Positions 1 to 53,115 of a DNA stretch of 53,115 nt are shown piece after piece; the stretch's first letter is position 1, and each line of letters starts with the position of its first letter. The stretch spans positions 1-53,115 of the forward strand of contig JAPEUI010000107.1 in NCBI GenBank assembly GCA_026025075.1, read 5' to 3'. The notes below the pieces were generated by a model, which saw nothing but the letters and a program-made list of their open reading frames with translations, had not been told where the DNA came from and searched no databases. The position numbers were made by a program, and so were the translations under genes. This stretch comes from Vezdaea acicularis (taxonomy: Eukaryota).

Positions 1-347
1 GAGAATTATAGCCGAAGCCCACCAACACCATGCGATACCTCTATCGATAAAGAACCACCGCCTAAAAGTACGCCATCAACCTAAAGTTTTATCTGGTCAG
101 CTGCGCATTGGGGGTCGATGAATCTAATCTCAAGAACGTTGCTAGTACCGATAATCTCACTCAAAATCTCTTATTTCAAGTTCTGTAAACTCTAAAAGGG
201 GGTGTTTGCCCAGCTTTAGATCTCGCGAAGTATCTAGATTATCGGGGCCTCCACTCCAGCTCGTTGAGTGCGCAACGAGCTTTCGACACTATAAAAGGGA
301 GCGCATCAATGATGACCTAGAGTCATTGAACTTCAAAGGCTATCTCA

Positions 348-1915
348 ATGCCTCAAGAAGTCAATCCTACTTTTGACGAGCTCCTATTTACCTCCGCTTC
401 AGACTCAGTTCAGAAGGCTCTTGCCAAGATTGACCGATCAGCACTTAGCATTGGTAACCGGTTGCGATCGATAGAACTAGACTCAAAGTTCATAACACGG
501 GTTGCTGCAGCTTATGACAGACCATTGATTGCCAATGAGCGATGCGGGAGCTGGTATGTTGATCCATGTATGTGCCGAGATAAGGCGTACTTCAAAAGCA
601 CGGATGGCCACACAGGCGAGTGGACGTTCAGCTCAAGGCGCCTTAATTTACATATAGTGAATGCGATAGTGGAAGGAGATGGGTATGTGCTGGACTCTGA
701 GGGCTCAATGGAATGGTGCGTTTGACTTTCTAAAGCTGTATAATAGTCGATTCTACGCGCAGGGGCAAGAGTATGTGCAAAACTCTCAGATGAAGAATCG
801 CGCTAATAGAACTTTCAAAGGTATGCCAGATGCACTCTCTAAGACAATTCCAATATGGTGTGCTGTTTTGAATCATGCTATCTTTCAAACGGGGCTGGAT
901 GTGCAAACTCCGGTTGGGGTTGTATCAGATTCCGAGCACCAACAGATAACAGAAAAGTTGGATGATTTTTCTAGTAGATTTCTTGTTAGTGCTTCATGAG
1001 TGAGTAATAAACCAGCATTGCTTACCTTATCAAGAAATTAGATATGAACTTGGAACAACTAAGAACAAAGGTTACGAAACCCCTTGTACCTCTTTTTGTC
1101 ACCCAACTATCGGATTTACCGGAGATCAAGCCAGATTTCGACGATTTCTACCCCATAATTCTCTGTACAGCATCGAAGCAATTGCCAAGTGGAGAAATTT
1201 GGGGAAATGAATACATCCAAGGTGCTGGCGATGACAGCGAAGGCTGGGCACGAGTCAGTGCTACTTCAACTCTTACCACCTTTCAGCATGCTCACCCGCT
1301 GTACAGGGTTTATCTTCTTCCCTTTTCTGGGAGAACAGAACAATCCTCTTGAAGACCCTGGACCCAGACCTCCCCGCCATGGTCGATTCTATCGTTGGCA
1401 GAGCCAGACCTACTCGGCAGGCGCCCACCCTTATTAAGCCCACAACCGGCATTTTCATTGCTTCACTCAAAGCCTTAGCAGGCCTTAACGAAGGTGCCTT
1501 CTGCGTGGTGATATGCTGTACTCCGTATTACCCAACAGATATACACGATAGTCTGCGGCCTGGCCTAGTTTATCTCAAGTGCAACATTGGAAAGCTAGGA
1601 AGCAGGGACCTGCGCAAAGAGCTTGTCAGGGCTGACCAATCCGTCCAAGATCGCGGTTTGAATGATACCTCTATACTCGTGGTTTGTGATTCAGGTAAAG
1701 ATTTGGCGGTTGGGGTTGCACTTATGATTCTTTGCAAGTATCTCGATGAGGTTGGAAATCCTCGTTTAGACAAGGATGATAAGAGTCAGAGCAAGATAAA
1801 CAAGACATTCATTATGAAACGGTTGAGTTGGATTACGGCATCAGTTCCGGACGCCAATCCGACAAGGTCGACCTTGCAAGCAGTTAATAGTTACCTAATG
1901 GCAAGGCCGTTATGA
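348..1915 (+). CDS. RIT1: Initiator tRNA A64 2'-O-ribosylphosphate transferase (multi-exon)
   Basis: Rit1 motifs ANERCGSWY, AYFKSTDGHTGEW, DSTRRGK-MPDALSKTIPIWCAV, YIQGAGDDSEGW and C-terminal CDSGKDL, spread over ORFs joined by GT-AG introns. Confidence 0.93.
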
Positions 1916-2167
1916 AGATAGGCATATTCAACCAATATCCTATGAATATTTCTGCTTTCTATCGGCTCTCGCCTCCGTGTAATTGGAGTGTGACCGAACA
2001 TTAGGGATGCATAATATCTCGCATGTAGGTCATTAAAGGGCCATTTGGGTAGTAGAATTTGCGCTATTCGTTCGACATGTACGTCGGGTTCTACTACTCC
2101 CTTTCCTTGAAAATAGTAGTACGAGCCAACCTATGATGCTTCTACCTATCCCACAGCCACAAAACCC

Positions 2168-2941
2168 CTAAACAATAGCCAGTTTTGAAGCAGCGATGTC
2201 TAGAGCATCGACGTCCGCTGTTAACCTAGCAAATGCCTTCTTTGACCCATCAGGACTGTTCCTCGATCATCAGCACCAAGAATAGGTAGAGACCCACACT
2301 ACTTATATCGACGTACCGAATTAAGGTATTGACCTTGACACAATCAACATCGTACAGCTTCTTTAAAGCTTCCTTTATCTGCCTTTTGTTTGCCTTGATA
2401 TCCACAATAAAGACCAGTGTGTTATTCTCCTCGATCTTCTTCATGGCGCTCTCGGTATTGAGAGGATGTATGATGACTTTGTGCTGGTCTAATCGTGGCT
2501 CATGGGGAATTGATTTACGCGGGTATTTAGGTGTTCGTGAGAGTTGAAGGGTCTTGGGTCTGTGGAATGTAGTCGAAAGCCGGACTTTACGGATTTTCTT
2601 TGAATGGACCTAGACAGAGACTCAGTTTTGAACATGCTGTTAGTTCTGTAGAAACGTACGCCTTTGAGAGCGGCTTTTGCTGCTGTATTTGCCTTAGACG
2701 ATGGCTTGGTTTTGCCCGCAGGCTTCAAACCTAATCATTATACATTTGTCAGTCATTGAACAGTACTTTGTATCTAACGAGTAGTGCGAAGCTCCCATGC
2801 TATCGTTGTCAACTTTTTCTTAGGTCGGCTAATGCTTCGTATGCCCTCGTAGCGCATATTACCCAGATATTGCCTTTTATCAATCAATGGAGAAAGTCAT
2901 TGGAGGTATCTACCTTTCTTGGAATCTTGCTTTGGAGCCAT
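2168..2941 (-). CDS. RPL25: 60S ribosomal protein L25 (uL23), multi-exon
   Basis: Spliced [16 protein letters not shown]...; motif [33 protein letters not shown]; ends ASKLAIV*; first intron about 2731-2913. Confidence 0.96.
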
Positions 2942-3238
2942 TATAGATGTCTCTGTCAGAGAAGAATTATGGGATAAGCTGTGTCGTCGACCCTCGTCAA
3001 GCTCCTCATCACCAATAATTTCTTTGCTTAACTGTGTGAGGGCTTCGCGTAATGAACCCTCTGATGCCAAGAGTGCAATCGCGCTAATCGGATTCTGGAT
3101 TAGCGAGTTTCTGCCCTACCATGTCCCCATCGCTATTTTCAGCTACAACTAGGACTAAAGTCCTGTAAGGATTCCGGTCGATATTTTCAGTTTTATATTA
3201 TCATTTCACATTATCACATAGAAGACCAATACCAAACA

Positions 3239-4126
3239 ATGCCGACTGCTAAAAAGAAGCGGAGATTTTCCCGCCCGAACCTCCTCTCAAATTCTCGTCC
3301 CTCTCTGAAAAGGCCGCAATCTTCAATGTCGTCCAAGACAGCGCGCACCATCATCCGGTCGCACCACTACCTGCGGAAGAAACATGCTCTAGCTGTGGCC
3401 AATGGCGATGTCACGACGACAGAAAAGCTACAGAACCAAATTGAGGCACGTGGTGGCTTAAAGAAGTATCAACAAGCGAGTATCATTGGACAGAGCAAAG
3501 ATCGAGGGGGCGACTCATCAAAGGTCCTGATGGATTGGTTAAAGTCAGTAGGACCGGAGACAAATAAGCTTTTAGACAATAGAGGGGACTCTAAGCTGCG
3601 TCTGCTAGAAGTTGGGGCACTGACGCCTAATAATGCTTGCTCAAAGCCCATGATCTTTGAGATTACAAGGATCGATCTCCATTCGCAACACCCTTCAATT
3701 GAGTCTCAGGACTTCATGGAACGTCCACTGCCGAGTCAAAATGGTGATATGTTCGATATTATTAGTCTTTCTCTTGTTCTAAACTATGTGCCAGAGGCAA
3801 ATGGAAGAGGTGAGATGCTTAGACGGACCGCCAATTTTCTACGACAAAACTACGCTTGTGATGATGGCCAACATGAACCCTTTCCGTGTCTTTTCCTTGT
3901 CCTTCCTGCGCCATGTGTCACGAACTCAAGGTATCTGGACGAAGATAGACTTGGGCAGATTATGCAAGCTCTAGGGTATCGCTGTGTACGCAGCAAGCTT
4001 TCAGACAAGCTTTTTTATTCCTTATGGTCATTCCATGCACCATCTCAAGGCCCCAGAACCAAGTTCAAGAAAATCGAGGTCAATCCAGGGAGGTCAAGAA
4101 ACAATTTTGCAGTCATACTCAGCTGA
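3239..4126 (+). CDS. BMT2: 25S rRNA adenine-N1 methyltransferase
   Basis: Intronless 295 aa ORF with GGLKKYQQAS, RGGDSSKVL, LEVGAL, QDFMERPLP, SLVLNYVP, VLPAPCVTNSRY and RNNFAV motifs. Confidence 0.93.
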   Translation: MPTAKKKRRFSRPNLLSNSRPSLKRPQSSMSSKTARTIIRSHHYLRKKHALAVANGDVTTTEKLQNQIEARGGLKKYQQASIIGQSKDRGGDSSKVLMDWLKSVGPETNKLLDNRGDSKLRLLEVGALTPNNACSKPMIFEITRIDLHSQHPSIESQDFMERPLPSQNGDMFDIISLSLVLNYVPEANGRGEMLRRTANFLRQNYACDDGQHEPFPCLFLVLPAPCVTNSRYLDEDRLGQIMQALGYRCVRSKLSDKLFYSLWSFHAPSQGPRTKFKKIEVNPGRSRNNFAVILS

Positions 4127-4211
4127 TCTAGTTTTCTCGAGCCTAGCTACTGGCTAGAACTCTCATGTTAAAAAGGAAGATACAAGAACCAGAGTCCTCA
4201 CAGTCATCTCC

Positions 4212-6525
4212 CTACAACCCAATCATATTCTTCGGCAAGAACGCCCATGCTGTTCCGATAGAACCCAGTATTGCGCCAGAAACAATCAAACTCCAACACA
4301 AGACACGCTCCTTCAGAGGTATCTCTTTTCCATATATCTTTAGAAAGAAAGAACAAGGGAGTATGATCGAAACTGTAAAGCAGAAGAAGGAGCCCATCAG
4401 GGCCATGATCCTGTCAAATGAGGGAAAAATTATTGCGACGACCACAAAGACTATCGTGACGCCAATGCGTATAGTACATTTTAAGATTCCTCGAGTCAGC
4501 GCAGACATTCCAACCATATTTTCAGAGTCAGAGACAGCGCGAACATCAAGACCTGATAGGATTTCGAAAGTGGATATAATCGGCCGTGCATTGAGGGGAA
4601 TCTTCGTGATGGCTGGGAAGGCAAAGGTCAATATGTCTTCCAATTCTTTCTTGGGGAAAAGTAAAACTCACGTATTACAGAGATGAAGACTGCCATAAGG
4701 ATAGAGAGGGATTGGGGATACCCTTTCGTTAGAAAGATATTGGAAGTAATCTCATCACGGACTGCTTCGCCAAACATAAGCAGACCAATGACGGCCATGC
4801 TGACGTCGAGAAGGTACTGTCATCAGTTAGCTGTTGCACCATATAGCTGTTTTGCTGTGATTTTTGCTAGTGAACTTACCGTGGACACGTAGGTAATGGT
4901 GACAGCTTTGCCATATTTATGCGGATGTCTCATATCTCTGTATATCTGCTAAAGCATCAGAGAACGAGTATCGATTTCCTATGGTGCAGACGACTTACGT
5001 TACCCATGACGCTATGGCCTCCATATGGCGCTTTCATATGTCAGTGAAGTAGGTCTCAAGATGAAGGAAAGACTCACACATCAGCAAGCCAAAGCTTAGT
5101 GGTAATGCCCACCAATTATCTGGCAACAAATAAGTGGTAGCTGGGTGACGCAACGAGCCAGGCTGCGTATCCTTAAGAAAGCCATCGACGAAAATAATAG
5201 CAATTACTGTTCAGATTTAGCGGACAAGCAAACATTCATAGGGAATAACTTACTTCCAAAGCAGCAAAAAACTCCAAGGATGCTCGTGAAACTAAGAACT
5301 CTCAAAGGGACAAAGCTTAGTGGAACGAGAAATAGCCCGCATATGACCTTCCACTCAACAACACCCCACATCGGAACCAGATCGTTAAGACTGTCTGCAA
5401 ACAATACCACTAACGCAACACAAGCAGCTAGAAGTTCGAGGCTGAAGAGTATGCTAATCCATATCCTTGCTTGAGGACCGAAGGCAACATATGCAATATC
5501 TCCGAAGGTTATCATCGCACCATCAACGTCTAGGCACTTGGCGAGGATTCTAGCTGTATATGCAGTGACGCCTGCGGCAAATAGCGAGAATATCATTCCG
5601 ACAAGCCAACCTGCATACTTCATACCGAGTGGCAGACTAAGTAGCCCAATTCCAACTAAGAGGTTGATGCTATTGAACACGGTCTGGGGCATTGTCGATT
5701 GACCAACCACTACATTAACAATTTTTCCATCTTCTCTTTCAACTCGCCTTACCAGCAGGGGTGTTCGCTCCTTGTCTGGTTGCTGAACCCCAGCGGCTTG
5801 TTGCTCCTGCCAGAGCTGGTTCGCATGGCGCATCGAAGCCTCATTCACTCTGCCCGAAAGAGCTCCATAACTGGTGCCGTACATTGCACTATTAGGAGAC
5901 CCTAACAGAGGAGAAGTAGCGAAGATGTCTTCTCCGTGATCTTGACTACCTTTCGGCAATTTAGCAACAGCATCCAGCGCCTCGATGCTAGGGCTTTGCT
6001 CTACTAAGTCATCCGATGTTGCCTTACCATGGGAAAGGCTTTCTTCCCGAGTCAATTGCTGCCTTAGTAGAGACGTCCGCTCTTGGTGCGCTTGTCCTGC
6101 TGGTATCCTGAGGTAATTATGACCTTCATCATCTCCATCGTCTCCAAATACCATGGATGGTCTGTGGGGAGCAACTTCGACGAAACCAGCGGCACGTTGC
6201 CATGATCTTGCGAAATTCTCAATGCTGTTGACGCCACCAGCATGCCGTATAGAGTCGATGCGCATGGAAAGAGAAGACCTATACGTTAAATAGCATTAGC
6301 AGGCTTATAATGTATCACATGCTTGATAACGAACCTCCGCCTCCGCAACTCGTTTTGATGCTCCGCACTGCTCTCTATCCCTCGTCCACTATCTCTTGGT
6401 GAGACTGCTAGCGAGCTGGGCTCGAAATGTACCCGACTTGATACATTCGACCCCGTCCTCGACAGTGGGTTACGATCTCCATATTGATAATCGTCCCAGT
6501 TGGACGGAGCTCCCCCAGTAGCCAT
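4212..6525 (-). CDS. AVT1: Vacuolar amino acid transporter (Aa_trans/AAAP family, Avt1-like), multi-exon
   Basis: GGVNSIENFARSWQRAAGF N-terminal motif, QSTMPQTVFNSINLLVGIGLLSLP, many TM segments, TKIPLNARPI. Confidence 0.88.
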
Positions 6526-7264
6526 TGCCTAGTCCCCCACAACTTAGCCTGGACGTCGATATCTTGGCATCGATCCGAAAAGTTATGCAGAGAATTCTTT
6601 CTTGGTCAATGGAAATACATCATCTGGGGTGAGATTTGGGAGAGATCTTCACAGGGCGGGGAGGCAGTGGGGCAGGAGAACATCCGACTGGGCTTATCGT
6701 GTGACTCTTGGAGCTATGCAGGGGTGTTGCTCTTGGCGCTGATCTTAGGCAGGGGCCCAGCTTCACGTGCAATGCCCTGTTCAGTTATGCCAATCGTGTT
6801 GGATATGATTCTAGCTCCCCAGACATCACGTTTTGATCGATAGCTAAGATCCTAAGTTCGGATGTGACATCAACATCAACGGGCGTACGAGACTGGCAGA
6901 AAATGTGAGGGTTGTGGAAGACAAGCGAGTACATCTTATTCGCAGACTGGCTCAACGCCCTGTTATCTGCCGAGGCCAGCGTTATTACACGTTCCCAATC
7001 CGATAGGTTTGTATGAGTGCATTCTTGAGCTAAGATATTTACATTATTGTATTATGGTAATTATTCATTAAAATTGTATCGTACACTGGCTATGCCCTAA
7101 GGTGCATAGCTGCTGTGGACACTGCGCAGATGACGATAGGGGTTTCCCATTCACGCTATCCCAATGCCACGACCAACGCCTCGCTGAAATCTTCCAGCTG
7201 TATAGACAAGCTCTCTATGATCATATATACGTTACCCCACGCATCCTCTGCCTCTGCTCGTTGT

Positions 7265-8387
7265 CTATACTTCACGCCGATCTAGAAGCTCGTAGCTGTT
7301 CTTTTGAAGTGGCCATCGCCAGAAGCGCAGCGATGATGGCACCTTCCTCCACCGCGGCTGTCCTCGTCGCATGCTGAACGTGATGAACCGTGCGTATACC
7401 CACCAGGAGCAGATGCCAATGCAGCCCGCCGCAAAGAAGCCAAGCCCTGTTAGGAAGAGCCAATGTTGGCCCATCTGAAGGCAAATCATTAGCCTCACTA
7501 CTTCATCGGGTCTGAATGATGATTTAAAGCTTACCCAGAAGATAGTCTTGGCGTCACTCCCGTGCCAGCTGCTCCCTTTGTAAGATGCGAAAAAGCTCCA
7601 CTTCTCCTGGTTGTACGAGTTAGGAAGCAATATCCTAACTCTTGCTTCCGGCGGCACGTTTCCCCACCTAATATACTCCTTCCAGATGACACTCAAGAAA
7701 AGGGGACCAGTTGAATACATCACGGTGACATAAGGGAGCTGCCAATCGTGGTTGTAGGCCTGGAGGTTGTCGATTACCCTGAGAAAGAAAGGATGCTTGG
7801 GAATAGAGCCCATTACGTCGTTGGATATGCCGGTGGGCACCGTGCTCCGTACCCACGCAGGGTATGCGAGAAGAGGATCCAGGCGGCGGTTGCAACCCTA
7901 GGTGGGGCTACGTTAGAGCTTCCTAGAAGTGTGCAGACTGCGGAGAACTCACCTGGTCAAGGTCTATATACACGCCGCCGAAGTGAACGAGTACAAAGTA
8001 CCTTATGACATCGGCTCTTTGAATGGGTTGGGTATAGCCATCGAAGACTTCGAGGAACCAAGGGTACTCCGTCGCAATGAACTCCCTTGCTAGTGCATCT
8101 GTCCATAACTTATATTCGTAATCTTTATGCAGCTCTATGCAGTTTTTCTGCGCCTGCTTCCAAACATCCGGTATCGACTCATTGATATAAGTCTGGTGTA
8201 TTATTTTTGGGATTAATTGCGGTCGAGGATCTATTGCTTCAGACCCTAGCGATGGTATCTCAGCCTTATGAACTGCGTCGGCCTGAGCATCTTCGAACAG
8301 CAGTGTTATGAGGGTAAAGACGCTCTTAACGAGGAATGCGATGACCAGCAGGTTGATTACAAGGAAGACGACGAGACCCCTACGCAT
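7265..8387 (-). CDS. SUR1: Mannosyl phosphorylinositol ceramide synthase (GT32, Sur1/Csh1), multi-exon
   Basis: N-terminal anchor, IPKIIHQT, IQRADVIRYFVL, GGVYIDLD (DxD), PTGISND, YSTGPLFLS, GSSWH. Confidence 0.92.
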
Positions 8388-9368
8388 CGCGGCAGTAGGT
8401 GCTCCACCGACCGCCGGCGAAGAATTAAGAAATGGAGCCGTGAGGCCTAGGGAGGAATTGCTGCGAGAGTCAGTCCAACAGGACAGCGCAGGTCACTGAT
8501 GGCGGCCGAAGTATTGCATACAGGCGGTCTTCTATGTGTAGCGAGTATAAACTCCTTTTCAGATTGGCGACTCCTTTCAGCAGGCGGAGATGTATTGGTC
8601 TAGAAGGGTAAATGCAAGGGGACAGGAACCGATCTCATAGTGCAGGAGGTCGATTGATGTACTACTTATATTTGGGCGAGTTCCTGGCAGTGTTCGCAGA
8701 GCAAAGGAGATTGCATAGGACGATATTGCATAGAATGACTCTCGAAAAAATCGTCACTGCAAGATCATTATTCGCGGAGATCTCTGCGAGGTAAGCGGCG
8801 ACACGCGGCTGCAGCAGGACATCGACTCTCGGACATATCTCCACAGGCGCATCCCGCTCTCGCCTATAGCCGCGCCTCGACAAAGCTTGACATCGGCATC
8901 GTTACGCGTTGACCTCCGACCCGTGTTTTGGCCGTTAAGAGGTTTGGGAAGCTCTCCGCCCTGACTGCCATCTGAAGTCCTTTGTTGCGAAGCGCGCATG
9001 GGTTGACATCGACTCCCCATCCGAATCTTTGGCCAGGCCACACCCTTATCAAACCACGACATGGTGCTGCGATACACCGGCATCGACAGACTTATCGTCT
9101 CAGCACGGCCCGAGACTAAGGCTTACGATGAAGGTTTCTTAGGCTGACCAAAGCTTTCAACGTAGCAGGCATACATTTCCATGCACACTTAGGGTTTGCT
9201 TTATAATGCCTCAGTCATTCATAAAGAGGTCTTGTTTCCTCATCTCAAGTCCGCCGCTCCCTCGGAGCGAGTCCTACCGCCTTTTTTTAGGTGGCCTTTT
9301 CTTCTGGTATATAATAATACATCGGCCGCCAATACTATTGGGTGTGCTCCTTTCATCAATCAGACGAG

Positions 9369-9905
9369 ATGGTCTGGGCAAGCCTAGTATTCCTTAAACC
9401 CTGCGCCTCTGTCTTGGTCTCGTTTGTCCTCGCGATCACATTTCTCAATTCCCCGTGCGATGCCACGTTGGGTCTCATCGAAGGAGTGCAAAGCCTCCGA
9501 TGTAGCGGCCCTCTCCCGGATGGGCTATACGGTGCACATAGTGCAGGGCCCAGATTTGCAAGTCTCGCCGGCACCAACTTTAGGTCGCTGGAACATCTCT
9601 GCAAATACAAATTTGACGGCTTTTCCATTTCCGATATAGGCTTCTATTGCATTAAATCTGGGAAGACCCTGTCTGTCATCTTTGATCCCACTCGCGGGGC
9701 CTACTTCAAGGATCACGTCAAGCAACATTGTTTCGATCATTGTCGATGTATTCAGCGAACCCGCAGGAAATTATTGGAGGAGCCTAATGTTCACCCGTCA
9801 CGGAATGAGGAGGCTTTGGCTCTGGAATCCGGACCATTGCGCCAGCAGAGACTGCCTCTTCCAACTCCGTCACGAACTTTGTATACACGGAGTGGAGGAT
9901 TATAG
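9369..9905 (+). CDS. Putative secreted Cys-domain protein, paralogue A (C-terminus possibly truncated or decaying)
   Basis: ATG at 9369, hydrophobic signal-like N-terminus (VLVSFVLAITFL), six-Cys pattern shared with the gene at 11108-12982. Confidence 0.65.
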   Translation: MVWASLVFLKPCASVLVSFVLAITFLNSPCDATLGLIEGVQSLRCSGPLPDGLYGAHSAGPRFASLAGTNFRSLEHLCKYKFDGFSISDIGFYCIKSGKTLSVIFDPTRGAYFKDHVKQHCFDHCRCIQRTRRKLLEEPNVHPSRNEEALALESGPLRQQRLPLPTPSRTLYTRSGGL

Positions 9906-10801
9906 ATCGTCTAAAAAAGGCCGTCGCAAACTAAAGAGAGTGGGAGTAAATGTACGGCCCATGATGAATGGTATATTTCAAGTATTGCTTCCGTCTGCTC
10001 TTGGGCTACCGATGAAATTCAAATCGCGGCGAGCCAACTTCTGACTGCAGTCCAGGATGATGACAAAAGGAGGTTTAAGCCGATCGGCTAGCCTGACCGT
10101 CGTATAATGTACTAGTGTCCTCGTGTTCCTTAGTTTTGGGGAGGGTGATAGCGCGTCACGACCCGAAAGTTCCAGTACACACTCGAAGCTCATACAGTTT
10201 CAGGTTTCTCGACCAGGGGAATGAGCTGTCAAGTAATCGGTCCCGTCCCTTCAGTTGCCCAAGTTTCCAAAGTCCCTTCGAGTGCATCTATGCTTCAGAA
10301 CGTCACAAGACTAGCCTAGAACGTCTCCAGGGAGGTTACAGTTGGGCTTACGGGTCCTAACCAATAGTGTATAGAGGTTACGCCGCAATCCTGGCCGACT
10401 CAGGCCCAAAATGAGCCTGGGCAAAGCTTGTTCGGGGGCTTACCTTCAAGTCCTAGGCCAAAGTTGAGGTGTTCAACACTGGATCCTACCTTAGGGTAAG
10501 AACCATACGTACTGTTCACGAATGTTCATGAGCATATAGGTAGCCATTTATTCTATAGATGAAATCTCTCTATAACAAAAATTCTCATTATATGAAAAAT
10601 TCTTCGTTATATAAGCCCCTGTCCGCTATCACGAGCACTCTCTCGGTATTACTTCACTGAAAAGACACCAGTTCATGGAGATCGCAAAAGTCCACAGTCC
10701 ACATGCGAAGAGTCGTAGGATATGGCTGTAGAGTCAGGCTGAGCTTGATCTTTCCAATATATTAGACTTCCTCATAGCCTGGGTACAATTCTACGACAGT
10801 C

Positions 10802-11034
10802 CACGGGGTATAGCCTACGTCTGTTCCGCTAAGACGTGGCGTCCGATTTTTGCGATACTTCAGCACCACGACCACAGATGCGAACGAAATTTAAAAACCT
10901 ATTGAGGTATCTCACGATAGAATAGGATGTCCTCTGCCATTAATAAAATTGTTTGACGTGGAAGGGTGGACGGTGGAAAATCGGGAAAATCGGACGCCAC
11001 TTCTTGGCAGAACAGACATAGGCTATACCCCGTG
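10802..11034. mobile_element. Non-autonomous DNA transposon (MITE), 233 bp, 49-bp TIRs, probable 2-bp TSD (TC)
   Basis: 10802-10850 CACGGGGTATAGCCTACGTCTGTTCCGCTAAGACGTGGCGTCCGATTTT matches the reverse complement of 10986-11034 at 45/49; TC flanks both ends; no ORF inside. Confidence 0.85.
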
Positions 11035-11107
11035 TCCTAAAGCTTAGGTCTAGCTCAAGTGACGCCCATGGTTCGGCCCGGCATAAACAGACTATTCTTA
11101 TTGGGCT

Positions 11108-12982
11108 TTATTCATCATCGGGCCAATCTCGCAATTGCTGTGAAAGAGCTTGGCTAAGTGACCCACTCGACCTTCTTGCGCCTCGACGGCCACGGCCACG
11201 GCCACTTCCTCTTCCTCTTACAGGGCCATAGTTTATGTTAACCCCAAGCTCTGGTGCACGTTGATTCGAGCCTCGCGGTCTGCCTGGTCGTCTACCACGT
11301 GGCCTACCGGGTTTCTTTGCGAGGCTCGCTCTAGTTGGAGCAACTATCCTTGGCGGGAGCCTGGGTCCTCTGCATCCTCTAGCGGCCCGACTCGTTCTTC
11401 TTCCCCTTCCTATTACAGGTGCTCTCACCCCACACTCTTGATGTGATTTGGCTTCTTGCTCCGCTTGGACAGCTTCTGCTGAGGCTGCAGGCATTTCTGC
11501 CGCCGCATTAACGGAGAGAGTCTCGAGCGCATTCATGATTTCGCGCATCATTTGTCCTTGCACTGATAGGTTGGTTCCGTCACTATTCCCTATTTGAACA
11601 AGCTGTCGGACTAGATCATGCGCAATCTGAGCCTGAGCAAGGAGAGCTGAGGATGATGCACCCATCGTATCAGCCAAATGGCTCAGTGCATCTTCCAACA
11701 TTCTACACGCTGTAAGCAATGCCTGGAAACGAGAAGCAGATAGCGGACGGTTGTCATTTAGCCAAATCGAAAGGTGCAAGGCAACCTGGTGCAGTGTCCG
11801 AAGACTCTCAGCAAGCGGCAAGCCTGGACCCATAATAGCCTGCAGTCCATCGAGAATCCTTTGATTAGTATAAGCCGGATTATACAAGGCCATATCATCC
11901 GCTTGACCTCTATGGACTTGTGCGTCGAGTTGTTGAGTAAGTTGGTTTGCAGCATCAGCTAGCGTTTCAAGAGCACTTGAAGACTCGGGTTGGCCCTGGA
12001 TGGCAGATGTGAGCTGATCTAAAATGAAATGAGCGCCCTGAGCCTCTTCAACAATTCCTTGCTCAGGATCTTCATTTGCTGTAGCAAGGGCACCAGCGAG
12101 TGCTTGCGAGCTACCAGCCGCCACTGCTAGCGCTTCTTGTGGCGGAAGGTTGGGATAATCCATTGAAAGCCAGTCTGCTAGGGTTTGTAATGCCGCAGCG
12201 TGTGACGTGGAAGTCAACGGGTTGAGATCAATTACTGGCTGAGCTGCTGGTGCAGCGGCTTCACTGCTGCAGCTATCAACGTTGTCAAGGCTAGTGCCAA
12301 TGCCTGGTACAGAGTGCGCAGCAGCGTTACAAATAGCTGGAACTTCCTGATTCGCGCCATCTTGAGAGGCGATTTCGCCATAAGCGGCCTCTTCTTCACC
12401 TTGCTCGTTGTGGACCCCTGTATTCCCCCATGCTATAGTTAATTCTTGGATTTGCTGGTTTGAATCGACACATTGGCACTTGTCATTGCAATAGCCTCTA
12501 AACGCTAGCTGGAGCTCAAACGTTACGGCTGAACTTGGGGCTTCTACTATCCTTTTCGCCCCGGGTGGCTGATACATTCCCTCTTCATGGATCCTGTTCT
12601 TCCATCCTTCTTGTACACAATAGAAACCGACACTTGGACTCCACGTACGCCCATGTCCAGGACGGAGGAGATCATCAACGGGTGATGTGTCATAAGGGTT
12701 GAGTTCTCGGTCAATACCACAAAGATCAGCCAAATTAAGGAACTGTGCTGGGCTCCACCATTGCCTCTTTCGGCAGTTTAGATTGATGCCCAGCACATCC
12801 GTTTGGCACACAGGCCATGGTGAGTTGTAGTCCGTACGTTCTGGAAAGTCGCCGTTGCATTCAAGTACCTGTTGAAGCGATAAGCCTAAGTGTGAAATCA
12901 AGAGCTAGTTCTAGCGTACATAAATGCCCCTTGTTACGGCGGCAAGGAGAACTAATGGGAAGAAGTCTATAACAAACCCCAT
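11108..12982 (-). CDS. Putative secreted protein, paralogue B: six-Cys domain, helical Ala/Gln-rich region, Arg/Gly-rich basic tail
   Basis: Exon 1 12920-12982 encodes signal-like MGFVIDFFPLVLLAAVTRGIY; a 51-nt GT-AG intron 12869-12919 joins it in frame to the long ORF ending at 11108. Confidence 0.8.
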
Positions 12983-13209
12983 TTTACGCTTCAAGCGGTA
13001 TACCAACCACCGCACCAGCGTTGGGCGGGGTCGAAGATCAAACCTCGCGGTAATAAGGACTTGCGAATTGCACGGCAATTTACTGCAAAGGTGTGCTCCC
13101 ACATACTGAGCACAATATCAAACCCTCGTCATGGATATACCTGGAGATTTCCGCAGCAGGAATGGAATCCCCAAGGCACTTTCAGATCCGTGCCCAGATT
13201 CCCTTAAAT

Positions 13210-13244
13210 CAATCGATGTGATTCGAGGCGATTCACATCGATTG
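13210..13244. repeat. Inverted repeat with 12-bp perfect arms and an 11-nt spacer
   Basis: CAATCGATGTGA (13210-13221) and TCACATCGATTG (13233-13244). Confidence 0.7.
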
Positions 13245-14199
13245 TGATCTCAGTCTGATTGACACCAAGCCAGGAGAATTTGCGTTCAAAAATGCGTTGA
13301 GGAGAGAGGCTTCGATGCGGAACTTCTCTGTTAAGATAAACTCAAACAAGCACATGCCAGCATATTGTTGTGCGAGGCGTGAGACATGGCCATAAGAAAG
13401 ATGATTCTGTAGAGATGAGATAGAGAAAGAAAGCGCGCAACTTAAAAAACAGAGAGGAGACGCTGCTACCAGCGCAATCCTTGTCGCCAGCAAGAAATGT
13501 CACAATGCCACTTCATGAGGCAATTCGTGACTAGAACTATGATTCGCAGTCACCATCAATGCATGACAAACAAGACAACGAGGTGACCGTCTCAAGACAT
13601 TACCATAACTTCGTGGGAGGATTTTGACCGTGAGATGTGTCCTTGGCAAAGTCGCAGACAGCCGATGCTTGACTTTCTTTGGCCAAGTGGTCTCTATTGT
13701 CGATACAGAAGTCGGCCTTTCCACACCCCCGGGCTTAATTTAGCACCCCCAAACAAAGTCATGCTTTGTAAGATCCCTCTGTTTTGCTGACCACAGACAT
13801 CTACAATCCCATGTCATAAGTCTTCATCCGATTTCAACCGACTTTTTATTGACAACAATTCGCACCACATCTATTACCACAGCGCAAATATCGAAAATCA
13901 AAATTTACAAAGCTAAAGACCTTTGGTTTAGATTAATTTTGACATCTGAATTATACATTTTGGGCCAGATTTGGTGCTGATATGAGGTGTTTATCTAGGC
14001 AAGTATTTTGATGTGGTGCTGCGTCGCTAAAATCGGACTAAGACTTGTAACACAGCACTTAATATCACGAATGTGGGCTTGAAAGGTGATTGGTCCTAGT
14101 TCGGAAAGTTCCGTAAGGGTCATCGGAAAAGTCTCCTCCTGCTCCAAGAGCTTCATATCAGCATCATGAAATCGACTTTCTCTCAGGAACCGTGAGCTC

Positions 14200-17100
14200 A
14201 TGTTCTCTCATGCATTCGGCGCATTACGTAGGCCTTGTCCTGGGTATGTTTGTTTAAATTGTCTCCTAAAAGATACCGTGAACTCCCCTCCGAAACGAAG
14301 ACGGCGCAACTACAGCATACAGAACGCAGCACTGCAGGATTGTCCAAACGGGAAGTCTGCTCTTTCCACAAGGGGATCGTCTTTGGACCCAATCCATCTC
14401 TCTGTTGAATCAAAGGATCAGGTCAGTACAGAGCAAAGAGACTACTTTCTGCATCGGAGCTAACCCATATTTATCAGCTAGTAAAGCACCTGGAGCCACT
14501 GGACACGCTACAACTCAATCAAGCTACAAGGAGCTCTCCCAATGACCCGGAGTCACGCGCAAATATTATAGAAACCCAGCAGGCATCAAATATCTCCTTG
14601 TCGACTCCTAGAGACAATAGGCAGAACGCCAATAATCATCGCCATGGCCCTCTCAAGGAAAACAATTCGCCGGAAGTGGCTCACTCTATGGGCGAGGGGA
14701 AGAACACAAATATCAATCGAGGCTCTTCACGCTCAAAAGTGAATACCAAGCTGATGGAAGACAAAAGAAACGCTGCTCAGACTTCAAAGGACTCGCTTAA
14801 TGCTCACAAGAACGTTTCTAAGACAGACCCACGAGCGAAGAAATCTTCTCCGTTGCGACAGTCAATTGGAAGCATCAAATCCGCTATGTATGCTAGGGAA
14901 GAAGCGTCAGATAGCAAGCCTTCGCTATTGATCAAAGTCCTCAGCAAGAAGAAACGAGAGCCGTCTAGCATAGAATCAGAAATGGTGAAGAAAAAAAAGG
15001 CAAAAGGGCTGCAGAAAGGTAGGAGTCTAGCTCAGGGAAGATCTTCTAAACGGAAGCAAAAGGCTCCTGGCAAAGATAAGATGGGTTCCGCCTCAGTCAC
15101 TGGCGCTCCAGGGAAGCTGTCCATATCTAAAGCTTTATCAATTCTTTCCTCCACGAAGAAGCTTTCTTCTGGAAGGGGAAGTGGCGGATTGTCCAAAATT
15201 TTGGCTACCAAACTGCCAAGGCCTTCCTCAAAGAAGTCTTCTAAACGAGAAAACTCGTCACTCAATATCAATTCGCCTATAGTAGGAGGCAAAGCTTTCA
15301 GGCCCGGAACGGTAGGAGGACACTTGTCCCTAGAAGCGTCATTAGGGAAGGACTCATCGTTCTCCTTGACCAATAAACTTGAAGTCCATAGTATCGAAGC
15401 ATCGAACTTAGAAATCGAACGTTAGTCCTAACCAAACCCACTCCCAGTGCAAGAGCTAACCTAGCTTTAGCAATCTTTACGGAAGAGGGCCCAGTTGTAC
15501 CTGGCCTGGCATATGGTCTTGATAGAGTCTTATTCAAGTAAGTCAAAGAAAGACGAAAATCTCCTCTCGGTTGTAATAACATCTATCTCCAGCCCGGGAG
15601 TGTATCAACTCCAGGACCCGCGATCGCGGGTCTATAATTTCGATCCCTACTTACAAAAAATAATGCCAGTTGCAGAATTCAATTTCAGTTCCTTGCAAAA
15701 ATATGTAACATCATCCAAGGACGTTGTCCTACAATCTGTTGCGCAAAGATATGGAAAGCGATATACAGGGTCTTCATCGAGTATGACATCGACTCTAGCT
15801 CATTTTCATTTTCTTTTGTCACAGTGGAGAAGCCCGAACTTCTCTATGCTCTCCGAAAGCTTCCCTAAAGCTTCCAAAAATTTCACCCTTTTACAAAGAG
15901 GCCCGTCAGCTGCTTTCCTCCGCTGGAATGGCAGCGGCTATGCAATTGACGCAGATAAAGAGTACGACACCCCTAACGTTTTAAGCATGCTTGGGAAATC
16001 TATGGAGAAACTATTGACCCTAGAAACGAATGACTTTGAGCGATACCGCAGGACGAACGCAACACAAATTTCCGAGGATGAGAAAAGTGCGCCAGAAGCA
16101 TTTCATTACTCATCGATGGGAGATTTCCTCATGCGGTCCCAGCTTGACGCATATGACCATAGACTGCCAGGAACTGGGATGTTTGACCTCAAGACAAGAG
16201 CTGTGGTGTCGATAAGGATGGATGTCGAGAATTTTGAAGAAGGGATGGGTTACGAAATTCGACAATTGCATGGAAACTACGAATCCTTCGAAAGGGAGTA
16301 CTACGATATGATCCGGGCCGCCTTCCTTAAGTATTCACTGCAAGTCCGAATGGGTCGTATGGACGGTATCTTCGTTGCTTATCATAACACCGAGCGGATA
16401 TTTGGGTTTCAGTATGTTAGTCTTCCGGAGATGGACCTATCATTACATGGCACTGCAGACACTTTGCTCGGTGATCAAGAATTCAAGATGAGTGTAGAGC
16501 TCCTGAACAAGGTCTTGGATCGAGTCACTGCGAAGTTTCCTCAGCAGGTATGGCGAAGAACCCTTGCGTGTTCCAAGAACTCACCGCTAATTTGCAAAGT
16601 CCGTACGGTTGCACTTCGAAACAAGAGAGACTTCAACCCCATTTATGTACATCTTTGCTGAGCCTATGTCGGAAGAAAGAATCGAAAGGATTCAAAACAG
16701 AAGCCAATTGGCGACTCAAGATTTCGAGAGAAAGCTTTTCAATTTGGATCATGAAAACAGTGAAGGACAGTCATCAGTCGAGAGCCCCGGAGAAGATGGC
16801 CTTCAAGAGAAGGGCTGGGAAACATTGCGAGCTAAAGTTGAGGAAGAAGTTGAGATGGATGGAAGGTATCCACATCGAGAGGCTGTGGAGAGCGATGACA
16901 CCGGTTTGAGACCTACAATCACTCTCGGGGGAGATTCCACTAACAGCAATCTTATAGTGGCTAGTCTTGTTGACCTTGAGGCCATGGAGAGCAACTCCTC
17001 TCCTTTGGACAATGCTAACACTACATGTTCCGAAGAGCGGGCAGACTCGGAATCCGAAGCTACAGCTGAAAAGGAGGCACCCGCAAACACAGATGTTGAT

Positions 17101-17682
17101 GGACCGATAGATAAAGAAGCGGAGGGTTCTACGCGAGATGCCGCGAACCTCAAAACGGAGAACTGGGACTTAAGAGCCTTGGAACATGATAAAGATCCAA
17201 GCATGGGTGCCCCAGAGAAGGGTTTGCAGGCTCATACTTACAGTGACAAAATCTCAGCGGACACAGTGCCAGCTGTGCAAAATAAGAAGCTGCCCCATTC
17301 AAAGGCCGAGGGAAGAGATCTAGCGAGCAACAATTCAAAGGAAAGCCTGCATCAAGGCAGCACACCTGACCTATTCGCTATGACTTTGACTGTGCGTAAC
17401 AGGGTAAATGGACGTTATGTGGATCGTCCTGTTGATCTTCGCAAAGGGGACAAGTGGGCCGCTGAATATAGTCTTGCAGAGGTACAAGGCGCAGGTAGGA
17501 GCTGGAGTCTCTACACGGCATCTAAACTCAGACGGGAAAAAGCACTTAGCTCTAACAACAAAGATGAAAAGCAGGCTGTATCCTTCTACACGGCACGTCT
17601 GAGGGAATTGGCCCAGAAGGGCAAGCAATGGCGACTAGAGCGAGATAGGATGGACGAGGATAAGAAACGTAGCATCCTATAG
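14200..17682 (+). CDS. PET127: Mitochondrial RNA-processing exonuclease Pet127, multi-exon
   Basis: Presequence-like start MFSHAFGALRR; spliced LAYGLDRVLFN-PGVYQLQDPRSRVYNFDPYL; MRSQLDAYD, FDLKTRAV, FLKYSLQVRMGRMDGIFVAYHN. Confidence 0.92.
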
Positions 17683-18728
17683 TGCAGTCCCTTCCTAGAG
17701 AAAATCTACCTTCAATCGGGCTGTTCATACGCATTGAGAGAGTAAAGCCGCTGTGCGATAAAGTCTGATGTACATACTGTCGGTCGGCGATATGACTCTG
17801 GTCTAGTGCTAGCGTTGTATTGTTGCCATTGCTGAACGAGTTGGCGGTAGAGTGGACAAAGCGACGACGCCGTCAGGATCTTACTACATTTGCCAGCAGT
17901 TCGCTGGCCCTGATAACTCCCTTCAAATATACAGGAAGTGTTTATGCTTTACCAAGACTTTTTGACTAAATATTTTTCGAAAGCTGCTCTTTTGACCTCG
18001 GCAGGCACGTGCAACACATCGGCTGGTTCCCATTATAGCCATGCTCTAGCCAAGGAAAAGCTAGCGTTTGCTGCAATGTAGCTTCACGTCTGTCATTGGT
18101 CCTGTCTTCTTAAAGCGCACTTGTCCAACTTTCCGCGATTAGAGCTTACATACAGTGTCCGAAGTTTAACCTCCGGCATCTTTGTAGCCGACGGACTTGG
18201 AAGGCTATCTTTGATTCGCCAATGATTACTACAAGTTTTACAATCCAGTCGTACAGCCCATAGAGTCTACTTCTTACAGAAAAAAGCTACAGCTCTGATC
18301 TTATATCGCCCAGCCAAGGCAGATTGATCTAATAATCGAGCTATTGGTCTGACTTGCTTGCGGCCACGCCGTAGAGATCCTCTTTGCCTTTCTTATATCA
18401 ACGTCTTCACCTTGAGGGATCCATCCTCTTCCCATACTGTAGGGTATCAGGCGATATCCTCACCGCAGCAAAGTCAAGGTGCAGCTGCCTCAAAGTAGTC
18501 TCGATGTTCTTGTGATACTACGCGAAGCTGCGGCCGCCGAAAAGGCCAGGCTACATTTCAGTGAGCTTTACTCTTGTGCCTAGGGATCTTAGTGTCCTAT
18601 GATCCGGAGCTTTCCTCGTATAAACTAGCATCCATGATGGTCTCAGTGCAATTTTGACGGCTGACTGGAGTCTGTTAGCTATCAGAGGCCTTTTGTATGC
18701 TCCCAAACCAATGCAAAGCCATTAAGCT

Positions 18729-21700
18729 ATGAGCACTCCAAACACAGTAGACGGATCCACTTCACGGAGAAAGAGCATGGGCCTATTTCCAAGGTCTTCT
18801 CTGAGTGGACTGGTATCCTTTGGCGATGATCAGCCGGTTAAGAATAACCGACTATCAAGAATGAAGCATCGCCCGGCATCTGTGCAATCTTCCGGATCAC
18901 CTCTCGAGAATGCCCGTAAAGGCTCCACAAACGTAGAAGATGATCCTGACTCTCCGAAATTTCGACCTCGTACATTGGTTAAGTCAAGCCGACCAACTTC
19001 TCTCTTCGGCTCGCTAAGATCTCTAAATTCGGCTGAGGAAGAAGAACATCTCACAACAACCATATCTGCTGTATCATCAACCGAGGGTGAGAGGAAGACG
19101 AGTGATGAGATTGCCGACAAGATATTGCTTCATGGCGAAGTTCAGACGTCAGGCGGGATGTTCAGGAAGAGAAAGGGCTATTTGGTCCTGACAGAGACAC
19201 ACTTGGTTCGCTTTAAGGGTATAGCGCATGCCTCAGAAGCCTATCCTTCGTAAGTGGATTCCCGTCTTTCCAGGCTGGAATGGTAATCTAACTTCAGAGA
19301 AAGCGTTGGAGGCACTATCCGCCGCAATAAGTCTTTGAGGCACATGTCTATGACTTCCGTCACATCGCTCCACGACCTACAATCCTTGGCATCACAGTCC
19401 TCTCATGAGAATTACAGGGCTGGAATTCCTCTGAATCAGGTTGTGGCTGTATACAAGGTAGAAGACGGTCGGCCAATCTTCACGCTCGAGGTAGCACACC
19501 TTGATACAGAGATAAATACTGCGTCATCCTTTCTTATCCAATTGACTGATCCAAGAGATGGAGACCTTTGGCTATCATCCATTCGAGCCGCCGCTATTCA
19601 CGCTCGGCTTGTCGAACCTATTTACCATGATCAAAAGACTCAGGAATATGCAATACAGCGACTGGTGAAAGCTCGCGACTATGACCCAGACCATTTCCAG
19701 CTATTCAAAGTATTGCAACGTATGCCGAGTAGATCAGAAAGCCGCTCCTCTACAGATGACCTTACTAAACTGGGGTCCAGTGTCCGATACTTGGCCGTCG
19801 GGGAACAACAGCTCCACACGATCCCCCTGCAAGGCTCATCTCATAGGCTATCATCTAGTAGTTTATCTGATTTGAACAGGAGGACTTCGTTTGGTCTCTT
19901 GTCTTTGGTATCAATCAAAGTCAGAGCTACAGATGATGCATTCGAACTTGCATTTAGGTATTTTGATAATCATTCAAATGGTTTCTCGAGCGCTAAACTG
20001 GAGTAGAATACCTTTACAACCTCCAACAATATTGTATTTTGCGTCGTCCCACTCATCAGATATTGTAGTGTGGGTGCGCCAACTGATCAACTTCTTACGC
20101 CCAGAGTGGATTGAGCAGCCCCTCATTGTCCAAACCCCGCAAGATCTTGAAGACTCCATCGTGGAGATCCCCCCTATGCACGATGACCACCGAAGCTTCG
20201 ATCGTACTCTTATTGCTTACTGTGCAGCGTACGCAATTGACACGTCAGTGATTTGTTACACTATTATCTACGATACTGAAGATGCTCCTTGTATGACCTT
20301 GTTACCACCAGCTTCTAATCCTCCTCGAAAATACACTGTGCTTGAACTTCTTGCCTTTCTAAGGGCTCTTCGCTACAATGAATCGTTCTGTTCCATTTCC
20401 TTCCGTGGTGTTAGCCTTGACTGCTTACATCAGCTACGGGACGAGTATGGCCAAGACCACGTTCCATACACAACCCGATCAGGCCTTACCCTCAATTTCA
20501 ACAACCTTGCTCGGAGGTCTCTACTAATACAGGAATTACAGGCTCTCGCTGTAAAGAATAAAAGATTAAGGCGCCTGGATTTTACATCGTGCATAACTAG
20601 ACGACCTAAAGATGGCGATGAGGATTATGGTATTGACCCGGGCTGTGAAATCTGCGAGGCATTATTTCCCCTCTGTCGACGGCAATTGACAAACGTCGAC
20701 TGGATTGTGCTAAGTGGAATTGAGCTTGGAGAGACAGATCTTGATTACCTCGGTTTGTACTCATCTCGCATAGCCTGATAAATTACTGACAGCCATAAAG
20801 TGGATGCCGCCGTAGAACGAGCTTGCCACCTCCGAGCGTTGGAAGTCAGTAGCTGCGGATTGACCGAGAGAAGCCTGCAGTTAGTATTCAATGCCATGCA
20901 TTCCCAGGAGAGTACATTGGAGTCAATAGACATCTCCGGTAACTTGGCTCGGCTGAGTCCATCCACATTTCAAGGTCAGATTGGGTTTTTCGGTCGAATA
21001 CGCAAGTTGAATCTATCAAGAGTCCAGAGGACGACAGGGCCGGAACCTTTGGTTTCACCGGAGACTTTGCTCGCCTGGAGGCTGGAGGAACTCTGTCTAA
21101 GTCATACCCCAGTGAGTACACTCGGTGAATTCTACAAAACAACAGCTCATCATACAACCAGCTTAATACCCAGACAGTAGATTCTATCTCAGCATACTTG
21201 GCAACTCCAACTTCTGACACGCTGGGAACCTTGGAATTGAACCAGTGTGGACTTACTGGACGCGATCTCGCCGTTTTCATGCATTCAATGTCAAGAGCAC
21301 CAGGTGTGGCAAGAAATTTACATCTGTAAGTCAAAAGTTCCGCCAAAGCGAGTCATGCTAATAGAGAAAAGTCATGTTAGTGAGAATCGGCTCGAGAAGG
21401 ACCACAGCCAATTTGTTGAAGCCGTTGCGAACGGTCTGACTCCGACCAGTCTTACCATGAAAATGGTAGAGTACAAAAAGGAGGATCATTTCAGAGAACT
21501 GATACAAGCTATAAAGAGAAATAAAACCCTTAGGTTTCTCGACATTTCTAAGGCCTCGCTCCCTTATGATGCAAGTGAAGAAACTTGCGAAGCGTTACAG
21601 TTGATGTTCGCTGAAAACGAAACACTTGAAGAACTTGACATATCTGGCGAGCATGCGCATTTAGAAGTCGCGAAGTTCGGCATTGGCCTCAACCATGCGC

Positions 21701-22359
21701 TAACTGGTCTGAGGAAGAACAACGCCCTCAAAATTTTACACGTTGAATGTAAGGCTATGTATCAATTTGGAACCCTTTACTCAACGGAGCTAACCCGATA
21801 GGAAGACCAAAAGTTAGGGTTACAGGGCGCTAGTACACTTGCCACCGTTCTGGAAACAAACAAGACTTTACAACAGATCTATTGCGAGCATAACGATATC
21901 AATCTTCAGGGTTTGACGGTTCTTGTAAACGCGCTGACTAGGAATACATCTATTCTCTATCTTCCGCCCATGGACAGAGAACGGTTTGAAGCGCTGCAAA
22001 CCGTTCAGAGAGAAGTTGAGTCAATGAGAACGGAGAACATGTTACCTTCGACTGGTAAGGCCAATGCGTTCCGAAGATCGATGGCTGTCGTCGTCGGGTC
22101 TGCTACGAGTTCGAAGGTGAATCAAACCGCGTCTGGAGCGCCTATAGATCAGGATGTGAATGCAGCAGTAGCCATGGTAAACGAGAAGTGGGATAAGCAA
22201 GTCGACCGCCTCCAGAAATTCTTACATCGCAATCACAACATAGCCAATGGGCTTCCTATACCAGAAGGAGAGGAATACGCAGTCAGAAGGCCGACCACAG
22301 CAGAAGAGCTTGCTGTGGACCTTGCTGGGATCCTAAAGCACGTTACTGTAGCGCCTTAA
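18729..22359 (+). CDS. PH-like plus RNI-type leucine-rich repeat protein (CARMIL-like fungal LRR protein), multi-exon
   Basis: PH-like strand GMFRKRKGYLVLTETHLVRFK; LRALRYNESF; repeated LRR units LESIDISGN, LRFLDISK, LEELDISG; exons separated by canonical introns. Confidence 0.8.
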
Positions 22360-22799
22360 TCAGGAAGGTTCAAGTAAATACCGAAGAAAGGCTACAGAGG
22401 TTTTGGCGTTGGCTTGAGTACAGCTGCGAATACATAGCGGTTGTCACCAGGGTACTTTCGGGCGCATTGGAGCAGTTGATCTTGATAGCTTCGCATTTTG
22501 CTGGCGCCTGTGTAACACCAAATGCATGTCAACTTCGTTAATTGGTATCAATGATTGGATCAGAAGGTATCTTATCAATAGAACAAACTCTACTGGACAC
22601 CTAAGGTTTGAGTATCAAGGTCACGCCACCCTGATGTCGTTTAAGTTTGGAGAAACGCTTTGCACTAAGCATTACGAGGCAGCTGTAAAGTATAGATCTA
22701 ACTAGGGGATTGTTCTCATTCTAAGCATATCCTTGATCTCCTCATTTCATCGTCGAGGCTTCGACCGAGACTCTAAGCCTAATCATTGTCGGAACCACG

Positions 22800-23735
22800 T
22801 CAGAGCTCTCGGCTCAAACTTCGCGACCTCCACCTCTCATCCATCTCATCATCCGAAAAGCTATACGTCGGATTCATCTCATGCCGTTGTAACACCGTTT
22901 GGGCTAGTTTAGCTAGCTCTTCGTTGCTGGGAGTTCCAGCCTCTTCATCCATATCTACATTCATTCCATCCACATATACATCCATTCCATCCCCTCCCAG
23001 GCTCCCCTTATCCTCCTCCGCCTCCTCCTCCCCATACTCACCCTCGTCCACTTCTAGCGGCCTCACGTCCCCGGGTGTAAATCCAATGACCTTGCCCTCA
23101 CTCCCTTTCCTCAAGTTTTCGTCCCCACTTGTTTCTGTATCTGCATCTTCCTCTCTCCCTTCCACATCCGTTGGCAACGGCCTCGTTATATCTGCGCCCC
23201 TCATCCGCCCCCTCCTCCCCCTTGATCTTCCTCTTCCTCGCCCTCTACCCCGGCCCCCCCCCCTACCCCTCGTTCCCACACCAGCTTTTGAGGCCGGACG
23301 TCCGCGTCCGCGCCCGCGCTTATAGTAGCTCAACTGACCTGCACTGGGTCCAGTTTTCAATTTATCAGAATCATCTCTCACGGGTTGAGATGCCCGCATG
23401 CTGCCTCTCCTTCCCCGCGCCTGGCTGCGCGGACTAAGCCTGACGCGCTGTTTCGTCCTGGCAATGTTCTCCCATCTCCCCGCCGTGAACTCTGCCCAAC
23501 AGCGCTCTCGGCCTCCATTTTGTTCTACGAAGGGAAGAATATTGCATTTGTGCAGCTGGTCGAAGGTTGAGGTGAGAAGGTGGTTGTAGCTGGTGGGGCT
23601 AAGGTGGAGGTCTTGTGACAAGGACTCGGAGCTAGGGAGGAGGCTGCTGTTGAAGTCCCGATCGTGTGAGTGAGATTTTATGAGGTGTAGAGCTGAGAGA
23701 AATGTCAATGGAGAGTCCGGCAGAGAAATGGACAT
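22800..23735 (-). CDS. Hypothetical protein with AT-hook-like/RG-repeat segment and acidic C-terminus
   Basis: 311 aa ATG-started ORF containing KRGRGRGRPASK and RGRGRGRGRSRGRRGR followed by a D/E-rich region. Confidence 0.6.
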   Translation of the reverse strand: MSISLPDSPLTFLSALHLIKSHSHDRDFNSSLLPSSESLSQDLHLSPTSYNHLLTSTFDQLHKCNILPFVEQNGGRERCWAEFTAGRWENIARTKQRVRLSPRSQARGRRGSMRASQPVRDDSDKLKTGPSAGQLSYYKRGRGRGRPASKAGVGTRGRGGGRGRGRGRGRSRGRRGRMRGADITRPLPTDVEGREEDADTETSGDENLRKGSEGKVIGFTPGDVRPLEVDEGEYGEEEAEEDKGSLGGDGMDVYVDGMNVDMDEEAGTPSNEELAKLAQTVLQRHEMNPTYSFSDDEMDERWRSRSLSREL

Positions 23736-24533
23736 GTTGCGTGGTTGTTATTCGGGCAATCATGATTTGGGGGTGGTGTTTGTGGAGGCGGGCAAGTTCG
23801 CTCTTGATTTCCTTTTGCCGAGGATGACAAAGGGAACATTTTGAGCGTGCAAGCAGCAATCATGCATCAAGTTTCACTGTTTTCATCATCTCCAGGGTCT
23901 ATAGATTTGGCCGCTTTCTAGAGCTCCCAAACTTGCATGTTGTTCCTCCCGATTGGACTCGTTCTCACCGGCTGCGCGATAGGTTCGTCTCTGGTGAGTA
24001 GCGTTGCATGGACAAGCCTTGCAGCTCTAACTTAAACCCCTTGTGTTCGGTCTGGGTGCCCGGGGGAGACCCTCCTTACAACTCATAGCTCAAGCCTCGA
24101 CTGCTGCAGCATATGCTACTTCAAGCCCAGGAGTGATAAAGCCCAGCACCCTGCGGCTGGAGCGATTCGTGTCTTGTCATTATTTTTGTGTAAGCCAATA
24201 TGGGAGGCTCTAATGGAACCTACGGAACAAATCCTTATTCCAGGGTCATTTCAACTGCAGTATTACTAGTAAGAAATACACATTGCCGTGGCGAATCTCA
24301 TTGTTAGGCTTGCCTCCAATCATGTGGGCGTGGCACTCTGTCAACTTGCGGTCACGAAACGCCACAAGTTCGAGACCACGGTCCAGATGCGGGCTCGACT
24401 ATAAGCTTTCAGTCTATCTTCTCAGCCTTGTCGGCTCGAGACTCCTTTCGAGAAATATATATAGATGCCCGACCACCTTATCTTTTCTCTACTTGTTACC
24501 CTTCAAATGACCGTGCGCGTTTAGCATAGAGCA

Positions 24534-25177
24534 ATGCCAAGGCCAACGAGTGTTCACTGCAAAAGGTGTAATAGGCGTATGTTATCCCAATCCCTCTTGC
24601 TATTACAAGCTAAAACCAACGTTAAGTCACGCCTAAGGAACGTTACTCAGCCATTGACGAGAGGACTGAAACAATATATTGCTCTGAATGTGACAGAATT
24701 GCATTCGGCGGTCAGCTGTCCAGCCTTAAATTGGTGTTTTCCCAAACACCAGCGGGCAAGTGCTCACTTTGCGGCGGTGGTGGTATGTATAATCAGAATT
24801 TAGTTGCTTATTCTAGCCCATGGTCGAGAATTCCTTGACACTAAAGACGACTCTTAGGATATGATGCTTCGGCCCCACGCCCCGCAATGGCCTGTGAGCT
24901 CCATAACTTCAGGCTTTGCAACTATTGTGCAGGTCCTGCTACGATGATAAACCATCGAAACCAAGCCCATCGCGGTGGACCTTTGAGATGGACAGCATAC
25001 CTTCTTGAATACGATCTACCCGCCCCGCCACAGCCTACTCTTGCACAGCCAGCGTATTCGCAGCCAACCAACTACCAATCTGCTCGCGCTGCCCCTGGAA
25101 ACCGGAATGAGTGGTCAGACAGCATGTTCACGCAAATGATATTTGAGACTGGTGGTGATATAAACTCACTATTCTAA
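24534..25177 (+). other. Small intron-split Cys-rich (CxxC) zinc-finger-like gene, possibly frameshifted
   Basis: TATATATA about 75 bp upstream; exons 24534-24576, 24627-24710 and 24753-24782 splice in frame to MPRPTSVHCKRCNRLTPKERYSAIDERTETIYCSECDRIAFGAGKCSLCGGG; 3' end uncertain. Confidence 0.5.
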
Positions 25178-25353
25178 TTGCATGATGCTAATCGAGCTTT
25201 TACTTTACCTTCGGTTGTTTAACCATTTTGGAAAGTAGGTCAGTGATACACACTACTGCACCGTTGCACATGACTTTATGGAAATAACAGCATCTATGAA
25301 ATTTCACTAGCACTAAGATGCATGAGTCCACTTGGGTATAACAGGAGCTGAAT

Positions 25354-28300
25354 TTACTCCGGGAGCGAGGCTTCGTCATTCTCTATAAAATCGGCAACCC
25401 TGTCCTTTGAAAAAACGATACATCCTTCGCGTGCATGCCAGATCCGCCTCTCCTCAATGGCACACAGCGAGTCTGGTGCAGATGCGTCTTGATTCGATTT
25501 CTTAACCACCTCATCTTTCGGAAAACTCCAAACCTTGACCTCCTCAACGCTTGCCCCAAATTCGTATTCCCCATGGCATAAGATGCAAAAGCTTGTTTCG
25601 ACGACTGTTGTCTCACCGGGGCCAAGCACTGGTAGCACCCTTTGCAGCAGGCCATTCCAAGCTATGCTTTTCGATGTATCCAATGCTATATTGTGTGGCT
25701 GATTGTGAAGGCTTGGCTGGAGACGCAGGAGAGGGCATAATGGTCGAGTCATTCGGTTGTGAATCCGGGTAAATACGGAGATATAACTGTCTGTAAGGAC
25801 CTCAAACTTATATCTGCCGACTTGTCGGAATGATTCATCGCTGGTGACAGTGTTACTGATGCCAACATCTTCGACCTTGACGGCCTCGATCATTTTGGGT
25901 GTCAGGCGAATAGCTCGCAGCTCAACGGCGCCGGTGTGCCCCTGAGTATCATGCCATGAGGCTCGTATACGTTTGAGTATTTCTTCTTTGTACCAAAAGT
26001 TTTCTCGCATTGTCCTTTCAATTTCAGGATTGCCCTTTCCAGCGCTAACAACGAATTGCCTCTTTGTTGCTGGATTGAGAGACGGGATTGGTTGCTGCGG
26101 GTTCGGTAAGAAAATGCATGGCACAGGCATGATCATGCGAGTAGTGTGGCCCGGATGCAAAATCTCGTCAATAGTATACGTGGAAGTCCATGAGTTCTCC
26201 AATGTAGCATTTTCACCTGTCGTTTGAGATGTATTGTCTCCATCATCTTGCCCGATTTGTAGTTTTACAGTAAGGGGATCGGGCCAGGCGTTGCGAAGGT
26301 CAAGTAATAACAGGAAGACCCCCGGATAATCGCGTGCCTTTTCAAGATACGTGAAAAGTGACGAGAAATCTCTGTTGGGGCTAGCATTTCGTGCTGTCTT
26401 TGCCGCCTTCTCAGGTATGATTGCAGATTCGTCTGAGTCGCTACTCTTCCTATCCAAACTCATATGGAATGGCGTACAATCGGCTCTTAAGACCTCAACG
26501 CTAGCATTAACCGTGATACTAACGGGAAGAACAAGCTTTCGTGTGTAGAATTGGCCTCGTATTTCAGCCTTGGGGACGCCGAGACAAGCATAATCAACCT
26601 GAACAACGCCATTTGTTAGGCCAGGCTTTCCAAGAACCTCGATTTCGAAAGTAGATGATTGGCCTGGGCCGATATAGATACTCTCGTTCTCCTTTGGCCT
26701 CCGTCGGAAAGCCTGCCTTTGGGTCAACATCAGCTCGAGCTCGTACAACTCTGATGTCGAGTTATTCTTGTTACTCATAGCGGCTTGCAAAGGCGCAGAC
26801 GTCGAATCTTGGAAGGAGAACAATAGTAGATCAGCCGGAGCTGACTTAGAAAGGTTTTGAAGGGTCATTGTAAACGCTTTGACTTCGCCTTCTAGAACCA
26901 TCATAGCTGCTTGAGACAGTGAAGTCGCTTTTACAATTACCGTTGGCTGCTCGTTAATGACAGTCAGCTCGAGATTTGACGCAGACGGACCTTTTGCTTG
27001 CTCAAGGGCATTCCTGGATGAGGTGGAGGCATTGGATATTGGTCGTCCTTTTAGAGGTTCAGAATCTTCAAGGCCAATGGTCTTTATCTTAGGGCCGACA
27101 TCGAGATACCAAGAGTCTCGAAAGACGGGAAACCGACGTTTTCGACAGCCTCGGATCTTGATGACGCAACCCACGATGCGTAACATCCCAGCAGTCTTAG
27201 GTACCCCCGAGATGATTAATGCTTGGGATCGGTAAGGAAGCAGCACCGCACCTTGTTCATTCGACTCAAACTCAACACCCTCATGCTCAAGTCTGACGTA
27301 GTCGAGCTCGAGTTCGAAAGCGAAAGGATTCTGTAGTACAACTCTGAAAGCAATCTGTTCCCCTGCAACCAGACACTCGTCACCAGCGACGAAGTCATTT
27401 ACTTTGAGAAAGGGATTATAAATAAAAAGGCTCTTTTCTTTCTGCTCCTCCAGAGCGCCTAATTCTTCCAACTCTTTCTTGGCGTGCGGCACAGGCCGTT
27501 GCCATGGCGGAAGTTGGGATAATTCTATGGCACGGACGATAAATTCGTCCCAGTAGTCTGCTTCTATTCCTCGGAGTTTAAGTCTCCTGGAAGCGCTGAC
27601 AGTTCTAGAAATATTGGTTGCGAGTCGTACTTGCTCTTCTCGGGAAAGCATAGATACAACCTCCTGCTCATAACTTTTTAGGGGTTCGGCCTTTGCTGTT
27701 TGAAGGAGCTCAGTAGTACACCGCAAAACACCTTTAAAGTCTGGTAAAGCCTCGCAAAGATTGATACACATTCTAAGTATTCCAATTTTCAATACTTTGT
27801 TTCCAAATGCTTGAGTTTTGGCATTCTGTGAGACTTTCATTGCGATACCATCGTTCGAGAAATCGTAGTTTGAAGGGTTAGAAGAGCCGACTATTCCATA
27901 GACCTGACCAAGCGCAGTCATCAGAGTACCAATTCCACTTTCGACGTCATCTGTTCTCATATTCAGAGTCCCAGTCTCCGTGTGAACTCCGCTAATAGGG
28001 GTCGACGATACAAGACCTGCAGCAGGATGTACACCCATTTCGGCAGCTCCAACTTTTCTCGCTTGGACAAGAGCTGGGACAAGAGTTTCAATAAGCTCGC
28101 GAACGAAAAACGCCTTTTTCCGATGCAAATGCAATGAAGATAGGATCGTGGCAATGCCCGCGAGAATGGTTATACGATCCGTAACCGAAAGACTGGACAC
28201 GTCTGAGGGATATGAGCGTAGTACAATACGGAGAATCTCCATCCGCGTCGGTTGTATGGAGATTGCTATCCTGCGCAGGTCCAGGGCGCGGGTTGACTCA

Positions 28301-30045
28301 GCATTCGTTACAATCAAGCGTAGGGTCTCGTCTCCAAGCTGTCCATTCGAACACCTTAAGATCACTAATAGTCTTGATATTCGAAGGACGGATTCGGAAA
28401 ATGCTAATTGTGGAAGTGCTTCTCCACCATAGTTCGAAGCTCGAGTATAGTAGTTGAGGATCATGGTAGCAAAATCGGGAATGAGCAATGAAAGGTTCCG
28501 CAGGGTAGTCACACGAGCAGACTCGGATGCCTTGGCTGATCCATTAATGCTGCTCTGGCTATTTGATGGAGTGTGGCTTGAAGGTCTACTAGAAGCCGAT
28601 GCTTTCTCAGGGTTCGGATAGCAAATTGATGGTATCTATGTGGTCGCAATGTGATACGCGATTAGTGGTCATGTTTTGAGAATAATCTCCGCCATTCAGC
28701 ATACTTCATAACAAAGAAAAGTTGGGCACTGAACGTACCTCAAACTCCTGCCGATTCCAAGCTAGCATTAGTTGACATACGAGGATGTTCTCAAGCGCTT
28801 TGCCATGCCATATGTGATCCCTGTTGGCCTCCCCAACTGTTGCGCTGTCAACGAATTCTTTCAACCCGTCACTCCACCTTCCAGCCAACATATAGAGGGT
28901 ACCGATGATCACACCAACACGACCTTTGCCTTTATTCCTTGCTCGTTCACTAAGGCTACCTGATCCAAAACCTGAAACGGATACGCGTTCACGGCTATGC
29001 TCTCTACCTCCTAAAGCTGCACTAGAACGAGTCAAGTTGCTCTTCTTGGGTGCTTCTGAAGGCGAAACTGTATTTCCTGCGATCTCTTCAAATGTAGTCG
29101 GTGGCGGCGTCCTTGTGCCATTCCGGGGGCCCGGACGAGACATTCCAGCCATTCCAGGACTGATAGAAGATGCTGCTGAAGAAGTGGAAGGTAGTTGGGC
29201 TGGCATAGACATGCGATGCTGGGTTCGGTCATAATCTGAGGGAGAGCCTGTTCTGGAATTCTGTGATCCTACGGAAAGCTGTGAATTATGCCTTGAGAGA
29301 TCTGTCGGAGGCTCTGCGCGGCTACCAGTCAAACCAAAGCCTTCTGGAGCTCTTGGCGATTCGATCGTTGGTAAGGCTTGTAACGATTTTGCATATGTGG
29401 TCATCTCCGCAAGCATATACGAGGCCAAATCACACAGAACGGTTTTGATCGTGGTCGTTGTCGACAGACTGACTGGTGGCACGATCGTGAAGCCTTCAGG
29501 AAGTGCTACGCTTTCTGTGAGATCAAAGGCGAGACAATGATGGACCAGCGCCCGAGGATATAGATCCCTCATTGCTTCCGCGTGATGTGATAAATCTGCG
29601 ATTGTTTGATTTGAAACGTGTATCTCAGGTCCATTATCCTCTCCCGACCTAAGGTCTGTGATATCTAGTGCATCACATATTCCAACGACTATGAGCGGTT
29701 CTCGGAAGAGCTCGAACGGTGCTAGTGATAGGTGGGATTGTGACGGAAATGACGTGGAGAGATCAAAAAGTATAGCGCCAGATCTGCCCTGGGGTGAGAA
29801 CATTGCTTAACCTCGCGTCAGCCTTAGGTTCCCTTCCACATCTCTTCAGGTACCCTTAGTGGATGTGCGATAGACTCACTCCTGTTTGGTCGCTTGTCCG
29901 GACTAATGTCACCCAGGGGTACGACATTCTCGTGCTGCAGTCGCTCGACAAAACCGACGAACCTAGAGCGTTTGACATTGCCTAGAGGTAAAGTGAGGAC
30001 TTTGACACGCGCCGGCACGACGGGTGAAAGTGAATCAAAGCCCAT
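25354..30045 (-). CDS. TRS120: TRAPPII complex subunit Trs120/TRAPPC9 (HypA-like), multi-exon
   Basis: Start MGFDSLSPVVPARVKVL; APFELFREPL, LYMLAGRWSDGL, DHIWHGKALE, HRKKAFFVRE, FIYNPF, LQNPFAFEL, LLDLRNAW. Confidence 0.92.
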
Positions 30046-30699
30046 GGTAACATTGAATTGTACCCCCCAATTTAACTCTAAGTATCGACCCTTGGATGGC
30101 GAAAGCGCTTCTTGAGTCTAGTCGGATAGAGTTTATCGCGTGCGGACTGCTCCCTTGCCGCTGATGATTTGACATCATTAATTGATGAGCAAGCTGTTGT
30201 TTCCGGTTTCTTAGCTTAGCACTGGCCTCTTCGTTGTGATCGAGAAATCCTCGTGTGGTTGGTATTTCGTGCAGTGCAGTGCGAGAGAAGATTGCATATA
30301 TTGGCCGCCTAGGCGACCGTAGCTAGCTCATGCGGAAAGCGTAATCGTCCAGTGGCCTCGCAAAACTCGAAGCCAGGATCAGCTTTTCACCCTAGGACCG
30401 GTGCCATTATCCATTAACGAGACTATCTTATACCTTACCTCATCGTATGACCGCTTTAATCAAGGACAATTGATAATCTACAAACTGCTACCTATACGCT
30501 GCATGCCTGCTTTCACACAAATGGCAATCTACAGCAATAGGCTGACATTCCCGAATAACATCCGGTCATAAAGACCGAAACCTTCAGGTCTGCTTTCCTT
30601 CCTTAATGCGGTCTGGAGAGTGGTCTTTTCATATTCTTAAAATTGTGACTTGTTGGCCATAGGTAGTCTGATGCAGGAAAAGAATGCTGCGGCTGTGGA

Positions 30700-32054
30700 T
30701 AACTGTCAGCATGTTGGTTTCCGTCAACCAAGAAACAGTCGGATTACAACCTCCAGCAACTTGAATTTGATAACGAACATCGAGAACATCATATTCTATA
30801 CATATACCAGGGCAGATGGAAGGGCTTGGCAACATCTGATGTTCAAATATATTGAGAAAATATATGGCTTCTCAAAAGTTGCACCAAGCATATATTATTT
30901 AGTCTTTCACCAACAGAACCATACTCTCTGGAGTCTCATAGATAGATGGATGATGTCAAGGAAAACAATGATAAGAAAATTTTGTCTCCGTTAGAGCAGA
31001 GAAAAAGAGAATGAACCGCTGTACGATTCTACGTGCCTCAGCCATAATAAATCTATGACCTATTGCCCCGGAGCAAAGCCTCACCTCGGACTATCCCTCT
31101 GTTTAATCATTCCAAAACAAAACAATACAATATTTCCACTGTCTGAAACCCCAACAAAGAAGCCGAATTCACAGATGAAGAACTCGAAGCTCATCCGGGT
31201 ACGCTAACGGATGCGGAGGAGAGAAATGCTTACATTTACAGCAATCAAGGATTCAGTGTCAAAACAGTCATATGACGTTCAACTCTCTGCGAGACTTGGG
31301 ACTTGGTTGTCTCGCTATAGTGACAAACGCAAAGGGCGGGATCAGCCTTCAAAAAATGGTGCACTCTACGTCCAAAAAACAGAGGACGGTTAGTACGACG
31401 CTCTGTATAGTGCTAAAGATCAAATCGTACATTGGGTAACTATCATTAAGATATCCTATAGTTCTAAAAATTACAACAGGAATGGAATGCAGCTAACATT
31501 ATTGGATCTTACACGCCATACTCAGATGCCGGATATCACACCACGTGGCTGCAACCACAGTGACTATGTAAGGCCTGTGCGATAGATTGTCCCCAGATTT
31601 TAACGACAGGATTCGCACTGAAAGTGAATATGTTTGTAAAGCGCTCAGTAATTTTGGCGAAGATAGCAAAAGAAGCTTAAGTATCAAAGGGATACCCTTT
31701 ATCCTATGCGTATAATCATTGGCAAAATATCAAGAACATGTTGAGGAATTCCAATGCGGAGGTATTTTGCTTCTTCCTGGGGATGGCTCGTAAAATAAGC
31801 CTGATCTGCAAATCAATGTCATGTCAAAGCACGGCCTTGAGAAAGCTGTTAAGACCTTTAACCTTTTCCACAAGCCTGACGAGACAGAGGTACCCATCAC
31901 TAGTCTCGATCTATTGGTAGACTATCACTGTAAGGGATATCTTGACGACGATTTGCCGAGTGTGCTGCTTGTGAATTATGAGAAGAAGCTCACGACAAGT
32001 CCCCCGCATGGCCGCCCCCTTTTACACCTACTCGCCAACTTTGAAGCTAAGTAA
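30700..32054 (+). pseudogene. Decayed multi-exon orphan gene
   Basis: Frame 31611-32054 is open for 148 codons except for TAA at 31713 and 31791; GT-AG intron-like segments at 31436-31479 and 31568-31609; further protein-like fragments with stops upstream; 5' boundary approximate. Confidence 0.45.
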
Positions 32055-32617
32055 ATACCATACTTCTATGAAGGTATGGTTGTAAACAGACTATAGAGTA
32101 TCGATTATTGTGCCCTGAACAGTACAAGCATCGAGGAGGCAACATTTTGATACCATCGCCTCTTACATTTATATATTTGCTTTTACATGCCATTCTCAGT
32201 GAAGAAACTGTCTCAGTGCAATCCAGTATAGGTTAGCGGATGCCGTAGCCTTTTCCAATTCATTTCTTTGCCAACATTCGGTCTTCACCACTTTCTGTTT
32301 AATCCACTCGTCCAATCAACGAGACTCTAGCCTTTGAAGTTTCGTCTCCAACTCGACAGGTCACAGGAGTGGAGAAACAAGGGCTGTACGAGCCGCTTAC
32401 TATTTTCGCCATTTGATTTCACAATCCACACTCTTTTCCCTAGATTCATGATTTTAGGTTCATGTAGGATGTTTCCCTCGATACTACCTACATACCTTAC
32501 TCATATCGCTAAATCAGATACATTTCCCCAAGTTCATAGACACATGTATATCGTGATGATGGGCCATTATTAACTGAATTAACCAAGATAATGCCCGAGC
32601 CACACCATTGAAACTTG

Positions 32618-34372
32618 CTAATTATCCTTCTTCGAAGGCTTGTACCGTACCCCATGACTGACCAGTAGATAATTGCTAAAGAAGGTCTCCGCAAAGTCGT
32701 CAAACTTTTCATACTCTGCACCCAACCTATAGGCAACAGCTATGCCACTCACGCACGCCAACTCATGCATGTTCTACATTCAGTCAGTAACTCAGCCATC
32801 CAAAGCGGTAAAAAGAGAAGCTTACCACCAGCGTCCAACTCCCCGAAAACCAGGTATTATTCTTCCCATTGATCCACATCATCCCAGGCACGACCCTCGC
32901 ATAATGCTGCCACCTATGCCCCAATTGATGCCACCACTTTGACTCGATAATTTTATCCTTATCGATCTCGTCAATCGTCCACATGTTCTTGTTCTCCTTG
33001 TTCAGGAAGATACTCTGGAAAACATGGTGATCGAACGGCATCGGTGGCGTCTCAGCGTGATGATCCATTCGGAACTGGTGTTGATAATTCGTGCAGTCGA
33101 ACGACATTTCGATCTTCTGTGGGTCCTCCGCGTACGACTTCGTGAAGTACATGGGGCGGAACCCCGGCGGCTCATCACCAGGGCCGCGCGCCTCACCCTT
33201 GGAGAAGGAGATCATGTCCTTTTGGTCTTGAGACTTGGGATCCGCGCAGAGGGAGGGATCGAATTTCGTTTGGTATTGTTTCGCAAAGTATGTGCTGTCG
33301 GAGTGCGTAATTGTAATGTCATCGTAAAATCGGGCGCCTCCAAGAATGAACTTCTCTTTCCAGGTAGCAACCCTGCCAAGGAGCTTCTTGGCGTCATCAG
33401 CAAGTACTGCAAAGACAATCTCGTCGAAAGTCTCCGTCACCGCTTCTGGGTGCGTGTGTTCATTAGAAGAGTCGTTCTTTTGGGCGTCAGCGGGGCGCGT
33501 TCGTAACACAACGCCATTTTTACTGCGCTTCACAATATCTACGACCTCGGTTTTAAGCCTGACATCGACACCCTTCTTGACTAGGTCTTTTCTCCAGTCT
33601 TCATAGAAATTGTGTAAGTTGGGAAAGGTAACCATTGTAGGAAGATTGGGAAGTAGTGTTTCTGGGTCATAGTCCCATAGCTTCATGTTGGGATCGTCGA
33701 AGAGGCGCTCAAGAATGGCGCAAGACACATTCGCGGTTTGATTCCCTAAGAGGGTGAGAAAAAGTAACGCACACATAAGCAGGTGGAACAAACCTGTGCC
33801 AAGGAACAAAGCAATTAAGGGGAACACCATTTTGTCACCGAAATCCTTACTGAAGAAGAACATTCTAAGCATTATACGAATGGGTATGATCCCCAAAATG
33901 GGCATCGTCCATTTGATAATCTTCAATACCTTCCCGAACTTCTTGATATCTCCTGAGTATTGGTCTACTAGAGTGCTGGGGAAGCAATTGGTCCAGAATC
34001 CATCCTTACCTTTCCCGAAGGCAACCTGTAGTTTGACTTCCTGAGGTTCGTGCCCGTACTTGCGGAAGAAATTGAATGTATGTCTAAAGATAGGGGAGCC
34101 CCCTTGTACGCCGTCATTCATCCAATCTGTGCCGTATTTCTCCTTGTCAAGGTTGATTGAGGTGGCCTGCCCACCACAAACGGATTCGCGCTCAATCATG
34201 GTAACTTTGAACTTGTCGGGATGCTGCGCAAGAGTGGCTGCGCAGGACTATGTTTCATGTTAGCGGTGACATTGATCGTATTCCAGAACGTGAAACTTAC
34301 CATGCCAGCAGCGCCTGCTCCAACGATAACGACATTCTTATTGCGCGCAGGGGCATCCGCATTGGAAGGCAT
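32618..34372 (-). CDS. FAD/NAD(P)-binding oxidoreductase (flavin amine oxidase-like), multi-exon
   Basis: Exon 1 MPSNADAPARNKNVVIVGAGAAGM (Rossmann GxGxxG), ERESVCGGQA, spliced C-terminal GSWTLV-NMHELACVSG...KKDN*. Confidence 0.88.
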
Positions 34373-34591
34373 TCTGTACTTTTTCCTGCTCTGTGGGGCG
34401 ATATCCAGAAGGACCCTTTAGCTCCAGAACAAGAGCGACATCGCCATTGATAAATGGGACGCGTACGGGAGCGTGTATCGAGCGGTCAAGCGGTCATTAT
34501 GAGGAATGATGCGTCCAATTCGAGCTAGCCCCAAGTAATGACGTGAGTGCCAAGTCGTTTAAAAGTATTAAGCCAATCCGAAGCATCTAAT

Positions 34592-34599
34592 TCACGTGA
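34592..34599. promoter_or_regulatory. TCACGTGA palindromic E-box (Cbf1-type) in the divergent oxidoreductase/GSH2 promoter
   Basis: Exact TCACGTGA with a nearby CCAAT, upstream of a sulfur-pathway gene; single short motif. Confidence 0.3.
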
Positions 34600-34749
34600 G
34601 CGCGCGTCAATCGGGCTAGATCTCGCGTCAAGATCTGGCACCCCTGTCTACAAGGCGATATGCCCCACAAAGTGGCTGCGCTCGGCTTGATGCTGACGGA
34701 CGCAATATCCAAAGATCAAAGCCCCTTGGGCTTATCTCTCTTGGAAGCT

Positions 34750-36613
34750 ATGACAAGCTCGGTCTATTCAGAATGGCCACCGAAGCTAGATGCAGAACAG
34801 AAAGCGCACATTATTTCAGAAATCAATCTTTGGTCCATAATTCATGGTCTTGCGGTTAGGCCCGCGCCATCGTTTGTGCCGCCTAGAATCGACCCATATT
34901 TAGTTCTAGCGACAACCGCGCCTATTACTATATTCCCAAGCCCCTTTCCACGCAGCTGCTTCCAACAGGCCCTGAAGATACAAAATGTTTACAACCAACT
35001 GTATGCAGCAATTGCTAATGATGAGGTGTGGCTGAAAGCTATCGTCGAAGTGTAAGCCATATTTCCGACTTTGACAGTCACATGCTACTCCTTTCTTTTC
35101 AACCTTAGGTTGTCATCCTAAGGCACGGTGTCATGTCGCTTTTATTCTGCTTGCTTTTCACCAGCTTTTCCCAAACCGTTGTTTAATGTACTTCAGGGTG
35201 GGGCTTATTTTGACAGGCTGAGCGAGGTGGACGACTTCATTTCAAAGCTGTGGCACATCCACCTTGCAGTGAAAGATGAGGGTTATACGCAGGTAAACAA
35301 AAAAAACATCTTTTATAACCGAGAGAAACTGAGTATTTTCAAGAATCTCACATTAGGAATTTTTCGATCAGACTACATGGTCCATGTTAATCCTTCGGAG
35401 GGAGACGGAAAATCTCAAATTAAGCAGGTGGAATTCAACACGATTGCTTCTTCATTTGGAGGGTTGTCCGACCTAGTATGCAAGCTTCACAGGTAGGGCT
35501 CGGTCAAGATCTTTCGTCTTCTCTTACTGAACGCGTCATAGGACTCTTGAGGTTCAAGGGACTTATCCCCAAGATATCTCAGTTCGGCCCAGCGAAGGAA
35601 GCACTGAAAAGCTGGAAGACTATATGCCAGCCAACAATGCTATTGATTCGTTGGCAGCGGGTCTTGCCCAGGCTCATGCCGAGTATGAAAAGACAAGACC
35701 AGAGGGCGCGCCTCCAGCTTGCATAATCATGATTGTCCAGCCCTTGGAACGAAACCCCTTCGATCAAGAGCTCATCATTTCTAGACTGCGTGCCAAATAT
35801 GGCATTCCTAGTTTTCGACTTGGGTTTTCCTCCGTATTCAAGCACACCGAGATCCCAAACATATCTGAGCGACCACTATACTACCATTGCCCGCACTCCC
35901 AGAAAAGGACCTACGAAGTTAGCGTTGTTTACTTTCGCGCGGGATACGCGCCAAACGAGTACCCTGACGACAACGCCTGGGCTGCCCGTCTGCACCTAGA
36001 GCGATCCTTGGCAATTAAATGTCCCTCGATATTGACACACCTTGCAGGATCTAAAAAGATCCAGCAAGAGCTTGCCACACCAGGATCTGATCACCTGAAC
36101 CGATTCATTAGATCCCCAGATGTATCAAAGGAGCTAGAGGAGACTTTCACGAACATCTTTCCGCTGGACGACAGCATCGATGGTAAAAAGGCCCGAGAGA
36201 TTGCGTTGGATGAGAAAGGCGCGACGAACTATGTGCTAAAGCCGCAGCGAGAGGGCGGAGGTAACAATATATATGGAGCAGCAATCCCATCCTTTTTACG
36301 ATCCATCCCAGAATCCCATTGGAAGGGATACATTTTGATGGAACTCATCCATCCGCCTGCTCTTAACAATATGGTCCTCCGTAACGGAGAATGCATGGAG
36401 GGGGCCGTCATTGGCGAGCTAGGCATTTATGGAGCTGTATTATGGGAACAAGGAGGAGGGAGTGAGAATAGCCTGAAGGAGACTGATGAATTTCATTGCA
36501 TCTTTAATACCACGGCTGGTTATCTGCTACGGACGAAGAGCGCTGATAGTGAAGAAGGCGGTGTTGCTGCTGGTTTTGGCGCCGTTGATAGTTGTCTCCT
36601 TGTAGATTCCTGA
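34750..36613 (+). CDS. GSH2: Glutathione synthetase, multi-exon
   Basis: APITIFPSPFP, LGIFRSDYM, KQVEFNTIASSFGGL, VVYFRAGY, AGSKKIQQEL, VLKPQREGGGNN, EGGVAAGFG; start may instead be 34660. Confidence 0.95.
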
Positions 36614-37287
36614 ACAGTCCACAGCTTTAAGCTGGATGCGCCACTTCTTCACAGAATCATCTCACTTTATTGGCGATGCCGAAAGCCTTGCCTACTTCCT
36701 CACCATGGCAGTCAAATTGTCTATAACCCAAGATAAAAAGAGTCCCTCAATAGGCTGAAGAAGAGACGAAGGAAATCATTGATCAGCCACTCCAACCAGT
36801 TCGGCTTGACGCCTAAAGAAAGGAGTAGGCTAGCGATGTGGTCGTAAACGTGTCTGTGATCCAAAGGCATTGTGGCGCAATCTTGAACAAATCAGACAAA
36901 TCCGTTCATATGGTCGAAAGAAGGCATTGACATCCCCTTTTCACAATCTTTTCAAGGTTCAATCATTCATCCGAGGTTTAGTGTCAACCGCTCAATCATG
37001 GGTCCCACTTTCAAAACAACTTTGGACTGAATAGAATAGATGTGTGGAAGATTAGGTGATTCCGGACTACGCCCTAATGGCGCTCTCGCCCATCGCACCA
37101 TACTCACAACCACAAGAGCATATTCAAATGTATGCTCATCTTATTAGTGCCCTATGTACATTGCGACCTCGCTCCCAGATCCACAAGGCGTTGCAAATCC
37201 AGTCGTCTAATAGGCTTGGAAGCACGTAGTATAGATGTGACGTCAAGCCAACGCCTGTAGAATTACTCCCGTAGACCACACATACCA

Positions 37288-40200
37288 TCAGTCCAATAGT
37301 GAGGGCTTCGTGCTTGTCACATGCGTGGATTCACTCCCAGAGCCGCCATAGGAGCCTACAACATTTGTCATCATCTTGCCGAAATACTGCGCAATGAAGT
37401 TCTCCCTGCACGCTGTCAGCTTCGTGTAGCAACAAATCACTTTAAAGGGAGAGCCTTACGTGTAGTAGCTATGCTCGGCGCTATGAGCAGCCACAAGATT
37501 ATGGGCAAGCTCATGCGCAAGGACCACCCACCAGTATACCAAGGCGTCAACCCTGTTTTTGCTACGAAGGCTCGGCTTTTGGTCGAGTAGACTCCGCAAA
37601 TGTAGTTGCTCAAAGAAACGGAAATTGCAGAATAGGCTGCCTTGACGATTGAACGCAATCGTACTCCCAGTCTCATCATAAAAGATATGTATACTCTGTG
37701 GGTGAAGAGCGTATACACTGGCGCAGTCAAGGAGGATAGCCGAGAATTCGCCAAGACCAGCCCTATGTGCGATGAGGAATGCCGACCTGTCGGTCATATC
37801 CCTGGACAAGAAGATCTTGATGCCGTGTGGAGACTCGGCTGCAAATGTTATGTCGTGACCCGGGCGTTCGTCGCAATAACTAGATTGCTCCTTGATTTCT
37901 TGGGTTGCGGGGCGCGAGTAAACACTAGATTCGCCGTGAGTCCGAGCAGCTTTTATGCCAGAGAGAAGCGTTTGTTGAAGTTGGTGCGGAGCCGTGACCT
38001 CTTCTGGTCCGCGACTCGAATATTTTTCGGGGAGAGGAATTCCGCCGTTTGGTTGATTTTGTAATGGACCCTGCTCATTACCCGAAAGCTGAGGGGAGGG
38101 ATAATTACTGCTACCGAACATATCTTTAATCTGTTGAGCTGCTTGGTTTCCTTCATTTATCCCTAGCCTCTTAGAAAGTGTTGAAAACATAGACTTGGGT
38201 TTCCTTGCTTGTCCGCCTGATTGTGATTCATTGATGTGCGAGTTCTGCGAATCCGAGTCGTCACTCAACACGCCTTTGGATGACCTCACTGGTCTATCAG
38301 GGGAGTCTGACCCGAAAGCACCTGGCATTGATAAAGGCGTCGTAGGGCTTCGGTTAGCTTCTGCGCGCGCCACCTTCCATAACTTTGCTCTCTCCTCGAT
38401 CTGCTGCTTCTCCTCCTCAAGTTGCTGCTGACGTAGAGTTTCGGCGACGCGCGCCTCTTGTTGTTTCGCCTTGAGAATGCGATCAACATTGTAACCTTTC
38501 GTTTTAAGCCTCAACAGGTCCGTAGATAGGATCTGTTCAAATATCATTGTCGAGTGGGTTTTCGGCCGCAGCAATAATAAGTTCACCAGCGCTTGGCTAA
38601 CCTGAAACAAATCATAGCCATGCGCTGTCACCCAAAGTGTCCAGCCATGGGCTGCATCATGATTGACAACGGCAGTTCTTTTCTCTGTATGTGTCCATTT
38701 CTGGGCTTTCAAAGTTCGTCTAAGCGAAATGGAACGGACGGTCTGGACGCGGAGATTCTTCTCCAACCACTTCTCGTTATGTTTAATTTCAGCGTATGGA
38801 TATTCGTGGAGAAATAGTCTCGAGCGCTCGATGACGAGTTTCTGGAGCTTTTGGGAAGGCACTTGATCTGTCACGATTGTGCCTATCTTTGGCTCTTCTT
38901 CAACCATATCACTTAGCGAGCGAGAACCTAAGCTCTGATAAAACTGCTCAAGTTGTTCTTCTTGAGGTGCTGAAAGAAGCCTTTCCTTGAAAAGATTGTA
39001 GCTGAAAAAGTCGTCAACAATCACTATTTGATCTGCTCGAGCAAGCGACCACTCTTTAATCGTGTTATCTCGATCTTCTCCGAAGTCGTCCGAGTCGTGG
39101 TCAGCCGCGCTTGCTAGCTTCTCCGGCACATTCGGCCGTGAAGTTGCAGGAAGCTCTCTGCACGCCAGGAGGAATGGCGCTTGCTTTAGTTCTTTCCAGA
39201 AAAGTTTGTCTTTCTTTATCGTGGCGCTGATCCCAGCAATACCTCTCAGTAGCTCAAGATACTTTTCATTACTCTGGAAAACGCTTAAGACTCGAGCCGG
39301 CTCCTTTGCCGACAAGCGTGCGAGTTCCATCTTCGTTGGCTCTTGCTTGGATCCACATCTTTGCAAGAACGCATTCGCTTCCGGTCCGAAATCGACGAAG
39401 TCGAATACGGCGCTATACAAACTGTCATCACCGAGGAAGCAGGATGAGGGACTGATCATCCTAACGCCTGGACGCTTCTCTGAGGGGTAACCATTTGATT
39501 GTTGCGTGCTTACTTGAACTGGCACGATTCTCCCATTAGACAAACGATCTGCATGGCTTGAGTTGATCTCTCCGAGTCGACTACCAAAGTAGCCAAAAAC
39601 GTCTTGCGCTTCACGTCTAGTCTTTGGCGGTACCTCGAAAAGTCGATCTATACACACGGCTATTGGTGGATCTGATTTAACGCCTAGCATTGATGCATGA
39701 GGTTGAAGGTCTTTCCGTAGCACATGAAAGCCCAGAACTCCAGTACGGTCGTTCAAAAAACAATCCGTTGGCCTTGAGAGCTTCCTCTCTGTTTCGAGTG
39801 GTAGGAATGGTGTACCAGTAGCAACCATTTCTGCAGTAGTGTAACCATTGATATGATAGTTCGCAATACTATACGTGAAAATTTGGTTCCAAAGAGCTTG
39901 GTCCCCAGATCTAAAGGCGTTTGACATCATACTTATCAAAGTTTGTAACGTTGGATATGGCTGAAGCCCTATCAGTTGCAAAAACTTGCCCTCAGCGCTC
40001 CCGGAGCGGTAGACACCGGGCCAGCGTAGTATCGGGAGCCTCAGCGTTCTCAATGAGTCTTTCGGCTCATATAGCTCTGACGCTTTGAAAAGCTTGTCGC
40101 CGTCGCCATCAACAGGGCACAGAGGTGTTTCTCTTAAGCGCTTGATATCTTGGGCGGGGATATCATCGCGCACAGAACTCAAGTATTTGATAAGGTCCAC

Positions 40201-42780
40201 ATGACTCCATTGCCCATCTTTCTGACTTTGCGGTCCTTTCGAGGACATTCCTGGGACAGTCGACAAACGCTCGAACACGAGACCTAGTTCTACCGTTTTC
40301 CGCACACCAAGGGCTGCCAAGAGTTTCTCCTTCACTCCGTTAAGTACGACTAATGGGAGGTCTGGAAAGACTTTGACACTTGAAAAGTATGCCTCTTCAG
40401 GTCTTCTCATGCCAAGCTTAGTAGGTAGTACAGTATGAGATCGGAAGAGCTCAACTACACTTGCTTTGGATGATTGGCTAAGTGAATCCCATTGTTTGGA
40501 GACAATGGGTAATACTTTCCCCGCGAAAATTGCTGAGGAAGTAATGTCTTCATTTTCCTTTAAAATCGAGCGTGTAGAAGAGTTCTCTACTAGATATCTA
40601 AGCCACGGTACGATCTGAAGTTCTTTCCATCCGATTGCCTCCAGATCATTGTTCGGGATATTCTTGGTGTATTGGAACGGAATCGTATCAAAAGGCACCG
40701 GGAGCTCCACAGGTATGCGTGATGGATTCTGAAAGTTTTGTATTGTGCCAAGCATCAACAAGCCTGTGTCATTGCTGGGACCGACGGCAACTGAAAGTAG
40801 AAGTTTCACGGAGCTGGTGTCAAGTTCACTAGCGCGAGTCTTACGACCCATCCACTTCAAAAATTCCGTGACTTGCGTCTCGCTGAGAGCATGATCTTCG
40901 AGGCTTTTCTTGATATCACTTGTTGTTACGCCAGTGACAAGCCCATAACCGCGAATCTTTGTGACGAAGTCCTTGGCATCTTCAACCAACTCGTCTGGCA
41001 ACACAGGTACTCCTTCTACAAAGCTGAGATCTTCTGTAGCTACTCGGACTTCATGGCTTGGAAGAATCCCACGGTTCGAAAAGACTTCAATAGAAGCTTT
41101 ACGATTACAGGTCCAAAAAGCTTCCTCTATTATTTGGCCGATCTCAGACGATGGTGTAGACTCCTGAGATGTGAACTGTCGGAAGACATGGATTGCTGCA
41201 GGAAGGAGTGCTTTAATTTCAGCGTCTCCAATCTTGTCGCTTGTATTGGATCGCGCCAGTCTAGCAAGGCTCTCCTTGATATCGTTCATCTCACTCGACC
41301 AAGTAACTCTGCAAACAATACCAGCAACGCGCAGCAGCTCAACATTCCAGTTTCGGATGAAGCGTGCCTGGAGATCTATGGATTCCCGTTCTACGGTTGG
41401 GATGATAGATTGTGCAGAGATATGAGCCAAGATGCCAGTTGTTTGAGCAGTAGGAAATCCAATAAAGATCTTTCCCGATCTAGCGGGAAGTACAGATGCA
41501 AATACATCGGCCGAGATAGTATTCTTCTTGCTTGATTGCGAGTTTGAAACGGCACACGTCTCATCATAGGAAGAAGTCAAGATGGCGAGTTTAGTAGTCT
41601 TCGGTGGTGGTTTCTTCGTTGCGCGCTCCAGCTCTTTAGAGAACGAAGAAGTCACAGAAGACTTGACGTGGGCTGTACTAATATGTAAGAACACGGATAT
41701 AGTGCTGATCGCGTCCAGGTCCTCTGAAACTTGGGATGAGCTTTTCTCTTCTCGCCGGCGGTCCACTCGGCTAGCTCTTGAATCCGAAGGCCCTGCGGTA
41801 AGCCGCGAAAAGAAGTTTCTGATCGATGGGCCGGAAGAAGTCTTTTCAGCACTGCTAAAAGCAGACGTTACTGATGAGAAGACAGAGCCTACTGTTTGTT
41901 TCCATCCCACAATTGCCATATACCTTGCGTCCATATGCACACTTTGGCGTTCGACACTTGTAATACTGAAGATACCGTCTGCAGTTTTGGTCTCAATCTC
42001 CCGTGGTAACTTCAATGCAGTGCAAGGGGCAGCTTTTCTCGACAGAGTTAGGATGTTCCAGTCGTCGAGCCAGAGCTCAATTGTCTCGAGTCCAACAAAA
42101 GTGAGACTCGTAGCGAGAAACTGGGAGAGTGACAAAAGGTCGGGGACCGGCGTGCTTTTGCTTCTATAGTCTAGCACGAAGCTGGTATCCTTTCCTCCAT
42201 CACTCTCTGGTAATTGAAGCGTTCGTGTGAAGAGGGAGTTCCCCTTCCAATAGAATGCCATGGCCCCTCGTCCGGATTGTACGAAAGGCTCTTCCGTTTC
42301 CGCGAAGACGCTGTAGAAACCAACGCCAAATGCGCCAATCTTCGTCTCATCGGGGTTGCCTTCAGCAATACGCCTCAGTCGAGACCAGTCGGCCGCTGAA
42401 AAAGGCTGCCCATCATTTGTGACCACCATGCGCTGTAGAGTATGGTGTAGTACTGTGTGCTTCAAAAGAGAAGAGGCATCTGTCGCACTAGGAACAGGGA
42501 CCTTTGCGCTTGGAATGGTCTCGAATTTTATTTGAATCTTCTGCGCCGATGCGTCCGCGGCATTTTGAAGTAGTTCTCTGAGTACAGTCCTAAAAGGATT
42601 CGGGGTTAGCGTTGAGTATCTTTGACCGTATCGCGTTCCACACTCCACTTACCATTCTCCAGAGTATCTTGCAAGAACTTTATCAATGAGAGCCCTCGTG
42701 TTCACGGTGACCGCTTCCTCGTCAGCGCCAGAGCCAAGAGTCTGAGCTCGAAGCGCGCTGTAATCGACGCCTGGAGCCAT
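37288..42780 (-). CDS. Sacsin-like GHKL ATPase (HATPase_c plus DUF3684-type region) with C-terminal HExxH motif
   Basis: Exon 1 MAPGVDYSALRAQTLGSGADEEAVTVNTRALIDKVLARYSGEW; GHKL motifs RELLQNAADA, NDGQPF, IGAFGVGFYSVF; C-terminal WWVVLAHELAHN; short last exon ending PSLLD*. Confidence 0.88.
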
Positions 42781-43237
42781 CCTTTCCGTCAAGTGGCGGG
42801 ACAAGGCGTTCTTCTTGTACTGCGAAGGCTCAAGGAGACAATTTCTCGAGAATCATGGCGAAGATAACGAAAAGAGAGAAGTATTGCTGCAATATGGGTT
42901 GTACTAAAGCGTGTTTACAGCGCCCCCCAAGGTCTTGTCATACGTAACAAACGCTAACCTCAGTATATATGCAGAAAGCCCTAGACATTTGAAACACCCA
43001 CGTATGCAACAGATGCCTCGTGCATCTGCCTAACGAAGGCAGTAGAACATGAAAGAAATAGAACTCAGACCAGAACTCCGTCTCATGCTCGCCACATGAG
43101 TCGTCGTAGCCTCAATGGAACTTGCCGTCCGACTTTCTACGGGAGCCTGTACCGACCACTTGAGCAATTTATATGCTGAAAGAGAGCTAGCCAGCGAACC
43201 ACGTTGCTTCAACGCACCTTGGTACGTGGCCTGGAAA

Positions 43238-44178
43238 ATGCCAAAGCTCTGTTTACCACTGTCATGCGTTTCCTCCAGCCGGAGCTCCTGGAGCTTATAT
43301 GCGCACAGCCGGACTGGCGCATGCCGAATAGGCAAGCGGAGCTCGCGAGCCTTTACAACGCTACCATCCACAATTTCCCCTCCAAAAGGATGGACGCCCA
43401 CGCCCTACGTAACGGAGACTGTAGTGCGTATCTTTATCTATCATGTCTTGGTTTCGGAGCTGATAATCTAGGGGGGAGGGTGGCATACTTGTAAGACTAA
43501 TTGGCCGATCACTCATGACCGAAGCTTCTCTAACAACACGATCAAGACGATATATTTTCCAGGCTCCTTAAGGTGCTTAGCCTCCCATCATCGACGTCTC
43601 CACCACCCACTGAAGACTCGTTATAGGAACGTATAATCCTACTCTCTGGTGAAATCGACTCCCCCCTCTCTACCTCCATCACGGCCCAACTCCTCTTTCT
43701 AGAAGCCGACGCCCCCTCTAAGCCCATCAGCCTATACATCTCCTCCCCCGGTGGCTCCGTCACATCCGGCCTTGCCATCTACGATACCATGACGTATATC
43801 TCCTCGCCCATTCATACAATCTGCATTGGGCAAGCGGCTTCAATGGGCTCTCTGCTCCTAGCCGGCGGCTCCCCCGGTCAACGTTCCTGTCTACCAAACA
43901 GCTCCATCATGGTACATCAGCCGTCAGGCGGCTTCAGTGGGCAGGCAAGCGACATTGCGATCCATGCGAAGGAAATAATGCGGGTCAGGGGACGGCTAAA
44001 TGAGATTTACAGACGACACTTGGGCCAGGCGAGGGGGAAGGAAGTCGCGGTTGAAGAGATAGAGCGGATGATGGAGAGGGATTGTTTTCTGGATGCTGGA
44101 GAGGCGAAGGAGGTGGGCATAGTAGATAACATATACACGACACGGGAGGGGGGCAAGATGGGGGAGGGGGAGGGATAG
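43238..44178 (+). CDS. CLPP: Mitochondrial ATP-dependent Clp protease proteolytic subunit, multi-exon
   Basis: Spliced micro-exons [25 protein letters not shown]; catalytic AASMG, MVHQP and ERD; start ATG uncertain (43115 or 43238). Confidence 0.93.
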
Positions 44179-44414
44179 GCGAGATTGGGGGTTGGACTAG
44201 AGGTTGATGAGGGAAAGCGATCTAGTCGGGGAGATAGCGTATGATAATGTACGAGTACAACGATTATGCGCAGTCGCCAGAGCAGTAACATCGGTAGTTT
44301 AGGCCGAATCGTAGCTACCAACCTCAATAGCTCCAAGATCACCCCATTTCCCCATAGCCCAGCCAAGCCTAGCCAACGCCGTCCGACATGAGCCATCAGC
44401 CATCACCGCATGTA

Positions 44415-47135
44415 CTACCCCTGGTAGCAACCCGCCGCAAAGATCAGATTCTGTCTACTGACCCTCACCTTAAATACCGGCGTCTTCTTGGTCGGAAAGG
44501 CCGAGACCTGATCCGGCGTGACGACGACATCCTTCTTCCTCTTCTCAGGCTTCCCCTCTGCGCCGCGTTTCCCCCCTCCATCAATTGGCTGGCTGCCACT
44601 GCCCAACCCGAGCACGGTACCCTTCGCCCCATCCTCTTCCGCGGGTGGGTTGATGTCCCAGACGCGCACGGTACCGTCGGCTCCTCCAGATACGAGCAGC
44701 GTGCTCTCTGCAGACCAGGAGAGGGACCAAATGCCGCCCTGGCCGTGGCCGCGCATTTTCTTGATGAGGATGCCGGACTGTATGTCCCAGAGGAGGATGG
44801 TGCCAGACTGGTCGGCGGAAGCGATTTTCTTGCCATCCGGAGAGCATGCGAGCGAGGTGGGGCCGCCCTTGCCAGTGTGGCCGGTGAAGATGCGTACAAT
44901 CTGGCCAGAAGCGACGGACCACATGCGTACGGTAGCGTCTATGGAGTTAGTGAAAACGTAAGCAGAGTTCGGGTGGAAGGCGACGCAGTCAACGTCAGAT
45001 TCGTGACCTGCGAAAACGCGGACGGGCGAGATGGAGTCGGTGGTCCAGAGGAGGGCGGTTTTGTCGAGTGAGCATGATGCAAAGTAGTGTCCGAAAGGAC
45101 CCCATTGCACGTCCCACACGGGTTGGTCGTGCCCTTTGTAGATGACGAGGCAGTGCCAGGTCTCGAGCGACCAGAGGCGGATGGTCTTATCTTCGGAGCA
45201 GGAGAGGAGGTGTTTGGATTCTGTGGGAACGATGGTTTGGAGGTCAGCACCTTCGGGGGTTTTGGCACCTGGGGAGAAATGCACGCCGAAGACTCTTCCG
45301 GAGTGGCCAACCAAGCGACGAGATGATGAGGGTCTTTTGTTCAGAGGATCGCCCTTGACAGTGCTCGTGAGTGGGGTGCCTGCAAGACTCCAGACTCTGA
45401 TATAGGACTGTTCCATGCCAGCAGCAACTAACATCGTGTCTGGAGAGAAATCAATACAGTTTATACTAGAGATAAACCATTAGCAAGAAGACCTTCGGCT
45501 GACGAGGGCGATCGACTTACGAATCGTAGGTATTATGGAAGGTGTACATGATCGTACTGACTCCTGGTGCTACGCCCCCAGTGCGAGTGTCAAGACTGTA
45601 ACGGTCCCGATTTTCTTTGATCTTCTGAACTTCCAAGGCAACGTCCCGAGCGGTTGAGGGTGGCAGAGGCGCGTCTTTTGTCAGCGGCGACTCCATGCCT
45701 TCTTCGCGCTTGATAGACGCCTCGAAGACATCAACTAAAGAGCTCCTACCAGGGGCCGGAGGATTAGCTTGATCTTCCTCAGCAAGGTCGGCTCGAATAT
45801 CCATGACAGTATCGGGATCCTTCTGAAGAGGGCCAAGGAAAACCTTGGGTGGACCGCCTCCAAACAGACTCTTCTCTTGACCAGAGACAGGACCGCTATA
45901 GTGCCCGGGAATGCCGATTATCTCAGTCATCATGGTATCGTTTTGGCCAGCCTCGAGAAGTGCAAGCAGAGTATGTGTGTCCTCAGCTTCGCGCGGGTAC
46001 GTCTTGATCTCGATATTTGGCGCCAGATTCGAGAGGATTACAGAGCCACCTTCTCTCGACTTATCCTCCAGAAACAGGAGGAGCTGAAGGTAAGCGTTGT
46101 TGGACAGAGGGACCCGGTACCTGTTGGAAAGATAGATCTTGGCAGTCTCGTGAGTCTTTACGTGGTTGCCTGTTGTGATTGTGCTAAAGGCTGTCATGTC
46201 ATTCTCATGGTCGCTGAAGAAGAGGTTCTTGAAGCTGTCGAAGAATTTCTTGCCGTCTTCATTAGCCCCGTCAAGGAGGAGGTTGAAGAAGAAATGGACG
46301 TAGAGAGGCCAGAGTAGAAGCTTCAGTTCAGGCTGCAAGACATTTAGCAATCGCGTGATGACCAAGAGCCTAAGGTCAAACCTTGTAGATGTCCAGAAGA
46401 CTAGTTTCGATCCAAACACGAAGCAGGACTGTGTGTTTTATCTTGGGTTAGTAATGTGACTTGTTCAGCAGGAGTGTACAAAAAGTGTGAATTGCTGCAC
46501 ACTCTAGTTTGACCAAGAAGGCGGGTCTTAGCCTCAGAGGACTTGTTCTGTAGCTATGAAGCCACAACCTCCCTCGACGAAGGGACTTCTCGACATACCA
46601 AATGCCTTCAAGTACTTTTGTGCACCGGAATCTTCTATAGTCTTGATTAGAGGACGACCGTTTTCGTCGGTTTTCTCCGACTCCATTCGAAGCATCGCCT
46701 CGGTTCGAGAGAATCCCTTCTTGCTGAGGTACTCGATGACCTTTTTGACGGTACCTCGAGCGTCAGCATTATTATTCGCCGCCATCATGACGATGGTAAT
46801 TTGAATCAATCGATTGTGAGATTTCGTGTTGAAACCGTAGGCAAAATATGATGAATGCTCAGAGAAGAGAGAGAAAGAGAAAGCGAGATAAAGCGGGTCA
46901 CTTTACTTCTGGATCTATGCGCCGAGCACGCACGAACAATGAATAAAAATAAGAGTACTAAGCTCACTATACTGTTCAGGTTTTGATGCGACATCCCCCC
47001 CGGCGGGACCCCCCCCGTTGAGGCTCCAGTCGACGGACCTCCATTTGGTTGTTGCCCCATACTCCCCCCCGGAGGTCCATTGCCAGGCCCTCCTGGCCCT
47101 GCAGAGACAGCGCCCAGTGGAGGCTGCCCGGACAT
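44415..47135 (-). CDS. TAF5: TFIID/SAGA subunit 5 (LisH, NTD2, WD40), multi-exon
   Basis: VIEYLSKKGFSRTEAMLRME, micro-exon LLRVWIETSLLDIYK, PELKLLLWPLYVH, MYTFHNT, WD40 repeats, PTKKTPVFKV. Confidence 0.95.
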
Positions 47136-47681
47136 GTCGACGTATCAAGATTCCTCCTATCCTACACCCTACTACCGTCCTGACAAAGCCTGCGCATCAG
47201 AACAAGGGGAAGGGAGGTGGGAACACATGGCGAGTATCGATGCATTCAGTTCGCGAGAAGGGACGAGACAAAGAATTGGTGGATCGACTTTTGGCTTTCA
47301 AGCCGCAACGCGAACGGCATCTTCCGCCCACCGCCAATTCATTCTGCCCACGCGCGAACATCATAGGTGGGGGGGAGCAATCCTCGCGTTTACGCACACA
47401 ACGCAACAACAACGCTTCAGTAACTGGGACTTGCTTCGAACCTGCTATCCAATACGACACGGGTTATAGCGATCATGCATCCAACGATTTTCTCGATATA
47501 GCAATCATCCTCAACCTCTCGGATTCTGCTCCCATGCAAATAACGACGCTACAATCCAATTCTGTCCTGATGATGTTCAGGTCATAACGATACCGAATTA
47601 CGGCACTGAAAGCATCGCCAGAACCAGGATCGTATCGCACAGCATTGATAACGGGGTCTAGCTCCCCTCTCCCTGATCAGG

Positions 47682-48405
47682 ATGGCAGAAGCTGGGGAAG
47701 AGCAGAAAGGCCCGACCTTCACCAAATCCCACCGCATCCGACAACTCAACGAGATCGACCAGGTAAACTTCCCCCTCCCCTTCCGTCCCTAGCGGCGGTC
47801 CCTCCACAGCAGACTCAGTAACTCACAACCTCCTTCACATGCAGGACATCGCCAACCTCCTCCGCGCCGCCGGCACCGCCGTCAAAGCCCTAACCACCAT
47901 CTCCCCCTCCCCAGCCAGCCCCTCACCCACCACCCCACCTCCCCCTTCCTCAGCAGCAGCAACAGCACAACACTCCGCCGTCCTAACCCCCTCCCGCGAA
48001 TACCTCGCCCTCCTGGACTCCATCCGAACACGCATCCGGCGGCAGATCCTCGCCCTCGAAGAAGCAGGCATCCTCCACGCCGAGCCCGCCGACCGCAGCA
48101 ACGAATGGGTCACCGCCTCCACGACGAAATACCTCGCGGGCCAATCCGCCACGCAGGCCAATCGCGCCACGGCGGCGCAGACGACCGGGGGTGGCCTTGG
48201 GAGGTTGGATGTGGGATGGTTGAATGGAAGGAATGATCGTATGGAGAGGTTGAAGGAGGCGGAGGTGTGGGCGGCGGCGAGGGCGTTTTTGGAGAGGGAG
48301 GAGCTGAAGGCGGAGGGGAAGGCGGACATGGGGGGAGAGGTAGAGGTTAAGGCGGAAGAAAAGACTAAGGCCGAGTTGGGAGATACGCCGATGGAGCTCG
48401 GATAG
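47682..48405 (+). CDS. MED11: Mediator of RNA polymerase II transcription subunit 11
   Basis: Exon 1 47682-47762, intron 47763-47844, giving RIRQLNEIDQ-DIANLLRAAGTAVKALT; IRRQILALEEAGI; GGLGRLDVGWLNGR. Confidence 0.85.
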
Positions 48406-48775
48406 CCCAATTCATCCATATCCCACCCTTCTTCACACAAGCCTTCCGCTCAAGCATTGGGGAGCTACGCATTGCCCTTAACAACTCAACATCAGATGGG
48501 AAGCCGTGCCCCACCGTTCCCGCCATCAAACTCCCCGCATTTCATCACAGAACCAAAAATCGGGATTGTTTTCACATCCCACGAGGAAAGATTCCTCCAC
48601 CACCTGCTAACAAGAAGAAAAACGGGGGTGTAGCTTTCACCGAGGGGGTGATGATGCTTTATTGGATCGCTCTCTTTTGTTGTTGCTGGGGGTTGTGCTT
48701 ACGTACGCACTTCACGTGTCACTCACTCCACGCTTAATCGAACTCGCTGGCTGCGGAAGAGAAATGTGAGTGCTT

Positions 48776-49036
48776 TTACTGGAAGTCGAAACCTTTCGAA
48801 ATGTTGGATATTTTCATGATGAAGGGGTTCTTATGACAAGGATGGAAAGTCTTGATGGGGGTTCTACGAGGGGTTTTGGTTGGGGAGTGTGGTAAGGCTG
48901 ACTTCCAGTGGAGAGGGTTCGATGGGAAAGAGAAAAAGTCTCCGCCAAATAACTCAGGATGCGCAACCCCATTTCCCCTGGCGATCAGACAAAGCAAAGC
49001 TGAGAGAGCGAAAATTTTAGGAATTGGCAGAACCAT
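48776..49036 (-). CDS. Possible small secreted peptide (86 aa)
   Basis: ATG start with signal-like MVLPIPKIFALSALLCLIARG; lies directly downstream of the GCCAAG cluster; no recognisable family. Confidence 0.3.
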   Translation of the reverse strand: MVLPIPKIFALSALLCLIARGNGVAHPELFGGDFFSFPSNPLHWKSALPHSPTKTPRRTPIKTFHPCHKNPFIMKISNISKGFDFQ

Positions 49037-49074
49037 GGGAGTCCTTGAAGATCAAGGCGGGGTTGAGAAAGAGT

Positions 49075-49385
49075 CTTGGCTGAAGGCTTTGAGGGGTAGC
49101 GGTCAGAACGGGTTGTTCTCAGAATGGGCCCGGATGGAAGGGTAAAAGGGATATTGATTGTTCTCTACTGAGAGGCCTTGGCTTGCTTGGCCAAGTTGCT
49201 CCTTTCGCACGAGCATGACGGATGGAGGAGAAAAGGGCCAAGTGGAGGCTAATCAAGTAGCGGCCGCGTCGAGAAGACCAACGGATGCCAAGCCGCGATA
49301 GGGCCAAGTGAATAGTCGCCAAGTCCCCGATTTAGGATTCCCCAAATACCCCAAGTCCTGTCGACGCAACGGTCGAAGAGCCAAG
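49075..49385. promoter_or_regulatory. Cluster of nine GCCAAG (PacC/Rim101 consensus GCCARG) sites
   Basis: CTTGGC at 49075, 49177, 49186; GCCAAG at 49190, 49237, 49287, 49303, 49318, 49380. Confidence 0.65.
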
Positions 49386-50520
49386 TCGGGCGAAGAGGCA
49401 GGAGAAAGCATTCGCGGATCTTTCCAGGGCGGCGCGAAAAGGAGGCGCGATGGTAATCTCCACATTGCCAGCATCGGCCTTGAAGCGAAATGCGACGCCG
49501 CGCGCCGTGGCGTCCGAGTGGCCCCAACACCCCGGCGCACGCCCGCACAAAACGGTCCATTGCCCGAGCGGACGGCGGCAGGCGGGCTCCCCTCCTGACC
49601 CGCGCGGGGTCCGTGGTGAGCGAGAGTGTTTGAGGTCGGGATGGGCAGAGAGGAAAAGAAGAAGGACGTTGGGAAGGGGGTTCAGATGTCAGATTGTCAG
49701 ATGTGGGGCGAGATGGACGAGATGTGGTCGAGGCAAGGTTTGGGCCGATGGCCGAAGCGCGCGACATGGCGGCCATCGTTGCCGCAAGCAGCAGGCGAAA
49801 TCTGGCGGCTCGTGTGTCTCGTGCCGATCGCTGTGGCCGGCCAGCTCGCTTGGGCGACGGGGGGTGAGAGGGGGAGAGAGACTGTCTTGCCTGGCGCGCG
49901 TCCGATCGGCGGCATGATATCTCTTCCCACAAGGTGAGAAACGAGCCTTCACCGATAGCACGGATAGCACCGCAGACAAAAAGCATCGAGCCATCATCTC
50001 CTGTCGCTGTCATCCTCCTCAACGTGGGGCCTCATGCACGGCGCGACGTCTGCGTTCGGGGGATATGCTGGGAGCTGCTGGGGAGGCGCCGACCATCCGA
50101 CGCAGCGTAGGGCTTTTCCTGCAGCGAGCCCTCCGAGCGACGCGCTGCAGGTCAACGGCCAAGGAGCGCGACCCTGGCCGTGGGACCGTGAATACATCTG
50201 CACCTGGTGGAAGCCGCACTGTTCACGACGTTCCCTTTTCGACGACGCACAGTCTTCCTCTCGGCGTCGACGCGGCATCACCGTGCTCACGATCGGGGCG
50301 GGTGGCACTTGGGCGGAAGAAGCAGTTGAGCGGACTGTCGGCCGGCGAGAAGCCACGGCGTGCACGAGGCGTTTTGCTCGCGGCCGGGGATGGGGAAGAG
50401 TCGCGGGAGCAGCGCAGCGTTCGCGGTCATCGCTGCATCGAGGATGCGGGTGGAGCGTCGTGGGCTTGGTAAGGAGGACGCATCAGTCCCGAAGAAGAGA
50501 CAGGAAGGGGGGGAAGATGG

Positions 50521-50557
50521 GCAGAGATGAGCAGAGATGACAGAGATGAGCAAGATG
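50521..50557. repeat. Short tandem repeat (GCAGAGATGA) x ~4, degenerate
   Basis: gcagagatga gcagagatga cagagatga gcaagatg. Confidence 0.7.
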
Positions 50558-51379
50558 TTGTGCGTCCACGCACACCACCCGCAACGACCGAGCGAAATGA
50601 ACGAGCGTGAGAGAGAAAAGGGAAAAGGAAGAACGGACAGGCGGAAAAGAAGAGTGAAAAGCGGCGACGAGAGGGTCGCCAGGGTCGCGCTGCCGTTGGC
50701 CGGGCGGTGCGCCCAGCGTGCGGCCAGCGTGCGCCATGTGCTGGGGGCCCGGCGAGTCACGGATTCGATAGCGCAACCGAAGCAGCGAGCGCCGCCGGCG
50801 GGGTCTGGACGAGAAAAGCAGCAATAGAGCAGCGAGCGCCTTGTCCCGTCCTCCCTCACCCCATCACCCCCCCTGTCGTCCCAATCAATAATGGACTGTC
50901 CGCATGGGGGACGTCCCTCCGCGAAGAAAAGCCCTGCCCGCCCCCCGTCCCCGTCCTCCTCAACGCTGCCCCGTCGAGCGTCCGTACTCATCACGACAGC
51001 TGGCCGAAGCTTCACGACAAGGACACTGGGACACCGAGAGAGGAGGCCGCAATTGCTCCAACTGCCCGTCGCGCATTCGAAAGCCTCACTCGCCCCGTCG
51101 TCCGCTTCGTCTCACCGTGGACGCCCGAACTTCCCGCAGCCTCACCAGGAGCAAACTCACGACCCGACGGCATCACGACAGGAGCAGATTCGAAAAGGCC
51201 AATCCCTCAGCCAGACTCACGGCCGACGAGGACTGTTTCTGTCCAACAAACCTCCCGACATCGACGACCGTCGGAGCAGGCGACCTTTTCCGCGACGATC
51301 CCAGGGCGACCGTCGCAGCCGTCCGATTGCGATGCTGGAAGTTGAATAGGGACGCGAACCTCCGAGAGCACCGGCGAGC

Positions 51380-52705
51380 ATGTCAAGCTACGATCACAAC
51401 TCGGTGGATTCTTCCATCGACCATCCTTCCCTACCCCCACGATGCACCACCGCCGCCAGACCGACTAGCGAGCCCTTCCCTCTCGCGGTCCTCAAACAGG
51501 CCCCGGCCTCCCCTTCGTCGCACCATATCAGACCTCGTCCCGGCCGCCGGCGTTCGCAGCAAGCATCTTCGACGACGCCCGTTTCGAGATCTCTCCACCT
51601 CTCCAGCTCGATCTTTTCCGTCTGGCTGCTGCTATGTTGCTTCTGCACCGTCGCCGCCGCCGCCGAAAGGCCAAATCGCCAAGAGGGATATCTGCTCGGC
51701 TCGACCCTCGACAAGCTCGCCCGCCGAGGAGAGATCCTCGTCGACCGCAGCCCTCCACCGACCATGGCGGACATTCAACGGAGACAGGGCTCACCATTCC
51801 AGAGCAGCGGGAGCGGATCGACTCGTTCGACCGTCACGTTGTCGACGTCCGGCTCCAGGCAAGCTCCTGCGGCATCATCTTCATCGGGGGGCGAGACGAC
51901 TCTGACCGCATCGCCCTCATCGAGCACCGCCGCCGCGAGCTCTTCGATAGCTACAAGCACTTCTAGTGCCACTCCCGTGCCACCGCCTTCACCCTTCGAC
52001 ACCTCGCTCGGAAACAACTTCACCACCTCGTCGTGTCCACAGTACTTTCAGATGTTCCTCGGTGCCGCCGACTTCAAAGCGTGCCTTCCCTTCTCCCTTC
52101 TCCTGCAGAACAGCAATTCTTTCTTCCAAGCCGAGAAATCCCTCGTCACCGTCAGCCAAGCGCTTGACGCAACCTGTGCCGCCAATGTCACTTCTTGCAA
52201 AGACGTCATGCAGACCTACGCTCGTGGGCTCCGCGCCGACACGGGCTGTGGCGCCGACTTTGGGTTGCAGAATCCGTTGGTCCTGCAAGCGTACAACGGC
52301 TTCACGGCATACGAACCGCTCTATTACGCGGGCTGCCTCAAGTCGACGAGCAACGGCAACAACTACTGCTTTGCCAATGCCGTCACCAACACATCCAGCC
52401 CGACCGATCCGTATGTATATTATCTACCTCTCGGCATCAATCTCCCCGGCGGGAGCCGGCCGACGTGCGACGAGTGCCTGGTCAATACCATGCACATCTT
52501 CCAGCAGGCGGCCGGCAACTCCAGCCAGCCCGCGAGCGGCACCTACGTCCCGGCCGCCCAGCAGATCGACCTCTCCTGCGGTCCGACCTTCGTCAACACC
52601 AGCGTCCCCCTCATCAGCGGGGCCTCGACCCTCTTCTCTCAAAACACCTTCCTCACCACCAGCCTGACCGTCCTCGTCACGGTCCTACTCGGATTCGTCC
52701 TCTAA
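51380..52705 (+). CDS. Conserved fungal Cys-rich extracellular, membrane/GPI-anchored protein (resembles DUF7729 family, from recall)
   Basis: 441 aa ORF with a hydrophobic segment SIFSVWLLLCCFCTVAAA, Ser/Thr-rich stalk, domain FDTSLGNNFTTSSCP...CLPFSLLLQNS...YCFANA...YYLPLG...CGPTFVN and a hydrophobic C-terminus. Confidence 0.85.
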   Translation: MSSYDHNSVDSSIDHPSLPPRCTTAARPTSEPFPLAVLKQAPASPSSHHIRPRPGRRRSQQASSTTPVSRSLHLSSSIFSVWLLLCCFCTVAAAAERPNRQEGYLLGSTLDKLARRGEILVDRSPPPTMADIQRRQGSPFQSSGSGSTRSTVTLSTSGSRQAPAASSSSGGETTLTASPSSSTAAASSSIATSTSSATPVPPPSPFDTSLGNNFTTSSCPQYFQMFLGAADFKACLPFSLLLQNSNSFFQAEKSLVTVSQALDATCAANVTSCKDVMQTYARGLRADTGCGADFGLQNPLVLQAYNGFTAYEPLYYAGCLKSTSNGNNYCFANAVTNTSSPTDPYVYYLPLGINLPGGSRPTCDECLVNTMHIFQQAAGNSSQPASGTYVPAAQQIDLSCGPTFVNTSVPLISGASTLFSQNTFLTTSLTVLVTVLLGFVL

Positions 52706-53115
52706 GATACCATTTACGTTCTTAATGACCCCACCAATCTACTCCATTTACGTCTTTATAATCTTTTGCACCACCACCACCATCATCAGCAGCAGCATCT
52801 ACTTCTTTGTATCTAAACCCCTTTTTCAGCCGGTGTGCTTTAAACCCCACCACCACGAAAGCGATTCGTTTCTCCTTTGTCGATAAGCAACCACCCCAGC
52901 AGCATTTGGCTGGGGGAGGGGGCAACCAAGCGTCCGGGGCGGCCCGCATGGGATATGCGTGGCAGGATGGGGGCATCTTTTTCACTCGAAACTCGGGACG
53001 GATTCTTGGATGGCGCGAATCGGCGCCCCTTTTTCTTTCTCTTCTTCTGGTTCTGACTAGCATAGAGTAGCGTAGAGATGTGGATCAAAAAATTCGAGGG
53101 GCCGTTTTGCATATA

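What the first reader, a model, noticed from the sequence alone, without database searches (positions are those of the whole stretch)
9369..12982. Convergent pair of secreted proteins sharing an unrecognised six-cysteine domain with swapped C-termini
Seen: the two orphan genes look unrelated overall but align motif by motif right after their signal peptides: LRCSGPLP/LECNGDFP, FRSLEHLC/FLNLADLC, IGFYCIK/VGFYCVQ and QHCFDHCRC/GYCNDKCQC. Loop lengths differ and the C-termini are unrelated. They sit between conserved genes (SUR1, PET127) together with a MITE. Inference: a lineage-expanded modular effector-like family with a conserved disulfide-bonded N-terminal module carrying variable cargo. I cannot match it to a family I know (not the CFEM, hydrophobin, LysM or cerato-platanin Cys spacing).
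Basis: partly seen in the sequence, partly recalled or inferred. Interest (0 to 1): 0.8.

Follow-up and report, generated by a model that had tools for sequence, protein, structure and literature searches.

The report
Large unnamed secreted lichen-fungus protein family
The two genes are unusual members of a large, fast-changing family of secreted cysteine-rich proteins, with about 60 genes in this fungus and relatives in lichen-forming fungi, that no family library names and that probably acts on the fungus's algal partner or microbial neighbours.

Summary
The shared module is real. Pairwise similarity is weak (BLASTP E 0.001), but an HMM built without either gene scores A at 40.2 bits and B at 20.9; 0 of 2000 shuffles reach either. 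Both AlphaFold models give the order beta-alpha-beta-beta-alpha-beta. The genes are not orphans: at least 67 further module copies lie in 59 ORFs of this genome, and 324 cluster representatives match elsewhere; the named ones are lichen-type ascomycetes, all 'hypothetical'. No Pfam family covers the module. 'Swapped C-termini' is not supported. Typical members end in a conserved tail: a small Cys module, a dibasic site (42 of 48) and a four-Cys glycosylated peptide. A and B lack it. A is a lone module with a short tail. B carries a unique helical bundle and an Arg/Gly-rich end without detected relatives. Best reading: a secreted, disulfide-locked, Kex2-processed binding module for inter-organism interaction. 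Function is inferred, not shown. It is an undescribed family within a known kind (expanded Cys-rich effector-like families).

The parts
9369..9905 (+). Gene A CDS, 178 aa: signal peptide, one six-Cys module, short tail
   Evidence: a one-residue variant with the same stop is in the protein collection (P0003)
9369..9464 (+). Gene A predicted signal peptide (about aa 1-32)
   Evidence: hydropathy 3.17; cleavage site inferred by eye
9492..9758 (+). Gene A six-Cys module (aa 42-130)
   Evidence: HMM without A, 40.2 bits; model pLDDT 81.5, pTM 0.70
9759..9902 (+). Gene A tail (aa 131-178); RR at aa 132-133 right behind the module, a possible Kex2 site
   Evidence: sequence; processing inferred
10802..11034 (.). 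MITE, 233 nt, 55-nt terminal inverted repeats, flanked by TC/TC where 4 of 5 other copies read have TA/TA; probably a bystander
12920..12982 (-). Gene B exon 1 (21 codons, signal peptide)
   Evidence: hydropathy 2.73
12869..12919 (-). Gene B intron, 51 nt, GT..AG, phase 0
   Evidence: sequence only
11108..12868 (-). Gene B exon 2 (586 codons and stop)
   Evidence: a four-residue variant with the frame open is in the protein collection (P0155)
12458..12868 (-). Gene B module (exon-2 aa 1-137): six shared Cys, two extra, long loops
   Evidence: HMM without B, 20.9 bits; same order of helices and strands as A
12209..12457 (-). Gene B acidic, disordered linker (aa 138-220); no K or R in aa 138-225
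11462..12208 (-). Gene B helical region (aa 221-469), with a four-helix bundle at about aa 349-462
   Evidence: generic bundle matches, Z 9-11.4
11111..11458 (-). Gene B basic Arg/Gly-rich tail (aa 471-586; 29 K+R, 7 D+E) with two PGRPRG motifs resembling AT-hooks
   Evidence: the AT-hook likeness is recalled, Pfam gives no match
7265..8387 (-). Left flank: DXD glycosyltransferase gene (SUR1-like)
   Evidence: PF04488, E 5.9e-20
14170..17682 (+). Right flank: PET127 gene (ends approximate)
   Evidence: PF08634, E 5.5e-123; ORFs

Best explanation
A and B are two atypical members of a large, strongly diverged family of secreted pre-pro-proteins of lichen-type ascomycetes. The shared unit is an 85-110 residue beta-alpha-beta-beta-alpha-beta module with six Cys (C1..C2..C3..CxxxCxC); half of the copies have a fourth pair. 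The usual protein reads: signal peptide, one or two modules, variable linker, small Cys module, dibasic site, C-terminal CxCNx[ST]..CC peptide. Shown here: the family, its size, the Cys pattern, the architecture and the enrichment of dibasic sites. Inferred: secretion, disulfide bonding, and Kex2-type cleavage that frees the C-terminal peptide and, in A, the lone module (RR at 132-133). The module then works outside the cell as a stable, non-enzymatic binder whose variable loops recognise the photobiont or competing microbes, as an effector or antagonist. B keeps its module joined to a newly acquired helical bundle and a cationic tail. Membership in the family: about 0.95. Function in inter-organism interaction: about 0.55.
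For: An HMM built without A and B finds both, 0 of 2000 shuffles each. 67 module copies in 59 ORFs outside the window, a lower bound; median pairwise identity 23%. The fourth Cys pair is all-or-none: 35 copies have both Cys, 33 neither, 0 only one, as expected of a disulfide (kinship inflates this). 46 of 52 ORFs with an upstream Met have a hydrophobic N-terminus (crude, no control). KR/RR lies within 30 aa before the C-terminal peptide in 42 of 48 ORFs against 74 of 399 background windows; the N-x-S/T sequon is in 51 of 51. No invariant residue other than Cys and one Pro in the 41-row alignment, so no catalytic set is evident. 324 representatives elsewhere at E up to 0.001. Named relatives: Vezdaea aestivalis, Caeruleum heppii, Polycauliona sp., Calogaya cf. 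arnoldii, two Teloschistes species, Physcia stellaris, Puttea exsequens. Expanded, sequence-diverse secreted Cys-rich families act as effectors or antifungals in other fungi (PMC12382754 passages, PMC12018790 passages and section 15).
Against: No activity, target or localisation is shown for any member. A and B lack both conserved C-terminal modules (no such motif in the window), so the family's processing logic need not hold for them. B fits the profile weakly (E 2.3e-06 with the larger HMM) and its module is modelled with low-confidence loops. Taxonomic range rests on 14 named clusters of 30 looked up (3 more dropped as near-identical to this genome's own proteins) plus 23 named rows of 25; 174 of the 324 hits were never listed, so non-lichen members are not excluded. 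Signal peptides were judged by hydropathy only.
Confidence: 0.55

Rival explanations
1. Structural or adhesive extracellular proteins: the family builds or glues the wall or thallus matrix, the conserved glycosylated C-terminal peptide serving for cross-linking and the module as a scaffold or glycan binder.
For: High copy number; sequon in 51 of 51 C-terminal peptides; Pro/Ser-rich linkers.
Against: Module identity of only 23% and a dibasic site before the peptide (42 of 48) fit diversifying, processed proteins better; A and B lack the peptide.
Confidence: 0.18
2. A remote branch of the KP6 (or KP4) killer-toxin-like superfamily, antifungal like Zt-KP6-1.
For: Same linear order of four strands and two helices, with Cys in strand 1, helix 1 and helix 2 (against PMC12382754 passages); tandem same-fold units and dibasic processing recall the KP6 pre-protein; a KP4-like group of 47 secreted proteins is reported in Xanthoria parietina (10.1101/2024.08.16.608140 section 11).
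Against: Three or four Cys pairs ending in CxxxCxC, against two disulfides that define the KP6 fold; no sequence or profile match to any PDB chain (best E 0.48) or to a Pfam family.
Confidence: 0.12
3. One reading: the module is an address label and the C-termini are exchangeable cargo, as in polymorphic toxins.
For: B reads module, linker, helical bundle, cationic tail. Two of 79 relatives scanned carry an enzyme domain behind the modules (GDSL lipase, MOSC).
Against: Most members share one conserved C-terminal set. B's C-terminal 430 aa have no relative in the genome or among 8000 scored candidates, so no cargo is seen on two carriers. The two enzyme fusions are single records and may be merged gene models.
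Confidence: 0.1
4. A and B are truncated, drifting copies of the family with little or no function.
For: Loss of the C-terminal modules; long branches (1.34 and 2.1); a MITE between them; no module at this locus in 80 other PET127 loci.
Against: Both keep signal peptide and all six Cys; frames stay open in variant records; B has 586 open codons and about 250 residues modelled as ordered helices without an alignment.
Confidence: 0.05

Closest known systems
KP6-like effectors and killer toxins (UmV-KP6 alpha/beta, Zt-KP6-1)
   Same: Small secreted alpha/beta unit, four strands and two helices, Cys in strand 1 and both helices; same-fold units in tandem in a cleaved precursor (PMC12382754 passages).
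   Different: Six or eight Cys with a terminal CxxxCxC instead of a four-Cys core; extra conserved C-terminal Cys modules; no sequence or profile link.
FOLD / MycFOLD effectors (Avr1, Avr3, SIX6)
   Same: N-terminal domain with six conserved Cys followed by a second domain; expanded in pathogens and in a symbiotic fungus (PMC12018790 section 15).
   Different: FOLD N-domain is one helix and five strands, followed by a beta-sandwich; here two helices and four strands, and no beta-sandwich in A or B.
KP4-like clusters and unannotated clusters of the Xanthoria parietina secretome
   Same: Secreted effector-like proteins of a lichen fungus; close relatives of Xanthoria (Polycauliona, Calogaya, Teloschistes) hold this module.
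   Different: The preprint describes no Cys motif or architecture in the sections read (7, 11, passages); whether this family lies among its 205 unannotated proteins could not be checked, as its supplements are closed.
CS-alpha-beta defensins, CFEM, hydrophobins
   Same: Secreted, disulfide-rich; a CxxxC on a helix as in CS-alpha-beta peptides (recalled).
   Different: Cys spacing differs (recalled patterns); no Pfam match in 41 members.

Membership tests
This genome's six/eight-Cys module family | Six Cys in the pattern C1..C2..C3..CxxxCxC, and a score above chance against a profile built without the query | tested here: met
   A 40.2 bits, B 20.9 bits, 0 of 2000 shuffles each; Cys columns
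This genome's six/eight-Cys module family | Conserved C-terminal set (small Cys module, dibasic site, CxCN..CC peptide) | tested here: not met
   No such motif in six frames of the window; A and B are atypical members
This genome's six/eight-Cys module family | N-terminal signal peptide | tested here: inconclusive
   Hydrophobic cores present; no SignalP available
KP6-like | Four-stranded sheet with two helices on one face and two right-handed split crossovers | tested here: inconclusive
   Order of elements is compatible; coordinates could not be inspected; fold searches under Tried and rejected
KP6-like | Two core disulfides (strand 1 to helix 2; helix 1 to strand 3) | tested here: inconclusive
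   Cys occur in strand 1, helix 1 and helix 2, but there are six to eight and the pairing was not output
KP6-like | Antifungal activity | not testable with these tools
   needs an assay
KP4-like (Pfam KP4, Hce2) | Match to the Pfam KP4 or Hce2 profile (groups 1 and 2 only) | tested here: not met
   No such family for A, B, 41 module copies or 79 relatives; groups 3 and 4 mostly lack Pfam domains, so these are not excluded by this row
KP4-like (Pfam KP4, Hce2) | Alpha/beta sandwich of six or seven strands with a left-handed crossover | tested here: inconclusive
   Models show four strands of 3 or more residues; handedness not visible
FOLD effectors | N-domain of one helix and five strands plus a C-terminal beta-sandwich | tested here: not met
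   Secondary structure of both models against PMC12018790 section 15; A has a 48-aa tail, B a helical C-terminus
CFEM / hydrophobin / LysM / cerato-platanin | Pfam profile match | tested here: not met
CS-alpha-beta defensin | CxxxC on a helix followed 9-10 residues later by further Cys and a terminal CxC strand (recalled) | tested here: not met
   Here CxxxC and the last Cys are contiguous (CxxxCxC), module 85-110 aa
AT-hook proteins (B tail) | Pfam AT_hook match or RGRP core; DNA binding | tested here: inconclusive
   Two PGRPRG motifs; no Pfam match at E up to 1; binding untested

The most novel reading that the evidence does not exclude
The module is an undescribed disulfide fold that lichen-forming fungi of two classes have expanded into a symbiosis effector platform: it docks on algal or microbial surfaces, Kex2 frees a conserved peptide, and rare members such as B use the module to deliver a new payload (helical bundle plus cationic AT-hook-like tail) into partner cells.
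Probability: 0.12. Interest if true: 0.88.

Novelty: new variant of a known kind. Interest (0 to 1): 0.6.

Why it matters
How lichen fungi recognise and control their photobionts and microbiota is an open question, and most symbiosis-induced genes have no annotation (55% of thallus-upregulated transcripts in Xanthoria, 10.1101/2024.08.16.608140 section 7). A family with about 60 genes in a 19-Mb genome, at least 21 members in Caeruleum heppii and members in Lecanoromycetes gives a defined profile, a foldable 90-residue unit and a predicted cleavage product. These can be mapped onto existing lichen transcriptomes and tested directly. The pair in the window matters mainly as the way in; B is the most unusual member seen.

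Tried and rejected
Fold searches with the A model (pLDDT 81.5): Foldseek PDB, 0 of 18 matches at E up to 0.001; VIA-align against 48,161 chains, one chain at Z 2.0 (rmsd 3.0, 52 aligned, Nup170) and none higher; second look on the 18 Foldseek chains, none at Z 2; viral library, 0 of 213 at E up to 0.001. KP4, KP6 and FOLD structures were not listed, nor any ferredoxin-like domain. By the tool's own note this shows neither that the folds differ nor that the fold is new. B model (470 aa): Foldseek none at E up to 0.001; VIA rows cover mostly aa 326-465 and are generic helical bundles (separase Z 11.4, rmsd 2.2, 100 aligned; vinculin tail Z 11.3, rmsd 2.2, 108 aligned; de novo bundles), so no function is drawn; B's module was barely tested there. 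Single-sequence searches: A finds only its own variant among 57 candidates, B only its own variant among 8000 scored (322-1026 aa only). ESM Atlas: best 0.79 for A's module, none usable for B's helices; uninformative. NCBIfam 0 of 4. PDB sequences best E 0.48. RNA: no RNA holder listed. A and B as a local inverted duplication: sisters in the quick tree (SH-aLRT 90, not starred, 66 rows, 118 columns, careful search unfinished, 3 of 67 copies with fewer than 5 Cys left out), and they share GFYC with only 1 of 67 other copies, but neither is among the other's five nearest by identity: open. A second exon for A (same frame at 9915-10088): no relative in the genome, no convincing intron; not adopted. 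MITE as carrier: none of 17 other MITE places lies within 10 kb of a family hit (compared by eye); rejected. Synteny: of 80 metagenome PET127 loci, 5 have a SUR1-like gene in the fetched stretch; 1 of the 35 with at least 7.1 kb upstream (L107) has the same divergent order, with an alkaline phosphatase gene between; no module in 14,525 ORFs (best E 0.19). Literature: nine searches listed no paper on this family; subscription journals and bioRxiv supplements were not seen.
Full report
Observation. Gene A is a single ORF, 9369-9905 (+), 178 aa. Gene B lies on the minus strand: a 21-codon exon, a 51-nt GT..AG intron and a 586-codon exon ending at 11108; the intron rests on sequence alone. Variant records with one (A) and four (B) changed residues keep both frames open. 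BLASTP between the two is marginal (E 0.010 whole; 0.001 modules). I therefore built an HMM from 41 module copies outside the window. It ranks A and B first and second of 690 window ORFs, and 0 of 2000 shuffles reach 40.2 bits (A) or 20.9 bits (B). AlphaFold models give the same order of elements: for A strands 2-6, 53-58, 61-66, 86-90 and helices 35-39, 76-85, plus a short helix at 25-29 (pLDDT 81.5, pTM 0.70, 41 rows); for B strands 2-4, 82-87, 90-95, 131-133 and helices 46-50, 113-130 (60 rows). The shared module is real.

The family in this genome. G000 has 18.9 Mb in 315 contigs. Searches with single paralogues and HMM iteration on the fetched loci gave 67 distinct module copies in 59 ORFs outside the window. 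Two of these ORFs look like exons of one gene, and four more diverged genes are visible by eye, so about 60 genes is a lower bound. Median pairwise identity is 23%, maximum 44%. The copies fall into a six-Cys and an eight-Cys type. The extra two Cys come together or not at all (35 both, 33 neither, of 68 scored), which points to a disulfide across the hairpin, although the types are largely clades (4-5 changes on the tree). A and B have the six-Cys core; B adds its own pair in the first loop.

Architecture. The typical protein has a hydrophobic N-terminus (46 of 52 ORFs with an upstream Met), one or two modules, a variable linker, a small Cys module, a dibasic site and a C-terminal peptide CxCNx[ST]..CC..G..WE. 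The peptide is in the same ORF in 37 of 59 cases and just downstream in 6 more; this share is inflated because many loci were found with the peptide. Among 149 database hits found with the module alone, 65 carry it and 131 have two or more modules (scores favour tandem forms, and many rows look cut at introns). KR or RR lies within 30 residues before the peptide in 42 of 48 ORFs, against 74 of 399 background windows. The N-glycosylation sequon is in 51 of 51. A and B lack these C-terminal modules; the motif is absent from the whole window. A ends 51 residues after its last Cys and has RR right behind the module. B continues with an acidic linker without K or R, about 250 helical residues that include a four-helix bundle, and a tail with 29 K+R and two PGRPRG motifs. 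B's C-terminal part has no relative in the genome or among the 8000 candidates scored. 'Swapped' is therefore unsupported: the tails are unrelated and unique, and the family rule is a conserved C-terminus.

Range. A profile of 41 copies finds 324 representatives at E up to 0.001 among 1.84 billion; 150 were listed, of which 20 besides A's own variant are near-identical to this genome's proteins. Of 30 clusters looked up, 17 carry an organism name; 3 were dropped as near-identical to own proteins. The other 14, and 23 named rows of 25, are Vezdaea aestivalis, Caeruleum heppii (21 rows), Polycauliona sp., Calogaya cf. arnoldii, Teloschistes chrysophthalmus and T. peruensis, Physcia stellaris and Puttea exsequens, all 'hypothetical protein'. 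Their lichen habit is recalled, except Vezdaea (abstract start of PMC13616976) and Physcia stellaris (10.64898/2026.09.03.749242). No non-lichen fungus was named, but 174 hits were not seen and the profile comes from one genome.

Known families. Pfam gives nothing for A or B above cut-off, nothing consistent for 41 copies, and nothing on the module in 79 relatives; two of these have an unrelated enzyme domain behind it. NCBIfam and PDB sequences give nothing. The fold is unassigned; the fold searches are told under Tried and rejected. The nearest analogue by layout is the KP6 fold: four strands, two helices, Cys in strand 1 and both helices, same-fold units in one cleaved precursor (PMC12382754, passages). 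The Cys number and the terminal CxxxCxC differ, and membership is untested at the level of coordinates. FOLD effectors also have a six-Cys N-domain, but of one helix and five strands with a beta-sandwich behind (PMC12018790, passages and section 15).

Literature seen. 10.1101/2024.08.16.608140: outline, passages, sections 7 and 11; it reports 47 KP4-like and 205 unannotated secreted proteins in Xanthoria. This family may be among the latter; its supplements, which would tell, are closed. 10.64898/2026.06.16.732702: passages. 10.64898/2026.09.03.749242: parts 1-3 of 6; it names an unannotated orthogroup from 30 chlorolichens that I could not compare. Nine searches listed no description of this module or architecture.

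Locus. The MITE is one of 12 near-full-length copies and is not tied to family genes elsewhere. SUR1-like and PET127 genes are neighbours in 5 of 80 metagenome loci; in the one with the same divergent order an alkaline phosphatase fills the gap, and none of the 80 holds the module. The interval thus takes variable content. A and B group together in a quick tree (support 90, not starred, both long branches), so an old inverted duplication is possible but not shown.

Mechanism. Shown: family, size, Cys pattern, architecture, dibasic enrichment. Inferred: secretion, three or four disulfides, Kex2-type cleavage, and a non-enzymatic binding role, since only Cys and one Pro are invariant and the loops vary freely. 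The likeliest role is as effector or antagonist towards the photobiont or other microbes (0.55). Rivals are a structural matrix role (0.18), a remote KP6/KP4 branch (0.12), a carrier with exchangeable cargo (0.10) and decay (0.05).

Verdict. A real, undescribed family within a known kind, with a distinctive architecture and a link to lichen-type fungi. Interest 0.6.

Noticed in passing
G000 family members, e.g. L055:505-1620, L002:985-2793: A conserved C-terminal four-Cys peptide (CxCNx[ST]..CC..G..WE) behind a dibasic site, in 51 distinct ORFs fetched, without Pfam match; more conserved than the N-terminal module and possibly the active product.
   Followed up: partly
window 10800-11036: The MITE copy is flanked by TC on both sides, whereas 4 of 5 other copies read are flanked by TA.
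   Followed up: partly
window 9915-10091 (+): A 58-codon stop-free stretch in gene A's frame behind two close stops; no relative in the genome. May be chance or an unrecognised exon.
   Followed up: partly
L043/L053 (G000 C283), L057, L073, L036, L013: Several family genes lie in pairs within 3 kb, some on opposite strands, as A and B do.
   Followed up: no
P0092, P0018: Module proteins joined to a GDSL lipase or a MOSC domain; real fusions or merged gene models.
   Followed up: no
L107:5926-7554: In another fungus the same SUR1-PET127 interval holds an alkaline phosphatase gene.
   Followed up: yes
window 22800-23747 (-): A 315-codon ORF with a GR-repeat stretch and acidic tail; not examined.
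   Followed up: no
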